Part shown: piece by piece, positions 1 to 64,000 of the stretch
Layout of the letters: each line of letters begins with the position of its first letter
How positions within the stretch are numbered: position 1 is the stretch's first letter
NCBI GenBank assembly: GCA_944322565.1
Contig: CALUPG010000002.1
Location: forward strand, 208,522-272,521
Origin: an uncultured Bacteroidales bacterium
Lineage (GTDB): Bacteria; Bacteroidota; Bacteroidia; Bacteroidales; UBA932
Length of the DNA stretch: 64,000 nucleotides
Direction: 5' to 3'
Translations under genes and position numbers: made by a program
Notes under the pieces: generated by a model
The model's database searches: none
The model's input: only the letters and a program-made list of their open reading frames with translations
Told to the model about the DNA's origin: nothing

Positions 1-755
1 GTCGAAGCCATCATCATCACAATGCTGCTTACGGTCTCAAGGTTGTCTGGATTCTCCTCAAATCTCGGAGTAAAGAGAGAGATGAGCTTGTCGCAGTCGG
101 CAATTTTGCTGGATATGAAAAGACTTTCGATGTCCTTCCTTACTTTTTCATTCTGCTGCTTCTGCACTTCAGACTTAGGGTCCATCTTGTAGATGAGTGC
201 CATCACTTCCTCATAGTCATTGAGAACAGTCTCTGCGTCAAGGACTCCTTTCTGATAGAGGTCGACTGCAGTATTGATTGTGAAGAGAAGAATGTTAGGC
301 TTCACCTGCTCCTCATTGGCTGCAATGACTTCCTTGAAGCCATCATACTGCGCCTTAGGATCATTCTTGAGATAATTGATGATGTCTGTCCCCTTGTTGT
401 TCATGGCTGTCACAGCATATTTTGAATAATACTGTGCCCTCGTGTTGTGAAGGGAAAGGAGTGTATCAATCAGCGCATTCCTGTAGATGGTGTTCTGACT
501 GTTCTTTCCGATGAGATATCTCATGAGGGTAGTACCGTCGATGAGCATTGTCTGGCTCGCAGTAGGAGGACAGAGTGTATATGCCTTTCTCCAGTTCGGA
601 AGGGAGGCATCATAATTCTTCTGCTTGAAATACTCCTTGTAATAAGAGAGATATTTTATGCATTCTGCACTGTCCGCACCATATTTTCCCTGTGCAAACA
701 ATGATGTGCCGCCTATCATGGCCAAGGCGATCAGAGATAAAAGCAATTTCTTCAT
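1..755 (-). CDS. Exported helical-repeat (TPR-like) protein, 3' end runs off the window
   Basis: Translated by hand from ATG at 755: MKKLLLSLIALAMIGGTSLFAQGKYGADSAECIKYLSYYKEYFKQKNY..., open to the window edge. Signal peptide present. Not in the supplied track because no stop lies in the window. Confidence 0.75.
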   Translation of the reverse strand, partial: MKKLLLSLIALAMIGGTSLFAQGKYGADSAECIKYLSYYKEYFKQKNYDASLPNWRKAYTLCPPTASQTMLIDGTTLMRYLIGKNSQNTIYRNALIDTLLSLHNTRAQYYSKYAVTAMNNKGTDIINYLKNDPKAQYDGFKEVIAANEEQVKPNILLFTINTAVDLYQKGVLDAETVLNDYEEVMALIYKMDPKSEVQKQQNEKVRKDIESLFISSKIADCDKLISLFTPRFEENPDNLETVSSIVMMMAS

Positions 756-774
756 AATTTATAGTTTTAATTGT

Positions 775-2106
775 TTAATTATATCGTGGTTTCTGGAACC
801 ATAGGTCATGTATGTTGAATCCTACTGAAAATGACACATACCTCTCCCTCACCATACTGTTCCTCAGACTTCCCCTCTGTCCGAAATCAACACCGACAGT
901 AATTCCGTTATACCATCTGAACACAGGCAATGTCACACCGAGCGTTATGCCGAATGAGTTCACCACATTGCCGTCAAACAGATAATATGATGTGTCATAA
1001 TATGCACCCGCCCTGTATGCGCAACGGCGCAGGTAATATCTGATGTCATTCCTGTTCGGGACTATCTCAAATCCCGCCCTGACCGAATGCGATACAGTTG
1101 ATGTGAACACCGAACTGCCGTCGGCTGAAAATCCGGGCCTGCTTTCCATCCCCGTATTGCGCCAGTCGGACATGAGGTAGTTGACCTCGGCATTCCACTT
1201 GTCGCCTCCTTTCAAAGAGACTCCTACACCTATTTCATCCCCGAATTTTATACCGTCAGCCGCATCAAGATGATTCACATTGTTTCTCAAAGTATCGGTT
1301 ATCTCCGAGGTATTCGCATAACTGTATTCGGTAAGGCGTCCCCTTACATTTGTCCTGAGCCTGTATGTGGCTCCGACAGTCAATGAAAGGTTGTTTCCGA
1401 GAGGCTGTTCGTACTGAAGCCCGAACTTTCCGGTATATCCCCTGAGAAGCAGATTATATCCGTTGTTGTCAGTCCTGTAGGAATCATCTTCGAAAGCCAT
1501 GTTGTAGACCTTGTCAAGAGAACCGAAATAATATATGAATTCAGCCCCGAGGGACAGCCTTCTCCAGAAAGTGACGGCACCGCCTGCAAACAGCTGATAA
1601 ATGCTGCCTTCTCCGTAATTGCTCAACGCGACATTGCCTGTATTGCCCACTATGTCCTGATCCGTGATGATGGATGAAAACTGATATCCTATGTCACTGA
1701 ACGGGGTGATTCCCACCATAAATGCGGATGACTTGTATATCGGAAAGCTTATTACAAAGTCGTGGATATTGAACGTATTGTTCCCGGAAATCAGTTTGTT
1801 TCCGTCTATGTTCTGCCTGTATATGGTATTTGATTCGGAGAGTCCGAAATCTGCCATGAAAGAAAGGGAATCCCTTGCCGTCAGGGATGCAGGATTCACT
1901 ATGTTTATGAAACGTTTGCTGCGGTTGGCTATACCGACACCTCCCATGCTCCGGTTATATGCTGTCCCTTCTTTTGTAAGATTCCCTATACCATAAATGG
2001 AATATGGTGAAAATGAACCGTATGCCCCATTTTCCTGACTATATGCCAAAGATGTACACAGAAGTAGAGTGCACAATAAGAATATTCTTAAAATAATCCT
2101 ATACAT
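775..2106 (-). CDS. Outer-membrane beta-barrel protein (FadL/TodX-like transport family)
   Basis: 443-aa ORF with signal peptide (..SLAYS|QE), GMGG-like N-terminal motif (RSMGGVGIA), alternating amphipathic strands and an aromatic C-terminus. Confidence 0.65.
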   Translation of the reverse strand: MYRIILRIFLLCTLLLCTSLAYSQENGAYGSFSPYSIYGIGNLTKEGTAYNRSMGGVGIANRSKRFINIVNPASLTARDSLSFMADFGLSESNTIYRQNIDGNKLISGNNTFNIHDFVISFPIYKSSAFMVGITPFSDIGYQFSSIITDQDIVGNTGNVALSNYGEGSIYQLFAGGAVTFWRRLSLGAEFIYYFGSLDKVYNMAFEDDSYRTDNNGYNLLLRGYTGKFGLQYEQPLGNNLSLTVGATYRLRTNVRGRLTEYSYANTSEITDTLRNNVNHLDAADGIKFGDEIGVGVSLKGGDKWNAEVNYLMSDWRNTGMESRPGFSADGSSVFTSTVSHSVRAGFEIVPNRNDIRYYLRRCAYRAGAYYDTSYYLFDGNVVNSFGITLGVTLPVFRWYNGITVGVDFGQRGSLRNSMVRERYVSFSVGFNIHDLWFQKPRYN

Positions 2107-2812
2107 AATCTTCAGCTGTTAGAGCCAGCCCCATCAAAACAAGGTTACAAACTACAAAGATGGAGTTTTTCATTCTTTTTGCAAAATAAATTGCGTCTCC
2201 TCCAGTAAAAACACTTATATTGTCAGGATAACGGCGCAAATACCCTTCTGTTTCAAATATTATGCCTCCTATTACCCCGGATTCTATTGACGATATGATG
2301 TCATGGCCGGCTCCGGTGATTTCAGAAGGAGTGTCTGTCAGGGGAAGAGAACGGGAATACCTGTTTATCGCCTTGAATCTTGTGCGGCATCCCACGGAAA
2401 TGTTTCCTCCCGAATAGTTTCCGTCCGCATCAAGAAAATCTATGGTAAGAGTAGTCCCGAAGTCAAACAGCGTGCAGCCTCTTCCCTTGAAGAGATACCG
2501 TGCAGCTATGATTGACGCAGCCCTGTCCGGGGAAAGATATGAAGGAAGTCCGTTTCTCTCAAGTACATCATTGTGCCTTGAGTCCATAATGACAAGGATG
2601 CGGCATTTTTCCCTGAATATCTTTTCTTCTTTTGAGGAAATTTCCCTTGTCGAGGAAATGACCATCACATCAGGCCTGTCCTTTGAAACCAGAGAAAGTA
2701 TGAAATCCGACATTTTCTCTCCCTGATACCTGAATGTCTTTCCGAGAGTAATCCCGTCTGTCCACGCGGCCTTCAGAGCCGTATTTCCTATATCTATAAC
2801 AAGATTGCCCAC
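2099..2812 (-). CDS. coaX: Type III pantothenate kinase
   Basis: Motifs DIGNT, PDR, DFGT, GGNI and TGGD. Confidence 0.9.
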   Translation of the reverse strand: MGNLVIDIGNTALKAAWTDGITLGKTFRYQGEKMSDFILSLVSKDRPDVMVISSTREISSKEEKIFREKCRILVIMDSRHNDVLERNGLPSYLSPDRAASIIAARYLFKGRGCTLFDFGTTLTIDFLDADGNYSGGNISVGCRTRFKAINRYSRSLPLTDTPSEITGAGHDIISSIESGVIGGIIFETEGYLRRYPDNISVFTGGDAIYFAKRMKNSIFVVCNLVLMGLALTAEDYV

Positions 2813-2863
2813 TTCTGAATATTAAAATGCATTCTGCAAATTTATAAATTATCACAACTATTG

Positions 2864-5800
2864 TCAAGCAAGTTTTTTCAATGCATTGTATGCGCTGACT
2901 ACCGAAGGAATATTTCTGACCACAAGGCGCAATCTGTTGTCAGGCTGCTTGAGTTCAAATATCCTTGAATTTCTGTTCACGGCATCAAGCACATCTGAAA
3001 ATTTCCTTGACCTGTAATATTTTGAAAGTGGATTCATGATAAAGAAAGCTATCATTATACCGTTCTTTATTATGATTTTCTCAAAGCCCAGTCTCTCTCC
3101 AAGATTCCTTATCTTCACTATATCGAAGAGTCTGGATGTCTCTTCCGGCATCCTTCCGAACCTGTCTTCCATTCTCTGCCTCATCCTTTCTATTTCCCTG
3201 TCGTCAGAAATAGAATCAAGTTCTTTGTATATCCTTATCTTTTCAGAGGATACATTGATGTAACTGTCCGGAATCAATGCCTCGAGGTCAGTGTCTACCA
3301 TACAGTCAGATACGTATGTGTCAGCCTTTGAGGAAGCGGCAATTCCCGTCTCCACGCCAAGTTCTTCCATGGCTTCCGACAATATCTTCTGATATGTCTC
3401 GAGCCCCATGTCTGATATGAACCCGCTCTGTTCGGCGCCGAGCAAATTGCCGGCTCCCCTTATGTCGAGGTCCTGCATGGCTATGTTGAATCCGCTTCCG
3501 AGATCGGAGAATGCTTCTATTGCCTTGAGCCTCCGTCTGGCATCATCTGTCATTGAAGTCATCGGAGGTACGACAAGATAGCAGAATGCCTTCTTGTTGG
3601 AGCGTCCCACTCTTCCCCTGAGCTGATGAAGGTCACTCAGCCCTATGTTCTGGGCCTGATTGATGATGATGGTATTGGCATTCGGTATGTCAAGACCGTT
3701 CTCGATGATTGTAGTGCACAGCAGAAGGTCATAGTCACCGGCCATAAAGTCAAGAATCTTGTTTTCAAGTATCTTTGGTTCCATCTGACCATGAGCCACA
3801 CATATCTTCATGTCGGGTATCATCCTGTGCAGGATATCAGCTATCGACTGAAGTTCCTCCACCCTGTTATGGACGAAGAATACCTGCCCTCCCCTGTTGA
3901 GTTCATAATTTATGATGCCCTTTATCTCATCGTTGTCAAAAAGCATTATTTCCGTCTGCACAGGTATCCTGTTCGGAGGAGGAGTATTTATTATGGAAAG
4001 ATCGCGGGCTCCGAGAAGGGAGAACTGCAGCGTCCTCGGTATCGGTGTGGCCGTAAGTGTAAGCGTGTCGACGGAAAGCTTCATCTGTTTCAACTTTTCC
4101 TTCGCACTTACTCCGAATTTCTGTTCTTCGTCTATTATCAGAAGACCCAGGTCCTTGAATTCAAATCCTTTTCCGAGGAGCTTGTGTGTTCCTATCACTA
4201 TGTCAAGTGTGCCTTTTCTGAGTCTTTCCTGAATCTCAGATATTTCCTTGGATGTCCTCAGGCGGCTTACATAGTCTATAGAACAGGGAAAATCCTTCAG
4301 TCTTCCTGAAAATGTATTGAAGTGCTGCAGTGCCAATATAGTTGTGGGGACAAGTACAGCCACCTGCTTGCTGTCAGCCACTGCCTTGAATGCAGCCCTT
4401 ACTGCAACTTCTGTTTTCCCGAAGCCTACATCACCGCATACAAGCCTGTCCATGGGACAATCATCCTCCATGTCATGTTTCACTGCCTTCACAGCCTTTT
4501 CCTGATCAGGTGTATCCTCATACATGAACGAAGACTCAAGCTCCTCCTGAAGATATGAGTCAGGAGAGAAAGCAAAGCCTTTGGCAGCCTTTCTCTTGGC
4601 ATAGAGCTGAATGAGTTCCTTGGCTATGTCCTTGACTTTTGACTTGGTGCTGCTTTTGAGATTCTGCCAGGTCTTAGAGCCGAGTTTGTTGATTTTTGGA
4701 GGTTCGGAATCCCTTGACTTATATCTTGATATCTTGTGCAGGGCATGTACAGACACAAAGACCGTATCATTGTCCTTATATGATATCTTCACCACTTCAT
4801 GCACCCTTCCCTTGTCATCCTTCATCTTTACGAGACCTCCGAAAATTCCTATACCATAGTCTATATGGACCACATAGTCTCCTATATTGAATGCCGTCAG
4901 GTCATTGATGGTGAGCTGTTCGCTCTTCTCGACAGTTCTTCTGATGCTTACTCTGTGGAATCTGTCGAAAATCTCATGGTCAGAATAACAGCATATCCTG
5001 TCCTCATTGTCAATGAAGCCGCTGTGAATATTTCTTCCTGAACGGAATTCCGGCAAAAGTCCGCTGCTCTGGGACAGGATGGAACGCAGGCGCTCAAGCT
5101 GCGATTCCTTCTCCCCGAAGATATACACCTTATATCCGGATTCCATTTTATCCCTTATATCTGCGGCAAGCAAGTCAAAATTCTTATTGAACGAAGGCTG
5201 AGGGGCAATATTGAATTTTATCACATCCTTGTCACGCACAGATACAGGGGTATCAGTGAAGACATGCCGGAAAGAAAGCAGTGAATCGAAGAAAGGCCGG
5301 TCTCTGTACATGTCTGAGGAATCCAGCCATACCGTACTTCCTTCGGGAAGCCTTTCTCCTATAAGTGACTCAGCATTGCCGTCAGCAGATGTGAAATCCG
5401 GAAAAATCTCAGCTTCATCAGCTTTAGCGACTGACAGCTGGGTATTGCAGTCAAAGACATTGATACTTTCTATCTCATCACCGAAAAATCCTATCCTGTA
5501 AGGATTGTTGTACGAATATGAGAATATGTCTATGATTCCGCCCCTTACCGCAAACTGTCCCGGAGAAGAGACAAAGTCCACCCTCTCGAATCCTTTTGAA
5601 AAAAGAGATTCTATGATGGCATCATGATTGATTTCTTCCCCTGTTTTCAGTCTCAACACTTCCGCACCGATTTTCCGGGCATCGGGAATACCTTCTTCAA
5701 GAGCCTGGGGATATGACACTATTACAAGCAGGTCATCCCCCGAATATTCGGCTATCCTGCCTATTGCCGCAGTTCTCTGGACCCTTAGGGAAGATCTGTA

Positions 5801-6055
5801 GTTGCTCCGTTCAAGACTTCTGCCGGAATCAGGAAGAAAGAACACCCTGTCCCCTTCTATAAGATTATAGAAATCAGCGGCACAATATTCGGCGGACTCA
5901 CGGTCAGGCAGCACCACCAGATTGATTCCTCTCTTCATCACGGAAGAAATGACAAACCATCTTGCGGAAAAGAAAAGTCCGGAACAATATATTTCATTAG
6001 AATCTTCCAGCCTTGCCGAAAGTTCTGAAGATGTCTTCTCGGATATGCCCATCAT
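2864..6055 (-). CDS. mfd: Transcription-repair coupling factor
   Basis: UvrB-homology region (GQFAVRGGIIDIFS), CarD-like RID (GDYVVHIDYGIG), helicase motifs GDVGFGKT, DEEQ, TATPIPRT and QLRGRVGR, and C-terminal TRCF domain. Confidence 0.97.
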   Translation of the reverse strand: MMGISEKTSSELSARLEDSNEIYCSGLFFSARWFVISSVMKRGINLVVLPDRESAEYCAADFYNLIEGDRVFFLPDSGRSLERSNYRSSLRVQRTAAIGRIAEYSGDDLLVIVSYPQALEEGIPDARKIGAEVLRLKTGEEINHDAIIESLFSKGFERVDFVSSPGQFAVRGGIIDIFSYSYNNPYRIGFFGDEIESINVFDCNTQLSVAKADEAEIFPDFTSADGNAESLIGERLPEGSTVWLDSSDMYRDRPFFDSLLSFRHVFTDTPVSVRDKDVIKFNIAPQPSFNKNFDLLAADIRDKMESGYKVYIFGEKESQLERLRSILSQSSGLLPEFRSGRNIHSGFIDNEDRICCYSDHEIFDRFHRVSIRRTVEKSEQLTINDLTAFNIGDYVVHIDYGIGIFGGLVKMKDDKGRVHEVVKISYKDNDTVFVSVHALHKISRYKSRDSEPPKINKLGSKTWQNLKSSTKSKVKDIAKELIQLYAKRKAAKGFAFSPDSYLQEELESSFMYEDTPDQEKAVKAVKHDMEDDCPMDRLVCGDVGFGKTEVAVRAAFKAVADSKQVAVLVPTTILALQHFNTFSGRLKDFPCSIDYVSRLRTSKEISEIQERLRKGTLDIVIGTHKLLGKGFEFKDLGLLIIDEEQKFGVSAKEKLKQMKLSVDTLTLTATPIPRTLQFSLLGARDLSIINTPPPNRIPVQTEIMLFDNDEIKGIINYELNRGGQVFFVHNRVEELQSIADILHRMIPDMKICVAHGQMEPKILENKILDFMAGDYDLLLCTTIIENGLDIPNANTIIINQAQNIGLSDLHQLRGRVGRSNKKAFCYLVVPPMTSMTDDARRRLKAIEAFSDLGSGFNIAMQDLDIRGAGNLLGAEQSGFISDMGLETYQKILSEAMEELGVETGIAASSKADTYVSDCMVDTDLEALIPDSYINVSSEKIRIYKELDSISDDREIERMRQRMEDRFGRMPEETSRLFDIVKIRNLGERLGFEKIIIKNGIMIAFFIMNPLSKYYRSRKFSDVLDAVNRNSRIFELKQPDNRLRLVVRNIPSVVSAYNALKKLA

Positions 6056-6136
6056 TTAACGGATATTGTTGACAACTTGTTGAAAACTCATAAAAAATAT
6101 GTTGAAAACCTGTTGATAAAGCATGAAATAAAAATT

Positions 6137-6144
6137 CAAAAATA
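6137..6144 (-). promoter_or_regulatory. Putative Bacteroidetes -7 promoter element for mfd
   Basis: TATTTTTG on the minus strand matches TAnnTTTG, ~80 nt upstream of the mfd ATG. Confidence 0.45.
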
Positions 6145-6341
6145 CATTATGAAATGAAAATAATCTTTACATACTCCGTTGAAATCAGAAATCAAAATTT
6201 ATCACAAACAATCTCTGAAAAGTTTCCATTATGGTTATCAACATTTCAGTAATATTATAATCAGTTATAAATCAGTATAATATAAATCTTATCAACATTT
6301 CAACACCGGTATAATCACAATAAAGAAAAATATAAAAAGAT

Positions 6342-6349
6342 TATATTTG
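6342..6349 (+). promoter_or_regulatory. Putative Bacteroidetes -7 promoter element for ruvB
   Basis: TATATTTG matches TAnnTTTG, 50 nt upstream of the ruvB ATG. Confidence 0.45.
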
Positions 6350-6398
6350 TATGTTTTTATGATGATGACCGCATGACTGCGGACAAAAAATTGACAAG

Positions 6399-7427
6399 AT
6401 GAACGGACATTTTGACCCCCATGATGTAAATTCGGACAAAGATAAGGAATTTGACGGAATCATAAGGCCTCAGGAACTGGAAGACTTCACCGGACAGGAA
6501 AAGACCGTGGCCAATCTGAAGATATTCATTAAAGCCGCCAAAATGAGAGGGGAGTCCCTTGATCATGTGCTCTTCCACGGGCCTCCGGGACTCGGAAAGA
6601 CTACTCTTGCGCATATCATCGCGAATGAACTTGGAGTCAGCATGAAGGTTACTTCAGGCCCGGTGCTGGACAAGCCGGGAGACCTTGCCGGACTTCTGAC
6701 TTCGCTTGAGGAGGGGGATGTGCTTTTTATCGACGAGATACACCGCCTTGCTCCGGAAGTCGAGGAATACCTCTATTCCGCGATGGAGGATTTTGTAATA
6801 GACATAATGATAGACAAGGGACCGGGTGCACGGTCTGTGCGGATTTCACTGAATCCTTTCACCCTTGTCGGGGCGACCACAAGAAGCGGTCTGCTTACTT
6901 CGCCTTTGAGAGCAAGGTTCGGAATTACCTGTGCACTTGAGTATTATGATACACCCACCCTTGTACATATTGTAAAGAGAAGCGCATCCATCCTTAAGAT
7001 AGGAATAGAAGAGGATGCCGCATACGAGATTGCACTCCGGAGCCGTGGAACACCGCGTATCGCCAATTCTCTGCTCAGGAGAGTAAGGGATTTCGCCCAG
7101 GTCATGGGCAACGGACATATTGACATTGCCATAGCTAAATATGCCCTTGATGCATTGAACATAGACAAGCGTGGACTTGATTCGATAGACAACAAGATAC
7201 TGAGGACCATAATCACAAAATTCAAAGGCGGTCCTGTCGGAGCAAACACCATAGCGACTGCAGTCGGTGAAGATCAGGGGACTCTTGAGGAAGTCTATGA
7301 GCCGTTCCTCATAAAGGAAGGCTTTATTGTCAGGACTCCAAGAGGCAGGGAGGCAACTGAACTTGCCTACAGTCATCTCGGGATAGAAATGTGTGGGACT
7401 CCCGAGCCTGATGCCACATTGTTTTAG
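6399..7427 (+). CDS. ruvB: Holliday junction branch migration helicase RuvB
   Basis: [44 protein letters not shown] and EPFLI...RTPRGR. Confidence 0.98.
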
Positions 7428-7450
7428 TGAGATTTTATCTGCATCATGAT

Positions 7451-8698
7451 ATGAGATTGCTTCCGTATATCATATTTACATTGGCGGCAATTGTCCTGTG
7501 CCATACCTCAGATGCCTGTACGGCTGTAATAATTTCCGGCAAAGTCACTGCCGATGGGCGTCCCCTTATGTGGAAGAACCGCGATTCCGGCTTTCCTGAC
7601 AACAATATAAGGCATTTCAAGGGAGAGATTCACTCGTTTGTGGGGCTTGTCAATTCCGGTTCTGAAGGCGGCGAGGTCTGGGCCGGTGTCAATACTGCGG
7701 GATTTGCAGTGATGAACACCGCATCATACTGTCTGAAGGATGACGATGTGCCTGCTTCACAAATGGACAGGGAGGGGAGAGTCATGTACAGGGCTCTTGA
7801 AATATGTTCCTCAATCGCTGATTTTGAACATTTTCTTGATACTTTGCATCGTCCGATGGGAGTTGAGGCTAATTTCGGATGTATTGATGCACATGGAGGT
7901 GCCGCATGGTATGAGACGGACAATGATTCATGGCATAAAATTGATGTCAACGGGAGCAGAGACGGTTTTGTCGTCGTCACCAATTTTTCTGTTTCCGGCC
8001 GTCCTTCCGGATGGAAAGGAGTGGAAAGATTCATGACTGCCCAGGCTGTTTTCAGTGAAATAAGGGACGAAGGTGCTCTGCCCGGAATATTGCCTTCTGA
8101 TATAATGAACAGACTTTCGAGGTCTTATCGTCACGAAGTGCTTGGGATAGACTTGATTAGGGATTCATCTGCATTTCTTTCAAATACATCGGGACTTTTC
8201 GTTGACCAGGATTTCATACCGAGAAGTTCCACTTCTGCATCAGTCATCATCAGCGGTGCTGCTTCCGGTGATAATCCGCTTTCCTGTGTGCTTTGGGGAG
8301 CCCTAGGTTATCCCTCATGTTCTGTACTTGTTCCCGTGCCGGTATCTGCCGATGACCATGTTCCTGATGCACTGAAATTTTCACCCGAGGAGTCTGACAG
8401 TACTTTCTGCGGTCTTTCCGCAATGCTCAAGAAGAATTTCATCTTCCGGTCTGATGTCAGCAGCATGTCTCATTATATGGACCTCAGGCCAGTGTTTGCC
8501 GGAGTTGGCGGATATCCGTCAATGCTGTCTTGCTGCAGGGAGGCAGAAAGCAAAATATATTCTCTCTTTTATCCTCTGTTTGCAGGATATGTCTGTGGAG
8601 CAGCAGGGGAGGAAGAGTATCTTTCATGTTATGATTCAATATCCGATTCATTTTATGGGATATATCTTGATTATTTTGAAGGTTATATACATCTTTAA
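7451..8698 (+). CDS. Exported Ntn-hydrolase (C45/acyltransferase-like)
   Basis: Signal peptide followed by CTAVIISG...DGRPLMWKNRD, with an N-terminal Cys nucleophile, and AGVNTAGFAVMN. Start placed at ATG 7451. Confidence 0.75.
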   Translation: MRLLPYIIFTLAAIVLCHTSDACTAVIISGKVTADGRPLMWKNRDSGFPDNNIRHFKGEIHSFVGLVNSGSEGGEVWAGVNTAGFAVMNTASYCLKDDDVPASQMDREGRVMYRALEICSSIADFEHFLDTLHRPMGVEANFGCIDAHGGAAWYETDNDSWHKIDVNGSRDGFVVVTNFSVSGRPSGWKGVERFMTAQAVFSEIRDEGALPGILPSDIMNRLSRSYRHEVLGIDLIRDSSAFLSNTSGLFVDQDFIPRSSTSASVIISGAASGDNPLSCVLWGALGYPSCSVLVPVPVSADDHVPDALKFSPEESDSTFCGLSAMLKKNFIFRSDVSSMSHYMDLRPVFAGVGGYPSMLSCCREAESKIYSLFYPLFAGYVCGAAGEEEYLSCYDSISDSFYGIYLDYFEGYIHL

Positions 8699-8756
8699 TT
8701 GCTAATTAGCCTAAAATTGATTAAAATTGTGCCGAAATTTCATTAATCGATATAAA

Positions 8757-10703
8757 ATGGCCGAAAAACTAATTTCTAAGATTCCTGAGGGTCCTTTGTC
8801 TGAAAAATGGACAAAGCATAAATCTCAGCTTCGTGTTGTCAATCCAGGCAACAAGAGGAAAATCGAGATTATTGTCGTCGGAACCGGTCTGGGCGGAGCA
8901 TCTGCAGCTGCTACGCTCGGTCAGCTCGGTTATAAAGTGAAGGTGTTCTGCATCAGTGATTCCCCTCGTCGTGCGCATTCCATTGCTGCACAGGGAGGTA
9001 TCAATGCTGCCAAGAACTATCAGAGTGACAATGACTCGGTTTACCGTCTTTTCTATGAGACCATCAAAGGTGGAGACTACCGCAGCCGCGAGGCCAATGT
9101 TTACCGTCTTGCCGAAGTGAGCGGAAATATCATTGACCAGTGCGTTGCTCAGGGTGTTCCGTTTGCCCGCGAATACGGCGGACTTCTTTCCAACCGCTCC
9201 TTCGGCGGTGCGCAGGTAAGCCGTACATTCTATGCAAGAGGCCAGACAGGACAGCAGCTTCTTCTCGGAGCATATGCCGCAATGAACAGGCAGATAGCAG
9301 AAGGTAATGTGGAAAGTTTTCCGCGTCATGAAATGCTTGATGTCGTTCTTATCAACGGCGAGGCAAAGGGAATCATCGCAAGGAATCTTGTTACAGGAGA
9401 AATTGAAAGATTCGGCGCCCATGCTGTAGTGATAGCTACCGGCGGATACGGCAATACATACTTCCTTTCTACAAATGCCATGAACAGCAATGGTTCCGCT
9501 GCATGGCAGTGCTATAAGAAAGGTGCTTATTTTGCAAATCCTTGTTTTGCTCAGATACATCCTACATGTATTCCTGTCCATGGAGACCAGCAGTCAAAAC
9601 TTACACTTATGTCCGAGTCACTCCGTAATGACGGACGCATCTGGGTACCTAAGAAGAAAGAGGATGTGATGAGGCTCCGCAAAAAGGAAGTAAAGCCTTC
9701 ACAGATACCTGAAGAAGACCGTGACTACTATCTTGAGCGCAGATACCCGGCATTCGGAAACCTTGTTCCGCGTGATGTTGCTTCACGTGCTGCAAAGGAA
9801 AGGTGTGATGCGGGATTCGGCGTCAATGAGACAGGGCTTGCGGTGTTCCTTGACTTCAGCACTGCCATCAAAAGGCTTGGTGAGGACAAGATACGTGAAA
9901 GATACGGTAACCTGTTCCAGATGTATCAGAAGATTACCGACACTGATCCATACAAGGAGCCTATGATGATTTATCCGGCCATTCATTATACTATGGGAGG
10001 CCTTTGGGTAGATTACAATCTTCAGACCACCGTTCCCGGGCTTTATGCCATCGGTGAGGCCAACTTCAGTGACCATGGAGGAAACCGTCTCGGTGCATCT
10101 GCCCTTATGCAGGGTCTTGCAGACGGATATTTCATACTTCCTTATACTATCGGAGACTATCTTGCAGGACAGTTCAAGTATCCGGTTCCGGATACAAACT
10201 CTCCTGAGTTTGCAGAGGCTGAGAACGCAGTCAGGGCCAAGATTGACAAACTTATGTCAATCAAGGGCAAGCATACTGTTGATGAGATTCATAAGAAGCT
10301 CGGCCACATCATGTGGGAGTATGTGGGCATGGCCCGTAATGAGGCTGGACTCAAGAAGGCAATTGAGATGATTCAGGAGCTCCGCAAGGAATTCTGGAGT
10401 GATGTCTATGTAGCAGGTCAGAAGGACAATTTCAACCAGGAGCTTGAAAAGGCTCTCAGGCTTGCGGATTTCCTTGAGATAGGTGAACTCATGGCCCGTG
10501 ATGCCCTTCACCGCAAGGAGTCCTGCGGAGGACATTTCCGTGAAGAGATGCAGACGGAAGACGGTGAGACCAAGCGTGATGACGAGCATTTCATGTATGT
10601 TGCAGCCTGGGAATACAAAGGTGACGATAAGGAGCCGGAACTTCACAAGGAGCCTCTCGTCTATGAGAATATCAAGATAGCTACCAGAAACTATAAAGAC
10701 TAA
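8757..10703 (+). CDS. sdhA: Succinate dehydrogenase/fumarate reductase flavoprotein subunit
   Basis: FAD-binding VVGTGLGG, covalent-FAD motif [31 protein letters not shown] and ESCGGHFR. Confidence 0.96.
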
Positions 10704-10708
10704 TTGAA

Positions 10709-11488
10709 ATGGATTTGACTTTGAAAGTATGGCGTCAGAAAAACGCCAAGACGAAAGGAAAATTTGAAACATATAAGGTCAAGAACATATCTCCGGACAG
10801 TTCTTTCCTTGAGATGCTCGATATCCTTAATGAACAGCTCATCCATAAAGGTATGGATCCGGTAGCTGTCGACAGGGGATGCGAGAGCAGTGGTCCCGTA
10901 TCATTTGACCATGACTGCCGTGAGGGCATATGCGGAGCATGTTCGCTCTATATCAACGGAAGGGCTCATGGACCTGACGATGAAGTGACTACATGCCAGC
11001 TTCACATGCGTAAGTTCAAAGACGGTGACACTATTACCATAGAGCCGTGGAGGAGTAATGTATTTCCTGTAATCAAGGATCTTGTTGTAGACCGCAGGGC
11101 TTTTGACAAGATTATGCAGGCCGGTGGTTATGTTTCAGTCAATGTAGGAGGTGTCCCTGACGGAAATGTCATTCCTATTTCCCATGAAACAGCGGAAGAA
11201 AGCATGGATGCTGCTGCATGCATCGGCTGCGGTGCCTGTGTTGCAACATGCAAGAACGGCTCGGCAATGCTCTTTGTGGCTGCCCGCGTAAGTTCACTTG
11301 CCCTTCTTCCTCAGGGAAGAGTCGAGGCTGCAAAGCGCGCCAAGGCAATGGTTGCCAAGATGGACGAACTTGGCTTCGGTTCATGTACGAATACCCGTGC
11401 CTGCGAGATGGAATGTCCTAAACATGTGACAATCTCCCATATTGCAAGACTTAACAGGGAATTTATTTCCGCCAAGTTCAAGGAGTAG
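10709..11488 (+). CDS. sdhB: Succinate dehydrogenase/fumarate reductase iron-sulfur subunit
   Basis: [13 protein letters not shown] (2Fe-2S), [11 protein letters not shown] and [12 protein letters not shown]. Confidence 0.96.
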
Positions 11489-11491
11489 GGG

Positions 11492-12673
11492 TTACCATAG
11501 GAAATTATTGAAAGGGTAGCGTCCTGCATGGATTTCAGCTACCATTTTATACAGGTCGGCACGGAGTTTATCCATGCCGATCTTGTTTTTTGCTGAAATA
11601 AAGATGCACGGAGTATTTTCCTTTGCAATCCAGCTTCTCTTGAACTCTTCAAGTGTGTAATTTTCCTGTTTTTTCGGCTCAAGGGAAAACTCGTCATATT
11701 CTTCGTATCTGTATGCATCTATTTTGTTGAAAACGACGAATACGGGCTTTTCTGCGGCATTTATGTCTTTCAGTGTCTGTTCCACCACATGCATCTGCTC
11801 CTCAAAGTTGGGATGCGATATATCCACTACATGCATGAGTATGTCTGCTTCACGGACTTCGTCAAGAGTACTTTTGAATGCTTCCACAAGTTGAGTCGGA
11901 AGCTTGCGTATGAATCCAACTGTATCACTCAGAAGAAACGGAACGTTTTCAATCACGACTTTCCTGACTGTGGTGTCAAGTGTTGCAAACAGTTTGTTTT
12001 CAGCAAATACGTCACTTTTTGCAAGCAGGTTCATCAGGGTACTTTTGCCGACATTGGTATATCCTACCAGTGAAATCCTTACAAGAGAGCCTCTGTTTCC
12101 CCTTTGTGAGGCCATCTGCTTGTCTATTTTCTTGAGCTGTTCCTTGAGTTTTGCTATTTTGTCCTGGATGATACGCCTGTCTGTTTCTATCTGTGTTTCA
12201 CCTGGTCCCCTCATTCCTATTCCTCCCTTCTGTCTCTCGAGATGCGTCCACATTCTTGTCAGACGCGGAAGAAGGTATTGGTATTGGGCAAGTTCAACCT
12301 GTGTTTTAGCATAGGCTGTCTTTGCTCTCTGTGCAAATATGTCCAAAATCAGGTTTGTCCTGTCCAGTATCCTGCAGTTCAGCTCCCTCTCTATGTTCCT
12401 CAGCTGGGTAGGGGAGAGTTCATCGTCAAATATGGCCACATCAGTGCCGTTATCATTGATGAAATTCTTGATTTCACCAAGTTTTCCGCTTCTGATATAT
12501 GTGCGGCTGTCGGGTTTGTCAACTTTCTGGATGAATCTTTTCTGTCCTTCAGCACCTGCTGTCTCAGCAAGAAATTCAAGTTCATCCAGATATTCAAGTA
12601 TCTGTCTTTCATCGTCATTCTGTTTTATTACACCGATGAAGACTGCCTTTTCTCTATACCTCTCTTCACTCAT
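11492..12673 (-). CDS. hflX: GTPase HflX
   Basis: GPGETQIETDRR, GYTNVGKST, FATLD, DTVGF and NKID. Confidence 0.97.
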   Translation of the reverse strand: MSEERYREKAVFIGVIKQNDDERQILEYLDELEFLAETAGAEGQKRFIQKVDKPDSRTYIRSGKLGEIKNFINDNGTDVAIFDDELSPTQLRNIERELNCRILDRTNLILDIFAQRAKTAYAKTQVELAQYQYLLPRLTRMWTHLERQKGGIGMRGPGETQIETDRRIIQDKIAKLKEQLKKIDKQMASQRGNRGSLVRISLVGYTNVGKSTLMNLLAKSDVFAENKLFATLDTTVRKVVIENVPFLLSDTVGFIRKLPTQLVEAFKSTLDEVREADILMHVVDISHPNFEEQMHVVEQTLKDINAAEKPVFVVFNKIDAYRYEEYDEFSLEPKKQENYTLEEFKRSWIAKENTPCIFISAKNKIGMDKLRADLYKMVAEIHAGRYPFNNFLW

Positions 12674-12704
12674 CCTTAAGTCATTTTAGTCATTTGATTT
12701 CCGA

Positions 12705-12740
12705 CAAAAATAAGGATGACTCGTCTGAGCCATCCTTATT
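12705..12740 (-). terminator. Intrinsic terminator after tonB
   Basis: AATAAGGATG/CATCCTTATT stem followed by a T run on the minus strand. Confidence 0.65.
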
Positions 12741-12772
12741 GATTGGTATGTCCTGTCGGATATGGCGGCACT

Positions 12773-13468
12773 TTATCTCAACTGGAAGATAACAGGGAAT
12801 GTGTAGGTAACCTTTACCGCACGGTCTCTCTGCTTTCCTGGAGTCCATTTTGGTGACATTGACACTACTCTCACTGCCTCTTTGTCAAGCGAAGGGTCTA
12901 CTCCACGGAGAACTTTCACATTGCTTACAGTACCGTCTGTGTTCACTGTAAACTGGAGGGTTACCCTTCCCTGTACTCCATTTTCCTTTGCAATTTCAGG
13001 GTATACGAGTCTTTCGTTCACCCATTTTGAAAATGCGTTGGCGTCACCGCCCATAAACGAAGGCTTCTCTTCAACAAGCATGAAAGGAATGGCTTCTTCT
13101 TCCACAACTTCTTCCTCTACTGTTTCAACATAGTCCATGATTTCAACTCCCATGTCTGCCTGATCCTCAAGGTTGAGGAAAAGGTCATCATCAACCTGAA
13201 TCTCATCATCCACGATATCAATCTGGTCTGAAAGAACTGGGATTGATGGTGCAGATGGAGGAGGAGGAGGGGTTTCCTGTGTAATCGGAACCATCTCTTC
13301 TGTCTCTACAATCTGTGTGGTTTCCTGAAGTGCCTCTACAGTTTGCTTCTCCTTTGTGGTCCACTCAAAGGCATACCATACTATGCCAAGTGAAATAATG
13401 AGACCGATTTCAAGGAAGAGCAGCTTCTTGTTTTCAAGATTGGCTTTTTCTGATTTCTTAACTTCCAT
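12773..13468 (-). CDS. tonB: Energy transducer TonB
   Basis: N-terminal TM helix, Pro-rich linker (PPPPPSAP) and TonB C-domain (YPEIAKENGVQGRV...FTVNTDG). Confidence 0.92.
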   Translation of the reverse strand: MEVKKSEKANLENKKLLFLEIGLIISLGIVWYAFEWTTKEKQTVEALQETTQIVETEEMVPITQETPPPPPSAPSIPVLSDQIDIVDDEIQVDDDLFLNLEDQADMGVEIMDYVETVEEEVVEEEAIPFMLVEEKPSFMGGDANAFSKWVNERLVYPEIAKENGVQGRVTLQFTVNTDGTVSNVKVLRGVDPSLDKEAVRVVSMSPKWTPGKQRDRAVKVTYTFPVIFQLR

Positions 13469-13573
13469 ATTACTTGTGTTTTATTTTCCATTTTGCCCGG
13501 TAAAGTTAGAAATAATAATTATTAAATCATAATTTTTTCTTTATATGTTGTAGATTTGCGGAAAATTTATAGC

Positions 13574-13993
13574 ATGGTATCATTTTACTTTGAGGACATA
13601 AAGTTTGTGTTCAGGCAGAAAACTTTGACGCGAAAATGGCTTAAACTCGTGGCTGAAAGTGAGATATGCCGCATTGGCGATATTTCTGTAATTTTCTGTT
13701 CTGATAATTACATTCTTGACATAAATCAGAAATATTTGGGACATGACTATTTTACGGACATCATTACCTTCGATTACCGGGAAGGTGACCGTCTTTCCGG
13801 AGATCTTTTCATAAGTGTTGACAGTGTACGTGAAAATTCGATTGAGTTCTGCACCTCTTTCAATGACGAGCTCAACCGTGTCATTGTCCACGGACTTCTT
13901 CATATTATAGGGTATGATGACCATACTGATGAGGATATCAAGGTCATGAGGTCAAAGGAAAATTATTATCTTTCATTGAGGGAACTTCTTTAG
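13574..13993 (+). CDS. ybeY: rRNA maturation endoribonuclease YbeY
   Basis: TDIITFDY and [12 protein letters not shown] metal motif. TAGATTTG -7 box at 13551. Confidence 0.95.
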
Positions 13994-13998
13994 CAGGT

Positions 13999-16080
13999 AT
14001 GGGCGGAATAAATTATGATATTATTGTAGTTGGAGGAGGCCATGCGGGTTGTGAGGCAGCGATGGCGGCGGCAAAGATGGGGTCTTCGGTGCTTCTTGTC
14101 ACAATGGACATGGGAAGGTTTGCCCAGATGTCGTGCAATCCTGCAGTAGGAGGTATTGCAAAAGGACAGATTGTCCGTGAGATTGACGCGCTCGGTGGTT
14201 ATACCGGCATTGTCACTGATGCATCTACGCTCCAGTTCAGGATGCTCAACAGGTCAAAAGGACCGGCCATGTGGAGTCCCCGTGCCCAATGCGACAAAAT
14301 GCATTTTAGCCTGAATTGGCGAAAATTGCTTGAAAGTAATTGTAAATTAGATATTTATCAAGATTCTGCAATTGATTTTCTTTTTGATGGTTCGCGTATT
14401 TCAGGGATTTGTACGACTACCGGTGCAATATTCAAATCTCAGGCAGTTATTCTTACTGCCGGGACTTTCCTTGACGGCCGTCTTTTCATCGGTAGGAACA
14501 GTTTTGAGGGAGGAAGGATAGGGGAGTTGTCATCACATGGACTTACCTCCCGTCTTGTCGAGATGGGAATAAGGACTGCGCGAATGAAGACAGGGACTCC
14601 TCCGCGAATTGACATCTCATCAGTTGACATATCCGGGTTACCTGTACAGGAAGGAGATTCTGAACCGGACAAATTTTCATACCTTCCTTTTCTGTCCACA
14701 GCCCAGAACGGAACTCCGCAGATGCCGTGCTATATTCTTCATACCAATCCTGAAGTTCATGATACCCTGCGCTCAGGATTCAAGGATTCACCGCTTTTTT
14801 CAGGAAAAATCACAGGCATAGGCCCAAGGTATTGTCCGAGTATAGAGGACAAGCTCCGTACTTTTGCTGACAAGGATTCACATCAGCTTTTCCTTGAGCC
14901 TGAAGGCAGATCAACCGGAGAATACTATCTTCAGGGATTTTCATCATCCCTTCCTCTTGAAGTTCAGATTGATGCTCTGCACAAGATAAAAGGTCTTGAA
15001 AATGTCAGGATATTCAGGCCGGCCTATGCAGTAGAATATGATTATTTTGACCCGACTCAGTTGAAGCCGACGCTTGAACTAAAGTCTATAGAAAATCTTT
15101 TCTTTGCTGGTCAGGTAAACGGTACTACAGGTTATGAGGAAGCTGCAGCCCAGGGGCTGATGGCCGGTATCAACGCTCATCTTAAAGTTAAGGGAAAAGA
15201 GCCGTTTGTCCTCAAGAGGGACCAGGCATATATCGGAGTTCTGATAGATGACCTGATAACCAAAGGTGTTGATGAACCATACAGGATGTTTACTTCCCGG
15301 GCTGAATACAGGATTCTTCTCAGACAGGACAATGCCGACATGAGGCTCACGCCCTTGTCATATAATATAGGTCTGGCTGACAAGTTCAGGTATGAATATA
15401 CAATGAAAAAATATGATTCTATATCCGGCCTCAATACTTTCTTCTCAGAAGTGTCGATTCATCCAGATATAGTCAACAGTTATCTTGCATCAGTGGATAC
15501 GGCTGCAATAGACTCCAAGAAGAAAATTTCAGACCTGGTAATAAGACCTCAAGTAAAATTATCGGATATATTTAATTTTGTTCCACGTGGAACTTTTCAA
15601 AGAAAAGGAATCGATATAGATGAAATTTTTTCCAGTCCATTGAAGAATATCTTTGGTGATATGAGATATAATGATATTCTTGCAAATATGGATTGTACCT
15701 GCTGTCATTCTGATTCTGCGTTGAATGGAGCCGTAAGTGTTTTGAAAAATAATACGGACTACCCTTTGTCAGAAATTAATGATGTCGATATGGACAGTCG
15801 TATTTTGAATATCTGCAGAAGAGAGATTCTAGAATCTTGTGAGATATCCATAAAATATAAAGGTTATATTGAAAGGGAACAAAAAATGGCGGACAAGATA
15901 ATGCGGCTTGAAAATCTTGCTATACCTGAGGATTTTGATTTTGATAAGGTGGAAAGCCTTTCGATTGAATGCCGTCAGAAACTCAAAAAATATTCCCCGA
16001 GGACCATTGCCCAGGCCTCGAGGATTTCCGGTGTCTCTCCTGCCGACATATCTGTGCTTCTTGTTTATTTTGGCAGATGA
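13999..16080 (+). CDS. mnmG: tRNA U34 modification enzyme MnmG (GidA), with a ~70-aa insertion
   Basis: [50 protein letters not shown] and SRAEYR. Confidence 0.97.
15579..15594. promoter_or_regulatory. parS site (ParB-binding palindrome) inside mnmG
   Basis: TGTTCCACGTGGAACT, with a perfect 14-bp palindromic core matching the parS consensus. Confidence 0.85.
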
Positions 16081-16110
16081 GCAGGGATTCAGGCAGGGAT
16101 ATTATCGGAT

Positions 16111-16323
16111 TTATTTCCTTTTGATAATGATGGTGATTACTCGTACTAATCCGTACAAGAATAGAATCCACCATATAATCTGATTGAACAAGGGCATTTC
16201 TGCTATGTCATTCTGTGAATATCCGAGATATAGGAAAATGCCTGAGAATACCATAATGAGGAGTGGAACAAGGAGTTTTATCATCCAGTGCATTCCTCTT
16301 TTTTTATTTTCTTGTGTTTCCAT
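16111..16323 (-). CDS. Small two-TM membrane protein, unknown function
   Basis: 70 aa with two hydrophobic helices and a basic C-terminus. Co-oriented downstream of ruvA and fills the gap to mnmG. Confidence 0.65.
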   Translation of the reverse strand: METQENKKRGMHWMIKLLVPLLIMVFSGIFLYLGYSQNDIAEMPLFNQIIWWILFLYGLVRVITIIIKRK

Positions 16324-16332
16324 GATTAATAT

Positions 16333-16348
16333 TGTTCCACGTGGAACC
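16333..16348. promoter_or_regulatory. parS site, intergenic
   Basis: TGTTCCACGTGGAACC between the ruvA stop and the small ORF start. Confidence 0.88.
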
Positions 16349-16349
16349 T

Positions 16350-16937
16350 TTATAGTTTTTTAAGAGCGAATTTGATGATAGATTCAAGGCTGGCCTCAGG
16401 ATTTTCTTTCATCACAGCGGATACTGCTTTATTTACATTGGCTTTGGTGAAACCAAGCAATACAAGTGCTGTTACAGCCTCTTCAGCTATTGCGTTGTTC
16501 TGTTGAGTGAGCATCAGTCCGGATTCGTTGCCGCTGCCTTTGACAATCTTGTCTTTCAGTTCAAGAATAAGTCTCTGGGCGCTTTTGAGACCGATGCCCT
16601 TTATGCTTTTTATCCTGTTGATGTCTTCGGCTATTATTGCGTTCCGGATTTCTTCAGATGACATTGAGGAGAGCATCATCCTTGCTGTGGCTGCGCCTAT
16701 TCCTGATACTCCTATCAGTAGTCTGAAAAGTTCCCGTTCCTCTTTGGTTCCGAAACCATAATAGAGTTCTTCATCCTCTCGAATGTAATGGTGAATGTAT
16801 ACCTTCACATCCTTTTTGTTTTCCAGCTGGCTGAATGTCTGCAGGGAAATCAGGATGTGATAACCTATTCCGCAACATTCAACAACAGCATCAGCGGGGG
16901 TAAGCTCTGCAATTTCACCTTTTATATATTCTATCAT
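16350..16937 (-). CDS. ruvA: Holliday junction DNA-binding protein RuvA
   Basis: MIEYIKG, GIGY, LIGVSGIG and IKGIGLKSAQRLILELKDK HhH motifs, and C-terminal ALVLLGF. Confidence 0.97.
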   Translation of the reverse strand: MIEYIKGEIAELTPADAVVECCGIGYHILISLQTFSQLENKKDVKVYIHHYIREDEELYYGFGTKEERELFRLLIGVSGIGAATARMMLSSMSSEEIRNAIIAEDINRIKSIKGIGLKSAQRLILELKDKIVKGSGNESGLMLTQQNNAIAEEAVTALVLLGFTKANVNKAVSAVMKENPEASLESIIKFALKKL

Positions 16938-17078
16938 TTGAGTATGGCGTTTATATTGGGCAAAATTATTAAAAAAATAATTATCATTTTAAAAATCATT
17001 TCCTCTGATGCCAACTGATTATAGTTTTTGTTAAATTTGCACGCTTAACAGGTGGTTGGTATCAATAGATTGTTGATT

Positions 17079-18332
17079 ATGGATGTATCAGAAGTAAGGC
17101 AGTTGTTTCCGGCATTGGAGCGTAAGGTGTACGGCAAGCCTTTAGTATATTTTGACAATGCCGCCACTGTGCAGCGTCCGCAGCAGGTCATGGATGAGTG
17201 GCTGAGGATGACTTCGGTCTGCAATGCCAATATTCACCGGGCGGTCCATCTTCTTGCAGAAGAAGCCACAGCTTCATACGAGGATGCAAGGGAGGCTGTG
17301 GCGAGGTTCATCAATGCTCCAGACAAGAGTCAGATAATATTTACTTCAGGCGTCACGGCATCAATCAATCTTGTGGCGTTTTCTTTCGGCGAGGCATTTG
17401 TATCAGAAAATGATGAGGTGATAGTGACCCAGGCCGAACATCATTCCAATATAGTTCCTTGGCAGATGATGTGTCAAAGGAAAAAGGCAATACTCAAGGT
17501 GTTGCCCGTTGATGAAAATGGACATCTAAGGACCGACATGCTTGAGCAGCTTCTTACGGACCGGACAAGGATTGTTGCAGTGACACATATTTCCAATGTT
17601 CTCGGAATAGTCAATCCGATAAAGGAAATAATAGGGATATGCCACAGGTACAATGTGCCTGTGCTTGTGGACGGGGCCCAGGGAATAGTTCACAGCAAGG
17701 TAGATGTTCAGGATCTGGACTGTGACTTTTATGCTTTTTCCGGACATAAGGTATATGCGGCCACAGGCACAGGAGTACTGTACGGGAAGAAGAACCTGCT
17801 TGATGCTATGCCTCCTTATATGGGAGGCGGGGAGATGGTAGGGACAGTTAAATTCAGTGCCACCACCTATGCTCCGGTACCGCTCAAGTTTGAGGCGGGA
17901 ACACAGAATATTGCAGGCGCTTCAACTTTGAAGCCCGCTCTGGAGCTCGCGACAAAGTTGAATTCTGACCCCTCTTTGGCGGAATATACGGACAATGTGC
18001 GTGACTTTCTTCTGTATTCACTTATGTCAGATGACCGTATCCGTCTCTATGGTATACCGGCAGGTAGTAAAAATGATGACTGCGGCAAATCTCAGGAAGA
18101 AAAGATACCTCTCTTCTCATTCTCTGTGAGAGGAGTACATCACGAAGATCTTGCATTGGTTCTTGACAAGATGGGAATAGCCGTAAGATCAGGGCAGATG
18201 TGTGCAGAGCCGCTGATGGACAGATATGGGGTGACAGGTATGCTGCGTGCTTCACTTGCTCCTTACAATACAATGGAAGAGGCAGAATATTTTATAAAAT
18301 GCCTTGACAAGGCAATAAAAATGTTGAATTAG
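17079..18332 (+). CDS. sufS: Cysteine desulfurase, SufS (group II)
   Basis: YFDNAAT, EHHSN, VDGAQ, SGHK (PLP Lys), FEAGT and RSGQMCA. Confidence 0.93.
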   Translation: MDVSEVRQLFPALERKVYGKPLVYFDNAATVQRPQQVMDEWLRMTSVCNANIHRAVHLLAEEATASYEDAREAVARFINAPDKSQIIFTSGVTASINLVAFSFGEAFVSENDEVIVTQAEHHSNIVPWQMMCQRKKAILKVLPVDENGHLRTDMLEQLLTDRTRIVAVTHISNVLGIVNPIKEIIGICHRYNVPVLVDGAQGIVHSKVDVQDLDCDFYAFSGHKVYAATGTGVLYGKKNLLDAMPPYMGGGEMVGTVKFSATTYAPVPLKFEAGTQNIAGASTLKPALELATKLNSDPSLAEYTDNVRDFLLYSLMSDDRIRLYGIPAGSKNDDCGKSQEEKIPLFSFSVRGVHHEDLALVLDKMGIAVRSGQMCAEPLMDRYGVTGMLRASLAPYNTMEEAEYFIKCLDKAIKMLN

Positions 18333-18358
18333 CGGAAAATGTCAATTGGCTGAAATTA

Positions 18359-18787
18359 ATGGCTGATAATATGGAAAAATCTTTAAAAGATATTGAAAAT
18401 GAGGTAGTTGATGAGTTTTCAATGTTTGACGAGTGGCTTGACAAATATGAGTATCTCATCGAACTCGGGAAATCTCTCAATAATTATCCTGATTCGAAAA
18501 AAACCGATGATAAACTTATAAAAGGTTGTCAATCAAGAGTATGGCTTGACTCTAAAGTTGAGGATGGCAAGATTTTCTTCAATGCCGACAGCGATGCCAT
18601 CATAACAAAGGGGATAATATCACTGCTCATCAAGATATATTCAGGGCGGACACCCGAAGAGATTCTGTCGTCGGATTTTTCTGTGGCGGACAGGATAGGG
18701 CTTAAGGAGAATCTTTCTCCTACAAGGGCAAACGGTCTTGTTTCCATGATAGCCAAAATCAGGGAGACGGCTGCGGAAAACAGATGA
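18359..18787 (+). CDS. sufE: SufE sulfur acceptor
   Basis: KYEYLIELGK, IKGCQSRVW, DSDAIITKG and LSPTRANG. Confidence 0.93.
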   Translation: MADNMEKSLKDIENEVVDEFSMFDEWLDKYEYLIELGKSLNNYPDSKKTDDKLIKGCQSRVWLDSKVEDGKIFFNADSDAIITKGIISLLIKIYSGRTPEEILSSDFSVADRIGLKENLSPTRANGLVSMIAKIRETAAENR

Positions 18788-18818
18788 TGTGTCCTCATTT
18801 CTATGAAATCAGGCGGCT

Positions 18819-19196
18819 ATGGATTTGAAGAGCATGTTCAGAAGACGCAAGTCTGGACTATTGGAAAATGAAACAGAAAAGGAGAGGCTTATGGCATTGG
18901 AAAGAGATATAATTATGGCATTGAGGCAGGTCTATGATCCTGAAATACCTGTCAATATATATGATCTCGGGCTGATTTATGAACTGAAGGTCGATCAGGG
19001 GCATAATGTCTATATACAGATGACTCTCACTGCACCGAATTGTCCTATGGCGGATTATGTGGTGGATGCTGTCAGGGCTGCTGTTGAGGATGTGCCCGGA
19101 GTCGTGAGCGCAAAGATTGAACTTGTGTTCGAGCCTGTATGGGACAAGAGCAGGATGTCTGAGGAGGCGCTTGTGGAACTCGGTCTCGATGAATAG
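18819..19196 (+). CDS. Fe-S cluster assembly protein (DUF59/SufT-like)
   Basis: VYDPEIPVNIYDLGLIY, MTLTAPNCP and W...RMSEEA. Confidence 0.88.
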   Translation: MDLKSMFRRRKSGLLENETEKERLMALERDIIMALRQVYDPEIPVNIYDLGLIYELKVDQGHNVYIQMTLTAPNCPMADYVVDAVRAAVEDVPGVVSAKIELVFEPVWDKSRMSEEALVELGLDE

Positions 19197-19210
19197 CTGT
19201 GCTTTTCCGT

Positions 19211-19690
19211 ATGGAAGAATATCTTCTGTATCTGGCTCTCGGCTCCAATATCGGAGACAGGAAAGGAAACATCATTGAGGCTCTTGCTCGTCTTGACAAG
19301 GCTTTAGGCTGTCATTATGATGCTGTTTCCGATTTGTTTGAGACTGATCCGTGGGGGTTTGAGGCGGATGAAAAATTCATGAATGCAGTTGTGCGTTATG
19401 TCATGTCAGTTCCACGGGGAACATCGGAATCTAAGGAATGTCTGAACGGTCATGCAGATGAAGCGAGAAAGATACTGCGGATATGCAAAGACATAGAGAC
19501 ATCCATGGGCCGGACGGAAAATGTTGAATACGGACCGGATGGGAAACGCATATATCATTCACGAATCATCGATATTGACATTCTTATGGCAGGGGACTGG
19601 AAGATTGATCTTCCCGAACTTAAAATCCCTCATCCGCTGATGCATGAAAGGGATTTCGTGATGGTCCCGCTAAGGCAGATTATGGAATAG
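19211..19690 (+). CDS. folK: 2-amino-4-hydroxy-6-hydroxymethyldihydropteridine diphosphokinase
   Basis: LALGSNIG, ETDPWG, FMNAVV, RIIDIDIL and IPHPLMHERDFV. Confidence 0.92.
   Translation: MEEYLLYLALGSNIGDRKGNIIEALARLDKALGCHYDAVSDLFETDPWGFEADEKFMNAVVRYVMSVPRGTSESKECLNGHADEARKILRICKDIETSMGRTENVEYGPDGKRIYHSRIIDIDILMAGDWKIDLPELKIPHPLMHERDFVMVPLRQIME
19408..19423. promoter_or_regulatory. Degenerate parS-like site inside folK
   Basis: AGTTCCACGGGGAACA, 14/16 match to TGTTCCACGTGGAACA. Confidence 0.55.
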
Positions 19691-19828
19691 ACGCACGGAT
19701 TGCATGAAAATTCATCATATTCCTTCTGCGACTTTGGAAGAATATTCTTAATTTTGCAGGTTGTGGCCGATAATGGGACTGCTGTTCAGTTCCATGGCAA
19801 AAATTATTTTTATAAAACAGATGCTATC

Positions 19829-21370
19829 ATGACTCAGGATGAACTTTTCAAGGCTCTCGTGGCACATTGCAAGGAATACGGATTCATTTTTCCTTCCAGC
19901 GAGATTTATGACGGTCTTGCAGCCGTATATGATTACGGTCAGATGGGAGTGGAACTTAAGAACAATATCAAGAGATACTGGTGGGAAGCCATGGTCAGGC
20001 TTCATGAGAATATTGTAGGAATAGATTCCTGTATATTCATGCATCCTAAGATTTGGGAGGCGTCCGGACATGTAGGGGCATTCAATGACCCTCTCATTGA
20101 CAACAAGGATTCGAAAAAGAGATATCGTGCAGACGTCCTTATTGAGGATTATATTGCCAAACTTGAGGAGAAGATAAAGAAAGAGGTCGAGAAGGGCCGC
20201 AAGAAATTCGGAGACGGCTTTGATGAGGCGAAGTTCCTTGATACCAACCCTAATGTATTGAGAAACAAGTCCAGGATAGAAGAAGTACGTAAGCGTATGG
20301 CAGATGCCCTCAATGCCAATAACCTTGCCGAACTCCGCCAGATAATCATCGACTGCGAGATTGTGTGTCCGATATCAGGGACAAAGAACTGGACTGACGT
20401 GCGTCAGTTCAACCTGATGTTCAGCACCCAGCTCGGAAACACTTCTGATGATACCAATGTCATCTATCTCCGTCCTGAGACTGCTCAGGGTATTTTCGTC
20501 AATTACCTTAATGTGCAGAAGACCGGGCGCATGAAGATTCCTTTCGGAATAGCACAGATAGGAAAGGCTTTCAGAAACGAGATTGTAGCCCGTCAGTTCA
20601 TCTTCAGGATGAGGGAGTTCGAGCAGATGGAAATGCAGTTCTTCATCAAGCCGGGCACTGAGCTTGACTGGTTCAGGACATGGAAGCAGAACCGTCTCGC
20701 ATGGCACGAGGCTCTTGGTATGGGAAATGAAAACTACCGCTTCCACGACCATGAGAAGCTTGCACACTATGCAAATGCCGCCACAGACATTGAGTTTAAC
20801 TTCCCGTTCGGCTTCAAGGAGCTGGAGGGTATTCATTCAAGGACTGACTTTGACCTCGGAAATCATCAGAAGTTCTCCGGAAAGAAGATCCAGTACTTTG
20901 ACTCTGAAAGCGGAGAAAGCTATACTCCATACGTCATCGAGACCTCAATCGGAGTGGACAGGATGGTGCTTGCTGTTCTCTCCAATTCATTTAAAGAAGA
21001 GACTTTGGAGAATGGCGAGACCCGTACTGTGCTGAGCATTCCGGCCCCGCTTGCCCCGGTGAAGGTCGCCGTGCTTCCTCTCATCAAGAAAGACATGCTT
21101 CCAGAGCTTGCCCAGACCATCATGGATGAACTGAAATATGACTTCAATTGCCAGTATGACGAGAAGGACAGCATCGGCAAGAGGTACCGCCGTCAGGATG
21201 CCATCGGCACGCCGTTCTGCGTCACGGTTGACCACGACTCTCTCAACGACCATTGCGTGACAGTGCGCGACCGTGATACCATGACCCAGGAGAGAGTGAA
21301 GATTGAGGAGCTGCACAAGCTCATCAATGACCGTGTGAGCATGACTTCACTTCTGAAGAAACTGAAATAG
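19829..21370 (+). CDS. glyQS: Glycine--tRNA ligase (alpha2 type)
   Basis: SSEIYDG, YDYG, LRPETAQG, FRNEI, REFEQME, KRYRRQDAIGTPFC. Start MTQDELF at 19829. Confidence 0.97.
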   Translation: MTQDELFKALVAHCKEYGFIFPSSEIYDGLAAVYDYGQMGVELKNNIKRYWWEAMVRLHENIVGIDSCIFMHPKIWEASGHVGAFNDPLIDNKDSKKRYRADVLIEDYIAKLEEKIKKEVEKGRKKFGDGFDEAKFLDTNPNVLRNKSRIEEVRKRMADALNANNLAELRQIIIDCEIVCPISGTKNWTDVRQFNLMFSTQLGNTSDDTNVIYLRPETAQGIFVNYLNVQKTGRMKIPFGIAQIGKAFRNEIVARQFIFRMREFEQMEMQFFIKPGTELDWFRTWKQNRLAWHEALGMGNENYRFHDHEKLAHYANAATDIEFNFPFGFKELEGIHSRTDFDLGNHQKFSGKKIQYFDSESGESYTPYVIETSIGVDRMVLAVLSNSFKEETLENGETRTVLSIPAPLAPVKVAVLPLIKKDMLPELAQTIMDELKYDFNCQYDEKDSIGKRYRRQDAIGTPFCVTVDHDSLNDHCVTVRDRDTMTQERVKIEELHKLINDRVSMTSLLKKLK

Positions 21371-21390
21371 GAAATCGGATATATCCAAAC

Positions 21391-21427
21391 GAGGGCGTGT
21401 CAAAAGCAAGACACGCCCTCTCTTTTT
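21391..21427 (+). terminator. Intrinsic terminator after glyQS
   Basis: GAGGGCGTGTC/GACACGCCCTC 11-bp stem followed by TCTTTTT. Confidence 0.8.
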
Positions 21428-21437
21428 AGTTTCTGTT

Positions 21438-21584
21438 ACGGCCGGTGGACATGTAAAATGGCCTCCGACGGCCGTGATTTTCCGGCAAAAGTGTGGCCGT
21501 TGGTATTTTGAAAATGCCGTCGGGCGCGAAAACCATGCAAAACCGCGGCCGGTGGACAGCATTTTGGGTCTCCACCGGGCGCGC
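21438..21584. repeat. Composite triple-hairpin intergenic repeat, copy 1
   Basis: Collinear with 41106-41253, about 80% identical by hand alignment. Hairpins CGGCCGGTGGA...TCC(G/A)(A/C)CGG. Confidence 0.85.
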
Positions 21585-21623
21585 TGTCACCAACAAACGG
21601 ACAATTCAACCTCGTCTTCTTCA

Positions 21624-22580
21624 CTACATTTTTCTGTACCTCAGGGGAGTGAGGCCGGTACGGGCCTTGAAGAACTTGTGGAAGGTGGACTGGTTGGGAA
21701 AATGAAGCCTGTTCACAATCTCTTTTATAGGAATATCTGAATATTTCAGCATATTCTTGGCTTCCAATATGATATAAGTGTCAATCCATTCCGGGGCTGA
21801 TTTTCCGGAAGCGGATTTGACCAGTCTTGAAAGATATTTAGGGGTGAGGCACAGCTTGTCTGCATAGAATGCCACACCCCTTTCTTGTGTATGGAACTCA
21901 GATACAAGGCTGATGAATCCGTTGAAGACGGTCTTGCTGCGGTCTGTTCCGGAAGTTTCAGTCCCGCATGAGCTTATGCTTCTCTCGATGACGCTGCCGA
22001 ACAGGTAGAATGATGAGGACAGCAGGGCCGTCATGCATTCTCTCTTGTATGTGAGTGTGGAGCCGAGAATCTCCGATGCCATGTCTATGTATTTCTTGGC
22101 CACCGTCTTTTCTTCGTCCGTTAGTGTGAAGCACGGGTTTTTCAGCAGCGCAAGGCTTTTTGACATCAGCTGCGGAACATTGAATTTGAGGCTTGACATA
22201 TATTCCTTTGTCATTGCCATCACCATGAAATGAAGTTTTTCTTTCTGCGCCCCGTCTATTTCCGGAACTGTGATGATGTCTCCCGGAAAATCAATGAAAA
22301 GGGAATTTTCACAGACTTCGAATTCTGTCAGGTTGATGGATATCCTGAAATTCCCCGAGATGCAGAAAAACATCAGGAAACCGTCGAATCTGCAAGGACG
22401 GACGAGCATTTCCAGACATTTGTCGTACCTGAGCTCAATTACACAGAAGTCGTCTCCTACGCTCATTCTGCTTGTGACGGGAAACATCTGCATGAATTCA
22501 GCCAGATTTACTGTGCGTACATCAGATTGTGTGATTTTGTGTGCCATATCTGTCAATGTTATTCCGGCTGCAGCCTCCAT
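21624..22580 (-). CDS. AraC-family transcriptional regulator
   Basis: C-terminal double HTH (FYADKLCLTPKYLSRLVK...LHFPNQSTFHKFFKARTGLTPLRYR). Divergent from the efflux operon. Confidence 0.93.
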   Translation of the reverse strand: MEAAAGITLTDMAHKITQSDVRTVNLAEFMQMFPVTSRMSVGDDFCVIELRYDKCLEMLVRPCRFDGFLMFFCISGNFRISINLTEFEVCENSLFIDFPGDIITVPEIDGAQKEKLHFMVMAMTKEYMSSLKFNVPQLMSKSLALLKNPCFTLTDEEKTVAKKYIDMASEILGSTLTYKRECMTALLSSSFYLFGSVIERSISSCGTETSGTDRSKTVFNGFISLVSEFHTQERGVAFYADKLCLTPKYLSRLVKSASGKSAPEWIDTYIILEAKNMLKYSDIPIKEIVNRLHFPNQSTFHKFFKARTGLTPLRYRKM

Positions 22581-22744
22581 TTCTTTGCCAAACCTGCGAC
22601 AAAATTAAAAAATTCTACCTTTTGACAAATTTGATGTTCAAACGGAACATAAATTTCATCCGACGGGCATTTTTTTAGTATGCTTCCGCCGTCGCATCCG
22701 GAGTCTGAATGACGGATTCCGGAAGATTTAAATTTAGCTCAAGA

Positions 22745-24235
22745 ATGAAAAGAAAATTATTTGCTGCGGCATTCCTTCTTCTCCTGCCCCTTGCCCCTTC
22801 TGCGGCCGGGGCGGCTGAGGTGATGACTCTGCAGCAGTGCCGTGATTCTGCTGTCAGGAACAACATTTCCCTGAAGATGGCGCAGCAGAAGGTGACTCTG
22901 GCCGGCTATGACAGAAAAATAGCCATGGCGAATTATTTCCCCGGGATTTCCGTCACCGGGGCTTATATGTACAACAGCAGGAATCTCAGCCTGCTTTCTC
23001 AGGAGAAGTCGGACATGCTGACAGGTCTGGGAACCGGTATCCAGGGGTCCCTGCATTCCGGCCTGGAGAATCTGATGTCCGACCCGGTGTTTTCCTCCAT
23101 CCTGCAGGAAAATCCTGGCATGATGAAGCTGATGGAGGAACTCATGTCGGCTGACATAGCATCCTCGGTCAATGCCATCGGCTCTGAAATCAACAGAGCA
23201 TTTGAACTTGACATCCATAATGTGTTTGCCGGGACAGTTTCACTGAGGCAGCCGGTCTTCGCCGGAGGAAAAATCATCAATGCCAACCGTCTGGCGAAGC
23301 TTGCCGAAGACCTTGCCCGGTCGCAGTATGATATGGAGTATAGGGCCGTCGTGTCGGAAGTGGACAACGCCTACTGGCAGATTGTTTCAATTTCCAACAA
23401 GAAGAGACTCGCACAGGATTATGCCGACCTGCTGGAAATGATGCTGCATGATACCGAAGTTCTTGTAGAGGAGGGAATGGCGACCCGTGCCGACCTGCTG
23501 TCTGTAAAAGTCCGGGCCAATGAAGCTGACCTGCTTCTCACCAAGGCCGGAAACGGACTTGTGCTTGCGAAGATGCTGCTGTGCAGGCTGTGCGGACTGC
23601 CTCTTGACACGGAACTGGAGCTCGCAGACGAATGCCTTGACAAAGTCCCTCTCCCGATAATGGGAAGCAGGGCCGGCGAAGAAGAAATTTTTGCGTCGAG
23701 GCCGGAGATACGGAGCCTGGAGCTTGCCTCAAGGATTTATGGCAGAAAGGCTGCCATTGCCCGTGCCGACATGATGCCCAAGGTGGCTCTGACAGCAAAT
23801 TACCTGCTTACGAATCCCAATATGTATCACGGATACAGCAACAGCTTTGCAGGAATGTTCAATGTCGGAGTGGCCGTGGAAATACCTGTTTTCCATGGAT
23901 GTGAGGCAATGCAAAAAGTACGCAGGGCGAAGGCGGAGTCTGTCATGGCAGAGTGCATGCTAGAAGATGCGAAAAAGAAGATTGCCATGCAGGTGGAGCA
24001 GCTGCGCAGACAGGAAGACGAGGCGCTGGAGAAACTCTGCATGGCAGAGAACAGTCTCGGATGCGCCGAGGAAAATCTGCGGGCGGCAACAGCCGGCTAT
24101 GCCGAAGGCATGGTCCCTGCCAATACTCTGATGCAGGCACAGACTGCGTGGATGCAGGCACATTCTGAATATATCGATGCAGGAGTTGAGCTGCAGCTGC
24201 ATGCCGTGGCTCTGGCCCTTGCCGAGGGAAGATAG
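22745..24235 (+). CDS. TolC-family outer-membrane efflux protein
   Basis: Signal peptide and two OEP repeats (QPVFAGGKI; P.VALTANY...IPVFHG). Confidence 0.9.
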   Translation: MKRKLFAAAFLLLLPLAPSAAGAAEVMTLQQCRDSAVRNNISLKMAQQKVTLAGYDRKIAMANYFPGISVTGAYMYNSRNLSLLSQEKSDMLTGLGTGIQGSLHSGLENLMSDPVFSSILQENPGMMKLMEELMSADIASSVNAIGSEINRAFELDIHNVFAGTVSLRQPVFAGGKIINANRLAKLAEDLARSQYDMEYRAVVSEVDNAYWQIVSISNKKRLAQDYADLLEMMLHDTEVLVEEGMATRADLLSVKVRANEADLLLTKAGNGLVLAKMLLCRLCGLPLDTELELADECLDKVPLPIMGSRAGEEEIFASRPEIRSLELASRIYGRKAAIARADMMPKVALTANYLLTNPNMYHGYSNSFAGMFNVGVAVEIPVFHGCEAMQKVRRAKAESVMAECMLEDAKKKIAMQVEQLRRQEDEALEKLCMAENSLGCAEENLRAATAGYAEGMVPANTLMQAQTAWMQAHSEYIDAGVELQLHAVALALAEGR

Positions 24236-24236
24236 T

Positions 24237-25268
24237 ATGAAATACAAGACAAGGATGAATATGGAAAAGACAAAGAAAAATTATAATCTGCTTATCGGAA
24301 TCATTGCTCTGCTGGCTGTAATTGCCGTGGTGGCTGTCACAGGCTATATTGTGTCAAAGCCGAAGCCTGCTGTAATCCAGGGTCAGGCGGAGGCCACGGA
24401 ATACAGGGTATCGGGAAAAGTACCGGGAAGAATAGTGAGGTTCTATGCAGGAGAAGGGGATATGGTCTGCAAAGGCGATACTCTGGCTGAAATCGACAGT
24501 CCGGAAGTGAGGGCGAAGCTTGCACAGGCACTGGCCGTGAAATCTGCAGCGGAAGCACAGAAGGAAAAGGCTCTGGCAGGGGCAAGACAGGAACAGATAG
24601 CAGGTGCTTATGAAGTATGGCAACAGGCCCTGGCCAATGAGGAAATAATGGAAAAGTCCTTCAGCAGGGTGAGCCGCCTGTATGAACAGAATGTGGTCAG
24701 CGCCCAGAAATATGACGAGACCCAGGCAAGGTACAAGGCAGCAAAGGCGATGAGTGCGGCAGCCAAGTCCCAGTATGACATGGTCGTGGGCGGGGCGAGA
24801 AAAGAAGACAGAGATGCCGCTGCCGCCCTTGCCGAGCAGGCTGCCGGAGCCCTTGCCGAGGTCGAGTCCTATCTCGGTGAACTTTATCTCACGGCGCCTG
24901 CTGACGGAATCATTTCAGCCCGTTTTCCTAAGGCGGGAGAACTTGTGGGACAGGGGGCTCCTGTAATGGCTGTCACTGACCTTGATGATGTGTGGTTCAC
25001 GTTCAACATCAGGGAGGACATGCTCCGCGGGATGAACATAGGAGACGAGCTGACAGTCACCGTACCGGCTCTCGGCAATGCCAGTTACAGGACACGTGTC
25101 AGCTATATGAGTGTGTTGCAGTCTTATGCAACCTGGAGAGCCACAAGAGACGCGGGCGGCTATGATGCAAGGACATTTGAAGTAAGGAGTGTTCCGGAAG
25201 AAAAGATTGAGGGGCTTCTTCCGGGAATGACGGCAATAGCAATTGACCAGGGAAGGGCAGTACGATGA
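24237..25268 (+). CDS. HlyD-family membrane fusion protein
   Basis: N-terminal TM, lipoyl-like halves (VSGKVPGRI...EGDMV..GD; LTAPADGII) and a coiled coil. Confidence 0.9.
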   Translation: MKYKTRMNMEKTKKNYNLLIGIIALLAVIAVVAVTGYIVSKPKPAVIQGQAEATEYRVSGKVPGRIVRFYAGEGDMVCKGDTLAEIDSPEVRAKLAQALAVKSAAEAQKEKALAGARQEQIAGAYEVWQQALANEEIMEKSFSRVSRLYEQNVVSAQKYDETQARYKAAKAMSAAAKSQYDMVVGGARKEDRDAAAALAEQAAGALAEVESYLGELYLTAPADGIISARFPKAGELVGQGAPVMAVTDLDDVWFTFNIREDMLRGMNIGDELTVTVPALGNASYRTRVSYMSVLQSYATWRATRDAGGYDARTFEVRSVPEEKIEGLLPGMTAIAIDQGRAVR

Positions 25269-26434
25269 AATTTATGTCAAATGTCCGGTCGGCGATGCGC
25301 AGGGAACTGCGCATCATGGTGCAGCGTCCGGTGTATCTTATGGCTTCTGTCGGAGTCATGGCATTCTGCATGTTGTTTTTCAGCACATTTTTCAGGGAGG
25401 GAATACCGCAGGACCTGCCTATAGGAGTGGTGGACCTTGACAATACTTCCCTGTCAAGGAATATGGTGAGGCAGATTGACGCCACCCAACTCGGGAAAAC
25501 CATAGAATTCGTCTCATATACTGAGGCCAGGGAGGCGATGCAGACAGGAAGAATCTGCGCGTTCTGCCTCATTCCGTCCGGGATGTATGCTGATGTACTT
25601 TCCGGAAGGCAGCCGGAGTTCACTTTCTATGTCAATTCCCTGTATATGGTAGGAGGTGCACTTGCCTACAAGGACCTTCTGATGATGTCCAACATGATTT
25701 CAGGGGGAATACAGCGGGAAGTGCTCCGCAGCATGGGACTCGGTGATGAGGCTGCCATGGCCCGCATCCAGCCTGTGGCAGTGGATGCTCACCAGATAGG
25801 CAATGCGGCAACGAGCTACAATGTGTACCTTACCAACATGCTGGTTCCGGGAATACTGGAGATGTCAGTGATTCTGATGACTGTGTATGCCCTGTGTTCA
25901 GAGCTGAAATACGGGACTTCAAGACATCTTCTTGAAAAATCCGGAGGCATGATGACTGCCGCCATGACCGGGAAACTGGCAGTATATACTGTCCTGTTCA
26001 CAGCAATGGGAATTGTCTGCGACATCTTCCTGTACCATTGGGCAGGATTTCCGCTGAAAGGTTCAATATGGAACATGTTCCTTGCCACATTCCTTATGAT
26101 ATTGGCCTGTGAGGCGGTGGGATTCTTCATAGCCGGCACCCTGCCTGTCCTCCGGATTGCCCTCAGCGTAGCGGCACTTTTCAGCACTCTGGCATTGTCT
26201 CTGACCGGATTTACATTTCCTGTCGAGGCCTTGCCCCCGGCTGTCCGCGGACTGTCCGTGCTGTTCCCCCTCAGGCATTATTATCTGATTTATGTGCAGG
26301 AAACCATATTCGGGAGCGGCTTCTCAGGCTGGTATTCCCAGGCAATATGCCTGCTTCTTTTCCTTCTTCTGCCTCTGCCCGTATATGCGAGGCTAAGGGC
26401 GGCTTATGTAAACCAGAATTTTCCCCGAAAATAA
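25265..26434 (+). CDS. ABC-2 type transporter permease (YbhS-like)
   Basis: LPIGVVDLDNTSLSR periplasmic domain, six TM helices and GFTFP...P motif. Confidence 0.88.
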   Translation: MKFMSNVRSAMRRELRIMVQRPVYLMASVGVMAFCMLFFSTFFREGIPQDLPIGVVDLDNTSLSRNMVRQIDATQLGKTIEFVSYTEAREAMQTGRICAFCLIPSGMYADVLSGRQPEFTFYVNSLYMVGGALAYKDLLMMSNMISGGIQREVLRSMGLGDEAAMARIQPVAVDAHQIGNAATSYNVYLTNMLVPGILEMSVILMTVYALCSELKYGTSRHLLEKSGGMMTAAMTGKLAVYTVLFTAMGIVCDIFLYHWAGFPLKGSIWNMFLATFLMILACEAVGFFIAGTLPVLRIALSVAALFSTLALSLTGFTFPVEALPPAVRGLSVLFPLRHYYLIYVQETIFGSGFSGWYSQAICLLLFLLLPLPVYARLRAAYVNQNFPRK

Positions 26435-26454
26435 AATGCTTGTATCAAGACAGT

Positions 26455-27591
26455 ATGAAAAAATATATTGAGGCATGGATAAGAGACTGGGTGCAGATTT
26501 TTTCCAGGGAACTTCGCTATATATTCAGCGACGGAGGTGTCTTGGTAGTATTTTTCCTTGCCGGACTCGTCTATCCTCTTCTCTACGGAATCATCTATCA
26601 CAACGGGACTGTAGATGACATGCCTGTGGCTGTGATTGATGCCTCGGGCAGCAGCTCAGGCAGGGAATTCATCAGAAAACTGGATGCGACAAGGGAACTT
26701 GCGGTGACCCGCAGCTGTCCTGCAATGGCTGAGGCGGAAAAGCTGATGCAGGAGAGGGAAGTGCATGGAATCGTACTGATTCCGGAGGATTTTGACCGCT
26801 GTATTGCAGAAGGCAGGCAGGCTCATGTCTCCACATATGCCGACATGAGCAGTTTCCTGTATTACAAGAATCTCTCCATGGGAGTGAACAATGTCATGCT
26901 CGACAGCATGAGGGAAATCTCCAGGCTTCCGCAGCCCTTGCTGTATGAAGCGTCAATGCCGTACAACAGCACTTTCTCCTATACGGTGTTTTTCCTTTCG
27001 GCGGTACTGCTCATCGTCATCCAGCAGACCATGTTCTACGGCATATCAATGCTGACGGGTACCATGAGGGAGGAAAACCGCAGTCTTGCAGTCCTGCCGG
27101 ATATGCTCAATGGGAAAGGCATATCGAGAATCGTCTTGGGCAGAGGAGCAGCCTACTGGCTGATTTACATGGCAATAGGTATCTATGTTGCCGTCATTGT
27201 CCCGGCTGTTACCGGGCTTCCCCGCAACTGCAGTTTCGGCAGTGTCATTATTCTGCTGCTTTTCTATGTCTCGGCATGTGTGCTTTTCAGCTTTACTTTC
27301 AGTGCGCTTGTCCGTCACCGCGAAACTGTATTTGTAATGTTCTTGTTCATGTCTCCTGTCTGCCTTTTCCTGACAGGTTTTGCCTGGCCTCAAAGCAATT
27401 TTCCCCCTGTCTGGGAAGCATTCTCATGGATTTTCCCTTCAACATTTGCCGTAAGGGCGTTCATAAACATGAATACTGCCGGCGCAAGCCTTGGCATGGC
27501 CGGCAGTAATATTGTTGCGCTCTCGGTGCAGATTGCCGTATATTATATCCTTTCTGTCATTTTATCGGGAATTCCACGCCGTCAGGAGTGA
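26455..27591 (+). CDS. ABC-2 type transporter permease (YbhR-like)
   Basis: MPVAVIDASGSSSGREFIR, TM helices and LTGFAWP motif. Confidence 0.88.
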   Translation: MKKYIEAWIRDWVQIFSRELRYIFSDGGVLVVFFLAGLVYPLLYGIIYHNGTVDDMPVAVIDASGSSSGREFIRKLDATRELAVTRSCPAMAEAEKLMQEREVHGIVLIPEDFDRCIAEGRQAHVSTYADMSSFLYYKNLSMGVNNVMLDSMREISRLPQPLLYEASMPYNSTFSYTVFFLSAVLLIVIQQTMFYGISMLTGTMREENRSLAVLPDMLNGKGISRIVLGRGAAYWLIYMAIGIYVAVIVPAVTGLPRNCSFGSVIILLLFYVSACVLFSFTFSALVRHRETVFVMFLFMSPVCLFLTGFAWPQSNFPPVWEAFSWIFPSTFAVRAFINMNTAGASLGMAGSNIVALSVQIAVYYILSVILSGIPRRQE

Positions 27592-28549
27592 CCGTCGTCT
27601 GGCCTGCTTCCGGCCTTGCAAGGTGTCCGATAATGTCGTAGACCTGAAAGTCCCGGCGGAATTTCTCGTGCTGTCCTATCGGAATTGTGAACAGCAGGCG
27701 GCAGTCGTCACCTCCGTTCATAGCCACAGACATCGGGTCTACATTGAATTCCTTGGCAACGTCGAACATTTTTCCCGGGAACGGAATCTTGTCCACATAG
27801 ATTTTTACTCCGAATCCGCTGTCACGGGACAGCCGTTTGACAGCATCACGAAGGCCTCGGGTGACTAAATATCCGTAGGACGGGATGATTCCGGTATCTT
27901 CAAGCTGCTCTACTGTCCCGGGGTTGATTTCCGGCTTCAGGTAGGCCCCTATGAGATGCCTGTAGTCGTCCAGTTTCGGCTGGTTGAGGTCATCCTTTGT
28001 GGCAGAGAATTTCTTTTTTTCTCTTTCCAGCACCTGCATCCCCATGAATGCTCCTCCCAGATTGCCGGAAATGCATATCAGGTCCATGCTTTTGGCCGGC
28101 ATCCTTCTTTTTGCCGTGAGATTGGCCGTGAATCCGGTTGCAGATACCGAGATGCACAGGCCGTTCTGTGACGGGACAAGATCCAATGCAATATTTTTCA
28201 CTTTATGCTCTTTTGCGGCTGTCACTATGCCGTCCCATATTTCTTTTGTCTGCCCGAAGTCAAGCTTTGCGGAGAGTCCGAGTATGACGGACAGGGAAGC
28301 AGGCTTGGCCATAGATGCGTAGAGCTCACCGATGACGGAAATGACACTTTTGTAGCCCAGATGCTTGAAAGGGAAATATACGAGGTCAAAGTCAATGCCT
28401 TCAAGAAACAGTCTGGATGCCGTGCGGGCTATGTCTCCTTTTGAATCCGCTTCTGCTCCGCCGTTACACCAGGGTCTGTATCCGGTGCCTTCGAAGAGTT
28501 TTTCAATGGCCGCCGTACGGCCTATTTCAGAGAATTTTTCTTCCTGCAT
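27557..28549 (-). CDS. Thiamine-monophosphate kinase (ThiL)-like protein with degenerate active site
   Basis: ThiL scaffold motifs LEGIDFDL.Y.P.KHLGYK, DLICISGNLG and AMNGGDD.LLFTIP are retained, while the catalytic Asp motifs are not. Start at MQEEKF. Confidence 0.8.
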   Translation of the reverse strand: MQEEKFSEIGRTAAIEKLFEGTGYRPWCNGGAEADSKGDIARTASRLFLEGIDFDLVYFPFKHLGYKSVISVIGELYASMAKPASLSVILGLSAKLDFGQTKEIWDGIVTAAKEHKVKNIALDLVPSQNGLCISVSATGFTANLTAKRRMPAKSMDLICISGNLGGAFMGMQVLEREKKKFSATKDDLNQPKLDDYRHLIGAYLKPEINPGTVEQLEDTGIIPSYGYLVTRGLRDAVKRLSRDSGFGVKIYVDKIPFPGKMFDVAKEFNVDPMSVAMNGGDDCRLLFTIPIGQHEKFRRDFQVYDIIGHLARPEAGQTTVTPDGVEFPIK

Positions 28550-28760
28550 ATTGAGTCTTGATTTATTTTCAAATTTCTGAACTGATTTCTCCGCCTCAGA
28601 GTTGATACACAAAAATACAAATTTTGAATATCATCTGAAAATTCCTAATTTTGAATGATGTGAAGAATCCGCTGAATTTGATCAGACATTGTCCGGCCTG
28701 TTGATTTGAACGGGCCATATCAGGGAAATAGAATATCAACATGAAAAATATAATATCAGT

Positions 28761-29309
28761 ATGGCAACAGTAAATTTCAAGGGTTCTCCGGTGGAATTGT
28801 CCGGTGAACTTCCTAAGGTAGGGGAGGAGGCTCCCAAGTTCGGCGGCGTGAAGGGTGACCTTACGACTGTGCATCTTCCGGAATTACGTGGAAAAAAGGT
28901 GCTTATAAATATTTTCCCGAGTCTTGACACTCCGGTATGTGCGGCTTCAGTAAGACGGTTCAACAAAGAGGCCTCTGCCCTTGACAATACTGTGGTACTC
29001 TGCGTATCAAAGGATCTTCCTTTCGCCCAGTCAAGGTTCTGTGCTGCCGAAGGGTTGGAAAATGTCGTCCCTCTTTCAGTATTCAGATGCCATCATTTTG
29101 ATGAAAGATATGGCCTCACCATGACGGAAGGTCCGCTTAAGGGCCTTCTTGCCAGAGCAATCATTGTCGTGGATGAAAGCGGAACCATAGTCTATGAGCA
29201 GCTTGTTCCGGAAGTGACCGACGAACCTGACTATGAATCGGCCCTGAATATCCTGAAGAATCCGGATGCTCCGGAGAATTACCGTCTGAGCCCGGACGCT
29301 CTGAAATAA
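28761..29309 (+). CDS. tpx: Thiol peroxidase (atypical 2-Cys peroxiredoxin)
   Basis: FPSLDTPVCAASVRRFN, SKDLPFAQSRFC and LLARAIIV. Confidence 0.95.
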   Translation: MATVNFKGSPVELSGELPKVGEEAPKFGGVKGDLTTVHLPELRGKKVLINIFPSLDTPVCAASVRRFNKEASALDNTVVLCVSKDLPFAQSRFCAAEGLENVVPLSVFRCHHFDERYGLTMTEGPLKGLLARAIIVVDESGTIVYEQLVPEVTDEPDYESALNILKNPDAPENYRLSPDALK

Positions 29310-29337
29310 TAGAATATACGCAATACGGGAAGACGCA

Positions 29338-30198
29338 ATGAAAAATTTTCTGCAGACAGCATTATTGTCGTTGACGGCATTATTGTCGCCGGCGGCTTTT
29401 TCTACGGCCGACATTGCGGCCAGTTCGGCGGATGAGTCCTGCCTCAGGGTGGTGTCCTTCAATATACGCAACGGAGAGGCCAACGACGGCACCAATTCAT
29501 GGATATACCGGTATCCGGCATCCGTTCTTATGGTACGTGAAGTCAAGCCTGACATTATGGGACTTCAGGAGGCTTATGAGTATCAGGTCAATTTCCTCGC
29601 CGAGAATCTCAAGGACTACAAGTGTGTGGGTGTCGGTCGGGAAGACGGGAAGCATGAGGGAGAGCACATGTCCATCTTCTATAACAAGAAAACAGTTTCT
29701 TTGAAAAAATGGGGCACTTTCTGGCTTTCGGAGACGCCGGACGAGCCATCCCTCGGATGGGACGGGGCCTGCCGCAGGACTGCGACTTGGGCTTTGATGA
29801 AAGACAAGAGGACCGGACATTTGTTCTACTATGTCAATACTCATCTTGACCATGTGGGCAAGGCTGCGCAGCGCAACGGACTGAATCTGATTGTAGAGAA
29901 AATCACCGGGATGAATCCCGACAATCTGCCCGTGGTCCTTACCGGAGACTTCAATGTGGAGCCGGAAGACAGTATCCTTGATGTCCTTGACGGCAAGATG
30001 ACAAGTGCGAGGGATGCTGCCGTCAAGACAGACCGGCACGGGACTTACAACGACTGGGGGAAAGCATCGTCAGTGATAGACTATATCTATTTTTCTGGCT
30101 TCTCTTCCTGTCCAGAATTCCGGACTGTTACGGAAAAGTTCGGAGACTGGCCATTTGTCTCCGACCATTATCCGGTGACAGCTGACCTGAAGTTCTGA
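29338..30198 (+). CDS. Exported endonuclease/exonuclease/phosphatase-family protein
   Basis: Signal peptide, SFNIR, GLQE, NTHLD, GDFN, IDYI and SDHYPV. Confidence 0.9.
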   Translation: MKNFLQTALLSLTALLSPAAFSTADIAASSADESCLRVVSFNIRNGEANDGTNSWIYRYPASVLMVREVKPDIMGLQEAYEYQVNFLAENLKDYKCVGVGREDGKHEGEHMSIFYNKKTVSLKKWGTFWLSETPDEPSLGWDGACRRTATWALMKDKRTGHLFYYVNTHLDHVGKAAQRNGLNLIVEKITGMNPDNLPVVLTGDFNVEPEDSILDVLDGKMTSARDAAVKTDRHGTYNDWGKASSVIDYIYFSGFSSCPEFRTVTEKFGDWPFVSDHYPVTADLKF

Positions 30199-30201
30199 CT
30201 T

Positions 30202-33200
30202 CTACCTGGTGACTATCTGATACCCGATGCCGATGCTCTCAAGCTGGTCCATCAGCTGCTGGTTGAGAGTCACCTGGAATTTCCTTGACAGGAAATCTAC
30301 CTTGAAATGAGTCTGTGGATCATGCAGGGTCATGGTCAGGGGAATGCTGCCCTTGTTCCTTTTGATGATATCCACAAGGCTTTTCCTGAAGTCTCCTGAC
30401 AACAGGGTTGTGGAGATGCTGAGCTTGAGGCTTTTCACATATGTTTCGGCAACATTGCCCAGATGGATGATTTTCTTGATTCTGAAGCCGAATGGAGGGT
30501 CTCCCTTGAGCTTTCTTTCTTCAGGGCTTCTCGGGTAGATTTCTTCTACTCTGCCTTCAATGAACACTGCCGAATTCATTTCAAGCTGCTTTTTAAGGTC
30601 ATCTATGGCCTTTCCGTTGACGGACAATTCATAGCTTCCCTCAAAATCTTCGATAGTGGCCCGGAAGAAAGGTTTTCCGAACCTGTTGACACCGGAGTTC
30701 ACCGCTGTTATGAAGCCTCCTATGGCAGCATTCTGCGGGGATTTCTTCTCAAAGCAGTCATCAATGAAAGGTTTCAGAGAATCAAGGTGGACTGAAGTGA
30801 AATTCTTCAGTTCAAATGCATACCTGTCAAGCGGATGAGATGACAGATACATGCCGACGAGCTCTTTCTCCTGATGCAGAAGTTCGAGGGTATTCTCTTC
30901 ACCAGTCATTTCCGGCATGTCAGGCCGCTTCGGCTTCATTTCTTCAGAATCCCCGAAAAGAGATACGGATTCCGCCATCGCATCTTTCCTGTAGAGGTCC
31001 GCATATCTTACAAGGGCGTCAAGGAATATGTCTCCGGAGCCTGTGGGTCTCGTATATTGGCTTCTCTTATATCCGAAACTGTCGAATGCGCCTGAATACA
31101 GAAGGGAATCGTATGCCTTTCTGTTGACCGTGCCTGCCATCCGTTCTGCAAAGTCAAAAATATCCTTGAAAATACCGTGTTCTTCCCGTTCCTTCAGAAT
31201 GGCAGTCACTATATTGTCCCCGAATCCCTTGATGCCGCCGAGTCCGAAACGGATGTTCCCTGCCTTGTTGACGGTAAATCGGGCGTCACTCTCGTTTATG
31301 TCAGGGTTCAGGACTTTTATCCGGGATTTCTTGGCGTCATCTATTATTTTCTTTATCTCATCCATGTTGGAGAGATTCTTGCTCAGGTTGGCTGCCTGAA
31401 ATTCAGCAGGATAATGGGCTTTCAGGTAACCTGTCTGGTAGCTGACCCAAGCATAGCATGTGGCGTGGGACTTGTTGAAGGCATACTGGGCGAATTTCCT
31501 CCAGTCATTCCATATTTTCTTGAGTGTTTTTTCCGGATGCCCGTTGGCTTTGCCTCCTTTGAGAAACTTGTCCCTGAGTGACTCCAGGACATCCAGCTGC
31601 TTTTTTCCCATGGCCTTGCGGAGCTTGTCGGCTTCTCCTTTCGTGAACCCTGCAAGTTTCTGCGACAGAAGCATGACCTGCTCCTGATACACAGTGATGC
31701 CGTATGTGTCCTGAAGATATTCTTCCATTTCCGGCAGGTCGTAGGTAATCTGTTCCCGTCCCTGCTTCCTGTCGACGAATGACGGAATATAATCCATAGG
31801 ACCCGGTCTGTACAGGGCATTCATGGCTATCAGATCCTCAAACCTTGTGGGCTCAAGCTTCTGAAGCCATTGCTTCATGCCTTCAGACTCGAACTGGAAT
31901 ACGCTTGTAGTGTCTCCCCGTCCGTACAGGGCGTATGTAAGCGGGTCATCAATAGGGATTTTCTCTATGTCGATATCGATTCCGTGCCGTTTCCTGATAT
32001 TTTCCAGGCATTCCTTTATGATGGACAAGGTCCTGAGTCCGAGAAAGTCCATCTTGAGCATTCCGACGTCCTCTATGAAGCAGCCCTCGTACTGGGAAAC
32101 CCACACATCCTCGCCCGTCGCCTTGTCTGCCGCTATGCTTATTGGGATATAGTCCGTGAGGTCGCCCCGTCCTATAATCATGGCGCAGGCATGGACTCCA
32201 GTCTGTCGGATGCATCCCTCCAGCTTCAGGGCATAAGTCAATACATCGCGGGTGAGTTCAGGGCCGTTTTCATATTCGTTCTTGAGTTCACTGATGTATT
32301 TGATGCAGTTTTTCAGGGTCGGCTTGTAGTCTTTCTCCACTTCTCCCTTCTTGAATCTCCTGACAGCCCTGATTGTCTGTCCCTCATGCTCCGGATCAGG
32401 GATTTCAACTTCTTTTTCTATGATTTTGAAGTCCTTGTCATCTTCGGTAAGTTCCTCATCCTCCTTCATCGGGATTTCCTGCATCTCCTTGACCTTGATG
32501 GGCCTGTCCGGAATCATCTTGGTAAGCCTGTTGGATTCTTCCATCGGCATGTTGCTGACCCTTCCGACATCTTTTATTGCCATCTTGGCCGCCATTGTGC
32601 CGAAAGTAATGACATGTGAGATGTGGTCCTTCCCGTATGTGTCCTCCACATATTTGAAGACGCGGTAACGCCCGTCATCGTCAAAGTCGATGTCTATATC
32701 AGGCATGGAAATGCGGTCCGGATTCAGGAAACGCTCGAAAAGGAGCTGATATTTGATCGGGTCGATATTCGTGATGCCAAGGCAGTAGGCTACGGCAGAG
32801 CCGGCTGCAGAGCCTCTTCCCGGACCTACTGAAATGCCGTTTCTACGTGCCGCCGCAATGAAGTCCTGCACGATGAGGAAGTAGTCGGGAAATCCCATTC
32901 TGCTGATTGTCTTCAATTCGAAGTCAATGCGTTCTGCCTGCTCTGCATTGAGCTCACCATATCTCCGTGCTGCGCCTTCATAGCACAAGTGGCACAGATA
33001 GGCGACGGAATGAGTGAAGCCTTCGCCCCTGTCATTTCCGTCCTTGTCGCACCGTCCCGCATCAATGATATCCTTGTATTTTTCAAGATGACCCTCAATA
33101 TCTTTCATGAATTCAGGGTCAATCCGGAATATAGGCAGCACATGGCCTCTGTCTATGGTATAGTTTTCTATCTTGTCACAGACTTCAAGAGTGTTTGCAA

Positions 33201-34008
33201 GAAATTCCGGATGGTCAGGGAATAGAGCGGCCATTTCTTCTTCACTCTTGAGATATTCCTGCTGAGTATATCTCAGTCTTTTTTCGTCAGTCAGATATGC
33301 GTTGGTAGTCAGACAGATGAGCCTGTCGTGCGCCGGGCCGTCCTCTTTGCGGACAAAGTGGGCGTCATTGGTGGCCACAATCTTGACACCGGTCTTCTTC
33401 GCCAGTTCGATAATCCCTGCAAGCGCGATTTTCTGTCTTTCCCATACTTCCTGTGACTGGTTCGGCACTTCAGTGCGATGCAGCTGAACTTCAAGGTAGT
33501 AATCATCCCCGAATACTTTCTTATGCCATTCAATGGCCTTTTCTGCTGCAGCAAAGTCTCCGTCAATTATGTTCCTCGGCACTTCTCCGGCAATGCAGGC
33601 CGAGCAGCATATCAGGTCCTTTGAATATTTTTCAATCACCTCGTGGCTGACCCTCGGCTTATAGTACATTCCCTCAATGTGCCCGGTAGACACGATTTTC
33701 ATGAGATTCCTGTAGCCGTTGTAGTTCTTGGCCAGAAGAATGAGGTGATAATAGTCCTTGTGGTCCCTGTCCTTCAGCCTGTGGTCATAATGCCTTGTCA
33801 CATATATCTCGCATCCGACAATAGGCTTTACGGAAGGATGCTTTTTCGCGAATTTGAAAAATTCCTTGACTCCGTACATATTCCCGTGGTCAGTGATGGC
33901 GAGTCCAGGCATTCCAAGTTCTTCGGCCCTGTTGAAAAGATTTTCGATTGATGACTGGCCGTCAAGAATTGAATACTGGGTATGGACGTGAAGGTGGACA
34001 AATGACAT
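30202..34008 (-). CDS. dnaE: DNA polymerase III alpha subunit
   Basis: PHP domain (HLHVH, TDHGNM), GPGRGSAAGS, catalytic PDIDIDF, KMDFLGL and YAFNKSH. Confidence 0.98.
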   Translation of the reverse strand: MSFVHLHVHTQYSILDGQSSIENLFNRAEELGMPGLAITDHGNMYGVKEFFKFAKKHPSVKPIVGCEIYVTRHYDHRLKDRDHKDYYHLILLAKNYNGYRNLMKIVSTGHIEGMYYKPRVSHEVIEKYSKDLICCSACIAGEVPRNIIDGDFAAAEKAIEWHKKVFGDDYYLEVQLHRTEVPNQSQEVWERQKIALAGIIELAKKTGVKIVATNDAHFVRKEDGPAHDRLICLTTNAYLTDEKRLRYTQQEYLKSEEEMAALFPDHPEFLANTLEVCDKIENYTIDRGHVLPIFRIDPEFMKDIEGHLEKYKDIIDAGRCDKDGNDRGEGFTHSVAYLCHLCYEGAARRYGELNAEQAERIDFELKTISRMGFPDYFLIVQDFIAAARRNGISVGPGRGSAAGSAVAYCLGITNIDPIKYQLLFERFLNPDRISMPDIDIDFDDDGRYRVFKYVEDTYGKDHISHVITFGTMAAKMAIKDVGRVSNMPMEESNRLTKMIPDRPIKVKEMQEIPMKEDEELTEDDKDFKIIEKEVEIPDPEHEGQTIRAVRRFKKGEVEKDYKPTLKNCIKYISELKNEYENGPELTRDVLTYALKLEGCIRQTGVHACAMIIGRGDLTDYIPISIAADKATGEDVWVSQYEGCFIEDVGMLKMDFLGLRTLSIIKECLENIRKRHGIDIDIEKIPIDDPLTYALYGRGDTTSVFQFESEGMKQWLQKLEPTRFEDLIAMNALYRPGPMDYIPSFVDRKQGREQITYDLPEMEEYLQDTYGITVYQEQVMLLSQKLAGFTKGEADKLRKAMGKKQLDVLESLRDKFLKGGKANGHPEKTLKKIWNDWRKFAQYAFNKSHATCYAWVSYQTGYLKAHYPAEFQAANLSKNLSNMDEIKKIIDDAKKSRIKVLNPDINESDARFTVNKAGNIRFGLGGIKGFGDNIVTAILKEREEHGIFKDIFDFAERMAGTVNRKAYDSLLYSGAFDSFGYKRSQYTRPTGSGDIFLDALVRYADLYRKDAMAESVSLFGDSEEMKPKRPDMPEMTGEENTLELLHQEKELVGMYLSSHPLDRYAFELKNFTSVHLDSLKPFIDDCFEKKSPQNAAIGGFITAVNSGVNRFGKPFFRATIEDFEGSYELSVNGKAIDDLKKQLEMNSAVFIEGRVEEIYPRSPEERKLKGDPPFGFRIKKIIHLGNVAETYVKSLKLSISTTLLSGDFRKSLVDIIKRNKGSIPLTMTLHDPQTHFKVDFLSRKFQVTLNQQLMDQLESIGIGYQIVTR

Positions 34009-34123
34009 GGTGTTGAACTCTTGGATTTTCAGGTGATGCGTCTTGTTTCCGGAATTTTCTGGAGAGACAAAGATACTTAAAATAGAAAGGAGGACAATAT
34101 AAAGTTTTCAACATGACAGGCGC

Positions 34124-34161
34124 CAAATAAAATGAGGCGGAGCACCCGGCCCCGCCTCATT
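34124..34161 (-). terminator. Intrinsic terminator after secDF
   Basis: AATGAGGCGG/CCGCCTCATT stem followed by TTTATTT on the minus strand. Confidence 0.7.
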
Positions 34162-34185
34162 CTGGCATATCAGTGTGTCTGTGAA

Positions 34186-37100
34186 TTATTTTTTTGCTTC
34201 AGCCTTTGCTGCCTTTCTCTTCTCGACCCACATTGTCACATCGTACATGAGCGGTGTGGCTATGAAGAGGGATGCATAGGTACCGATGGCGATACCGAGG
34301 ATGAGGGCAACTGCAAGACCTCTGATGACTTCACCTCCGAAGATGGCGATGGCCACCATTACCACGAGGGTAGTCAGGGAGGTGTTCATTGTACGTGAGA
34401 GCGTACTGTTGAGGGCCTCATTTGCATTGATGTCAAGAGGCATCTTAGGGTGCAGGTTCTTGTATTCACGGATACGGTCGAAGATGACCACGGTATCGTT
34501 GATTGCATAACCGATGATGGTCAGGATGGCCGCGATGAAGGTCTGGTCCACATCAAGGCTGAACGGAAGTATTCCCGAGAACAGGGAGAAGAATCCGATG
34601 ACAATGATGGCTGTATGGGCAAGACCCATGACACCGCCGAATCCCCATGTCCATTTCTTGAACCTGAAGGCAATGTACACGAAGATGGCGAACAGTGCGA
34701 TGACTACCGCTATTATTGCATCGCTCTTCATGTCATTTGCGATTGTAGGTCCCACCTTGTCTGAACTGATGATACCGTTCGGGTTCTCGAGAGTGGATGT
34801 GAACTCTGACAGAGTGAGGTCTTCCGCAAAGAAGCCTTTGAGTGCGTCATAGAGAATCTGCTCTACTTCGGCATCCACTTCCGTAGACTCCTGGTCAACC
34901 TTGTACTGTGTGGTGATTTTCATCTGGCTTTCGCCTCCGAACTGCTTCACTTCAACTGCTGAACCATAGTTCTGGCTCTGGTCTGCCTCGTCCGCAGCGC
35001 TGAATGCTGCGATGGTTGCTTCCCTGACATCCTCAGCTGCAACAGGCTGGTCGAACCTTACCACGAATGTACGGCCTCCAGTGAAGTCTACACCGTAAGT
35101 GAATCCCTTTGTGAACATCGACACGATGCAGATGATGATGACAATGCCGGAGATTGTATAGGTGTACTTTCTCTTGTTGAGGAAGTTGACATGGGTATTC
35201 TGGAGCAGGTTGCGGGTGAACTTGTTGTCGAATGTGATGTTCTTGCCCTTTGCAAGCCTGTCTTCGAATATGAGTCTTGAAATGAAGATAGATGTCAGTA
35301 TTGAAGTGATGATACCGATGATGAGGGTAGTGGCGAAGCCCTGTACAGGACCGGAACCGAAGATGAAGAGGACGATACCGGTGATGATGGTCGTCAGCTG
35401 TCCGTCTATGATTGCGGAGTATGCGTTTGAGTATCCGTCGGCGACTGCCTTGCTCAGGCCTTTCCCGGAGCGGAGCTCCTCCTTGATGCGTTCATAGATG
35501 ATGACATTGGCGTCCACTGCCATACCCAGGGTCAGGACGAGACCTGCGATACCAGGGAGAGTGAGCACAGCTCCGAATGACACGAGTGAGCCCAGGAGCA
35601 GAAGCACATTGCAGAGCAATGCCACATCAGCCACGAGACCTGCGCCATGGTAGAAGAATGCCATGTATGCCAGCACGAGGAGGAAGGCAATCAGGAAGGA
35701 GATGAGACCTGCATTGATTGACTCTGCTCCGAGTGAAGGTCCTACGACCTGTTCCTGGATGATGGTTGCCGGAGCCGGAAGTTTTCCGGACTTGAGCACA
35801 TTGGCAAGGTCTTCCGCTTCTTCAAGAGTGAAGTTTCCGGTGATTTCGGAGCTTCCTCCGGTGATTTCGGTATTTACGACCGGATATGAATATACCATGC
35901 CGTCAAGGACGATGGCTATCTGGCGGCCGATGTTGTCCTTGGTCATCCTTGCCCATACATTTGCGCCCTCGGCGTTCATTGTCATGGATACATTCGGATT
36001 TCCTCCGTTGCTGCTGTACTGGACGCGGGCGTCGGTCACTGCTCCGCCGTCAAGAGGAGCCTGTCCGTCGCGGGAAGTGGCTTTGATTGCAACAAGTTCG
36101 AATGTGTTTCCGCCCTGGATGTAGGCAGACGGCTTGACTGTCCAGTATGCCTTGAATTCAGGCGGGAAGATAGCCTCTATCTGAGGCATTTTCAGCCAGC
36201 GGTTGATTTTGGCTGTATCAGCATAGCTGGCATATCCGATGCATGCTCCTGACGCAAGTCTGCCGTTGAACATGGCAGGATTGAGAGCGGCGAAGAGAGG
36301 ATTCTCTTTCTTGAACTGCTCCATCTGACCGGCTTCGGTGTCCTGGCTTGTGAGTCCGGCAGCAATCAGTGAGTCGGCGATAGACTGAGGGGCAGTCTCG
36401 GCTGTGGCATCAGCTGCAGTTTCTGCGTTTTCCTCAGCGGCAGGAGTCTCTTCTGCAAGAAGTTCTGCTAGTGTGGAATTGGCCTGCTGCAGGAACGGAT
36501 ATATTTCGCTGTTTTCGTAGGTTGCCCAGAATTCAAGGGATGCTGTTCCCTGAAGAAGTTTCCTCACTCGTTCCGGCTCTTTGACTCCCGGGAGCTCGAC
36601 GAGGATTCTTCCGCTGTTTCCGAGTTTCTGGATGCTCGGCTGGGTCACTCCGAAGCGGTCAATACGGTTTCTGAGTACATTGAATGAGTTGGATATTGCG
36701 CTCTCTGCCTCTTCGCGGATGACGGCAATTACCTCATCGTCAGTGGATTCAGGTCCGATTTTGTCCCTCATCTCGTATGTTCCGAAAATCTGGGCGAGCC
36801 TCTGTCCGTTGCCAACTTCATTCCATGCTTCCTGGAACAGCGTGATGAAGTCGGCCCTGGAAGTTACGCTGCGCTCATTGGCAAGGGCGAGAGCCTGAGA
36901 GAACTCCGGTGACTGATTGTTGCCTGCGAGGGCACGAACGAGATCTTCAAGCTGAACCTGAAGCATCACATTCATACCGCCCTTGAGGTCAAGACCCAGA
37001 TTGATCTCTTTCTCCTTCACATCTTTGTAAGTGTAGCCGAAGTAGACCTTTTCAGTAGATACCGAATCAATGTATCTTCTGTTCTGCTCCTTTCTGATGG

Positions 37101-37296
37101 AATCAAGGCAGTATGCCTGGTCTTCAACGGGCACATTGCTGAATTCAGCTGATTTCTGGTATTCCGCCACGGCTTTCTCCGCATATTTCGCAGCCTTGTT
37201 TTCCTGAATCTTGGTCACAAGGGTGAACGAAAGCTGCCAGAGACATACTATGGCCAGAACAATTGCCACAAATCTGATAGCACCTTTACTTTGCAT
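34186..37296 (-). CDS. secDF: Fused protein translocase subunit SecDF
   Basis: LGLDLKGG, RNRIDRFGV, VGPSLG, GMAVDANVIIYERI, GVDFTGG and GYAINDTVVIFDRIRE. Confidence 0.97.
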   Translation of the reverse strand: MQSKGAIRFVAIVLAIVCLWQLSFTLVTKIQENKAAKYAEKAVAEYQKSAEFSNVPVEDQAYCLDSIRKEQNRRYIDSVSTEKVYFGYTYKDVKEKEINLGLDLKGGMNVMLQVQLEDLVRALAGNNQSPEFSQALALANERSVTSRADFITLFQEAWNEVGNGQRLAQIFGTYEMRDKIGPESTDDEVIAVIREEAESAISNSFNVLRNRIDRFGVTQPSIQKLGNSGRILVELPGVKEPERVRKLLQGTASLEFWATYENSEIYPFLQQANSTLAELLAEETPAAEENAETAADATAETAPQSIADSLIAAGLTSQDTEAGQMEQFKKENPLFAALNPAMFNGRLASGACIGYASYADTAKINRWLKMPQIEAIFPPEFKAYWTVKPSAYIQGGNTFELVAIKATSRDGQAPLDGGAVTDARVQYSSNGGNPNVSMTMNAEGANVWARMTKDNIGRQIAIVLDGMVYSYPVVNTEITGGSSEITGNFTLEEAEDLANVLKSGKLPAPATIIQEQVVGPSLGAESINAGLISFLIAFLLVLAYMAFFYHGAGLVADVALLCNVLLLLGSLVSFGAVLTLPGIAGLVLTLGMAVDANVIIYERIKEELRSGKGLSKAVADGYSNAYSAIIDGQLTTIITGIVLFIFGSGPVQGFATTLIIGIITSILTSIFISRLIFEDRLAKGKNITFDNKFTRNLLQNTHVNFLNKRKYTYTISGIVIIICIVSMFTKGFTYGVDFTGGRTFVVRFDQPVAAEDVREATIAAFSAADEADQSQNYGSAVEVKQFGGESQMKITTQYKVDQESTEVDAEVEQILYDALKGFFAEDLTLSEFTSTLENPNGIISSDKVGPTIANDMKSDAIIAVVIALFAIFVYIAFRFKKWTWGFGGVMGLAHTAIIVIGFFSLFSGILPFSLDVDQTFIAAILTIIGYAINDTVVIFDRIREYKNLHPKMPLDINANEALNSTLSRTMNTSLTTLVVMVAIAIFGGEVIRGLAVALILGIAIGTYASLFIATPLMYDVTMWVEKRKAAKAEAKK

Positions 37297-37447
37297 AATG
37301 TTTTTATAGTTAGATTATTTGATTTTACATTTCTATTGGAAGGCAAGGCACTTGCCAACCGCAAAATAGGGCACAAATTTACTATTTTTTTCTTATAAAT
37401 AAAGTATTTCTTATTTTTGTTGGTCGTAAACGGGCAGGGAGAGGGAA

Positions 37448-39334
37448 ATGAGAATGTATTTGTTCTGTATCCAGGCGGCAGTTGCCGCGATGGTTCTGAA
37501 TGTCGCTGAACTTCAGGCCGGCGACAGCAGTGTCGTCCGTCTGACGGAAGTCGCAGATTCTCTCCGCATGGAATACAGGTTTGAAGACGCTGCCGCAATA
37601 TATCGGGAGGCATCGTCAACAGCAGCCGATTCCCTTGAAAAGATTGCAGCTGAAGAAAAGCTTCTTCTCGCAGAAAACGGCATCAGCATGACCGGCTTCG
37701 TAAGCACGCCGAAAGTTGTCGCCAGACACAGGTTTTCACTTGAGGATTTCTATCTTTTCTATCCGCTTGAGGACAGCAGCTGGGTTACCGTCCCGAACCA
37801 GCTTGACACTGCCGGAGCCAATCATTTCAGCCGGGCCACATATTTGCCGGGCACAGTTGCCAGTGCAGATGCAGGAGACAAAATATATTATTCCGCACCT
37901 GATGCCTCAGGGGCGATGAATATCTATATGACGGAATACAAGGATTCGCTCTGGTCCCTTCCTTCCCTGCTGACGGAGTCGATGACATCTTCCTCGGACG
38001 AGATTTATCCGATGCTGTCGTCTGACGGCAAGACCATGTATTTCTCATCTTCGGGACTTTACGGAGCCGGAGGCTATGACATCTACATGACAGAATGGGA
38101 TGAGTACGCCTCTGAATGGGGAGAGCCGGTCAACCTCGGTTTCCCGTACTCTTCACCATACGATGATTTTCTCTATGTGAATACTCCTGACGGCAAATAT
38201 TCCATCTTTGCATCCAACAGGGGCTGCAGTCGGGACAGTGTCTGTGTCTATGTCCTTGAATATGATCCGATGCCCGTCAGAAAAGAAGTCAGGGACATTC
38301 CGGAACTGCGGCGAATATGCGCCCTTGATCCTGATGACGGCCTGAACGGCCTCAATTCGGTTGGTACCGGCACATCGGTTTCAGATACCATGCCCGATAA
38401 TGTGGACATAAGAAGATATATGGAGAAGGTGTCGGAAGTAAGGCACTACAGGGACTCCCTGTACGGATGCATATCTTCAATTGACAAGGACAGGCAGGCA
38501 TTGCCGGCCACAGAATATGAAGAGGACCGCAAGTCCATTGAGGACAGGATTGCGGCCAACGAAAAGATGATACCCCGGCTTCAGGCATCTCTGGACAGGG
38601 CAATGTCCGATTTGCAGAAAATAGAGATGGAATTCCTGTTCAACGGTGTCGTGATTGACCCGGACAAGATTCAGGCAGAATCCGACAGAGAGGTTGTCGG
38701 GGCTTCCACAGGCTTTGTTTTTACCAAAATGAATCCAGGCACAATGCCGGAAATGAAGTTTGAAGTACTGGAGAGAAAATTTGACTACACATTCATGATT
38801 CTGCCTGAGGGCAGATTTGCGGAAGACAACACATTGCCTCCGGGGCTGGTATATCAGATACAGATATTCTCATTGTCCGGGAAAGCCACTGTGCGTCAGC
38901 TCAACGGGTTGTCTCCGGTGTTTGAGTCCCGGTCATCCTCCGGCAGATACATTTACCGGGTCGGAATCTTCAGAACATACAATGATGTCCTGTCCCGGCT
39001 CAATGCCGTCAAGAAAGCCGGATTCAAGACGGCTTACATTGTGCCGCTTAAAGACGGGCAGGTCATCAGGATGGCTGAGGCAAAGGCTTTGGAAAAGGAG
39101 CAGAAGGCCGATGAGACATTCCGGCTTGTGCTGGTTCCGGCAGACGGCAGCCTGCCTGAAGTCGCAAAGACCGCTCTGCAGCAGTTCGGGGCAAAAGATA
39201 TAGCAAGGACAGAGGAAGACGGGACGGTCAAATATGTCGCCGGTCCTTTCGGCAGCAGGAAGAAGGCGGAAGAAGCGGCAGCGGCGGCCAGGGCGGCCGG
39301 AATACCGGAAGTATCAGTCTCTGTCATGAAATGA
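37448..39334 (+). CDS. Exported PD40 beta-propeller protein with C-terminal SPOR-like domain(s)
   Basis: PD40-like repeats (YPMLSSDGKTMYFSS..YGAGGYDIY; EPVNLGFPYSSPYDD) and SPOR-like YQIQI...YRVGIF......L..VKKAGFKTAYIV. Confidence 0.7.
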   Translation: MRMYLFCIQAAVAAMVLNVAELQAGDSSVVRLTEVADSLRMEYRFEDAAAIYREASSTAADSLEKIAAEEKLLLAENGISMTGFVSTPKVVARHRFSLEDFYLFYPLEDSSWVTVPNQLDTAGANHFSRATYLPGTVASADAGDKIYYSAPDASGAMNIYMTEYKDSLWSLPSLLTESMTSSSDEIYPMLSSDGKTMYFSSSGLYGAGGYDIYMTEWDEYASEWGEPVNLGFPYSSPYDDFLYVNTPDGKYSIFASNRGCSRDSVCVYVLEYDPMPVRKEVRDIPELRRICALDPDDGLNGLNSVGTGTSVSDTMPDNVDIRRYMEKVSEVRHYRDSLYGCISSIDKDRQALPATEYEEDRKSIEDRIAANEKMIPRLQASLDRAMSDLQKIEMEFLFNGVVIDPDKIQAESDREVVGASTGFVFTKMNPGTMPEMKFEVLERKFDYTFMILPEGRFAEDNTLPPGLVYQIQIFSLSGKATVRQLNGLSPVFESRSSSGRYIYRVGIFRTYNDVLSRLNAVKKAGFKTAYIVPLKDGQVIRMAEAKALEKEQKADETFRLVLVPADGSLPEVAKTALQQFGAKDIARTEEDGTVKYVAGPFGSRKKAEEAAAAARAAGIPEVSVSVMK

Positions 39335-39359
39335 ATAGAGTTATAAACATAAATAAGAC

Positions 39360-39830
39360 ATGGCATTTATTATTATCCTCATCGCTGTCGGGATTGTTCT
39401 GATCCTGGCTGAAATATTGCTTGTCCCCGGGGTAGGCGTAGCCGGAATACTTGGACTCGTATCCTTGGGAGGTTCATGTTTTTATGCCTTCCACGAGTTC
39501 GGCCAGACAGCAGGGACTATTGTTACCGTGGTGAATGTAGTGCTCCTGATAGGCCTGACAATCTATGTCCTCCGGGCCAAGACATGGAAAAAGCTTGCGC
39601 TGAATACTAACATTGATTCAAAGATTCAGTTTTTCGATGAAAAGAAACTTGCCGTAGGTGATACCGGAGTGGCAATGACCAGGCTTGCCCCGATGGGGAC
39701 AGTCCGGATAGACGGCAATATGTATGAGGTGAAGTCACTGGAAGGAATAATCAATACCGGTGATGAAGTCGAAGTCGCTATGATTGAGGATAATAAAATA
39801 TATGTCAAGCAGGTGGAAAAGGATTTCTGA
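39360..39830 (+). CDS. NfeD-family membrane protein
   Basis: Three TM helices (AEILLVPGVGVAGILG) and a C-terminal OB fold (G.A.T.LAPMGTVRIDG). Confidence 0.88.
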   Translation: MAFIIILIAVGIVLILAEILLVPGVGVAGILGLVSLGGSCFYAFHEFGQTAGTIVTVVNVVLLIGLTIYVLRAKTWKKLALNTNIDSKIQFFDEKKLAVGDTGVAMTRLAPMGTVRIDGNMYEVKSLEGIINTGDEVEVAMIEDNKIYVKQVEKDF

Positions 39831-39864
39831 ATATAATTGAACAATAATAGTAAAACAAAAAATT

Positions 39865-40824
39865 ATGTACGACATGGCAATGATTGCAGTTTGGGTCGCT
39901 ATAGCGATAGTCGGCCTGATTATTTTTCTCTGGTTCTTCCCTGTGACGCTCTGGTTTCAGGCACTCATTTCAGGAGTCCGGATTTCACTTATCCAGCTGG
40001 TCCTGATGCGCTGGAGGAAAGTTCCCCCGAGCACAATCGTAATGGCAATGGTCACCGGGACCAAAGCCGGTCTGAAACTTGATGCCAATGAACTTGAAGC
40101 GCATTATCTGGCCAAAGGCAATGTGCCTAATGTCGTGAATGCCCTGATATCAGCGGACAAAGCCAACATCGCCCTTGATTTCAAGATGGCTGCGGCGATT
40201 GACCTCGCCGGCCGCGATGTCTTCGAGGCTGTGCAGATGTCCGTCAATCCGAAGGTCATCAACACTCCTCCGGTGACGGCTGTTGCCAAAGACGGCATCC
40301 AGCTCATTACTAAGGCAAGAGTCACAGTTCGGGCAAATATCCGCCAGCTAGTCGGAGGAGCCGGAGAAGAGACGGTACTCGCAAGAGTCGGCGAGGGCAT
40401 CGTGTCAAGCATCGGCTCGGCTGAGAGCCACAAGGTTGTCCTTGAGAATCCGGATTCAATCTCCAAGGTTGTCCTTAACAAGGGCCTTGATTCCGGCACA
40501 GCTTTCGAAATCCTCTCAATAGACATAGCCGATATCGACATCGGAAAGAACATCGGCGCCGTCCTCCAGATGGATCAGGCCGAAGCCGACAAGAACATCG
40601 CACAGGCCCGGGCCGAAGAGCGCCGTGCCATGGCCGTCGCCCTTGAGCAGGAAATGAAGGCCAAAGCTCAGGAGGCCCGCGCAAAGGTAATCGAGGCTGA
40701 AACCCAGATACCTCTTGCAATGGCAGAAGCTTTCCGTACCGGCAATCTCGGCATCATGGATTATTATCGCATCAAGAACATCCAGGCCGACACGGACATG
40801 CGCGAAAACATTGCCAAACAGTAG
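39865..40824 (+). CDS. floA: Flotillin-like protein FloA (YqfA/UPF0365)
   Basis: [42 protein letters not shown] and [16 protein letters not shown]. Confidence 0.92.
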
Positions 40825-40888
40825 CATTCTGTCCTCCTGCCTGCACGAATAAGTGTAAATTTATTTGGCAGAAAAGAAGATTTGAGTT

Positions 40889-40895
40889 AACTTTG
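40889..40895 (+). promoter_or_regulatory. Putative -7 promoter element for tRNA-Ser
   Basis: TAACTTTG ending at 40895, with TTTG about 20 nt upstream (40864-40867), fits the Bacteroidetes -33/-7 layout. Confidence 0.55.
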
Positions 40896-40960
40896 TCGTC
40901 CCGTTTCAGAAGCGGTGTGTATTTCCTCTTCAAGATCGGGACGACATTCAGTTTACTCCT

Positions 40961-41048
40961 GGTGAGATGGGTGAGTGGCTGAAACCAGCAGTTTGCTAAA
41001 CTGCCGTACGGGATTACCGTACCGGGGGTTCGAATCCCCCTCTCACCG
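40961..41048 (+). tRNA. tRNA-Ser (GCT)
   Basis: Acceptor stem GGTGAGA/TCTCACC, anticodon arm GCAGT-TTGCTAA-ACTGC, long variable arm, and T arm GGGGG-TTCGAAT-CCCCC. Confidence 0.97.
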
Positions 41049-41056
41049 CAAAGGAC

Positions 41057-41100
41057 AAGAGGTGTAAGAAATTAAAAATCAATTTCTTACACCTCTTTTT
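41057..41100 (+). terminator. Terminator after tRNA-Ser
   Basis: Perfect 17-bp inverted repeat AAGAGGTGTAAGAAATT/AATTTCTTACACCTCTT ending in a T run. Confidence 0.75.
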
Positions 41101-41105
41101 GTGGC

Positions 41106-41253
41106 CGCGGCCGGTGGATATATAAAACAGTGTCCGACGGCCGCGATTTTCCCGCGAAAGTGTGGCCGATGGCATTTTCAAAATGCCGACGGGCGCGAAA
41201 ACCCCGCAAAAGCGCGGCCGTTGGACAGCAAAAATGCCTCCCACCGGCCGCGC
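41106..41253. repeat. Composite triple-hairpin intergenic repeat, copy 2
   Basis: Collinear with 21438-21584. Ends CGCGGCCGGTGG...CCACCGGCCGCG. Confidence 0.85.
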
Positions 41254-41297
41254 ACAAGAATGACCTTGCGACATAAAATATGTGCCGAAAATTTGGT

Positions 41298-41370
41298 TCA
41301 GTCTTCGTCAGTTCTCATTAGTCCTCATTAGTTCTTATCAGTTCTCGTCAGTCCTCATCAGTCCTCGTCA
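41298..41370. repeat. 10-bp tandem repeat, ~7.3 units (T(C/T)AGT(C/T)CTC(A/G) consensus)
   Basis: tcagtcttcg tcagttctca ttagtcctca ttagttctta tcagttctcg tcagtcctca tcagtcctcg tca. Confidence 0.9.
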
Positions 41371-42605
41371 ATAGTCTGTTCCGGTTCCCATATCCGGTCC
41401 ATGATGTCTCTGGCAATTGTGTTGCCTTCTTCAGTGGCAGTCATCAGTATATCGTACCAGCGTTCGGTGTCATCCATGAATTCAGCCGGGTCATTGTTCT
41501 TGGCGGCGTTCTCTATCCAGTCCCAAGCTTCCTCCTGGTCCGGGGCAAGGCATCCTTTGTCGATGCCTTCCAGAAGAATGTGCCTGAAGTGGCTTATGCG
41601 GACGATTTGGCCGGTGCTCCAGTTGTTGGATGCATCAAGCAGGGCTTTGAGCGGATACAGGTCTGTCCTGCCGTTTTTATATATGAGTTCGTCCAGCATA
41701 TCGAGCACTTTTTGTTCGGCTTTGGTAGTGTCTGCTTTTCTCGGGTCCATGGCTTTGTGCAAATCCATGATTTTGTTCAACAGTCTTATGGTTCTTGCGT
41801 AAAGCGGGATTTCCCGATATTCGAATCGCATACGCATTTCATCCACACTCAAATACGGATTGTCGAGCAGGATATTCTGGGTAGTGACGGTGTTGCCCAA
41901 CGGTATCTCATATTCGTGCGAGCACCATTGTACTCTGACTTTGTCCTCTGAGGCCTCAAGTATTTCGAAGGCTGAATCAGGGAAGTGCGGAACTTCAAAC
42001 CGGGATCCTTTCCTGAGGTCCTTCTCAGGAATATCCATGTCTCCATATTCGGTGTTGCTGACGGACATGTCCATGGTGCGCTCCGTAGCCCGGACCCTCA
42101 ATTCTTTTCCCGGATCACCTTTTGTCTCGTCAATTGTGCAGGGACTTTCCTGGTCTTTTGTGTCCTTTGTCGCGTTTGACCTCTTTGTCTCTTCTGACTC
42201 TTTTGTGTCATTTGGCTCCGGGGCGGCAGATTCTCTGTTTCCGCCTTTTGCCATTTCTGCGAGGCGGCAGATGTCCGGAATGCAATCATGTATCCTGATA
42301 ATGGCATTGTCCATCTCCGCGTAGCACATCGGGTCTTCCGCAGGTCCTTTTACTGATGTCCTCAGGCGTTCCAGAATGTCTTCCAGGAGAGGTTCGTCAG
42401 AGAGCCCTGCAGAGGCTGCGAATCTGTTCAGTTCCACCATAATTGTGAGGGTATTGAAGAAAAATCCCTCAGGGTCAGCCATTCGTGCTTCAAGATGCTT
42501 TATTTCATAGAATACTGTCGCCAGATTGGGGTCATCAGTGCTTAAATAGTGTTTGCCGATGACATAATTGTATTGTGCGGTCGGGATGTAGTTGTTGTCG
42601 TCCAT
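41358..42605 (-). CDS. Hypothetical protein (acidic, low-complexity linker, helical C-terminus)
   Basis: 415-aa ORF starting 4 nt after the fucosidase stop. No family recognised. Confidence 0.7.
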   Translation of the reverse strand: MDDNNYIPTAQYNYVIGKHYLSTDDPNLATVFYEIKHLEARMADPEGFFFNTLTIMVELNRFAASAGLSDEPLLEDILERLRTSVKGPAEDPMCYAEMDNAIIRIHDCIPDICRLAEMAKGGNRESAAPEPNDTKESEETKRSNATKDTKDQESPCTIDETKGDPGKELRVRATERTMDMSVSNTEYGDMDIPEKDLRKGSRFEVPHFPDSAFEILEASEDKVRVQWCSHEYEIPLGNTVTTQNILLDNPYLSVDEMRMRFEYREIPLYARTIRLLNKIMDLHKAMDPRKADTTKAEQKVLDMLDELIYKNGRTDLYPLKALLDASNNWSTGQIVRISHFRHILLEGIDKGCLAPDQEEAWDWIENAAKNNDPAEFMDDTERWYDILMTATEEGNTIARDIMDRIWEPEQTIDED

Positions 42606-42609
42606 GGCA

Positions 42610-43941
42610 TTAAATGGTGTTGAGCGTCAGTTCCACAATCATGTCCGTTTCCGTCGGGATGCGTCCGAGCTTCAGGAGAACTCCGTCCTTGTCCTGGCGG
42701 AATTCAAGTGTCCTGCCGTCGTTGAGGCATACTGCCTTGCGGACTTTCCCGGATGTGAACGGGACGAATAGAGTATTGTCATGACAGTTCATGATGTGTA
42801 CATAACGGATATTGTCTCTGCGGGTCATGACGCCCCAGTCGCGCGGAGTCATTTCTCCTCCTCTTGTCCCATATATGGTATGTCCGAATTTTCTGAGCCA
42901 TTCTCCGATGCCTTTCATCCTGTCAACAGCCTGTTCCGGAAGATTGCCGTCCGGCTGCGGTCCGACATTGAGCAGCAGGTTGGCATCTCTGCCCGCTGCT
43001 CCGACAAGATACTGCACAAGGGTACGGACAGATTTGTAGTCCTGGTCGGTGATTTTGTAGCCCCACATGCCGTTCATGGTCTGGCAGGTTTCAAGAGGCA
43101 GGGCGTCGCTTACATCCTGTCCGGACAGGCCTGCGGTATTTTCGCCGGGCAAATCCCTTTCGAAAATCTGGATGTCCTCTCCCTCGAACGGCGCAAGATG
43201 GTGATTGTTGCCCACGAGGCAGCCCGGCTGCAGGGAATGTATAAGTCCGTACAGTTCTTCATATCGCCAGTCAAAATCCCGGTTCTGGTCCTGGTCCCAA
43301 TGCCCGTCGAACCAGATTGCCCTGACAGGGCCATAGTTTGTCAGCAATTCAGTGAGCTGGGCTTTCATGAAATCGTAGTATGCGTCCTTGTCCACTGTGT
43401 CAAGCGGCCTGCCCGTCCCGAGCCCGGTCCTTCCCCTCGGCGCATCTTCCCGTCCCCAGTCAATCAGCGAATAGTAGAAATGCACTTCAATGCCCTGTCT
43501 GTGGCATTCGTCTGCAAGTTCCTTTACGATGTCCCGCTTGAACGGTGTGGCATCGATGATATCATAGTCTGTCGCCTCGCTGTCGAACATTGAGAAGCCG
43601 TCATGATGCCTTGTCGTGAAACAGATGTATTTCGCCCCGGCATCCTTGACAGCCGACACCCATTCGGATGCGTTGAAGCTGCCGGGATAGAAACCTCCTG
43701 CGAGTTTGGCGTATTCCTTATAGTCAAGGTTTTTGTTAGTCATTGTCCATTCTCCCGTGGCAAGCATGGAGTATACTCCCCAGTGGATGAATATTCCGAA
43801 CCGGTCTGCTCTGAATTCTTCCCTGGATTTGACATTTTCCGGAGACGGATTATAGTCCGCGGCAATAATATTTGCCCCGGCAACGGGTGATGCCGCAATG
43901 GCGGCCATGGACAGGCATGCTGTCAGCAGTATCTTGTTCAT
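42610..43941 (-). CDS. Alpha-L-fucosidase (GH29)
   Basis: Signal peptide, FGIFIHWGVYS, TTRHHDGFSMF, IWFDG (nucleophile Asp), ETCQTMNGMWGY and LLLNVGPQPDG. Confidence 0.95.
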   Translation of the reverse strand: MNKILLTACLSMAAIAASPVAGANIIAADYNPSPENVKSREEFRADRFGIFIHWGVYSMLATGEWTMTNKNLDYKEYAKLAGGFYPGSFNASEWVSAVKDAGAKYICFTTRHHDGFSMFDSEATDYDIIDATPFKRDIVKELADECHRQGIEVHFYYSLIDWGREDAPRGRTGLGTGRPLDTVDKDAYYDFMKAQLTELLTNYGPVRAIWFDGHWDQDQNRDFDWRYEELYGLIHSLQPGCLVGNNHHLAPFEGEDIQIFERDLPGENTAGLSGQDVSDALPLETCQTMNGMWGYKITDQDYKSVRTLVQYLVGAAGRDANLLLNVGPQPDGNLPEQAVDRMKGIGEWLRKFGHTIYGTRGGEMTPRDWGVMTRRDNIRYVHIMNCHDNTLFVPFTSGKVRKAVCLNDGRTLEFRQDKDGVLLKLGRIPTETDMIVELTLNTI

Positions 43942-44084
43942 GAGGTATGTATTTGATTTCAAATATACGCAGAAGCCGAGAGCAATGCAAGCTTGTTTGC
44001 AATTGCCGAGGCGCAACAGTATAAATGACGGAGTCAAATATAAAGATAATTTCGGCAGAAATAATTCCTGCGGAATGCAATTAT

Positions 44085-44117
44085 AAAAAAAGAGTGGCCG
44101 GCTGACCACTCTTTTTT
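44085..44117. terminator. Intrinsic terminator (bidirectional shape) after the lipoprotein gene
   Basis: A-run AGAGTGG ccggctga CCACTCT T-run. Confidence 0.75.
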
Positions 44118-44137
44118 CTCTGAATCTGAATCAGTCA

Positions 44138-45784
44138 TTACCTGTACTGAGCAAATTCAATGTCTTTTGCTGCCCTTTCTGCAAGAGCTTCAACTTTGCC
44201 TGCTGCCTCAAGGTTGGCCTTTACTTCTTCGGCATTGCCCTGGCGCGCGGCGATGATGGCCTTCAGGTAAGAAACACTCGGGCTTGCGCATTTTGCGGAA
44301 GCTGCAGCCTTGTCAAGCTGTCCTGTAAGGATGTAGGCAAGAGTCTTGTTGTGGCAGCATCCCTGTGCGTCGGCGAGTTTCTCTGCTGCGGCAGCATAGT
44401 TGCCGTCAAGGATATCAAGCACTGCAAGGTTTTCCTTTGAAGTCTGTGAGCCGGCGGCTTTGAAGTATTTTGCTGCTTCAGCTGCATTGCCTTCCCTCAG
44501 GGCTACGACGCCCATGGCATTCTGCCAGTATGCGTTCTGGTCCTGAACCTTTGCAAGGGCTGCCTTGGCTGCATCAAGCTTGTCTTCGTTCAGATATACG
44601 ACGGCAAGATTGTACTGTGCGCGGTCGCTGTTGAATTTCTCGATGGCTTTCTTGTAGACATTCTCCTTTGCAGAGTTTTCCTTTGCTACTGATGCGGCGC
44701 GGAGGAGAGCCTCTTCGTCAAGCACGTCAATGTTTTCCTCGATGAGCTGAAGGAGTTCTTCGTTTGAGTAGTTGGTGAATTCAACATTGGCGATGAATCT
44801 TGCGCGACGGAGTTCAGGAAGGATTTCCTTTGCAAGAGTCTTGTAGACGGCAGACATGTTCTTGATTTCTCTCTCGCGGACAGCAGGGTCGCTGTACATT
44901 GAAAGTACACGGATGATAAGATCCTTGTCAGCGATGTCAGACTGTGCCACGAGCTCCTGGAAGCCTTCCCAGTCCTGCCCGATGCTCTTCACATTGACCG
45001 GAGCCTCTACCTCATGTTTCTTTGTAACTTTGTCAAATGCTTTTTCCGCAGAAGTTGAACGCTTGTCGGAAAGCTTTGCATTGAGCTCTTCTCCGCCGTC
45101 AGGTGATGCGTAAGCGACGATGTCAGTGCTTACGATTTCCTTGCGCTCGTTGGCCTTGATTTCATCGAGGGCTTCCTGGAAGCTCTTGATGGACTCAGAC
45201 CTGAGCTGGCTGTTTCTTACTGTAGAGCTGTTGATGGTATAAAGAATCTGGCCTTCAGCTGTCTGCTTGATGATTTCCTGATAGCTGTCAGGGATGTAGT
45301 CAACCTTGCCGTCTTTGTTTACGAGCATGTAGGTGGTGTTGGTTCCGTCAGCGACTTTCTTTACAGGAAGGTTTACGGATTTGTTCTTGTGCATTACTGT
45401 ACCGCGGAGCTCAAGATAACCTTTTTCCATTCCCGGAACATATGTGAAGTGCACTTTCTCTGTCACAGTCGAGCCCTCGGAAGGGATTGTCTTGTAGTTG
45501 TCGGTGACTTTTTCTCCCTGATACATGAAAGGCTCCATGGCAGCTTCTCCTCCTTCATATACGAGGACAGGAGTGACTTCCAGAATGGCTTTCGGGTGGA
45601 AATAGTCAGCAGGATAAGTAACGGAAACTGTAGCATTGATTTCTCCGGCTACAACTTCAAGTACGGCAGGGTCGCACTTAACTGTCACGTTCTCTGCCAT
45701 GTCTGCCATTTTCTCCGGGGAGCTGCAGGCCACTGCTGCAAGACCCAGGACGGCAGATGACAAAAGTTTGATACCTTTTTTCAT
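44138..45784 (-). CDS. Lipoprotein with OmpA-like and TPR domains
   Basis: Lipobox LAAVAC, degenerate OmpA-C motif (AYASPDG...NAKLSDKR...GQDW) and TPR-like C-terminus (AQYNLAVVYL; NAMGVVAL). Confidence 0.75.
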   Translation of the reverse strand: MKKGIKLLSSAVLGLAAVACSSPEKMADMAENVTVKCDPAVLEVVAGEINATVSVTYPADYFHPKAILEVTPVLVYEGGEAAMEPFMYQGEKVTDNYKTIPSEGSTVTEKVHFTYVPGMEKGYLELRGTVMHKNKSVNLPVKKVADGTNTTYMLVNKDGKVDYIPDSYQEIIKQTAEGQILYTINSSTVRNSQLRSESIKSFQEALDEIKANERKEIVSTDIVAYASPDGGEELNAKLSDKRSTSAEKAFDKVTKKHEVEAPVNVKSIGQDWEGFQELVAQSDIADKDLIIRVLSMYSDPAVREREIKNMSAVYKTLAKEILPELRRARFIANVEFTNYSNEELLQLIEENIDVLDEEALLRAASVAKENSAKENVYKKAIEKFNSDRAQYNLAVVYLNEDKLDAAKAALAKVQDQNAYWQNAMGVVALREGNAAEAAKYFKAAGSQTSKENLAVLDILDGNYAAAAEKLADAQGCCHNKTLAYILTGQLDKAAASAKCASPSVSYLKAIIAARQGNAEEVKANLEAAGKVEALAERAAKDIEFAQYR

Positions 45785-45924
45785 TTCAAATATAGATTAA
45801 ATGGTTTGTTTTCATAAATGATTGCACGCTTTTGACAGCGCAGAATCATTGCAAATATAATCATTATTTTAAATTTTCGGCATTCCTGTACTATTTTTCA
45901 CGCCTTTTCTTAACTTTGCGCATT

Positions 45925-47202
45925 ATGACAAATCAGGAACTCCAGACTCTAAAGAATAAATTTGACATCATCGGCAATGATCCCGGACTTAACCGGGCTC
46001 TTGAAATCGCTGTGGCAGTGGCTCCTACGGATTTGACTGTGCTCATCAGCGGTGAGAGCGGAGTAGGAAAGGAAAATATTCCGAAAATCATACATCAGTT
46101 CAGTCGCCGCCGTACGGGCAAATATTTTGCCGTCAACTGCGGGGCCATACCTGAAGGCACGATTGATTCAGAACTCTTCGGTCATGAAAAGGGTGCTTTT
46201 ACCGGAGCTGCGGAGATGCGCAAGGGATATTTTGAGGAAGCTGACGGCGGAACTCTCTTCCTGGACGAAATCGGCGAGCTTCCCCTGGCTTCGCAGGCAA
46301 AACTTCTGCGCGTGCTGCAGTCGGGGGAATTCATCAGGGTCGGATCGTCCAAAGTGCTGAAGACAGATGTCAGGGTAGTGGCGGCGACCAATGTCAACCT
46401 CATGCACGCAGTGTCCCGGGGCAAATTCCGGGAGGATCTCTATTACAGGCTCAATGCTGTGCCGATAACAATGCCCTCCCTCAGGGAACGGCAGGATGAC
46501 ATCCATCTGCTGTTCAGAAAATTCGCCTCGGATTTTTCGGAAAAGTACGGAATGGCCAAGGTGTCGCTGACTCCCGATGCCGTGGCTCTGCTCAAAAGCT
46601 ACCGCTGGCCGGGGAATATCCGTCAGCTGAAGAATGTGGCCGAGACTGTTTCCGCCCTTGAATCTGAAAAGCTTTCGGCAAGGACGGAAAGGTTTGAGAT
46701 AAATGCCGATGTGCTTTCTTCATATATTCCGAAGGATGACCGCAGTATGCTTCCGGTGAAGTCGAGTGCGGCGGAAGAAACCGTCAGCCCGTCGGAACGG
46801 GAGGCCATGATAAGGATGATATATCAGTTGAGGCAGGAGGTGGACTATCTCAAGGAAATTGTTCTGGGGCATGGGACCGGAATGCACCCGAGACAGCTTT
46901 CCGCCCCCGGACAGACTGCCGGAGCCGACCGGAGTCTTCAGGAAGATGCCGACTGGCAGGATGCCGAGCAGCCGGACGCTCCGGAGGTCACGCCTTCGGC
47001 CGTAATCAATCTGGGTGAAGGTTCTGTACGGCCCGCTTTTAAGGAACAGGGTGACCCGGGAAGCCTTTCGCTTGAGAAGGCGGGCGAGGATTTGATCAGG
47101 AAGGCTCTTGAAAAATACAAGGGCAACAGAAAGCTTGCTGCCGCCGAACTGGGAATTTCCGAGAGGACATTGTACAGGAAACTGAAGAATATCGGTGAAT
47201 GA
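45925..47202 (+). CDS. Sigma-54-dependent (Fis-type HTH) AAA+ activator without an N-terminal sensor domain
   Basis: GESGVGKE, ELFGHEKGAFTGA, LFLDEIGE, WPGNIRQL and C-terminal HTH (GNRKLAAAELGISERTLYRKL). Confidence 0.92.
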   Translation: MTNQELQTLKNKFDIIGNDPGLNRALEIAVAVAPTDLTVLISGESGVGKENIPKIIHQFSRRRTGKYFAVNCGAIPEGTIDSELFGHEKGAFTGAAEMRKGYFEEADGGTLFLDEIGELPLASQAKLLRVLQSGEFIRVGSSKVLKTDVRVVAATNVNLMHAVSRGKFREDLYYRLNAVPITMPSLRERQDDIHLLFRKFASDFSEKYGMAKVSLTPDAVALLKSYRWPGNIRQLKNVAETVSALESEKLSARTERFEINADVLSSYIPKDDRSMLPVKSSAAEETVSPSEREAMIRMIYQLRQEVDYLKEIVLGHGTGMHPRQLSAPGQTAGADRSLQEDADWQDAEQPDAPEVTPSAVINLGEGSVRPAFKEQGDPGSLSLEKAGEDLIRKALEKYKGNRKLAAAELGISERTLYRKLKNIGE

Positions 47203-47237
47203 TACGGCTGTCATCGGATAATAATCGACTGAACAAG

Positions 47238-47780
47238 ATGAAAGAAATGATGAAAAATAAATTCAGAATGCTGCTGCAGGCTCTGTCGGCTGTTGTCGTG
47301 CTTGTTGCTTCGGCTCCGCTTTTCCAGTCATGCGGCATATATTCTTTTTCCGGGACATCCATTCAGCCGGATGTGTATACCGTCACAATCAATTATTTTG
47401 AATACAAGGCTCTGCGTGTGAACCCTACTTTGAGCAATGAGCTCACCGAAGCTCTCCGGGACCAGTTCCGGAGGCTCACGAGGCTTGAGGAGGTGGACAT
47501 GGAGGGTGACCTTGAGATTACGGGTGAAATTACCGGATATGATGTCAGGGCCACAGCCGTGACCGCCGACGAGGTTGCGGCCCAGAACCGTCTCACCGTG
47601 ACGGTGAAGATATATTTCATGAACAGGAAATATCCTGAAGATGATTTTGAGAAATCATTCTCGGCCTACGCAGACTATGACTCGATGCAGTCTCTTGATG
47701 CTGTGGAGTCCACCCTGTGTACAGATATCATAGAGACTCTGGTCGAGGATATTTTCAATGCAACTGTCGCCAACTGGTAA
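47238..47780 (+). CDS. lptE: LPS assembly lipoprotein LptE-like
   Basis: Lipobox LFQSC then GIYSFSG, and NRLTVTVK..FMNR. Exact start uncertain (47238 or 47247). Confidence 0.72.
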   Translation: MKEMMKNKFRMLLQALSAVVVLVASAPLFQSCGIYSFSGTSIQPDVYTVTINYFEYKALRVNPTLSNELTEALRDQFRRLTRLEEVDMEGDLEITGEITGYDVRATAVTADEVAAQNRLTVTVKIYFMNRKYPEDDFEKSFSAYADYDSMQSLDAVESTLCTDIIETLVEDIFNATVANW

Positions 47781-47790
47781 TGCGGGGCAT

Positions 47791-48369
47791 ATGGAAGGAT
47801 TCATTGATTTGAAAAAATTGTCCATTGACGAACTTGCCGGGGTCGTCAGTCTTTATCCGTGGTTCGGAGGAGCCAGGAAAGAACTGTGCAGGAGAATGAG
47901 TGCGGCAGGCGGCGAGAGCTGGGGCGTCTCCCAGTATGCTGAAGCGGCAATGCATCTCCCCTCAAGGAGAGTTATAGCCGGGCTGTTCCGGAGTACGTCT
48001 TCCGGGGACTGTTCTGACGGCAATTTGTCGGAGATTCTAAAAAAAATGAGCAGCGGCCTCAATTCCAGGCGGGTCCGCGTTGCAGGCGGAGATTATTTTT
48101 CTCAGGAGCAATATGATCTTGTCCGGAAACAGGATGATTCTTTTGTCGGCAGGTTCAATTGCCGCCCGGAGGAGAATACTGCAGGAGTCGGGACCGAAAC
48201 GGGAGAAAGCCTTGCATTCTACACGGAGACACTGGCTCAGATATATGCTGACCAGGGATATTATGAGCGGGCCAGGGATATTTATTCAAAACTAATTTTG
48301 GCATATCCGGAAAAAAATACTTACTTTGCAGCCCTTATTGAAAAATTGGACCAAGAAATTAAAAAATAG
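47791..48369 (+). CDS. Hypothetical protein with a C-terminal TPR-like helix pair
   Basis: YPWF N-terminal motif and YTETLAQIYADQGYYERARDIYSKLILAYPEKNTYFA. Confidence 0.75.
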   Translation: MEGFIDLKKLSIDELAGVVSLYPWFGGARKELCRRMSAAGGESWGVSQYAEAAMHLPSRRVIAGLFRSTSSGDCSDGNLSEILKKMSSGLNSRRVRVAGGDYFSQEQYDLVRKQDDSFVGRFNCRPEENTAGVGTETGESLAFYTETLAQIYADQGYYERARDIYSKLILAYPEKNTYFAALIEKLDQEIKK

Positions 48370-48374
48370 CGATT

Positions 48375-48752
48375 ATGGGTATCGTATTTACTATTCTCAC
48401 AGTGCTGGTCATCCTGGCAAGCGTGCTTATGACTATAGTTGTGCTGCTCCAGAACAGCAAGGGCGGCGGACTTGCCAGCAACTTTGCCGTCGGAAACCAG
48501 ACTTTCGGCGTGCGCAAGACTGCAGACATCCTTGAGAAAGTCACATGGGGTCTTGTCGCATTCATATTCGTGCTTTCCATCGTGACTACCTTTACTACAG
48601 GCGGGTCAGGCCGGGCTGAGATTGATGTCACCGACAGGATTGAGAATGCGGCCGGAAGCCAGACTCCGGACTTTGCTCCGCTTCAGCAGTCATCTCCGGA
48701 GGCAGAAAGTCCCGCTCAGGAGGCTCCTGCACAGGAAGTTCCTGCTGAATAA
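48375..48752 (+). CDS. secG: Preprotein translocase subunit SecG
   Basis: VVLLQNSKGGGLASNF...GVRKTADILEKVTW, with two TM helices. Confidence 0.93.
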   Translation: MGIVFTILTVLVILASVLMTIVVLLQNSKGGGLASNFAVGNQTFGVRKTADILEKVTWGLVAFIFVLSIVTTFTTGGSGRAEIDVTDRIENAAGSQTPDFAPLQQSSPEAESPAQEAPAQEVPAE

Positions 48753-48785
48753 AAGTCGTTGCAACACAGAGAATAAAGTCCTGAT

Positions 48786-48804
48786 TACTGACAAAATGTC
48801 AGTA
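48786..48804. promoter_or_regulatory. Operator-like palindrome upstream of clpB
   Basis: TACTGACA-AAA-TGTCAGTA, a perfect 8-bp inverted repeat. Confidence 0.55.
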
Positions 48805-48934
48805 TGATGGGCAATGGAATATAATTTGACTATAGCCGTTTGTCCGTGTGGGCAGACGGCTATTCCGGTGTAGTCATACCATAATGATTGTCCCGAAATA
48901 TTTCTGCCTCAGACGGAGAAAAAGGAGAAAAATT

Positions 48935-51127
48935 ATGGAGAACAATACCAACAGCAAGTTTGAAAATTTGAGCAAGTTCGCCGTCAATCTCAACGAGAAG
49001 GCGGCGCAGGGAAAACTTGACCCTGTCATCGGCAGGGACGAGGAAATCCGCCGCGTGCTCCAGATTCTGAGCCGGAGGACCAAGAACAACCCTATCCTGG
49101 TAGGCGAGCCTGGTGTGGGGAAGACGGCCATCTCAGAGGGCATTGCCCAGAAGATTGTCGACGGTCAGGTCCCGGAGAACCTTAAGAGCAAGAAGATATA
49201 TTCTCTTGACCTGGGAGCATTGATTGCGGGTGCAAAGTATCAGGGAGAATTTGAGGAAAGGCTGAAGGGAGTGGTCAAGGAAGTCGTTGACAGCGACGGA
49301 GAAATCATTCTTTTCATAGATGAGATACATACTCTGGTCGGTGCCGGAAGGACTTCCGGAGCCATGGACGCATCAAATATCCTGAAGCCTGCCCTTGCAA
49401 GGGGCGAGCTCAGGACAATCGGATCGACTACCCTGGATGAATACCAGAAGTATTTCGAGACAGACAAGGCTCTTGAGAGAAGGTTCCAGATGGTCATGGT
49501 GGACGAGCCTACTCCGGCCGAGTCCATATCCATCCTGAGGGGACTGAAGGAAAGATATGAGAACCACCATAAGGTCCGGATAGAGGATGACGCCCTCATT
49601 GCGGCCGTGGAGCTTTCACACAGGTACATCACCAACAGGTTCCTTCCGGACAAGGCCATTGACCTTGTGGATGAGGCTGCGTCAAAGCTGAGGCTGGAAA
49701 TGAATTCCGTGCCTGAGCCTATAGATGACCTCAACAGCAAAATCCGTCAGCTTGAAATCGAGAAAGAAGCCATCAAGCGCGAGGGTGTATCGATGAAGAT
49801 GGAAAAAATCAAGGAAGACCTTGCTTCCCTCAACAGGCAGCGCGAGGAGCTGATGAAGAAATGGGATGAGGAGAAAGGCATACTTTCCGGACTTCAGGAC
49901 GCCCGTCAGAAGATGGAGGACTATAAGATTCAGGCCCAGAATGCCGAAAGGGCAGGAGATTATGGCAAGGTAGCCGAAATCCGCTACGGCAAGATGGCCG
50001 AGACGAAAAAGAAGATAGATGACCTGAACGCAAGACAGGCGGCCATAAAGGACCCTATCATCACCGAGTCCGTCACGCCTGAGGACATAGCCGAAGTCGT
50101 CGCCAAGTGGACGGGCATACCTGTGAAGAGGATGCTAGAGAGCGAGAGGGAAAAGCTGCTCCGCATGGAGGATGAACTTCACAAGAGAGTGGTGGGTCAG
50201 GACCAGGCGATAGCTGCCGTGTCCGATGCGGTGAGAAGAAGCCGCGCCGGGCTGCAGAACGAGAAGAGGCCGATAGGCTCATTCCTGTTCATGGGTACTA
50301 CCGGAGTCGGAAAGACTGAATTGGCAAAGGCTCTGGCGGAATTCCTTTTCAATGACGAGAACATGATTACCCGCATAGACATGAGCGAGTATCAGGAGCG
50401 TCATTCGGTGAGCCGCCTTGTCGGCGCGCCTCCGGGATATGTCGGATATGACGAGGGCGGACAGCTAACGGAAGCCGTGAGACGCAAGCCGTATTCTGTC
50501 ATTCTGCTCGATGAGATAGAGAAAGCCCATCCTGATGTATTCAATATCCTGCTTCAGGTGCTTGACGACGGCCGGCTGACCGACAACAAGGGCCGGACAG
50601 TGGACTTCAAGAACACGATTCTTATCATGACATCGAATGTAGGTGCTGAAATCATCCAGGGCTATATGGACCGGCTTCCGGTCGTCGGCATCAAGGACGC
50701 TGACCCGTCTGCCGAGAAGGCTGCGAGGGAAAAAAGGGACGAAATGCTGCTTGAGTGCAAGAAAGATGTCATTGACATCCTCAAGAAAACGGTGCGTCCT
50801 GAATTTCTCAACAGGATTGATGAAATCATCATGTTCGAGCCTCTGTCTCAGAAAGACATCCGTGACATCCTTCATCTCCAGATGAACGACCTGAAGAAGA
50901 AGCTTTCCCAGAACGGTGTCTCAATCACATTCACGGAAGGATTCACTGACTATATGAGCACCAAGGGTTACGAGCCCGCATACGGCGCCCGTCCTATCAA
51001 GAGGCTCATGCAGCGCGAACTTGTCAACCTGCTTGCGAAAGAGATTCTTGACGGCCGTGTACACAGGGATTCGGTCATAGAAGTCGATGTGAAGGACGGC
51101 CAGATAGTGGTGAGGGACAGAAAATGA
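48935..51127 (+). CDS. clpB: ATP-dependent chaperone ClpB lacking the Clp N-terminal domain
   Basis: Two AAA+ modules ([12 protein letters not shown]; [12 protein letters not shown]), coiled-coil middle domain, and GARPIKR. The protein starts about 25 aa before LDPVIGR. Confidence 0.93.
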
Positions 51128-51195
51128 ACAGTACGGGGCACGCCGTCAATATCACTGTGGCCTGAGTTTTTAAACAATCATCAGGATTTATATAC

Positions 51196-51232
51196 CGCGG
51201 CCGGTGGAGAGTTTGGGGCTCCACCGGCCGCG
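51196..51232. repeat. Single-hairpin member of the intergenic repeat family
   Basis: CGCGGCCGGTGGAG / CTCCACCGGCCGCG, a perfect 14-bp inverted repeat between the convergent clpB and M16 genes. Confidence 0.8.
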
Positions 51233-51268
51233 ATTTTATAGTATTTTCACACCCGATGGTGTTTTCTG

Positions 51269-54151
51269 TCAGTCTTCACTGTAGATTACAGTCATCCTGT
51301 CTCCCCGGAGTATCTTCTTTGCGAGCTTCTTTATATCGCGGGAACTGACTTTCCCGACAGCGGAGCCATAGTCGAAGTTCGGGTCGAAGCCGCTTTCCGC
51401 AAGGGTCATCCTGTCGCGGTTTCTGGAGGAAAGTGAATTTTCCCGGGCCTTGGCCTTTTCGTTGCGGGCCTTGACGAGGTATTTCCCGGCGTTGTCCATC
51501 TCTTCGGTTGTCGGGCCGGAGGCTGCCATGGACTCAAGTTCGGTCAGGATGTCGGAGATGAGCATTTCGGAGAGTTCAGGACGGGTCTCGAACGCCACAG
51601 AAGATTCATATCTGCCGCGGTCTTCTGGGCTGAATTCCGTACTGAACGAGATGGAGTAGGTCCCTCCGCGCTCTTCCCTTATTTTGTCAAGGCAACGGGC
51701 GGACATTATGTAGTCAATGATGTCAAATGCCGCCATGTTTGCAGGAGAAATTGCTGCTTTGCCGCGGAAAGAGATTTCAACAGAAGACTTTGGTACGGTC
51801 TTGAGCGAATATGTGCTGTCAATGACGACATTGCCTTTGTAGCAGGCTTCTGCCGGACGGATTCCGGACTGCGGGCTGCTGCTCCCGTTGTCCAGAGAGG
51901 CCAGGTAGCGGCAGACGAGTTTCATTATTGTCTCCTTGTCCAGGTCGCTGGCAATATAAGCCGTCATGTTGCTGAAGTCCGTGTATTCCCGGCGGAATGT
52001 CTCCTTTATGAAAGCCATGTCAAGCGCCCTGAAGTCTCCGGAATCAGCAGTCTCCATCCACGGATGTCCCCCGTATCGGGCTTCCCGCATGGCCTGGTTG
52101 AACCTCCTTTTGTCAGGGTCAGCCTTTCTGATGTTGTCTATGCTGCCGGCCTTGAAGTCCTCGAGCTTCGCACAGTCGGAAAAGTACGGCTCGGTCAGAT
52201 GCAGGTACAGCTGACGGAAGCCGTTCTCGACATGTGCGCTGTCCGAATTCATCAGCACATATCCGTGTTCCTGGGATGCCCGGAATGAAACATTTGCCCC
52301 GAAGCAGGCAGGACTGTTGCGTACATCTGCGAAGTCCGAATCTCTGAATCCCGCATTTCGGGAAATATAGGACAGGGCTATCTTTGACATCTTTTCCTGC
52401 CCGGATGGGAATACCCCGTATCCTGTCCCGAACTCCAGCACGGCGTCAAGATGCCTGTATGCCTTGACCGGTGCCGATGGAGTCCAGCAAACTCTGGCTC
52501 CATTGCTGAGGGTCCATGTCTCTCCGTCCTTTTTCCTGGAGATTTTCACTATGGCACCCGGAGTGACGGCCGCCGAAGTGTCGATGTCGTCAAAGTCAAG
52601 AAAATGCGGCTCCGGCACAGAAGGAAGTGGGCTGAGCAGGAGTTCCTCCATCCTTTCCACAGCAGGAAGCCGGTTCTCTTCCCCAGTCCTGGAATTGCAG
52701 AAATATATCTTTTCGCTGTCTGCGAACATCCTGCCGATGTAAGAGGGGATTTCTCCGTATTTGATGCCGGAAAGGATTTCTCCGGTGAGTTCCTGCATTT
52801 CGGCAGGATGCACATACGGCATTCCTGTCAGGAAATTGGCTACATAGGAGGTGACAAGCTGCCTGTCGGTGACATTCTGCTTGAAGACAGGCATGCCCAG
52901 ATGCTCCTTTTTGAATACTTTGAACCTCGCGTTCTCGAATTCCTCTTCCGAAATGCCGTATCTGAGGAAGCGTTCCGTCTCATTGCGGTAGAACCTGATG
53001 ACTTCATCCAGCCCGTCTTCATCTTTCGGAAGGAGGGTGAACTGGGAGACATAGAAGTCGGTCCCGGACGGATAGGTGACAAGTACCGCCCGCTTTACCG
53101 GACAGTCGGCAGCCTTTACCGCTTCACCGAGCCTTGCGGAAAATGCCTCGGTTATAATGGACCGGATGAGCCTGTCCTTTATGAATCCTTCTGTGCGGCG
53201 GACCTCAACGGATGGATAAGGCTGCCGGTGCATCGCCTTGAAGGCAATGAACCGGATATCCGGATCGGTGACATGAGTGAATATCGGATTGTCCAGTGCC
53301 GGAATGTGACACTCTTCTTTCGGAGCAGGGTTTGCTGCTGCCGGGATGCCGGAGAACCTGTCGATTACTTTCTTTTCCATTTCAGCAGCATCGAAGTCTC
53401 CGACGATGATTACAGCCTGCAGGTCGGGACGGTACCATTTGTGGTAGAAGTCGAGGATTTCATGCCTGTCAAAGCCGTCGATTACCTCAAGGCTGCCTAT
53501 CACATTCCTTTCAGCCTGTTTTGCCCCACTGTAGATAAGGGCGGACTGGCTTTCGAACATTCGGGTCTTGGAATTGTCCCGCCTTCTCCATTCTTCCCTG
53601 ATGACGCCTCTTTCCGCATCAATCGCATCCTGGTCGCAGGAGATTTCTCCCGACCAGTCGTGCAGAACGAGCAGGACGGAGTCCACGAAGCTCTCCCGGA
53701 CCAGAGGTACGCTTGAAAGGTTGTACACAGTCTCAGTCCGGGTAGTGTACGCGTTCACATTGTGTCCGAACCGTACTCCCTCGCGGGCAAGAAATTCAAG
53801 AATTCCCTTGTCCGGGAAATGTTTCGTGCCGTTGAATGCCATGTGTTCGAGGAAATGTGCCAGGCCGTTCTGTGAGTCCTCTTCCTGAAGGGCCCCCACA
53901 TTGTGCACAATATAGAAATCAGCACATCCTGCAGGATTGGCATTATGCCTGATATAGTATGTCAGTCCGTTGTCAAGCCGGCCCTTTATGACCAGAGGAT
54001 CGCAGGCTATGGTATCTGAGGTGCAGATTTCCCCGGCCTCTGCCGTCTGCAGACGTCTCTCATGCGCCTGGCTTTCCGCCGCCTTGCCTGTTATTCCCAT
54101 AGTCAGCAGGACAATGCTTGTCAGGTAAATTTTTCTGAAATGATTTTTCAT
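51269..54151 (-). CDS. M16-family zinc protease (PqqL/FusC-like, four-domain)
   Basis: Signal peptide, GRLDNGLTYYI, inverted zinc motif HFLEHMAFNG, ERGVIREE and REERGGTYS. Confidence 0.92.
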   Translation of the reverse strand: MKNHFRKIYLTSIVLLTMGITGKAAESQAHERRLQTAEAGEICTSDTIACDPLVIKGRLDNGLTYYIRHNANPAGCADFYIVHNVGALQEEDSQNGLAHFLEHMAFNGTKHFPDKGILEFLAREGVRFGHNVNAYTTRTETVYNLSSVPLVRESFVDSVLLVLHDWSGEISCDQDAIDAERGVIREEWRRRDNSKTRMFESQSALIYSGAKQAERNVIGSLEVIDGFDRHEILDFYHKWYRPDLQAVIIVGDFDAAEMEKKVIDRFSGIPAAANPAPKEECHIPALDNPIFTHVTDPDIRFIAFKAMHRQPYPSVEVRRTEGFIKDRLIRSIITEAFSARLGEAVKAADCPVKRAVLVTYPSGTDFYVSQFTLLPKDEDGLDEVIRFYRNETERFLRYGISEEEFENARFKVFKKEHLGMPVFKQNVTDRQLVTSYVANFLTGMPYVHPAEMQELTGEILSGIKYGEIPSYIGRMFADSEKIYFCNSRTGEENRLPAVERMEELLLSPLPSVPEPHFLDFDDIDTSAAVTPGAIVKISRKKDGETWTLSNGARVCWTPSAPVKAYRHLDAVLEFGTGYGVFPSGQEKMSKIALSYISRNAGFRDSDFADVRNSPACFGANVSFRASQEHGYVLMNSDSAHVENGFRQLYLHLTEPYFSDCAKLEDFKAGSIDNIRKADPDKRRFNQAMREARYGGHPWMETADSGDFRALDMAFIKETFRREYTDFSNMTAYIASDLDKETIMKLVCRYLASLDNGSSSPQSGIRPAEACYKGNVVIDSTYSLKTVPKSSVEISFRGKAAISPANMAAFDIIDYIMSARCLDKIREERGGTYSISFSTEFSPEDRGRYESSVAFETRPELSEMLISDILTELESMAASGPTTEEMDNAGKYLVKARNEKAKARENSLSSRNRDRMTLAESGFDPNFDYGSAVGKVSSRDIKKLAKKILRGDRMTVIYSED

Positions 54152-54248
54152 ATACTTTGTCTGTTTATATTATACAATGTTTTATTTTGTCGGTTATCTC
54201 CTATAGCGGGAACGGTTCTTCCTGTGCAGTCTCCTCTGGCAGCCAGCC

Positions 54249-55859
54249 TCAGAATGTACATCCCGCCGAGATTTCCAGCACATTCCGGAACCCGGACTGC
54301 AGGGCTGCGGCCGGCGCCAGCGTATGGTCCAGCCTGTCCCTGACGCCGGCGTAGATTCCGAGGTTGTCCCTCAGAATCCGTGTGTATCTGAGCGAAAGCC
54401 CGCCTCCCAGCCTTGCGGCCGTGCGGAATTCAAAGTCCCGCATGAGATAAGAGTCTCCTGACCACGGAGACGCGGATGTGCTGGACACATATTCCCCGTC
54501 TTGAGCCGCTGTGCCGAAGCCTTTCATAAATCCGGCTTCTGCTCCTGCTGAGATGATGTTTTTCCCTTTGAGGAAATTCTTTTTGATGAAAATTCCACAT
54601 CTGAAGGCTGTCACATCCTGTCTGCGGAAGAACGGGTATGACGAAGCTGTAAAGTACCTGCCTTCGGCATTTATGCCGGCCCCGGCTTCCCATTCCGGAT
54701 AATTGTCGCGGACACCGAAATATCCCCGATAGATTGCCGCAGCCGAGAAATCGGACCTGTCAAGAGTCCGGGTCCGGCCGTGATAGACTACCTCGGTGCT
54801 TTCTCCCGGGACGGTGGATTCGGAATAGTTGTTCCGGAAATTGTTAAGAGTGCTGAAATCTCCTGAGAGACTGACCCTGTGCATGGCTTTGTTGTCTCCG
54901 AACAGGATGATGCCTCTCCATGATACTGTATTGCCGGAATGCTCCGTACGCACTACGCTTCCGCTGCCTCTGTTGCCATAGTAGCCGCTTCTCCGGAGGT
55001 ATGTGAATTCATTGAAGAACCTCAGTCCGCCCCTGCCTTTGAAATCCAGCTGGAGAGAACCTCCCATGAATGAATTGAACATCGGCCTGGCGCCTGATGT
55101 CGACACCATTCCGTTGTCACCGTCAAACTGTTCCCTGTATCCGAAATATCCCCCGTAGTCCACAAGGATGTAATACATGTTGTTGCTTGTTCCGTAGATG
55201 TTTCCGTAGACGGATTCAACGGTTTTTCTGTATTCGAGGTCAAGCCCTGCTGAAAATCTGTCTGAGGGAGCGAACCGGACGCCGGCCGAGACATCCATGT
55301 CCATCCATGAATTCAGGAACCGCGGGTCCTTGCGCTTTGCATAGTTCCCGGCTTCGTAGCTTATGCCTGCTCCGATGCTCCATTTTTCAGAGAATGAATA
55401 TGATATCCCGCCCCGAAGCAGATACAGTTCCTTTGTCTTCATTCCGGCGGTAGTATCCGTGCTTTCAAGGAAATTGACAGGATTGTATGAGGGGTCCATC
55501 AGCACCGGTCCTCCCATGTCCTTCCCCCTGAAATTGGTGTATGAAAGTTTGCCGCAGAAGGCAATCCTGTCGGAAAGCCGGATAGTTGATTCTGTGTATG
55601 CTCCGGCCTGCCAGGAGTCATCAGATTCCTCAATTCCAGCGAGCCCGCCGTCGGATTTGTTGAAGAATACTTCGGCTGCAGCAATCCTGTCTGTCGGAAG
55701 AGTCCCGAGTCCGGCATAGTTTCCGGATGTGAGCCATGGCGAAATGTCTCTGACAAAGCTGAAGTCATACACGCGCATTTCCTGTCCCGATGCAGAGTGC
55801 TGAAGCAGCATCAGAATCAGGACAGGAAAGATTAGATTAATTACAGTCGGGGCCCTCAT
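54249..55859 (-). CDS. Outer-membrane beta-barrel protein (recalled as DUF6850-like)
   Basis: Signal peptide, amphipathic strands and terminal Phe. ATGA overlap with the upstream lipoprotein gene. Family name is from memory, not from a search. Confidence 0.7.
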   Translation of the reverse strand: MRAPTVINLIFPVLILMLLQHSASGQEMRVYDFSFVRDISPWLTSGNYAGLGTLPTDRIAAAEVFFNKSDGGLAGIEESDDSWQAGAYTESTIRLSDRIAFCGKLSYTNFRGKDMGGPVLMDPSYNPVNFLESTDTTAGMKTKELYLLRGGISYSFSEKWSIGAGISYEAGNYAKRKDPRFLNSWMDMDVSAGVRFAPSDRFSAGLDLEYRKTVESVYGNIYGTSNNMYYILVDYGGYFGYREQFDGDNGMVSTSGARPMFNSFMGGSLQLDFKGRGGLRFFNEFTYLRRSGYYGNRGSGSVVRTEHSGNTVSWRGIILFGDNKAMHRVSLSGDFSTLNNFRNNYSESTVPGESTEVVYHGRTRTLDRSDFSAAAIYRGYFGVRDNYPEWEAGAGINAEGRYFTASSYPFFRRQDVTAFRCGIFIKKNFLKGKNIISAGAEAGFMKGFGTAAQDGEYVSSTSASPWSGDSYLMRDFEFRTAARLGGGLSLRYTRILRDNLGIYAGVRDRLDHTLAPAAALQSGFRNVLEISAGCTF

Positions 55860-57166
55860 TTTCTCAGCGAGGCCGTCCTTCTCTGGTGGAAGTCGTTTGA
55901 GGAATTGTTGGTGTCCTTGTAGATGATGTGCGCCCCGTTGGCGATGGATGCCTCGGCGTCGATTCCGGACGGGTCGGTAGACCCTTCTGCCTCGCTTTCG
56001 GTGCCTCCTGCATAGTTGTATACGAGAAGACCTTCATTTTCAGGCAGAGCCTCGGTGGCCTCCTTGTCTACATTCCGGTACAGGGTGTATCCGAGCTGTG
56101 AGGTGAATGTAGCATGGCCGGCGTCCACGGAAGGCAGAAGCCTCTTCTGGTTCTGGGCGTCGTATGTGGCACGGAACACTTCGATGCCGTTGATTACCCA
56201 CTCGACAGGGACCATTGCGTCAGTTGCCGCAGCATTGACCTCCGATATTACGCCCGGGTCCTGGGAGAAATCGGACGGAGTCCTGCCCTCTGTAGAGAAC
56301 ACGAAGAATGCAGGCGATGAGTTGGACAGCACCCAGGCATTTCCGTAAGCATTGTATTTGTATGTCTGGAGATAGTGTGATGCCGGAATGCCTGCTGACG
56401 GAGCCGGATGATAGTTGACATTGGTGTAGATTTCCGGAGCGTAAGTCACATAATATTCCGGGCTGGACAGGTCTACCGACTGGCTGTAGGTCTGTGTGTG
56501 GTCGATGGCCCCGTTGAGGGCTACGACTATCTGTGAATAAGGGGCGATTGCCACCGGCTCCTGGAACCACCATACCGAGCAGTATGCCGGAATCCAGTCC
56601 GTATAGGTGAGGACTCCTCCCTCATAGTATTTGTTTGTGGCATTTGAGTTGGCAGGACTGCACATTCCGATGCAGAAGTCTGTTGTCAGAGTTGCTTCTT
56701 CGGCTGAATTGTTATAGAGGATGACATACTTGTCATAGTGATAATATCCGCTGCCGTCGTCCTTTGGGCATCCTCCGATGTAGAGTTCCTTGATGACAAT
56801 CTGGTTTGACTCCGATTTCACAAGGTTGAGTTCAAATGAGTTCTCCCCTGTTGCAGATACCGCTACATTTGAATTGACTCCGTTGTAGACAAAAAGGTCC
56901 GAGCCTTCGCTGACAGAATATGTCGCCGATGCCGAATAGATGCCCGGGAGCACTGAAAATAAGGCTGTGCCGCAGGCGTCGGTCTGTGCCTGGTAGCTTG
57001 CGCTTGAGTTGAGGTCTGCAAGACTTACGGTAATGCCTTCGGTTGCAAACGCCTCGTTTTCGTAAACAAGACTTACCGATACCTGTACCGGCCGGTCCTG
57101 TGTCGGTGTCTTTTCGCATGCGGCGGCAAAGGCGGCCGCAAGCGCGATGATGATGAATTTTTTCAT
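55856..57166 (-). CDS. Surface lipoprotein (recalled as DUF4876-like)
   Basis: Lipobox FAAAC, KELYIGG...DKYVILYNN and DTNNSSNDF. Confidence 0.75.
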   Translation of the reverse strand: MKKFIIIALAAAFAAACEKTPTQDRPVQVSVSLVYENEAFATEGITVSLADLNSSASYQAQTDACGTALFSVLPGIYSASATYSVSEGSDLFVYNGVNSNVAVSATGENSFELNLVKSESNQIVIKELYIGGCPKDDGSGYYHYDKYVILYNNSAEEATLTTDFCIGMCSPANSNATNKYYEGGVLTYTDWIPAYCSVWWFQEPVAIAPYSQIVVALNGAIDHTQTYSQSVDLSSPEYYVTYAPEIYTNVNYHPAPSAGIPASHYLQTYKYNAYGNAWVLSNSSPAFFVFSTEGRTPSDFSQDPGVISEVNAAATDAMVPVEWVINGIEVFRATYDAQNQKRLLPSVDAGHATFTSQLGYTLYRNVDKEATEALPENEGLLVYNYAGGTESEAEGSTDPSGIDAEASIANGAHIIYKDTNNSSNDFHQRRTASLRK

Positions 57167-57222
57167 GATATCACTGGTTTTATCTGTTATAATTTCATTC
57201 CTTTCTCCTTTGAGTCATCTCC

Positions 57223-60189
57223 TCAGAATTTCAGCCTGACTGTCAGCCCGTAGAAGAAGGACGGGATGAAGCCCCGTACTGAAGAATACTGCCCTGTCCT
57301 CGTCGAATATACTTGTCCGTAATTGTTGAAGAAATTGTTGACATAGACCGAGAGGGAAGCTATGTCCCCGATTTCTTTCGTGACACTGAAGTTGGCCGAA
57401 AAATGCGGTGAAATGTAGTCCCTGGCGAAAAAATACAGGAGATTGGAGCGGACCACAAGTCTGGACAGGTCCGTGTACATCTGCGGGTCGTTTTCTGCCG
57501 CCCACCTGAAATCTTCAAGGAAATCCCTCGGCTCCGGATTGTCAAAGCTGACATAATATTTGGGATACATCACTGTGTAGTACCGTCCTGAATAGATGTC
57601 GCCTGCTCCTTCAAGGGGGAAATAGTCCTGCTGTCCTTCCCTGACATACGAGCGGACCATTCCGTCTGAGTCGCTCAGATACCTGCTGTAGTCGTGCAGG
57701 GTGGCTTCAAGCCTCAGGGAGAGGACCAGCCTGATTTTCGGGATGTGTGTGGTGACAGTAAGGTTGGTGTTCACTGTCCGGGTCTCGCGCCCGTTGGATA
57801 TATTGTCTCCCCCGATGTAATATCCCACATATTTGAACGGGCTGCCGTCTGCCGACAGTGTATTTGACGGATATGACGGCATGATATTCATGTCCGTGGC
57901 TTTGTATCCGTAGAAATTTCCGTCAATGCGCACAGAAGTGTTTATTGCCCGGATTTTCTTGAAGTCAAGGACCCATTCCACTCCGTATCTTGTAACAGGG
58001 GAGATGCTGTTGGCTGCGTAATAGCTTGTGATGAATGAGTTCCGGACACTGTGCCCGAGCTCCTGCGCCTCCATCGTGCCGGTCGCATCATGTACGGTGA
58101 CAACACCTGTCACCCTGTCAATCGAGAACACCCTGTCTTCTTCGGGAATAGTGCAGGATGCGAGATCTTTCTGGTCGGTATAGTTGTAGCTGAACCGTTC
58201 ATAGTCCGAGGCAGTGTAGTACGAGTCAAGAATCCTGCTGTAATATCCGGACAGCGAGACCTTGACGATGCCGAGGTCTGCGTCGATGCCTATTTCCGCC
58301 TGCCTGCTTTTCTGCCAGCGGAGGTCTCCGTTGTATTCAATGATTCTCGGCTTGATATAATATGCATAATATGCCTCTCCGTCGGAGGAAGTCGTCGGGT
58401 TGAATACCCTGATGTCCCTGTAAGTGGGAGTCGGATAAAGTATTGAGAAGGACGGGAGCTTGACTGCCGTTCCCCACCCGGCGCGCACCGACAGTCTTCT
58501 GAGGAACGAATCCCCGGCATTTTCTTCACGGATGATGTCGTATTTGGCATTGAAGCGCGGAGACCAGCTTGAAGTGCTTCCGTAGGCAGACCCTTTTATG
58601 AAGGTGGCTTCACCTCTGATTCCGGCCCTGAGGTTGAGCAGAGTGCCGCCGAGAGGTATATGGATGTTCTCTTCAAGGTATACGGCAAGGTTGTTCATGA
58701 ACGGAATCAGACTGTAGTCCCATTCCCTGAAATCCGGCGCCGTGGACATGTCCTCGGAGTATTGGCCTTTTCCGAAATTTTTGTCTCCGGTCCATTCTGC
58801 CCCGAGCTTTACCTTGTTGTTGACATTCCCGAATGTCCTGTTCCATCCGGCCTTGACGGAAAGGCTGTAGTTCATGGGCCTGTCGTCCACGCACATTGTA
58901 TTGTACCTGTATCCTGCCGGAATCAGTATTGCCTCCGCATCGGGATTCGTATCGTATTTCTGTGCCACGAAATACCCTTCCTCTCTTCCGTGGAGGGCCA
59001 CTGTGGCGGCTGCGCTGGAGTAGTTTTTCCTTTCCTCCGTCTGCCTGTCATTGTATACTGCAGAGCCTTTTATTTCCAGATTGGTTATCCATGCCTTGTT
59101 CAGCAGCCAGTCCAGGGTGAAATTTCCCCGGAGCATGTTGTCATGCCGTTTTGTGTATGTGCCGATGAATGCATCAGGGTCGGCCTTGGAGTCATAGCCT
59201 CCGAGATTGCCGGCAGCCGAGACTGAAACCCTCAGCGGGGTTGTCGCCAGTGCTCCGGATGAAAATGTGTTGCTCCATGTCAGCGACAGCTGTTTTCTGT
59301 CATATGAAGTATATGGGGACATCTGGTCGGAGATGGCCCTGGTATATTCAATGTTTGCGTTTACGGTTCCTCTTGTCCTTCCCCGCCTGTCTGTCCCGAG
59401 TGAAAATCCTTTGCTTGCGGAAATCTGTTTTGTCCTGGGATTGCTTGCGAGAGTTACCATATAGGGAGTGACTCCTTTGCGGGTATTGATTTTCACTATT
59501 CCGGAATTGATGTCCCCGTATTCTGCCGAGGGTACTCCCGAGATGACTTCAACGGATTCTATGTCGCTGGATGATATATTGTTGGTGGCGACTCCGGCAG
59601 GGTCTTCGAAACTGCCGTTGTTGGACAGTCTGACCCCGTCCACTTCCACGGCCGTACCGAAGGTCGGGTTGCCGGCTTCCGCCGCGCCCCCTGTCCTGAT
59701 GCTGAATCTCTGCTCTGACACCAGTGACGGATTGGTCGTGACTCCTCCTGGCAGAAGGGCGGAAATGTCGGCCACATTCATGGCCTGCACATGGTCGAGG
59801 GCTGTCCTGTCTATTATCCGGCTCGTGGTTGCGCTGCTCTCGTTTGACTGTGCCGTGACGACGACGCTTTCAAGGGCGAGATTGTCTTCGTCAAGATATG
59901 CGGTGTAGCCGCTGATGTCTTTTGTAAGGGTGATTTCCTCAGCTGATTCCGCATAGCCGAGACATGATACCGACAGGATATTTTTCCCTTCCGGGATATT
60001 GCTGATGCTGAATCTTCCGTCTTCTCCCGCTACAGCCCATTGTCCGGAAGCCTTCAGCACCACAGTGGCGAACTCCACCGGTTCTCCGCTCTTCCGGTCA
60101 ATGACTCTGCCCGAGAAAGTGTACGGGCGGGCGAGAACGGAAAGAGGCAGAAGGAATGCGGCCATATATGTCAGTATCATTTTTTTCAT
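57223..60189 (-). CDS. TonB-dependent receptor (non-SusC type)
   Basis: Signal peptide, N-terminal extension (FATVVL...G.FSISNIPEG), TonB box region LESVVVTA, plug (IESVEVISGVPSAEYGD), barrel and terminal F. Start MKKMIL at 60189. Confidence 0.93.
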   Translation of the reverse strand: MKKMILTYMAAFLLPLSVLARPYTFSGRVIDRKSGEPVEFATVVLKASGQWAVAGEDGRFSISNIPEGKNILSVSCLGYAESAEEITLTKDISGYTAYLDEDNLALESVVVTAQSNESSATTSRIIDRTALDHVQAMNVADISALLPGGVTTNPSLVSEQRFSIRTGGAAEAGNPTFGTAVEVDGVRLSNNGSFEDPAGVATNNISSSDIESVEVISGVPSAEYGDINSGIVKINTRKGVTPYMVTLASNPRTKQISASKGFSLGTDRRGRTRGTVNANIEYTRAISDQMSPYTSYDRKQLSLTWSNTFSSGALATTPLRVSVSAAGNLGGYDSKADPDAFIGTYTKRHDNMLRGNFTLDWLLNKAWITNLEIKGSAVYNDRQTEERKNYSSAAATVALHGREEGYFVAQKYDTNPDAEAILIPAGYRYNTMCVDDRPMNYSLSVKAGWNRTFGNVNNKVKLGAEWTGDKNFGKGQYSEDMSTAPDFREWDYSLIPFMNNLAVYLEENIHIPLGGTLLNLRAGIRGEATFIKGSAYGSTSSWSPRFNAKYDIIREENAGDSFLRRLSVRAGWGTAVKLPSFSILYPTPTYRDIRVFNPTTSSDGEAYYAYYIKPRIIEYNGDLRWQKSRQAEIGIDADLGIVKVSLSGYYSRILDSYYTASDYERFSYNYTDQKDLASCTIPEEDRVFSIDRVTGVVTVHDATGTMEAQELGHSVRNSFITSYYAANSISPVTRYGVEWVLDFKKIRAINTSVRIDGNFYGYKATDMNIMPSYPSNTLSADGSPFKYVGYYIGGDNISNGRETRTVNTNLTVTTHIPKIRLVLSLRLEATLHDYSRYLSDSDGMVRSYVREGQQDYFPLEGAGDIYSGRYYTVMYPKYYVSFDNPEPRDFLEDFRWAAENDPQMYTDLSRLVVRSNLLYFFARDYISPHFSANFSVTKEIGDIASLSVYVNNFFNNYGQVYSTRTGQYSSVRGFIPSFFYGLTVRLKF

Positions 60190-60373
60190 CGCCGCAAAAG
60201 TATTCCACAAACTCTCCCCTGTCCATAGCAATTTGTTGGTATTATTTTCACCGGCATAGCCATATTTAGGTATGTTTCTCGGCGCGGAGGCCGTCTCCTG
60301 ACGGCAGATGATGCTTGCATCTTGAGAAAATTGTCTACTTTTGTGGTTCAATCAAGTATTATTCAACAGAAAT

Positions 60374-62104
60374 ATGATTAAAAGAACATTTCTGGGCCTT
60401 GCCCTTATTCCGGCGGCTCTCATGATGTCTCCGGTTGAGTCCGGGGCCTGCACCAATGTGCTTGTGACCAAGGGTGCGAGTGCCGACGGCTCGTGTATGG
60501 TGTCTTATGCGGCTGATTCACACCAGCTTTACGGAGAGTTGTATTACCGGCCTGCCGCAGACTGGAAGAAAGGGGAGATGCTCAAGATATATGAGTGGGA
60601 CACAGGGAAATATCTCGGGGAAATCCCTCAGGTGCGCCATACTTTCCAGACCGTGGGGAACATGAATGAGCATCAGCTCATCATCGCAGAAACCACATAC
60701 GGCGGCCGGGCGGAACTCTACGACAGTACGGGTATAATGGATTATGGCTCACTCATATATGTGGCCCTGCAGCGGGCAAGGACAGCAAGGGAAGCCATTG
60801 AAGTCATTGTTGACCTGGCAAATAGATATGGCTATTGTTCAAGCGGAGAGTCATTCTCGATTGCCGACAAGGACGAGGTCTGGGTCATGGATCTCATCGG
60901 CAAGGGAATGAAGATGAAAAATGGAAAGAATGTCAACAAAGGGATTGTCTGGGTGGCAAGGCGTGTGCCTGACGGCTATATCTGCGCCCACGCCAATCAG
61001 GCGCGCATCAGCACTTTCCCTCTCAAGGACCGCAAGAACTGCATGTATGCTCCGGATGTGATTTCCTTTGCGCGTGAAATGGGCTGGTATGACGGCCCTG
61101 ATGAGGAATTCAGTTTCTGTGATACATATAATCCTTTGAGTTTCAGTGGAATGAGAGGATGCGAGTCCAGGGCTTGGTCGGCATTCAATATTCTCTGCGA
61201 TGGCCGGTTTGTGTTTGAGGATGAGGAAGGCAATCTTGTGGAGCGCGACGCCTATGATTACATTGACTATGCAATGGGATATGACAAGAGCAAGAGATTT
61301 CCTCTCTTTGTGAAGCCGTCCGGAAAGATAACAATGAAGGATGTCGCCGATGTGATGCGCGATCATTTTGAAGGAACACCCATGGATATGACCCAGGACA
61401 TAGGTGCAGGCGGCAATGCCCTTCCTTACAGGTGGAGACCGATGGATTTTGAATACGGAGGGAAGACATATACCAACGAAAGGGCAATTGCCACACAGCA
61501 GACCGGGTTCTGGTTTGTCGGACAGGCCAGAGGCTGGCTTCCTGACATGGTCGGAGGCATAATATGGTTCGGCACCGATGATGCGGCCACATCATGGCTT
61601 ACTCCTATATATACGAGCATAACAGAAGTGCCGGAATGTTTTGCTGAAGACAACGGCAGTATGCTTGAGTATTCGTCCACTTCGGCATTCTGGATATGCA
61701 ACAGAGTGGCCAATGCCTGCTACCGCATGTACAATGTCATGGCTCCTGTAGTCCGGGAAAAGGCAGATGCATTCGAACTAGCCCAGATGGAGGCTGTCAA
61801 GGAAGTTGACCGCAGGGCTCTTGATATGCTTGCTTCCGGGTCAGCTGATGCTGTGCGCGGCATCCTGACTGAATATTCAGTGGAGACAGCCCGGAAGATG
61901 TTCCGGGACTGGACTGACCTGGAGATTTTCCTGCTTCTGAAATATATGGACGGCAATGTGAAGGGACAGAATCCTGACGGGTCGTTCATAACAAACGGCT
62001 ATGACGACGGCATACCGGGAGACATCACCAATCCCGGCTATACTGACAAATGGAAAGAATCCGTTGTCAGGGAGCACGGCAAAGTCATAGAGGTGGTAGA
62101 GTAA
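60374..62104 (+). CDS. Peptidase C69 (dipeptidase A-like, Ntn fold)
   Basis: Signal peptide then CTNVLVTKGASADGS, GNMNEHQL, ETTYGGR and ERAIATQQT. TACTTTTG -7 box at 60336. Confidence 0.92.
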   Translation: MIKRTFLGLALIPAALMMSPVESGACTNVLVTKGASADGSCMVSYAADSHQLYGELYYRPAADWKKGEMLKIYEWDTGKYLGEIPQVRHTFQTVGNMNEHQLIIAETTYGGRAELYDSTGIMDYGSLIYVALQRARTAREAIEVIVDLANRYGYCSSGESFSIADKDEVWVMDLIGKGMKMKNGKNVNKGIVWVARRVPDGYICAHANQARISTFPLKDRKNCMYAPDVISFAREMGWYDGPDEEFSFCDTYNPLSFSGMRGCESRAWSAFNILCDGRFVFEDEEGNLVERDAYDYIDYAMGYDKSKRFPLFVKPSGKITMKDVADVMRDHFEGTPMDMTQDIGAGGNALPYRWRPMDFEYGGKTYTNERAIATQQTGFWFVGQARGWLPDMVGGIIWFGTDDAATSWLTPIYTSITEVPECFAEDNGSMLEYSSTSAFWICNRVANACYRMYNVMAPVVREKADAFELAQMEAVKEVDRRALDMLASGSADAVRGILTEYSVETARKMFRDWTDLEIFLLLKYMDGNVKGQNPDGSFITNGYDDGIPGDITNPGYTDKWKESVVREHGKVIEVVE

Positions 62105-62164
62105 AAATGCATTGGACATTTCCCATATATTTGATAAATTTGCAGTTTGCGAATTGAAAGAGAA

Positions 62165-62596
62165 ATGAATAAAGTATTTTTGATATTGTCGCTGGCACTT
62201 ATTCCGGCCTCCGTTTCATTCCGGGCTGCTGCACAGGAGATTGAGGCGCCGGATATTGAATCTATCGCCGAGCGGGAGGCAGACAGGCTTCAGTCTTTGC
62301 TTGACCTTGACGGGGGCCAGGTATTCTATGTTGATTCCACGCTCAAGCATGATTATCAGGCAATGGATGAGGAGATGAGGTCTCTGAGAGATTCCAAAGT
62401 GTCCAATTCCTCAATGTACATTGCCGTACAGGACAAATGGATGGAGGCAATCGACAGGTCGTACAAAAAGATTTTTACTCAGGAGCAGTGGGCTGAATAT
62501 CTCAAGAGCGGTGCCGCGAAGCTGCAGAAAGCCCGGGACAAGCGCAGGGCAAAGGCCGAGGCTGCCGAAGCGAAGCTCAGAAAGGCTCTGGAGTAA
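62165..62596 (+). CDS. Exported helical hypothetical protein
   Basis: Signal peptide (..RAAA|QE), helical body and basic C-terminus. Confidence 0.7.
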   Translation: MNKVFLILSLALIPASVSFRAAAQEIEAPDIESIAEREADRLQSLLDLDGGQVFYVDSTLKHDYQAMDEEMRSLRDSKVSNSSMYIAVQDKWMEAIDRSYKKIFTQEQWAEYLKSGAAKLQKARDKRRAKAEAAEAKLRKALE

Positions 62597-62665
62597 TCAT
62601 TGTTGACTTTCGCGGCAATTTGTACCGTCATTCCAATTGAATACAACATTTATAATCTGCAGGTC

Positions 62666-63154
62666 ATGGATTTTTTTGAAGTTATAGCCAAGAGGCACAG
62701 CGTACGGAAGTATGACTCCCGGCCTGTCGGGAGGGAAGTGCTTGACGCACTCATACATGCTGCGGAGAGCGCCCCGTCATCCCGAAATTGCAAAAGCTCC
62801 GCTTTCATGGTGATTGAGGACAGGGACACTCTTGCTGCAATATCCGAGATGAGAGATTTCGGCTCTGGATTTGTCAAAGATGCCCCGGCAGCCATCGTAG
62901 TGATGGGAGACGAGTCAAAGACGGACCTGTGGGTGGACAACTGCGCGATTTCCGCCACCTTCGTCCAGCTTGCCGCCACGGCAATGGACCTCGGAAGCTG
63001 TTGGGTGCATGTCAACGGCCGTCCGCGAAGCAAGTCGGATGCTTCTGCAGGAGATGCCGAGACATATCTGAAGAATCTTCTCGGGATAAAGGACAATATG
63101 AGAGTTCTCTGCGTGATAGCCGTCGGATATCCGGAAGCGCAGAATGAAAAATAA
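62666..63154 (+). CDS. Nitroreductase-family protein
   Basis: KRHSVRKY, APSSRN, QLAATAMDLGSCW and AVGYP. Confidence 0.92.
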   Translation: MDFFEVIAKRHSVRKYDSRPVGREVLDALIHAAESAPSSRNCKSSAFMVIEDRDTLAAISEMRDFGSGFVKDAPAAIVVMGDESKTDLWVDNCAISATFVQLAATAMDLGSCWVHVNGRPRSKSDASAGDAETYLKNLLGIKDNMRVLCVIAVGYPEAQNEK

Positions 63155-63175
63155 TGGAAATTCAGGAGTTAGAAT

Positions 63176-64000
63176 ATGAAAGAGAAAATTGAGGAACTTC
63201 TTGCGGCCATTGATGCGCTTGCGTGTAAGACCGACAAAGAGATAGAAGAGGCCAGAGTCCGTCTGCTCGGCAAGAAAGGTGAAGTTACGCGGCTCTTTGA
63301 GGAGTTCAGGTCTGTCGCACCGGAACTCAAGAGGGAATACGGGCAGAAACTCAATCAGCTCAAGAACGCTGCTGCTTCCAAGATTGAGGCTCTCAGGAAT
63401 GCTGTTTCTGAAAATGCCTCAAGTGCTTCGGCATCGTTTGATCTCACGAAGCCGGGAGAGCCTTTCCCTCTCGGCTCCAGGCATCCGGTATCGATTGTCA
63501 GAGAGGAAATCATAGAGATATTCCGCAAGTTCGGCTACAATGTGGCTGAAGGCCCTGAAATTGAAGATGACTGGCATGTGTTCGAGGCATTGAATTTTCC
63601 TCCGGAACATCCCGCACGGGACATGCAGGACACTTTCTTTGTCACATCAGGACATGATCCGATATTGCTCAGGACGCATACTTCATCAGTGCAGGTAAGG
63701 GCAATGGAGACACTTCCGCTCCCGATTCGCATCGTATGTCCGGGACGCGTGTTCAGAAACGAGGCAATTTCCGCCCGCGCCCATTGTATATTTCATCAGG
63801 TCGAAGGCCTGTATATCGATGAGAATGTCACATTCGCTGATTTGAAGCAGGCTATTCTGCTCTTTGCCCGCGAAATGTTCGGCCCGGATGCAAAGATAAG
63901 GATGCGTCCGTCATATTTCCCGTTCACCGAACCGTCCGCAGAAGTCGATGTAAGCTGCAACATCTGTCACGGCAAAGGCTGCAACATCTGCAAGGGGACA
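63176..64000 (+). CDS. pheS: Phenylalanine--tRNA ligase alpha subunit, runs off the window
   Basis: Translated by hand: MKEKIEELL...LGKKG...GSRHP...GPEIEDDWHVFEALNFPPEHPARDMQDTF...LRTHTS...FHQVEG...RPSYFPFTEPSAE. Confidence 0.96.
   Translation, partial: MKEKIEELLAAIDALACKTDKEIEEARVRLLGKKGEVTRLFEEFRSVAPELKREYGQKLNQLKNAAASKIEALRNAVSENASSASASFDLTKPGEPFPLGSRHPVSIVREEIIEIFRKFGYNVAEGPEIEDDWHVFEALNFPPEHPARDMQDTFFVTSGHDPILLRTHTSSVQVRAMETLPLPIRIVCPGRVFRNEAISARAHCIFHQVEGLYIDENVTFADLKQAILLFAREMFGPDAKIRMRPSYFPFTEPSAEVDVSCNICHGKGCNICKGT

Follow-up and report, generated by a model that had tools for sequence, protein, structure and literature searches.

The mfd-ruvB intergenic region as the probable chromosomal replication origin of an uncultured gut Bacteroidales genome

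The chromosomal replication origin of Escherichia coli, oriC, lies between mnmG (gidA) and mioC, and its DnaA boxes form two opposed groups whose ACA ends face outward. In Bacillus subtilis, the basal unwinding system (Richardson 2016/2019) is made up of DnaA-boxes 6 and 7, a G+C spacer, DnaA-trios and an A+T-rich element (PMC6669920, PMC8287927). Among the Bacteroidetes, a large distance between oriC and dnaA is common (PMC4755523, citing DoriC), and an example of a predicted oriC from this group is that of the large chromosome of Prevotella intermedia OMA14 (PMC4755523). The unwinding-module tables of Pelliciari et al. 2021 (PMC8287927 supplement), in which the G+C-rich gap averages 4 bp, include entries for Porphyromonas gingivalis W83 and Prevotella ruminicola 23. 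The box given there for Porphyromonas gingivalis is TTTTCAACA, which is also found at the locus described here, and a Maribacter entry has TTATCAACA as its standard motif (PMC8287927 supplement).

The DNA analysed here is a 64-kb stretch (the window) that corresponds to C2:208522-272521 in a 99%-complete Bacteroidales draft genome of 2.18 Mb in 19 contigs. An earlier note on the window had placed oriC between mfd and ruvB, and that placement is supported by the skew, the box cluster and the conservation described below. The mfd-ruvB intergenic region is 343 bp long and 75% A+T, and in the ORF list it is the sole sizeable non-coding gap at the strand switch (Table 1). Mfd was identified by the Pfam domains UvrB_inter, CarD_TRCF_RID, DEAD, Helicase_C and TRCF, and RuvB by RuvB_N, AAA_lid_4 and RuvB_C. 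Two further ORFs that neighbour the region, at 775-2106 (minus strand, 443 aa) and 7427-8698 (plus strand, 423 aa), had no Pfam match at E <= 0.001. The Bacteroidetes oriCs predicted in DoriC/Ori-Finder are likewise DnaA-box clusters located at a GC-skew transition and far from dnaA, but they differ in their flanking genes, which here are mfd and ruvB.

Table 1. Features of the candidate origin and its surroundings (positions are those of the window)
Feature	Position	Strand	Remarks
mfd, transcription-repair coupling factor	2864-6055	minus	left flank; transcribed away from the candidate origin
Whole candidate oriC	6056-6398		box cluster, skew minimum, ORFs/Pfam and A+T content
Left array, four DnaA boxes	6067-6119	minus	ACA ends toward mfd
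Left-array box TTGTCAACA	6067-6075	minus	forward-strand reading TGTTGACAA
Left-array box TTTTCAACA	6078-6086	minus	forward-strand reading TGTTGAAAA
Left-array box TTTTCAACA	6100-6108	minus	forward-strand reading TGTTGAAAA
Left-array box TTATCAACA	6111-6119	minus	forward-strand reading TGTTGATAA
A+T-rich spacer between the opposed box groups	6120-6234		holds the candidate mfd promoter
Candidate mfd promoter, TAnnTTTG-type -7 motif	6137-6144	minus	
Single DnaA box TTATCAACA	6235-6243	plus	
Least stable duplex stretch, candidate unwinding element	6244-6288		nearest-neighbour dG
Tandem DnaA boxes TTATCAACA + TTTCAACA	6289-6305	plus	ACA ends toward ruvB
Second tandem box TTTCAACA	6298-6305	plus	abuts TTATCAACA at 6289
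G+C spacer CCGG	6306-6309		4 bp
Ten consecutive NAN triplets, second candidate unwinding element	6310-6339	plus	period-3 adenines
Candidate ruvB promoter TATATTTGTA, TAnnTTTG-type -7 element	6342-6351	plus	
ruvB	6399-7427	plus	right flank; transcribed away from the candidate origin
parS-like palindrome GTTCCACGTGGAAC, copy 1	15580-15593		
parS-like palindrome GTTCCACGTGGAAC, copy 2	16334-16347		

As the assembly consists of 19 contigs, strand composition was read by contig and not as one global curve. The cumulative G-C curve of contig C2 is a clean V that descends to -5078 at 215 kb and then rises. This minimum, at C2:215000, corresponds to window position ~6480, and the 5-kb GC skew is -0.079 on the left of the mfd-ruvB locus and +0.084 on the right. 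As the locus is also a gene-strand switch, skew was computed for each gene strand. Plus-strand genes have a skew of -0.001 to the left of the locus and +0.095 to the right, minus-strand genes have -0.076 and +0.005, respectively, and at third codon positions the shift across the locus is ~0.19 in both gene-strand classes. Because the shift persists when the gene strand is fixed, it goes with the side of the locus, which is how replication bias behaves. Outward gene orientation is favoured on both sides, with 86 minus-strand and 69 plus-strand genes on the left and 24 plus-strand and 14 minus-strand genes on the right. An opposite, terminus-like skew switch was found in contig C3 at ~117 kb. 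A small second V at ~21 kb in the same contig was rejected as an origin, as it is associated with a low-G+C island that lies at the contig end and lacks boxes. The island (C3:1-20000) has a G+C content of 34-42%, compared with ~50% for the genome, and a negative skew of its own, and is probably horizontally acquired DNA.

The earlier note had called for a genome-scale skew curve, and the minimum that fell on the locus in contig C2 was found again in the complete genomes of two relatives in the family, G206 and G244. Coarse sampling of both whole genomes placed the main minus-to-plus switch at the cluster upstream of ruvB, with isolated 20-kb samples of opposite sign present. In G206 (a single contig of 2,229,011 bp), the coarse samples put the switch at 660-770 kb, and the fine skew curve has a local minimum at 672,000, where boxes begin at 672,020 and ruvB starts at 672,437. 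In G244 (a single contig of 2,657,245 bp), the skew minimum is at 17,000, minus-strand ruvB occupies 15,201-16,178 and the eight boxes are found at ~16,257-16,650. The skew minimum and the box cluster therefore meet in three genomes, at a resolution of 1 kb. The precision with which skew places an origin is about 1-5 kb and not a single base.

A position away from dnaA, as the earlier note had proposed, is normal for Bacteroidetes (PMC4755523). In this genome, dnaA is in contig C3 at 153.3 kb, which is 36 kb from the cumulative skew maximum (~117 kb) and on the terminus side. In G206 it is 596 kb from the origin, and in G244 it is found in the terminus half, at 1.63 Mb. Upstream of dnaA, where boxes might serve autoregulation, only scattered single matches and no cluster were found. 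The parS sites of bacterial chromosomes are usually origin-proximal. Two copies of the parS-like palindrome GTTCCACGTGGAAC, the only ones in the genome, are 754 bp apart and 9-10 kb to the right of the mfd-ruvB region, and this fits the usual placement that the earlier note had invoked.

The boxes that the earlier note had reported as starting at 6067, 6078, 6100, 6111, 6235 and 6289 are all present, and the 11/22/11 bp spacing of the box starts in the left array was recovered from the sequence. With the second box of the tandem, seven TTNTCAACA-type boxes lie within 6067-6305, with four on the minus strand opposed to three on the plus strand. The 9-mer TTATCAACA differs from the canonical TTATCCACA at one position and so passes the published box rule (<=2 mismatches). 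All three copies of TTATCAACA in the window are in the mfd-ruvB gap (0.58 expected), as are six of the 10 matches to TTNTCAACA (2.93 expected window-wide), and the gap contains the densest TTNTCAACA cluster in the genome, with 6 per 300-400 bp. No cluster of canonical TTATCCACA was found anywhere in the whole assembly. In a region that is 75% A+T, such a cluster might be a chance pile-up of A+T-rich words in promoter-rich intergenic DNA, but six to seven boxes in ~240 bp contrast with a genome-wide TTNTCAACA background of 0.21 per kb and with <=3 in any other cluster, and the positions of the boxes have been kept across genera. A chance origin, to which we assign virtually no probability, is refuted by these counts and this conservation.

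Boxes of the TTWTCAACA type are found within 600 bp before ruvB in 12 of the 14 family genomes, and mfd is divergent from ruvB in 11 of the 14. When 80 public RuvB loci were examined, a box cluster directly upstream of ruvB was seen only in the three closest; in one Marinifilum locus a cluster is ~1 kb off. Of 80 other Bacteroidota loci, 76 did not show the mfd-ruvB pairing upstream of ruvB. The decisive comparison is with the congener G257, in which the sites that align with the left array are TGTTGATAA, TGTGGATAA, TGTGGATTT and TGTGGATAA, which are canonical boxes, and the sequence that aligns with the right tandem is TTATCCACATTTCCACA. Perfect TTATCCACA boxes of the E. coli type are thus aligned with sites where the window carries the A spelling. 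As the orthologous sites are canonical, we conclude that the boxes in the window are DnaA boxes, and that C and A at box position 6 exchange at orthologous sites between congeners. The site aligned with the box at 6235 has been kept as T(A/T)TC(A/C)ACA in L002, L003 and L004, and the tandem boxes at 6289-6305 are the most conserved non-coding block among the relatives. Across the order, the exact tandem TTWTCMACATWTYMACA was present in 27 of 201 genomes, compared with ~17 for the reversed control, and was mostly not accompanied by a cluster. It was rejected as an order-wide origin signature.

Motifs of the type TAnnTTTG, which we take to be the Bacteroides -7 promoter consensus, are present in both orientations (Table 1). 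The plus-strand element, TATATTTGTA, is invariant in all aligned close relatives, and a -7 element is found 29-57 bp before ruvB in 13 of the 14 family genomes; TATATTTGTA is likely to be the ruvB promoter. With a second motif at 6137 on the minus strand, both flanking genes are probably transcribed out of the origin, and the left box array would be in the mfd leader, downstream of the candidate promoter of this gene and ahead of its start codon.

The location of these candidate motifs (6137 and 6342) within the region, and of the left array between one of them and the start codon of mfd, is what would be expected if the cluster were a DnaA operator or titration site (datA-like, or controlling mfd and ruvB) close to the true origin, and a skew resolution of only a few kb leaves room for such an arrangement. 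However, there is no other sizeable gap or box cluster near the skew switch, and in G206 and G244 the skew minimum again falls within 1 kb of the cluster. A regulatory role is also compatible with an origin and so is no true alternative to it, and we consider an operator or titration site alone improbable. In the preferred reading, an origin that includes both candidate divergent promoters, occupancy by DnaA may also modulate transcription of mfd and ruvB. The neighbouring genes are both repair genes, and ruvB belongs to the predicted SOS regulon of some Bacteroidetes species (PMC8565304), so the repeats might instead bind a transcription factor other than DnaA, such as an SOS-type repressor. 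The LexA motifs published for Bacteroidetes are GGA-N5-TCC and CTAA-N5-TTAG (PMC8565304), and both are absent from 6056-6398. An SOS/LexA operator was rejected on this basis, which removes the obvious repair-regulon alternative. Binding of any other non-DnaA factor is likewise very hard to reconcile with the orthologous sites of the congener, which are perfect DnaA boxes, and with 9-mers that are non-palindromic and phased at 11 bp like DnaA arrays, and we regard it as highly unlikely.

The right-hand end of the DnaA-box cluster had been likened in the earlier note to the B. subtilis unwinding site. Boxes in tandem, a 4-bp G+C spacer and an A+T-rich tract bear this likeness out. It does not extend to trios on the expected strand. 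Like incC of B. subtilis, the locus has an abutting 9-mer and 8-mer (TTATCAACA-TTTCAACA here and TTATCCACA-AATCCACA there), a 4-bp G+C spacer (CCGG here and GGCC there) and an A+T-rich tract that starts 12 bp after the first box in both. This distance, made up of the 8-bp second box and CCGG, is within the rules of Pelliciari et al. 2021, which allow <=2 mismatches in the box, <=4 in an optional tandem box and a spacer of <=16 bp. CCGG is followed by a tract (6310-6360) that is 88% A+T, in agreement with the earlier note. In relatives, the spacer at the same place is GTCC, GCGC, GCTA, GGCT or CATC.

The locus differs from incC in having A at box position 6, in being away from dnaA and in its trios. 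The trio rule, for which the strand convention was taken from the B. subtilis row of the PMC8287927 supplement, is (.A.){3,}, that is NAN and ideally 3'-GAT-5', on the strand complementary to 5'-TTATCCACA-3'. Next to the tandem boxes, <=2 trios were found on that strand where the rule needs >=3, and the earlier note, too, had seen no clean DnaA-trios. After the box at 6235, there is a minimal run of three trios on the strand expected from B. subtilis, with a 5-nt spacer. Beyond CCGG, ten consecutive NAN triplets (TAT AAT CAC AAT AAA GAA AAA TAT AAA AAG) place period-3 adenines on the box-bearing strand, opposite to the DnaA-trios of B. subtilis. At least five in-phase NAN triplets are found at the same place in G006, G257, L002, L003, L004 and G219 (where the spacer is 3 nt), and the flanking letters around the conserved triplets vary among these six relatives. 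The period-3 signal may stem from common descent, from contacts that DnaA makes with the other strand or from some further constraint.

Duplex stability predicts an easily melted A+T-rich element next to the boxes. Measured as nearest-neighbour dG, 40-mers in the window have a mean of -55.7 kcal/mol (sd 4.3). Only one 40-mer of the window is less stable than that at 6252-6292, which has -38.0 kcal/mol, and 6320-6359 has a value of -39.0. The stretch between the single box and the tandem boxes also carries a direct repeat, ATCAGT(T)ATAA.

With E. coli oriC, the locus shares opposed box groups with outward ACA ends, as in R1 and R4, an 11-bp phasing that leaves 2 bp between neighbouring boxes, an A+T-rich element beyond one of the outer boxes, a dnaA gene that is not adjacent and mnmG within 10 kb. 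It differs in the spelling of the boxes at position 6 and, unlike E. coli oriC, contains neither GATC sites (for Dam/SeqA control) nor a visible 13-mer repeat family in 6056-6398.

The C-to-A change at box position 6 that the earlier note had pointed out is not unusual, and boxes with A at this position are already listed in DoriC-derived tables. The genome-wide count of spellings proposed there gave 153 for TTNTCAACA and 156 for TTNTCCACA. As the two are equally frequent, the A spelling cannot be put down to base composition. When genomes were searched for two boxes 2 bp apart (TTWTCMACA-NN-TTWTCMACA), 40 such phased pairs were found in 31 of 251 Bacteroidales genomes, against 8 control matches, and these comprise 62 boxes with A at position 6 (A6) and 18 with C (C6), or 78% A6. 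In other classes of the phylum, 113 phased pairs include 59 A6 and 167 C6 boxes (26% A6), and none were found in ~57 Bacteroidia genomes outside Bacteroidales. The A spelling thus prevails in Bacteroidales at large and does not set this organism apart.

Three further observations concern other genomes. A TTTTCCACA-AG-TTTTCCACA pair is found in most genomes of family f164, which belongs to the other classes of the phylum, once in most of them and twice in a few and with essentially no control matches; it looks like a conserved origin signature. The 4.4-Mb genome G367 contains 15 scattered 2-bp-spaced pairs on several contigs, far above any other genome, and these may represent a dispersed repeat with DnaA boxes in it. 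Near-identical DnaA-box clusters are present on two short contigs of a Bacteroidales genome (G085:C261:1760-1914 and G085:C288:2909-3063), and could mean that strains differ, that the origin region has been duplicated or that the genome has a second replicon.

Domain IV of the DnaA of this genome, which the earlier note had suggested inspecting, was compared with the contact residues listed in PMC5043019. In E. coli numbering, Arg399, Asp433, His434, Leu438 and His439 are retained, and Pro423, Arg432 and Thr435 are replaced by Ser, Lys and Ala, respectively. Residue 435 is Ala in nine and Ser in two (G006 and G257) of 11 genomes from the same family, Ala in 26 and Ser in three of 29 Bacteroidales genomes from different families, and Ser in 22 and Thr in seven of 29 genomes from the rest of the phylum. 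Residue 423 is Ser, Ala or Asp in the 11 family genomes, Ala or Ser in 24 of the 29 Bacteroidales genomes and Lys in nearly all of the 29 from the rest of the phylum. In these sequences, the A spelling in Bacteroidales coincides with an order-wide change of Thr/Ser435 to Ala in DnaA. This coincidence is essentially one evolutionary event and not a replicated correlation. Clean covariation between residue 435 and box spelling was not found inside the family, where G257 (Ser435) has mostly C6 boxes, G006 (Ser435) has A6 boxes and genomes with Ala435, such as G152, mix both. Lineages with Ser435 thus also tolerate A6. A shifted or relaxed preference of Bacteroidales DnaA at position 6, A for C, linked to the changes in the DNA-reading helix, is a possibility that we put forward only tentatively. 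If true, origin finders tuned to TTATCCACA would under-score Bacteroidales origins, and a single DnaA residue would be open to test as a specificity switch. Within the literature searched, there was no experimental work on the specificity of DnaA for its boxes in Bacteroidales, and the 9-mer itself turned up only in primers and in unrelated sequences.

The motif cluster, its uniqueness in the genome, its conservation, the orthology of its sites to canonical boxes and the switch in strand composition in three genomes are all direct observations. We conclude that, with high probability, the chromosome of this Bacteroidales genome has its single replication origin in the mfd-ruvB intergenic region. 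By analogy with known origins, DnaA would bind the two opposed groups of 9-mer boxes, namely the four minus-strand boxes in 11-bp phase on the left and the single box and tandem pair on the right. A DnaA oligomer would then open either 6244-6288 or, behind CCGG, 6310-6360, both of which face plus-strand boxes. Forks fired from this site would leave bidirectionally, co-directional with mfd to the left and ruvB to the right.

The oriC described here is very probably an ordinary, essential element, with a distance from dnaA and an A spelling that are normal for the group. Locating it fixes the replichore layout for an uncultured gut Bacteroidales lineage and provides a reference point for coverage-based estimates of growth rate, and in the family of this genome ruvB and mfd can be used as origin indicator genes. 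The wider point is a modest one: the association of A6 with the change of Thr/Ser435 to Ala offers a testable hypothesis on how initiator specificity may drift.

Follow-up and report, generated by a model that had tools for sequence, protein, structure and literature searches.

In Bacillus subtilis, the parS (Spo0J) sites, which are said to have been described by Lin and Grossman in 1998 and by Breier and Grossman in 2007, are reportedly 16-bp palindromes of the same family as the one described below, few in number and origin-proximal, and several of them reportedly lie inside genes, including spo0J itself. To our knowledge, no associated protein insertion has been described for these sites. 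The B. subtilis consensus, TGTTNCACGTGAAACA, contains TGA in one frame, unlike the site analyzed here.

In Pseudomonas aeruginosa, parS2 and parS3 (TGTTCCACGTGGAACA) are the sites best bound by the cognate ParB, parS1 and parS4 share a second sequence (TGTTCCACGTGGAACC), and either parS2 alone or parS4 alone suffices for segregation (PMC4368675; Jecz et al., 2015). Nine of the ten parS sites of that organism fall within coding sequences (PMC4368675). Because the authors state that their substitutions preserve the protein, reading frames can be deduced from the silent-mutation Table 1 of the same paper: parS3 appears to be read as VPRGT, and parS1, 2, 7, 8 and 9 as FHVE. The locus described below resembles that of P. 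aeruginosa in having the same sequences and an origin-proximal cluster of parS sites. It differs in that one fixed linker of a single protein, MnmG, carries the site across about 100 species, beside an insert of variable length, and in that parAB and dnaA lie on another contig. Furthermore, ParB binding and a role in segregation were measured in P. aeruginosa, whereas here we infer both, along with the spreading of ParB from the site. Full-text searches of the literature did not turn up any article on peptides imposed by parS, or on VPRGT in this sense.

A parS-like palindrome within mnmG

The stretch of DNA that we analyzed (64,000 nucleotides from an uncultured Bacteroidales bacterium; hereafter the window) contains an mnmG (gidA) gene at 13999..16080 on the plus strand, encoding a protein of 693 aa. 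The protein matches PF01134 (E=1e-154), PF21680 and PF13932, as well as MnmG structures in the PDB (3cp8, from Chlorobium, E=3e-192), and comprises the domains GIDA (residues 7-401), GIDA_C_1st (464-530) and SAM_GIDA_C (633-688). An AlphaFold2 model based on a 92-sequence alignment has a pLDDT of 91.3 and a pTM of 0.92. In the 11 other families of the order that we compared, MnmG is 622-626 aa long, in agreement with the usual length of about 625 aa assumed in the original prediction. When aligned with 3cp8, residues 527-604 of the query are unmatched over a segment in which the Chlorobium chain advances just 11 residues, corresponding to an insert of about 67-70 aa. The open reading frame, the Pfam matches and this alignment thus bear out the earlier description of a 693-aa MnmG with an insertion in its C-terminal domain.

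At the head of that insertion, as had also been described, the codons for VPRGT form a palindrome. The 14-base sequence GTTCCACGTGGAAC, at 15580-15593, is a perfect palindrome that is read in frame as GTT CCA CGT GGA AC (codons 528-532, V528-P-R-G-T532); it is the core of the 16-mer TGTTCCACGTGGAACT at 15579..15594, which we refer to as parS-1. The site lies in the linker joining the first C-terminal helical subdomain of MnmG to its C-terminal helical bundle, and in the AlphaFold2 model VPRG adopts a short coil between helices, with high confidence. The 16-mer matches the 16-bp inverted repeat tGTTNCACGTGNAACa that we took as defining parS. It differs from P. aeruginosa parS2 and parS3 at the outermost base alone (T instead of A), and its 14-base core is that of P. 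aeruginosa parS1-4.

Two related sites lie nearby. The first, parS-2 (TGTTCCACGTGGAACC, 16333..16348), is intergenic, 254 nt past the mnmG stop codon and immediately adjoining the stop codon of ruvA (16350..16937, minus strand), which is convergent with mnmG; the 16-mer of parS-2 is that of P. aeruginosa parS1 and parS4 (PMC4368675). The second, parS-3 (AGTTCCACGGGGAACA, 19408..19423), has one mismatch in the core and lies in frame within folK. Shuffled versions of the window contained on average 0.21 sites with two or fewer mismatches to the 16-mer, compared to three in the real one, and none of 100 shuffles reached three. In the whole 2.18-Mb genome, only these three sites (15580, 16334 and 19409), all within 3.8 kb, have at most one mismatch. 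The pattern holds among congeners: each of 24 congeneric genomes has one or two perfect 14-mers, none of them more than about 2.6 kb from the mnmG site, whereas the reversed pattern, scanned as a control, gave a single match in 41 genomes. In five of the genomes (G003, G005, G014, G016 and G020), two of which are at least 93% complete, the copy within mnmG is the only perfect site.

The position of these sites relative to the probable replication origin is also as expected for parS. GC skew changes sign at 5000..8000, a region that we take to be the probable origin, about 9 kb to the left of parS-1, and the cumulative GC skew of the contig reaches its minimum at window position ~6-7 kb. The three sites thus lie about 9-13 kb from the switch, all to one side of it, and mnmG is transcribed co-directionally with replication. 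GC content falls to 0.395 at window positions 15001-17000, which include the 3' end of mnmG and parS sites, from about 0.44-0.49 nearby.

The genome encodes a canonical parA-parB operon. A profile search found a single gene with a ParB_N domain (C3:92556-92834, 122 bits); the open reading frames at this locus include, at 994..1992 on the minus strand of L034, a ParB with the sequence ISGERRFRA, of the GERRxR type, and an adjoining ParA with the Walker-type motif KGGVGKT. The GERRxR motif is a mark of CTP-dependent ParB clamps. Both parA-parB (at ~92-94 kb) and dnaA (at ~154 kb) are found on contig C3, which is not the contig that carries the parS cluster and the GC-skew origin, and the classic neighborhood of dnaA and mnmG-rsmG-parAB is thus dispersed in this lineage. 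Hi-C data for gut Bacteroidales likewise place parS clusters at the origin, away from dnaA (PMC10197239).

We regard the palindrome as very probably a working parS. An alternative is that it is bound by some factor other than ParB, as the operator of a transcription factor or the target of a restriction-modification system, or that it acts as an RNA hairpin or attenuator. Palindromes centered on CACGTG do serve other DNA-binding proteins, and the TTTTC that follows the site here gives it a faint likeness to a terminator. We nevertheless consider such a role very unlikely, given that the palindrome matches parS sites defined by experiment exactly or almost exactly (P. aeruginosa; PMC4368675) and that the 24 genomes carry one to three copies each, all of them origin-proximal; a restriction-modification target would not be limited to one locus, and an RNA stem would be just 5 bp. 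We also rejected an RNA terminator specifically, as the base after the site varies among species (A, T or G) and the T-run is not conserved.

If the site is indeed a parS, established ParABS biology suggests how it would work. The single ParB would recognize the palindrome and load onto the DNA there; on binding CTP, ParB dimers would form closed clamps and slide along the neighboring DNA, including the origin about 9 kb away; and ParA would then segregate the ParB-DNA complex. Because this parS lies inside mnmG, its fixed bases are also translated and must read V-P-R-G-T in this frame.

A DNA site that dictates five amino acids of MnmG

In all 19 congeners, the pentapeptide is found at the same position (as VPHGT twice and as VLCGT once), and 16 of the 19 have the exact sequence GTT CCA CGT GGA AC. 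To put this into context, we counted the codons used in each of 149 alignment columns, namely those with a V, P, G, T, A or R shared by 16 or more of the 19 congeners. The mean is 3.9 codons per column and only five columns use a single codon, four of which are codons 528-531.

Public genomes contributed 80 further species, comprising Candidatus Cryptobacteroides and unnamed Bacteroidales MAGs from the gut of ruminants, horses, birds and humans, which together with the 19 congeners gave a clade set of 99. The 14-mer is exact in 85 of these, has one mismatch in 11 and two in another 2, and is absent from one (L088); the VPRGT pentapeptide is kept in 89. Six mnmG genes nested firmly in this Cryptobacteroides-like clade are on contigs titled Barnesiella, Kurthia, Anaerotignum, Methanomethylophilaceae, Treponemataceae and Acetatifactor (L063, L065, L074, L077, L092 and L108), which are probably mislabelled bins of one 'cleanbin' submission series.

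Such conservation could in principle reflect the protein, with VPRGT being a motif of MnmG itself (such as a turn on which folding, or the docking of its partner MnmE, depends) and the palindrome a coincidence of codon choice. The 89 of 99 sequences that keep the peptide, the confidently modeled turn and the suitability of Pro and Gly for a turn would all fit. The codons, however, do not: VPRG can be encoded by 384 codon combinations, of which a single one occurs, and the 85 intact sites include no silent variant. Nor does the distribution, as the motif is absent from the solved MnmG structures and from every other Bacteroidales family compared, where an unrelated, variable linker occupies its position, while the same DNA word is also found between genes beside mnmG and in loops of two unrelated enzymes, and nowhere else in the genome. 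Selection on VPRGT as a protein motif therefore seems to us extremely improbable.

The sites that have decayed point the same way. About five species have silent changes (CGA, GGC, CCC, CCT), and about 9-10 have a residue replaced by His, Cys, Arg or Leu. These numbers approximate the 1:2 ratio expected under neutrality, which implies that the peptide is not what is being kept. In the short flanks that we examined, a perfect parS was found near 7 of 14 decayed in-gene sites and near 48 of 85 intact ones (Fisher p=0.77), so that decayed sites were no more often backed up; a strict need for one perfect site might have been expected to produce such a link. A vector artefact was also considered, since LVPRGS is a thrombin site and the LVPRGT of some relatives resembles it, but was rejected because about 100 independent MAGs share the motif, written with a fixed set of codons that is not that of vectors.

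At the level of sequence, these comparisons establish that the stretch is dual-coded, a DNA site dictating five amino acids (VPRGT) of MnmG. They support the original prediction of a centromere site within a tolerant protein loop, and the check that it proposed comes out accordingly: the synonymous positions of the 14-mer are held fixed and the linker and insert around it change, a result that favors constraint at the DNA level. Selection would act on the DNA word, leaving the pentapeptide as a by-product.

The linker and insert beside parS

Beyond this clade, too, parS is found at the 3' end of mnmG. Other Bacteroidales carry the same or a nearly identical 14-mer beside mnmG, but there it is intergenic and imposes nothing on the protein: in 8 of the 11 other families, only 2-8 nt separate the stop codon of mnmG from the start of parS (L024, L025, L027, L029-L032 and other outgroup loci). 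This implies that the association is old and that the in-gene copy is a clade-specific addition. The latter lies about 300 nt upstream of the post-stop position in the short forms of the gene and is specific to the Cryptobacteroides-like clade. In some Cryptobacteroides, parS abuts or overlaps the mnmG stop codon (L007, L105). More distantly, a parS read in the same frame as VSRET (GTT TCA CGT GAA AC) is present in the C-terminal domain of MnmG from Cupriavidus, a Methylophilaceae MAG and two Clostridia MAGs (L164, L204, L224 and L240). These four cases align to window residues ~474-501 rather than to the 528-532 linker, and they have no insert.

In the window, the lineage-specific insert comprises residues 533-604 (15595..15810, plus strand), with a GC content of 0.33 versus 0.44 for the rest of the gene. 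AlphaFold2 predicts that it forms several short helices leading into a long helix at 598-619, with pLDDT values of ~80-94. It is fast evolving: among 22 species with long inserts, amino acid identity is 33% in the insert versus 81-84% in the core, and dN/dS is about 0.46 versus 0.04-0.065, with dS near saturation. GC content is lower in the insert than in the core in 42 of 43 genes (0.38 vs 0.45). We found no paralogue or duplication of the insert by blastp against the rest of MnmG or by tblastn against the window and the whole genome, which returned the self-match only. An intein or other mobile element was rejected, as the protein contains no splicing or homing-endonuclease Pfam domain and tblastn found no other genomic copies.

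The length of the linker varies continuously from 12 to 113 aa across the clade with parS retained, compared to 22-25 aa in the outgroup (reference columns 524-612). In a maximum-likelihood tree of the MnmG core, long linkers are found in the basal lineages, in nearly all of one major subclade (65-113 aa) and in the basal grade of the other (97, 80, 67 and 57 aa), and the short linkers (12-33 aa) are nested within long-linker lineages. The long inserts of both subclades share a VPRGTFxK(F/Y) head, an S(Y/F)xxAxx(V/I)LxxNxxYP middle and an NY(R/K)(R/K)E(I/V)L tail; conserved stretches within them include NT(D/E)YP and NY(R/K)(R/K)EIL. These features suggest that the long insert is ancestral and was trimmed repeatedly and independently, with each deletion stopping at parS. 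On the most economical reading of the tree, parS and the long insert would both have arisen near the base of the clade.

An alternative is that parS and the insert came as one block of DNA, or that the linker was lengthened to house the centromere, in which case the insert would be a carrier or passenger whose properties as DNA (AT-rich and plastic in length) outweigh those of the protein. Both features do map to the same branch, being absent from MnmG in all 11 other families and present together in basal members of the clade, and the low GC content and 33% identity of the insert noted above would also be expected from a passenger. However, parS has been kept in the roughly half of the clade in which little or nothing of the insert is left, so parS does not need it; the dN/dS of 0.46 is below 1, the motifs are conserved and the helices are predicted with good pLDDT; and neither a donor sequence nor an internal duplication was found. 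A joint arrival thus remains a tenable but, in our view, rather unlikely account.

The original prediction had asked whether the presence of the insert tracks that of parS, and it does not. The site, with two or fewer mismatches, is found in 98 of the 99 clade members regardless of linker length, and the one exception, the basal member L088, has an insert. The suggestion that the extra peptide may be a passenger fares better in one respect, since the insert is dispensable for parS, than in the other: its dN/dS, its partly conserved motifs and its predicted helices argue that it is not a pure passenger. It is probably weakly constrained and structured, and not needed for parS. The cysteine cluster for which a function had been left open (C566-T-C-C-H570, 15694..15708, plus strand; MDCTCCH at residues 564-570) appears to be incidental. 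It lies in the low-confidence center of the insert, where residues 567-570 (T-C-C-H) are the only stretch of MnmG with a pLDDT below 50, and we found it in none of the relatives compared, making it unique to this genome; a metal-binding site was therefore rejected.

Overall, we think it highly likely that the 15580-15593 palindrome functions as a chromosomal parS, that the DNA word is what selection acts on with VPRGT as its by-product, and that the insert is a separate and dispensable feature. The insert of about 70 residues would have arisen at or near the base of the Cryptobacteroides-like clade and then have been shortened or deleted many times, up to the boundary of parS.

parS in neighboring genes, and implications

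MnmG is not the only enzyme to host the site. In folK (19199..19690), parS-3 is read as GTT CCA CGG GGA ACA, with CGG in place of CGT, and again encodes VPRGT (residues 71-75), which opens a loop of FolK that looks longer than usual. In many relatives another site lies in sufS, where it is read as YGVPRGT (L116-L120, L074, L090, L099-L111). The SufS of the window (17052..18332) has no parS at this position but instead the loop IPAGS (18054..18068, plus strand) plus nine extra residues. The SufS site is a perfect 14-mer in the short-linker crown group and GTTCCNCGTGGAAC in the long-insert subclade, with N being T, C or G and all other silent positions frozen. The persistence of VPRGT in the SufS of subclade A despite this one varying synonymous base implies that the peptide can outlast the perfect palindrome for some time.

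Three unrelated enzymes (MnmG, SufS and FolK) thus host parS in one shared reading frame. We propose that the suitability of Pro and Gly for exposed turns explains why V-P-R-G-T is the recurrent frame; the other frames would give xSTWN or FHVE. A further variation is found in L084, whose mnmG has two in-gene sites, at codons 527 and 575, both with the sequence GTTCCACGTGGCAC. The first encodes VPRGT, and the second, which falls within the insert, encodes SFHVAQ. Both copies carry the same G-to-C variant and there is no perfect site downstream, which suggests either gene conversion or a shifted ParB preference.

One could go further and propose that the centromere has moved almost wholly into coding DNA, occupying surface loops of mnmG, sufS and folK always in the VPRGT frame, with the mnmG copy the sole high-affinity site in some species. 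The adjacent AT-rich, length-plastic stretch would then be kept, or remodeled again and again, for a reason at the DNA level (ParB loading, clamp release or SMC entry), making the linker, in effect, centromere real estate. We offer this as a speculative extension that we think improbable as a whole; the reading that we favor is the simpler one above, of a DNA word under selection beside a dispensable insert.

No new mechanism is implied by these findings, as in-gene parS sites are already established in Pseudomonas and Bacillus. They do provide a clean natural experiment on overlapping codes, in which about 100 species share five residues, down to the codon, that are fixed by a 14-base site, next to a linker that ranges from 12 to 113 residues. 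They also carry a warning for annotation, in that VPRGT, VSRET or FHVE conserved in origin-proximal genes may reflect selection at the DNA rather than the protein level. For uncultured gut Bacteroidales, in which dnaA and parAB are elsewhere, the site offers a practical marker of the origin and centromere, and its value lies mainly in this use and as an evolutionary case study.

Follow-up and report, generated by a model that had tools for sequence, protein, structure and literature searches.

The window analysed here, a stretch of 64,000 nucleotides (C2:208522-272521) of the genome G000 of an uncultured Bacteroidales bacterium (2.18 Mb, 19 contigs), contains two full-length copies and one partial copy of a palindromic element that was identified at 60 loci in this genome. 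The element probably represents a lineage-specific, BIME-like REP family, i.e. a non-autonomous DNA element handled by the single RAYT-like HUH/Y1 transposase of G000. The transposase gene is bracketed by copies of the element, and the locus can therefore be regarded as a REPtron. An earlier note on this DNA had proposed a REP/BIME-analogous family spread by HUH (RAYT) transposases, a proposal that is supported by the copy number of the element, the Y1/HUH gene that it flanks, and the presence of both filled and empty sites among related species. The relatives most often referred to below are G314 (Candidatus Cryptobacteroides gallistercoris, JADIMJ01) and G417 (CASEBV01, an uncultured Bacteroidales bin).

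Element copies in the window

The following features were identified in the window.

21391-21427, plus strand: intrinsic-terminator-like hairpin and T-run of the upstream gene (ORF 19700-21370), outside the repeat (sequence, ORF list)
21438-21584, plus strand: copy 1, full-length triple-hairpin element (sequence; nhmmer, 160.9 bits)
21438-21475, 21493-21527, and 21544-21583, plus strand: outer hairpin H1, central hairpin H2, and outer hairpin H3 of copy 1, respectively (sequence)
40961-41099, plus strand: tRNA gene (40961-41048; Rfam tRNA, 57.8 bits) and terminator-like hairpin (41056-41099; sequence), directly upstream of copy 2
41106-41253, plus strand: copy 2, full-length triple-hairpin element (sequence; nhmmer, 144.4 bits)
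41106-41145, 41161-41197, and 41213-41252, plus strand: H1, H2, and H3 of copy 2, respectively (sequence)
51189-51266, minus strand: partial third copy, consisting of one outer hairpin, a linker, and one half of the central hairpin in decayed form (repeat pair, sequence, nhmmer)

Copies 1 and 2 can be aligned without gaps at 81% identity over 147 nt (21438-21584 and 41107-41253, offset 19669 nt), close to the 80% given in the earlier note, and a core of 123 nt (21439-21561 and 41108-41230) is 86% identical. The interval assigned previously to copy 1 stands, and that of copy 2 (41106-41253) is one base off, the gapless partner of copy 1 being 41107-41253. The opening CGGCCGGTGGA that had been ascribed to all outer hairpins is found in both of copy 1 and in the first of copy 2, but the second of copy 2 opens with CGGCCGTTGGA. 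The central hairpins, GGTATTTTGAAAATGCC in copy 1 and GGCATTTTCAAAATGCC in copy 2, are of the type described. In copy 1, the hairpins are separated by the conserved linkers GATTTTCCGGCAAAAGTG and GAAAACCATGCAAAACC. Compared with copy 1, copy 2 has its H3 loop and H2 interior in inverted orientation, and the unit is followed by a 3' extension of ~45 nt (CACAAGAATGACCTTGCGAC...) common to a sub-family. A stem mismatch had been reported to change on both sides, from T.T to A.A; this change was seen, but it is not compensatory, as a mismatch remains a mismatch, and it fits a flip of the H2 interior. The third of the three sites claimed for the window is a single outer hairpin, complete at 51196-51232 (CGCGGCCGGTGGA...TCCACCGGCCGCG), with a remnant, on the strand opposite to the other two; it covers positions 78-158 of the nhmmer model with a score of 41.6 bits.

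Both full-length copies begin no more than 10 nt past a terminator-like hairpin and T-run and are located between convergent units, as had been described. The terminator at 21391-21427 is kept in G417 and G314, whatever state copy 1 is in. Downstream of copy 2, a minus-strand gene has 9-nt tandem repeats at its end (GTCCTCATC-like; window 41298-41385), which encode an acidic D/E-rich tail. This run of repeats is found in G000 and G314 and not in G417, where the gene stops right after the tRNA terminator. A segment of 945 nt that includes the tRNA, copy 2, and the beginning of the next gene (window 40961-41905) has 99.4% identity to G314:C41:54649-55593, and the adjoining stretches are 88-94% identical between the two genomes, suggesting a recent exchange between the G000 and G314 species.

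Copy number and genomic placement

A profile built from 23 BLAST seeds was used to search the G000 contigs with nhmmer, and 60 loci were identified, including 43 full-length copies. The copy-number check that had been recommended, BLAST followed here by a profile search, thus places the family genome-wide and not just in the window. A regular expression for the hairpin matched 119 hairpins in G000 and 0-2 in each of five shuffled genomes. The real copy number is higher than 60, as copies are found at the termini of several contigs (C1, C5, and C16 at their ends, C12 at its start).

All 60 loci are extragenic. With crude ORF picks serving as gene calls, 46 loci could be classified by context: 17 (37%, compared with a genome baseline of 16%) are located in convergent gaps and 8 in divergent gaps, and the copies in tandem gaps have the same direction as transcription in 11 cases and the opposite direction in 10. 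General targeting next to terminators was considered and rejected, as the flanks of 43 copies do not support it.

The dispersed copies share a mean pairwise identity of 74%, and many of them reside at orthologous positions in three species that are ~93% identical in nucleotides. Most dispersed copies are thus old, and the population has been inherited mostly vertically. The degree of identity and the orthologous positions together indicate that current activity is low, and no evidence of recent bursts was found among the dispersed copies.

When Rfam 15 was searched at gathering and permissive thresholds, only the tRNA in the window reached its gathering score; the best match overlapping the element was mir-957, with 14.5 bits against a gathering score of 66. 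Phage and plasmid collections contained no match to the element consensus, and the suggested check for an already described Rfam or IS-end family likewise returned none.

Short tandem repeats border several dispersed copies (C4:9272, C2:194046, and C16:6410). A second, unrelated palindromic repeat of ~110 nt (AGGGACATGAGGGTATTGATGG...CCATCAATACCCTCATGTCCCT) is located in G417:C6 just past the copy 1 orthologue, where it is inserted relative to G314. Similar sequences adjoin two element copies of G000 (C16 near 6300 and C3 near 145950), and this repeat is probably another MITE-like family.

Anatomy and folding of the unit

The unit is composed of six arms of ~13 nt, CGCG[G/C]CCG[G/A/T]TGGA and its complement, in alternating orientation, and its outermost arms are inverted repeats. 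Arms 1-2 and 5-6 form the outer hairpins H1 and H3, respectively, with a 14-nt loop each, and arms 3-4 run on into GGCATTTT-N-AAAATGCC, giving the central hairpin H2 with the motif GGCATTTTNAAAATGCC. Two linkers, ATTTTCCCGCAAAAG and AAAA(N)CCCGCAAAAC, are kept across the family, and the element therefore has the alternating units and conserved linkers by which BIMEs are recognized. Sub-families carry extra modules, namely an upstream hairpin (ATCAACGGAAAATCCATGTTGAT) and a downstream tail (CTGCAGAATGACCGTGCCGACAAGACTCTTCC). The terminal loops are 44% identical across the family and the remainder 81%, in keeping with the earlier observation that differences are concentrated in the loops. No T-run follows the hairpins of the element.

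Folded as DNA, copy 1 forms three hairpins (-37.9 kcal/mol, z = -3.2); folded as RNA, its minimum-energy structure is a single long rod (-71 kcal/mol, z = -3.8). Both models were tested on 22 distinct copies from three species. In the three-hairpin model, 90.6% of the cells are paired, compared with 34-50% when the partners are slid. The long, REPIN-like rod was rejected, with only 48% pairing in the loops and 44% in the linkers across the family, and two inverted REPs pairing into one long hairpin, as in a REPIN, are thus not what the element contains. Covariation in the three-hairpin model does not exceed that of shuffled data, as 84 of 500 shuffles of the 22 copies reach the observed score. 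At the G/C switch position of H1, the two arms showed a modest association (35 observed and 24 expected), which the cross-species set did not reproduce. The palindromy is real and is maintained as conserved sequence, and compensatory change is not demonstrable.

The outer loops of H1 and H3 occur in all four combinations of orientation (A/T in 15 copies, A/A in 10, T/A in 7, and T/T in 4). The mismatch in H2 tracks the tip base, as T.T accompanies a G tip in 9 of 9 copies and A.A a C tip in 12 of 18, a pattern that fits inversion of the hairpin interior. Flips of loops and interiors are typical of recombination or template switching between inverted arms, and their independent occurrence implies that the palindromes probably act as DNA. 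The GTGG sequence of H1 and H3 is located inside the paired stem beside the loop, with no unpaired 5' GT[AG]G foot there. In H2, it lies ahead of the well-paired part in most copies, in a stretch where column 63-91 is unpaired in 20 of 22 copies and the neighbouring pairs are mostly T.G wobbles.

Candidate partner transposase

The only Y1_Tnp match in G000 is encoded at C1:308661-309620 on the minus strand (Pfam Y1_Tnp, 29.5 bits; cut-off 23). REP_Tyr_transpos (NF047646) is the best NCBIfam match of the protein, ahead of transpos_IS200, with a score of 31.6 bits that does not reach the threshold of this RAYT model (80). Among 53 homologues, N58, H59, and H61 (NHLH) are invariant, and in the YVLRNP motif N122 is invariant and Y118 nearly so. 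The AlphaFold model (pLDDT 79) has an N-terminal domain built of strands and helices that a disordered linker (147-180) joins to a C-terminal domain of helices. Its best fold match in PDB is 4ER8, E. coli TnpA-REP with a REP hairpin (E 5e-5, TM 0.64, rmsd 2.8 Å, 139 columns), followed by the IS608 and ISDra2 transposases. Because a sequence search of PDB with the protein yielded no match, the relationship to TnpA-REP is visible by fold alone. The protein thus combines an HUH motif and a catalytic Tyr with a predicted Y1 (IS200-like) fold. It is ~300 aa long and includes a C-terminal domain of ~170 residues that is absent from classical RAYTs; for this domain, a Pfam scan of 53 family members yielded only one weak HTH_38 match. 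The copy number of the gene is low: one in G000, and an orthologue plus one paralogue at 63%/48% identity in G417.

In G000, the gene is flanked by one copy at C1:308506-308660, abutting the stop codon, and another at C1:309970-310122, ~350 nt upstream of the start, beyond which further copies are found toward the end of contig C1. The two flanking copies are whole triple hairpins that point the same way, and the gene-proximal copies form a tight sub-family (95-98% identical). In the recurring layout, an element is followed after ~250 nt by the gene, and a second element adjoins the stop codon, both elements being on the opposite strand to the gene. In G417, element copies adjoin an orthologue 90% identical to the G000 gene, and three metagenome contigs (L077, L078, and L079), one of which starts and ends within the element, carry orthologues at 83-85% with elements on the flanks. 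G226 shows the arrangement in part: at the start of one contig, a fragment encoding the C-terminal part of the protein precedes an element. The search for a TnpA-Y1/RAYT gene flanked by the hairpin, which the earlier note had recommended, was thus successful in G000, G417, and the three metagenome contigs. No transposase gene other than the HUH gene was found between neighbouring element copies. The close orthologues in the protein collection are on contigs of 1.0-1.4 kb, in keeping with a gene bracketed by assembly-breaking repeats.

Tandem repeats border each gene-proximal copy in G000 (C1:308400-311100), those ahead of it being of 17-23 nt (GGCGAGGCATTTCGTAAAGCGAA-like) and those past it of 24-28 nt (GCAGATGAAAAGATGC...). 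The gene-proximal copies and tandem repeats of this region are located as follows.

L026 (G000 C1:308400-311100): 1237-1305, 2660-2784, 2953-3009, 3042-3127, 3317-3393, 3508-3637, and 3825-3933

Weak, diverged matches to the element were also found in G417:C23 (L047 1768-2134), upstream of the 63%-identical transposase paralogue; a diverged cognate repeat of its own may accompany this second RAYT-like gene.

Orthologous sites in related species

The cross-species comparison covered 15 sites (12 + 3), with the following states.

Copy 1 site: triple hairpin in G000; intact in G417; one hairpin between identical flanks in G314
Copy 2 site: filled in G000 and G314; empty in G226 and in G417, the latter with the downstream gene directly after the terminator
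Twelve further sites: filled in G000; mostly filled in both relatives, the gap being 146-147 nt there as well
C5:9219: three hairpins in G000; two in G314
C6:29027: four hairpins in G000; one in G314
C16:12118-12385: segment of 268 nt in G000; missing from G417, G314, and G226

The proposed comparison of filled and empty sites therefore revealed polymorphism, the copy 2 site being empty in G417 and the C16 insertion being found only in G000. This insertion consists of a triple-hairpin core with 63 and 59 nt of flanking sequence, and the joined flanks of the site are contiguous in G417 and G314. The 63- and 59-nt sequences have no match elsewhere in G000 or in four relatives, and unique flanks of ~60 nt would not be predicted if the 147-nt unit had simply transposed. 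No target-site duplication is present at either of the two readable junction pairs, the C16 insertion and the copy 2 empty site. The number of hairpins at orthologous sites varies from 1 to 4 (1 vs 3, 2 vs 3, and 1 vs 4).

At three sites, the relatives carry 1.1-4.5 kb more DNA beside the element than G000. Both sister species contain ~4.5 kb (G417:C6:149225-153805 and G314:C41:76081-80572) that is absent from G000; this DNA separates copy 1 (window ~21600, 15 nt after the copy) from the gene downstream of it. Comparable extra DNA in the relatives, 1.1 and 1.7 kb long, adjoins the elements at C1:243277 and C5:73712 of G000. Indels seem to be concentrated next to the repeats.

Genes for AAA-type ATPases with a GxxGxGKT P-loop were observed to alternate with the repeat. 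At the site in G130 orthologous to window 51196-51232 (G130:C20:8700-11700, L063), two identical single hairpins bracket a 1.2-kb ATPase gene, and G000 has one hairpin at this site. A 403-aa relative is found in G417 and G314 where G000 has the triple hairpin at C1:243277 (L071, G417:C16). We take these ATPases to resemble the DUF4143 family.

Distribution across Cryptobacteroides and relatives

The element was found in 4 of 401 sampled Cryptobacteroides species (G000, G314, G226, and G130) and, via a pattern search, in G417. The broad protein family is present in 314 of the 401 species, often with several paralogues, and among the 400 other sampled genomes no orthologue more than 39% identical to the G000 protein was detected. 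A clean co-occurrence of gene and repeat across the genus was therefore rejected, the broad family being nearly ubiquitous. Only the close orthologue tracks the repeat, with the exception of G314: both G417 and G314 have at least 40 matches to the element, but no orthologue is detectable in G314, the assembly of which is 89% complete and consists of 130 contigs. G314 is thus the chief gap in the argument from co-occurrence.

Homologues in other species are flanked by repeats of their own, 85-170 nt in length. When these were searched in their own genomes, they were found only around the gene in five of seven species, and G175 and G330 showed modest dispersal. A gene with a flanking structure is general in the genus, and genome-wide spread is the exception, seen in the G000 clade.

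Comparison with known systems

The element resembles E. coli REP/BIME and TnpA-REP in being made of short GC-rich extragenic palindromes with alternating orientation and conserved linkers, in the enrichment of copies at gene 3' ends, and in the presence, as in the E. coli REPtron, of a single HUH/Y1 gene that is flanked by its own repeats and whose product is closest in fold to TnpA-REP (4ER8). It has, however, no sequence similarity to the E. coli elements, and its outer hairpins lack the unpaired GTAG foot. Unlike E. coli BIMEs, it is mostly a fixed three-hairpin unit with a distinct AT-tipped central hairpin, and the ~300-aa protein differs from E. coli TnpA-REP in its extra C-terminal helical domain and its score below the NCBIfam RAYT cut-off. 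With the REPIN-RAYT systems of Pseudomonas (Bertels and Rainey; PMC3116915), the element has in common that the RAYT gene is present in a single copy and is outnumbered by non-autonomous repeats, that inheritance is mostly vertical, that sister species share orthologous positions, and that the diversity resembles that of an old population. A Pseudomonas REPIN, however, is formed by two inverted REPs in one long hairpin, whereas the rod pairing of the present element is poor (loops 48%, linkers 44%) and its outer hairpins occur in all four relative loop orientations.

In general terms, this kind of system is already known in Bacteroidetes (PMC6006769). The statement in the earlier note that the family is not one recognized in this phylum holds in so far as no Rfam or IS-end family is matched, but REP-like structures have been reported there (PMC6006769). 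[quoted passage not shown] 2018, PMC6006769). The present system shares the phylum and the NH[LIV]H motif with these subclasses, flanking structures without GTAG and dispersed copies with subclass 2.6, and with subclass 2.1 a long protein with a C-terminal helical extension. Its Y motif is YVLRNP, compared with YIH[QN]NP in subclass 2.6 and YIELNP or Y[IV]HLNP in subclass 2.1, and its length of ~300 aa compares with a median of 179 in subclass 2.6 (PMC6006769). Particular to the system described here are the fixed three-hairpin BIME-like unit, outer hairpins without the canonical GTAG foot, a ~300-aa enzyme with an extra C-terminal domain, and the spread of the flanking structure in one clade, as opposed to many related species without spread.

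Proposed mechanism and alternative explanations

As in a REPtron, the gene is flanked by cognate repeats, and these are dispersed in many extragenic copies; against this assignment stand the 31.6 bits of the protein with REP_Tyr_transpos (cut-off 80), its extra C-terminal domain, and the lack of a GT[AG]G foot in the outer hairpins. The element would be a non-autonomous DNA element that is recognized as folded single-stranded DNA, and it would be cut and rejoined by the RAYT-like HUH/Y1 tyrosine transposase encoded at C1:308661-309620. The step from 'flanked by' to 'mobilised by' is one that we infer by analogy with the REP-RAYT systems of E. coli and Pseudomonas (PMC6006769, PMC3116915, PMC3733652), in line with which the transposase may move or maintain the repeats. 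As with IS608 and TnpA-REP, the replication fork may supply the single-stranded DNA through which movement proceeds, and the expansion and contraction between one and four hairpins may be caused by slippage or recombination between direct copies of the arms.

The closest alternative, an IS200/IS605-like element with PATE-like derivatives, differs from this reading in degree. The gene and its two flanks would then be an autonomous IS200/IS605-like IS, and its ends, alone or fused, would make up the dispersed units of 150 nt (PATE/MITE). PATEs and MITEs of IS200/IS605 are likewise hairpin-ended non-coding derivatives that need a Y1 transposase, and the absence of target duplications is as expected for IS200/IS605. 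The fold of the protein also matches the IS608 and ISDra2 transposases, and the confinement of flanking repeats to the gene in five of the seven species tested looks more like an insertion sequence than a REP system. However, known PATEs and MITEs are derived from the distinct ends of a multi-copy IS, whereas the gene is single-copy in G000 and both of its flanking elements are entire, equally oriented triple hairpins instead of distinct left and right ends. In addition, non-coding units outnumber the gene by ~60 to 1 and many are common to orthologous positions across species, and the best structural match is TnpA-REP and not an IS transposase. A single gene, whole-unit flanks, the ~60:1 excess, and orthologous sharing are signatures of REP/RAYT systems, and the IS reading is accordingly considered unlikely.

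It is still less probable that the element primarily works as a structured RNA or as a module at transcript ends whose fold is under selection, for example as a small RNA, a terminator, or a stabiliser of mRNA 3' ends. The location of both full-length window copies just past terminators and between convergent units, the enrichment in convergent gaps, and the stable RNA fold (-71 kcal/mol, z = -3.8) are consistent with such a role, and E. coli REP elements do show secondary effects of this type (PMC3733652). An RNA function is, however, difficult to reconcile with the lack of strand bias relative to transcription (11 to 10 in tandem gaps, with 8 copies in divergent gaps), with covariation that 84 of 500 shuffles match, or with the free inversion of loops and hairpin interiors. 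Moreover, the number of hairpins varies at orthologous sites, no T-run is found past the hairpins, and there is no Rfam match. The structured RNA that the earlier note had offered as an alternative is thus disfavoured, in particular by the covariation and the strand distribution.

Finally, the outermost arms are inverted repeats, and recombination between copies is evident from the hairpin-number changes and neighbouring indels, but a MITE of a DDE transposon (with the 13-nt arms as terminal inverted repeats), or a recombination or gene-conversion repeat that is near the HUH gene by coincidence, is very improbable in view of the absence of target-site duplications at the C16 insertion and the copy 2 empty site, the HUH gene as the only transposase between neighbouring copies, and the element-gene-element layout in at least five independent sequences, so that the MITE alternative of the earlier note is poorly supported in its DDE form.

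Implications

To our knowledge, REP/RAYT systems have been studied almost entirely in Proteobacteria. The REP-like family described here is a well-delimited system in an abundant uncultured genus of gut Bacteroidales. If its protein is TIRYT-like, i.e. similar to subclass 2.1, the conclusion that this group has no REPs would need revising, and such proteins would have dispersed cognate repeats. The repeats also break short-read assemblies, with several contig ends of G000 located within them and the transposase gene typically found on contigs of ~1.2 kb, and this gene is therefore easily lost from metagenome-assembled genomes.

The hairpin-bracketed genes, such as the DUF4143-type ATPase gene of G130, hint that the repeats mediate the gain and loss of gene cassettes. 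It is tentatively possible, though we would not presume it, that the RAYT-like clade with the long C-terminal helical domain, which is found in ~78% of the Cryptobacteroides species sampled, mostly with several paralogues that each have private repeats on their flanks, captures the birth of a REP population: flanking structures stay at the gene in most species, and 60-100 dispersed copies are found in one small clade. The sister species provide filled, empty, one-hairpin, and four-hairpin states of the sites for comparison, and hundreds of related species possess a gene of this kind whose repeats have not become dispersed. Taken together, they constitute a natural series for studying how an IS-like HUH element gives rise to a genome-wide repeat population.

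Follow-up and report, generated by a model that had tools for sequence, protein, structure and literature searches.

A ThiL orthologue with replaced catalytic residues is retained under purifying selection in Candidatus Cryptobacteroides and related UBA932 genera: a probable pseudo-enzyme

Introduction

ThiL (EC 2.7.4.16; TIGR01379) is represented by structures of the A. aeolicus enzyme (AaThiL, 1VQV/3C9R-U), AbThiL (5CC8/5DD7) and PaThiL (8YKS/8YKU), which have a two-domain fold. Roles have been assigned to its metal-binding Asp residues and to a TMP-contacting His (PMC13254938), residue roles being described also in PMC6416309, and Gly121, Asp122 and Thr123 of PaThiL have been placed in the ribose/adenine/Mg1 site (PMC13254938). 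TPP can also be synthesized independently of ThiL, as in S. aureus, yeast and Plasmodium, where the ThiE reaction is followed by TMP dephosphorylation and then by the action of thiamine pyrophosphokinase (TPK) (PMC2766623).

The protein described here, P0001, has the two-domain fold of ThiL in common and resembles the wider PurM/AIR-synthase superfamily (PurM, PurL, HypE, SelD; Pfam AIRS PF00586) in its N-domain and fold. To our knowledge, all characterised members of this superfamily are Mg-ATP-dependent enzymes using one acidic cluster, and we know of no described pseudo-enzyme branch among them; a literature search for such a ThiL/PurM branch found no paper. Pseudo-kinases and pseudo-enzymes in general are, like P0001, enzyme homologues without catalytic residues that are kept by selection, but pseudo-kinases are protein-kinase-like whereas the fold of P0001 is PurM-like.

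Results

The locus and the predicted fold of P0001

The window, that is the whole stretch of 64,000 nucleotides analysed, belongs to a Candidatus Cryptobacteroides species (family UBA932, Bacteroidales), and the features discussed below are collected in Table 1. The start of P0001 was placed at the ATG at 28549 and not at the upstream TTG at 28612, because homologues begin at the identical MxEExFS. An operon partner was sought by clustering the neighbourhoods of 95 loci that carry the same degenerate form of ThiL, hereafter called P-type: dnaE (at most three genes away in 49 loci), an Exo_endo_phos gene (upstream in 41), DUF4923 and the convergent glyS recur, and none of them is consistent or functionally suggestive.

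Table 1. Positions in the window of the P0001 gene, its replaced active-site codons, the deletion junction and neighbouring genes
Feature	Position	Strand	Basis or remark
Degenerate ThiL CDS (P0001, 330 aa)	27557..28549	-	ORF call; TIGR01379 116 bits against 184; AF2 model
Arg46 codon, replaces metal-binding Asp (Aa D43 / Pa D47)	28412..28414	-	D (E in 5) in 75/75 intact; R or K in 32/38 P-type
Asp53 codon, replaces TMP-contacting His (Aa H50 / Pa H54)	28391..28393	-	Alignment tally; His role from PMC13254938
Gly74-Glu75 codons, replace Ser-Asp (Aa S70-D71 / Pa D75)	28325..28330	-	Alignment tally
Ala121-Leu122-Asp123-Leu124 codons, replace ribose/adenine/Mg1 motif G-G-D-T; Asp alone kept	28178..28189	-	Alignment tally
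Leu228-Val229-Thr230-Arg231 codons, replace D-I-S-D (Aa D207, S209, D210)	27857..27868	-	Alignments
Junction of 742-bp deletion relative to L083	27555..27560	.	Creates TGA stop; removes AQGW tail and DUF4923 gene
ABC-2 permease gene, convergent	26452..27591	+	3' end overlaps 3' end of ThiL-like CDS by 35 bp; context
Redoxin-family (Tpx-like) peroxiredoxin and secreted Exo_endo_phos-family protein, divergent neighbours	28761..30198	+	Context
dnaE, upstream on the strand of P0001	30202..34008	-	Frequent synteny in Cryptobacteroides; context

On the TIGR01379 model P0001 scores 116.2 bits (120.2 bits in the genome search), below the curated cut-off of 184.15, as compared to 280-336 bits for intact Bacteroidales ThiLs, while partly degenerate forms at 188-250 bits pass. 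In Pfam, the N-domain PF00586 is matched marginally (27.3 bits against a gathering score of 24) and no PF02769 C-domain match is reported. The AF2 monomer model (pLDDT 87.7, pTM 0.87) nevertheless confidently predicts a complete ThiL two-domain fold: PaThiL, AaThiL and AbThiL are the top Foldseek matches with TM 0.75-0.82, the best 17 PDB matches are all ThiL with E of about 1e-19 to 3e-22, and HypE, SelD and PurM structures follow as the next-best folds.

Replacement of the catalytic residues

Positions were mapped by alignment to AaThiL and to 75 intact ThiLs (64 from Bacteroidales and 11 foreign ones), and were tallied in 38 P-type sequences. An earlier note on this DNA, made from the sequence alone, had described the gene as encoding a ThiL pseudo-enzyme with an intact scaffold, and the motif changes it listed are borne out by the alignment. 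The GDD loop of GDDAA falls in an alignment gap in the region N29-E33, TTD is replaced by A44-S45-R46, NxSD by V72-I73-G74-E75, GGD by A121-L122-D123 with the Asp retained, and DISDG by L228-V229-T230-R231-G232, while the structural motifs EGxxFDLxYxPxKHLGYK, DLICxSG and NGGDD are intact. Thus, the equivalents of the metal-binding residues D27, D43, D71, D207 and D210 of AaThiL (D30, D47, D75, D211 and D214 of PaThiL) are a gap, R46, E75, L228 and R231, and besides the GDD loop four of the five remaining metal-binding aspartates are replaced. The ATP ribose/adenine site has likewise lost both of its elements, since the loop is absent and GGDT reads A121-L122-D123-L124. P0001 therefore differs from ThiL in the loss of the GDD loop and in the replacement of Asp43, Asp71, Asp207 and Asp210 (AaThiL numbering), of Gly-Gly and Thr of GGDT and of the TMP-contacting His, and the acidic cluster of the PurM superfamily is missing. 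It nonetheless has the motifs EGxxFDLxYxPLKHLGYK, DLICxSGxLGxA, NGG(D/E)D and IIGH in common with ThiL, to which the AQGW tail can be added in its relatives.

The catalytic positions are invariant or near-invariant in the 75 intact ThiLs and replaced in 38 of 38 P-type sequences, hence not by chance. Among all degenerate forms position 74 is Gly, and in the P-type Asp123 is invariant, the Gly-Gly of the ribose/adenine site is changed to Ser/Ala-Leu and its Thr to Leu. Position 75 is invariantly Glu in Cryptobacteroides and is E, P, D or N in other P-type genera, and position 231 varies between R, K, N and D. At eight positions the conserved residue has been exchanged for another that is now conserved (H to D, S to G, Y to W, Y to H, G to L, T to L, M to G and S to T). 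Residues 46 and 231, formerly Asp, have become Arg/Lys, and the net charge has risen by about 10-14 units, from values between -15 and -19 in intact ThiLs to -4.5 to -6 in the P-type.

Descent and distribution of the P-type gene

P0001 is the positional orthologue of Bacteroidales thiL, as judged by trees and by the sufB synteny common to related loci. Intact Bacteroidales ThiLs are 33-41% identical to it, the degenerate clade nests within UBA932 ThiL in the maximum-likelihood tree (SH-aLRT 98), and thiL divergently adjoins sufB in intact loci, in g190/G225 and in 12 P-type loci. Twelve sampled genomes hold both a P-type form and an intact ThiL; the intact copy is 21-27% identical, adjoins thiE and lies outside all Bacteroidales ThiL on the tree, that is, it is a foreign copy. 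Paralogy of the two genes in these genomes is therefore rejected on the basis of this identity, the thiE adjacency, the tree and the synteny. A ThiL-like gene is present in 97 of 97 high-quality UBA932 genomes, and among 201 genomes sampled from the order Bacteroidales no P-type match was found outside UBA932. In the three order-level genomes without an above-cut-off ThiL, what is present proved to be fragments at contig edges or other AIRS proteins and not degenerate ThiLs.

ThiL has degenerated independently in three or more further lineages of UBA932, and other lineages (X1-X3, taxonomically unplaced) have apparently also lost the catalytic residues. The change of catalytic residues is shared by the whole clade, a wider view than the single genome affords.

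Purifying selection and the recent loss of the C-terminal tail

Analysis of dN/dS and a search for frameshifts in relatives, both proposed in the earlier note as tests for simple decay, gave a median dN/dS of 0.066 (range 0.01-0.13; NG86, 859 pairs) and showed uninterrupted frames, none shorter than 329 aa, in 98 of 98 related loci. Since this dN/dS is as low as that of intact UBA932 ThiL (0.078) and the frames are all intact, the P-type gene is not decaying. The protein collection holds about 3000 homologues, of which the best 120 are 62-98% identical and about 330-340 aa long. P0001 is hence an enzyme homologue without essential catalytic residues that is under purifying selection, as a pseudo-enzyme is defined, and its designation as a ThiL-derived pseudo-enzyme is supported at the sequence level.

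The C-terminal GW tail, noted previously as missing, is indeed absent from P0001, but its loss is limited to this species and 95 of 98 relatives retain it. In blastn against the 90%-identical locus L083, window positions 28700-27561 match L083 7854-8989 and 27554-25501 match L083 9732-11795, so the tail was lost by the 742-bp deletion, which took the last 10 codons together with the downstream DUF4923 gene. The deletion is a recent one.

Complementarity of TPK and intact ThiL

A second intact thiL was searched for in this genome and none was found, the sole other match being PurM, while TPK, which had also been listed for checking, is present. The proposed direct uptake of TPP is not required: thiD, thiE, TPK and a thiazole synthase of the thi4 type are all encoded in the genome, a set with which TPP can be synthesized without ThiL in the way known for S. 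aureus (PMC2766623). Most simply, the TPP route of this genome would be of that type: it is like such organisms in having thiE and TPK without an intact ThiL, but they lack thiL, whereas here a dead thiL is kept. No TPP riboswitch was found in this genome; most P-type genomes have one, without correlation.

TPK occurs in 30 of 30 sampled genomes that hold only the degenerate form, and of the 22 that have an intact ThiL, 13 lack it (Fisher p = 8e-7, without correction for phylogeny). All 13 TPK-less genomes have an intact ThiL, usually foreign and adjoining thiE, and those that combine the P-type gene with thiE carry in every case a foreign thiL adjoining thiE. Switches in this respect are seen within the genera g181 and g165. 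Among 15 extra genomes, outside the set from which the rule was formed, 13 have TPK and the remaining two are only 85-89% complete. This comparative genomics argues against kinase activity of the P-type protein. In G209, G215 and G216 the P-type form is the sole ThiL beside thiC and thiE, which is compatible with residual kinase activity, though all three also have TPK.

Discussion

Evaluation of alternative explanations

Decay of a thiL pseudogene whose frame is still open here only by chance could be suspected from the missing catalytic residues and the deleted tail of this species; it is hardly credible in view of the low dN/dS, the 98 intact frames, the abundance and identity of the homologues and the confidently predicted fold. 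It is also very improbable that the P-type gene is an old ThiL paralogue with its own separate function and not derived from the orthologous thiL. Such a history would account for the coexistence with intact ThiL in 12 sampled genomes, but in those genomes it is the intact copy that is foreign, the tree places the degenerate clade among the UBA932 ThiLs, sufB adjoins related loci as it does intact Bacteroidales thiL, and the order-level sample holds no P-type outside UBA932.

Two further readings leave the protein an enzyme. Quite unlikely is a thiamine-phosphate kinase that has been rewired, for example with Glu75 and Asp123 holding a single metal ion and with Arg46 and Arg231 stabilising phosphates. 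The invariance of Asp123, and of Glu75 within Cryptobacteroides, the strong constraint on the sequence, the thiC- and thiE-containing genomes with only the P-type form, and the NCBI and JGI labels of some members as thiamine-phosphate kinase are consistent with it. However, the GDD loop is deleted, the ribose/adenine site and the TMP-contacting His are replaced, other P-type genera have Pro, Asn or Asp at position 75, the TIGR01379 score is far under the cut-off, and, apart from two TPK-less genomes of 85-89% completeness, each sampled genome with the P-type gene has TPK or an intact foreign ThiL. A new catalytic activity on the ThiL scaffold, either on another phospho-substrate or in an ATP-independent reaction such as TMP hydrolysis, is unlikely. 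The eight switched positions would fit such an activity, and genomes with thiE and TPK require a TMP phosphatase (PMC2766623). The P-type is, however, equally conserved without thiE, and beside a foreign ThiL where TPK is lacking, settings in which a TMP phosphatase would bring no benefit or would do harm, and no new constellation of catalytic-type residues is found unchanged in every P-type genus.

A probable pseudo-kinase retained for another role

The best explanation, with a probability of about 0.75, is that a UBA932 thiL orthologue has turned into a pseudo-kinase that is retained for a catalysis-independent role, with the TPK route making TPP. According to this explanation, the P-type protein would no longer phosphorylate TMP; in this genome TMP would be made via thiD, thi4 and thiE and then dephosphorylated, and the resulting thiamine would be pyrophosphorylated by TPK. 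The P-type protein, kept for a non-catalytic role, probably has another job, the cofactor being made by a different enzyme.

As to this job, Arg/Lys at former Mg2+-binding Asp sites, together with the rise in charge, suggests that an anionic ligand is bound without metal. Such a ligand, possibly thiamin phosphate, might be bound in the old inter-subunit cleft for sensing, sequestering or scaffolding, a mechanism that we put forward tentatively. Retention of a reduced metal or nucleotide site via Asp123, with Glu75 in addition in Cryptobacteroides, is possible from the conservation of these residues. The variation of positions 75 and 231 among P-type genera argues against a single precise new binding chemistry.

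A broader reading, which we consider doubtful, is that ThiL of the Bacteroidales type has an indispensable second, catalysis-independent function, for example in sensing or scaffolding through the binding of thiamin phosphate or another anion in the cleft of the dimer, and that its kinase chemistry decays where TPK supplies TPP. This second function would explain the at least four catalytic losses in UBA932, the apparent losses in X1-X3 and why the gene is never lost. That catalysis was lost repeatedly while the gene was kept suggests that a 'housekeeping' vitamin enzyme has a non-enzymatic role so far unrecognised. If the pseudo-kinase explanation is true, the PurM/ThiL superfamily would have here the first conserved branch of pseudo-enzymes that we are aware of, fixed across much of UBA932, a major uncultured gut and rumen family that includes Cryptobacteroides.

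The complementarity of TPK and intact ThiL offers a simple rule by which ThiL calls can be corrected. Public annotation calls several members thiamine-phosphate kinase and, given that TIGR01379 also passes the partly degenerate forms, reconstructions of vitamin B1 metabolism in the gut microbiome will over-count ThiL activity and mis-assign auxotrophy.

A predicted ThiL fold lacking most of its catalytic residues

The start of P0001, the degenerate ThiL encoded in the window, was placed at the ATG at 28549, because its homologues begin with the same MxEExFSxxGR. Against Pfam, P0001 matches the AIRS N-domain alone and marginally (27.3 bits, cut-off 24), and its score against the NCBIfam ThiL equivalog TIGR01379 is 116 bits with a curated cut-off of 184. 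ThiL structures are its best solved relatives by sequence (E about 3e-10), and the AlphaFold2 monomer model, for which 64 homologues were used, reaches high confidence (pLDDT 87.7, pTM 0.87), with the top 17 Foldseek matches in the PDB all corresponding to ThiL (PaThiL 8YKU, AaThiL and AbThiL; TM 0.75-0.82), followed by HypE, SelD and PurM.

In PaThiL, metal is bound by the strictly conserved Asp30, Asp47, Asp75 and Asp211, Mg1 is held by Asp122, the loops Gly28-Asp29-Asp30 and Ser213-Asp214-Gly215-Leu216 are conserved, ribose and adenine are bound by Gly121 and Thr123, and thiamine monophosphate (TMP) is hydrogen-bonded by His54' and Tyr189' (PMC13254938). The GDD loop of AbThiL contacts the nucleotide ribose-phosphate (PMC6416309). 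Residues were compared in 118 aligned sequences, comprising 64 Bacteroidales ThiLs, 11 foreign ThiLs (intact, non-Bacteroidales-type copies usually adjoining thiE) and 43 degenerate forms, with A. aeolicus (Aa) positions D27, D43, H50, D71, D207, S209 and D210 numbered from alignments to P0001. The catalytic and ligand positions are invariant or nearly so among the intact Bacteroidales and foreign ThiLs, while P0001 retains just the Asp (D123) of GGD. From the sequence alone, the earlier note had called the changes in GDD, TTD, NxSD, GGD and DISDG and the absence of the C-terminal GW tail, and all of its residue calls proved correct.

Residues of intact ThiL and their counterparts in P0001 (alignment)
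Intact ThiL	P0001
GDD loop	deleted
D43 (Aa)	R46
H50 (Aa)	D53
S70-D71 (Aa)	G74-E75
G-G-D-T	A121-L122-D123-L124
D207-I-S209-D210 (Aa)	L228-V229-T230-R231

Relatives end in ...KAQGW(K..) and P0001 ends in ...FPIK followed by TGA, as does, at the same residue, its 98% identical homologue P0002. Using blastn, the window and L083, a 90% identical locus of Ca. Cryptobacteroides gallistercoris with a tailed gene, align in two collinear blocks that leave out a segment in which the thiL-like gene has its final 10 codons and a DUF4923 lipocalin-like gene of 220 aa is located. Because 95/98 relatives of P0001 keep the tail and the DUF4923 gene follows the thiL-like gene in 24 loci, a deletion in the P0001 lineage is the parsimonious reading. 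Due to this 742-bp deletion, the thiL-like CDS runs 35 bp into the convergent gene for an ABC-2 permease. The product of the lost DUF4923 gene is a lipocalin-like secreted protein. TolC-like, HlyD-like and two ABC-2 permease genes constitute an apparent efflux operon converging on the thiL-like gene, and the same is found in L083.

Location of features in the window, the own genome (G000) and related loci
Feature	Location	Strand	Remark
Degenerate ThiL CDS (P0001)	window 27557-28549	minus	open frame, 330 codons
Junction of 742-bp deletion vs nearest relative L083	window 27555-27560		L083 8990-9731 missing
Apparent efflux operon	window 22709-27591
thiE / thi4-type / tenI-like operon	G000:C4:6872-9015 (L185) and C4:9592-10446		without TPP riboswitch
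835-aa ORF upstream of TPK	L186 3495-6002 (own genome C13)
Foreign thiL beside thiE (example)	G343:C14:36413-38856
PnuC-family transporter gene	L178 1671-2324 (G237)		between sufB and sufC

Distribution, orthology and selection

P0001 has about 3000 homologues in the protein collection, the best 120 of which are 62-98% identical, mostly about 333-336 aa long, and include some named thiamine-phosphate kinase and one named AIR synthase related protein. Related loci in species-representative genomes are by title Candidatus Cryptobacteroides or uncultured Bacteroidales. Within a 201-genome sample of the order, ThiL above the cut-off was found in 194 genomes; closer matches to P0001 (61% and 45% identity) are confined to the two further members of its family, UBA932, in that sample, and elsewhere it matches intact ThiL at 32-41% identity. 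Among 151 family genomes, a ThiL-like gene is present in all 97 of high quality, and only 59 of the 151 exceed the TIGR01379 cut-off.

Two ThiL-like genes are carried by 12 family genomes. The intact copy is 21-27% identical to P0001 in ten of them, adjoins thiE where checked and branches in the tree outside all Bacteroidales ThiL; it is therefore, at least in these ten genomes, a foreign gene that is part of a thiamine operon. The identity comparison covered these ten; in G212 the intact copy adjoins a thiE fragment, and in G202 it is a partial match on a contig different from that of thiE. Degenerate proteins, comprising forms of the P0001 kind (P-type), those of genus g190, which still carry GDDAA, and that of genome G225, form a single clade (SH-aLRT 98) nesting on long stem branches in UBA932 intact ThiL. 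A divergent sufB neighbour is common to intact Bacteroidales thiL, the g190/G225 forms and 12 P-type loci of other genera, and the Cryptobacteroides gene has moved beside dnaE, an Exo_endo_phos gene and a redoxin-family (Tpx-like) gene. The foreign status of the second copy, the tree nesting and the sufB synteny led to rejection of P0001 as a paralogue, and point to its gene being the orthologue of Bacteroidales thiL.

Foreign thiL lies beside thiE at L033-L035, L039, L046-L049, L055 and L061, in some cases with a TPP (thiamine pyrophosphate) riboswitch upstream. At L178, where the thiL-like gene is divergent from sufB, the neighbouring transporter gene belongs to the PnuC family, which includes thiamine PnuT.

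P-type frames are intact in 98/98 loci (at least 329 aa), with a pairwise NG86 dN/dS of 0.010-0.127 (median 0.066, 859 pairs) as compared to 0.09 for g190 and 0.078 for intact UBA932 ThiL. Simple decay, for which the earlier note had named dN/dS near 1 with frameshifts as the sign, is thus excluded.

Thiamine genes and the TMP kinase question

The earlier note had also suggested a search for a second intact thiL or a thiamine pyrophosphokinase (TPK): in the own genome TPK is present, and PurM is the only other match to ThiL. This genome further contains thiD and an operon of thiE, a thi4-type thiazole synthase gene and a tenI-like gene; neither thiC nor a TPP riboswitch was found anywhere in it. 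The thi4-type gene is of the sulfide-dependent ADP-thiazole synthase type, upstream of the operon and divergent from it is a gene for a TetR-family regulator, and the riboswitch is likewise missing in G005 and G323, two other Cryptobacteroides genomes with the same operon. The ORF upstream of TPK joins matches to an LptF/G-like permease and methionyl-tRNA formyltransferase, and may represent two genes read through in the ORF listing.

TPK and thiE by ThiL pattern in 52 family genomes
ThiL pattern	Genomes	TPK	thiE
P-type only	21	21	7
g190 and G225	9	9	0
P-type and foreign ThiL	12	1	12
Intact Bacteroidales ThiL only	10	8	0

Across these 52 genomes, TPK is present in 30/30 without intact ThiL and intact ThiL in 13/13 without TPK (Fisher p = 8e-7, kinship ignored), with switches inside genera g181 and g165. 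Genomes lacking TPK carry foreign thiL or, in genus g189, intact Bacteroidales-type thiL, and in all of the 52 that have a degenerate form, TPK or an intact ThiL is present as well. S. aureus is known to use a route without ThiL, wherein ThiE is followed by TMP dephosphorylation and TPK (PMC2766623). From this pattern, we infer that P0001 is not the TMP kinase.

Possible new role and repeated loss of catalysis

Intact Bacteroidales ThiL has about 100 conserved positions, of which P-type forms retain 47, switch 8 to a new conserved residue (including H to D, GG to xL and T to L) and relax 45. The EGxxFDLxYxPLKHLGYK and NGGDD elements, which are retained, would lie on the TMP side of the site. 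In P-type forms, Arg or Lys mostly occupies the positions of two former Mg ligands (R46, R231) and that of the Glu in GGEDYE (R284), and the median net charge is -4.5 to -6 as compared to -15 to -19 in intact forms. Hypothetically, the cleft that formerly held several Mg2+, now carrying cationic side chains, could directly bind a phosphate-bearing ligand. The replaced positions differ from genus to genus, and the P-type loci revealed no operon partner.

A role independent of catalysis is hinted at most strongly by the apparently repeated loss of catalysis with the gene being kept. No account of an inactive ThiL came up in full-text literature searches. Partial degenerations (e.g. GND / AQ / NK / GVD / SAVN) occur in UBA932 genera g187, g192, g194 and g176 and in one g173 genome (L204-L213), representing in the tree at least three lineages apart from the P-type clade, with dN/dS of 0.09-0.10 and TPK in 13/15 genomes, the remaining two being 85-89% complete. 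Since these forms score 220-250 bits and the clearly degenerate one of G225 also passes, at 188 bits, active and inactive forms would not be told apart by the curated TIGR01379 cut-off. Searching 1.84 billion representative proteins revealed further full-length ThiL-like clusters, X1, X2 and X3 (P0136-P0246; alignment A3), having a Bacteroidota-type scaffold with part of the catalytic residues lost, which in the tree fall outside the UBA932 degenerate clade.
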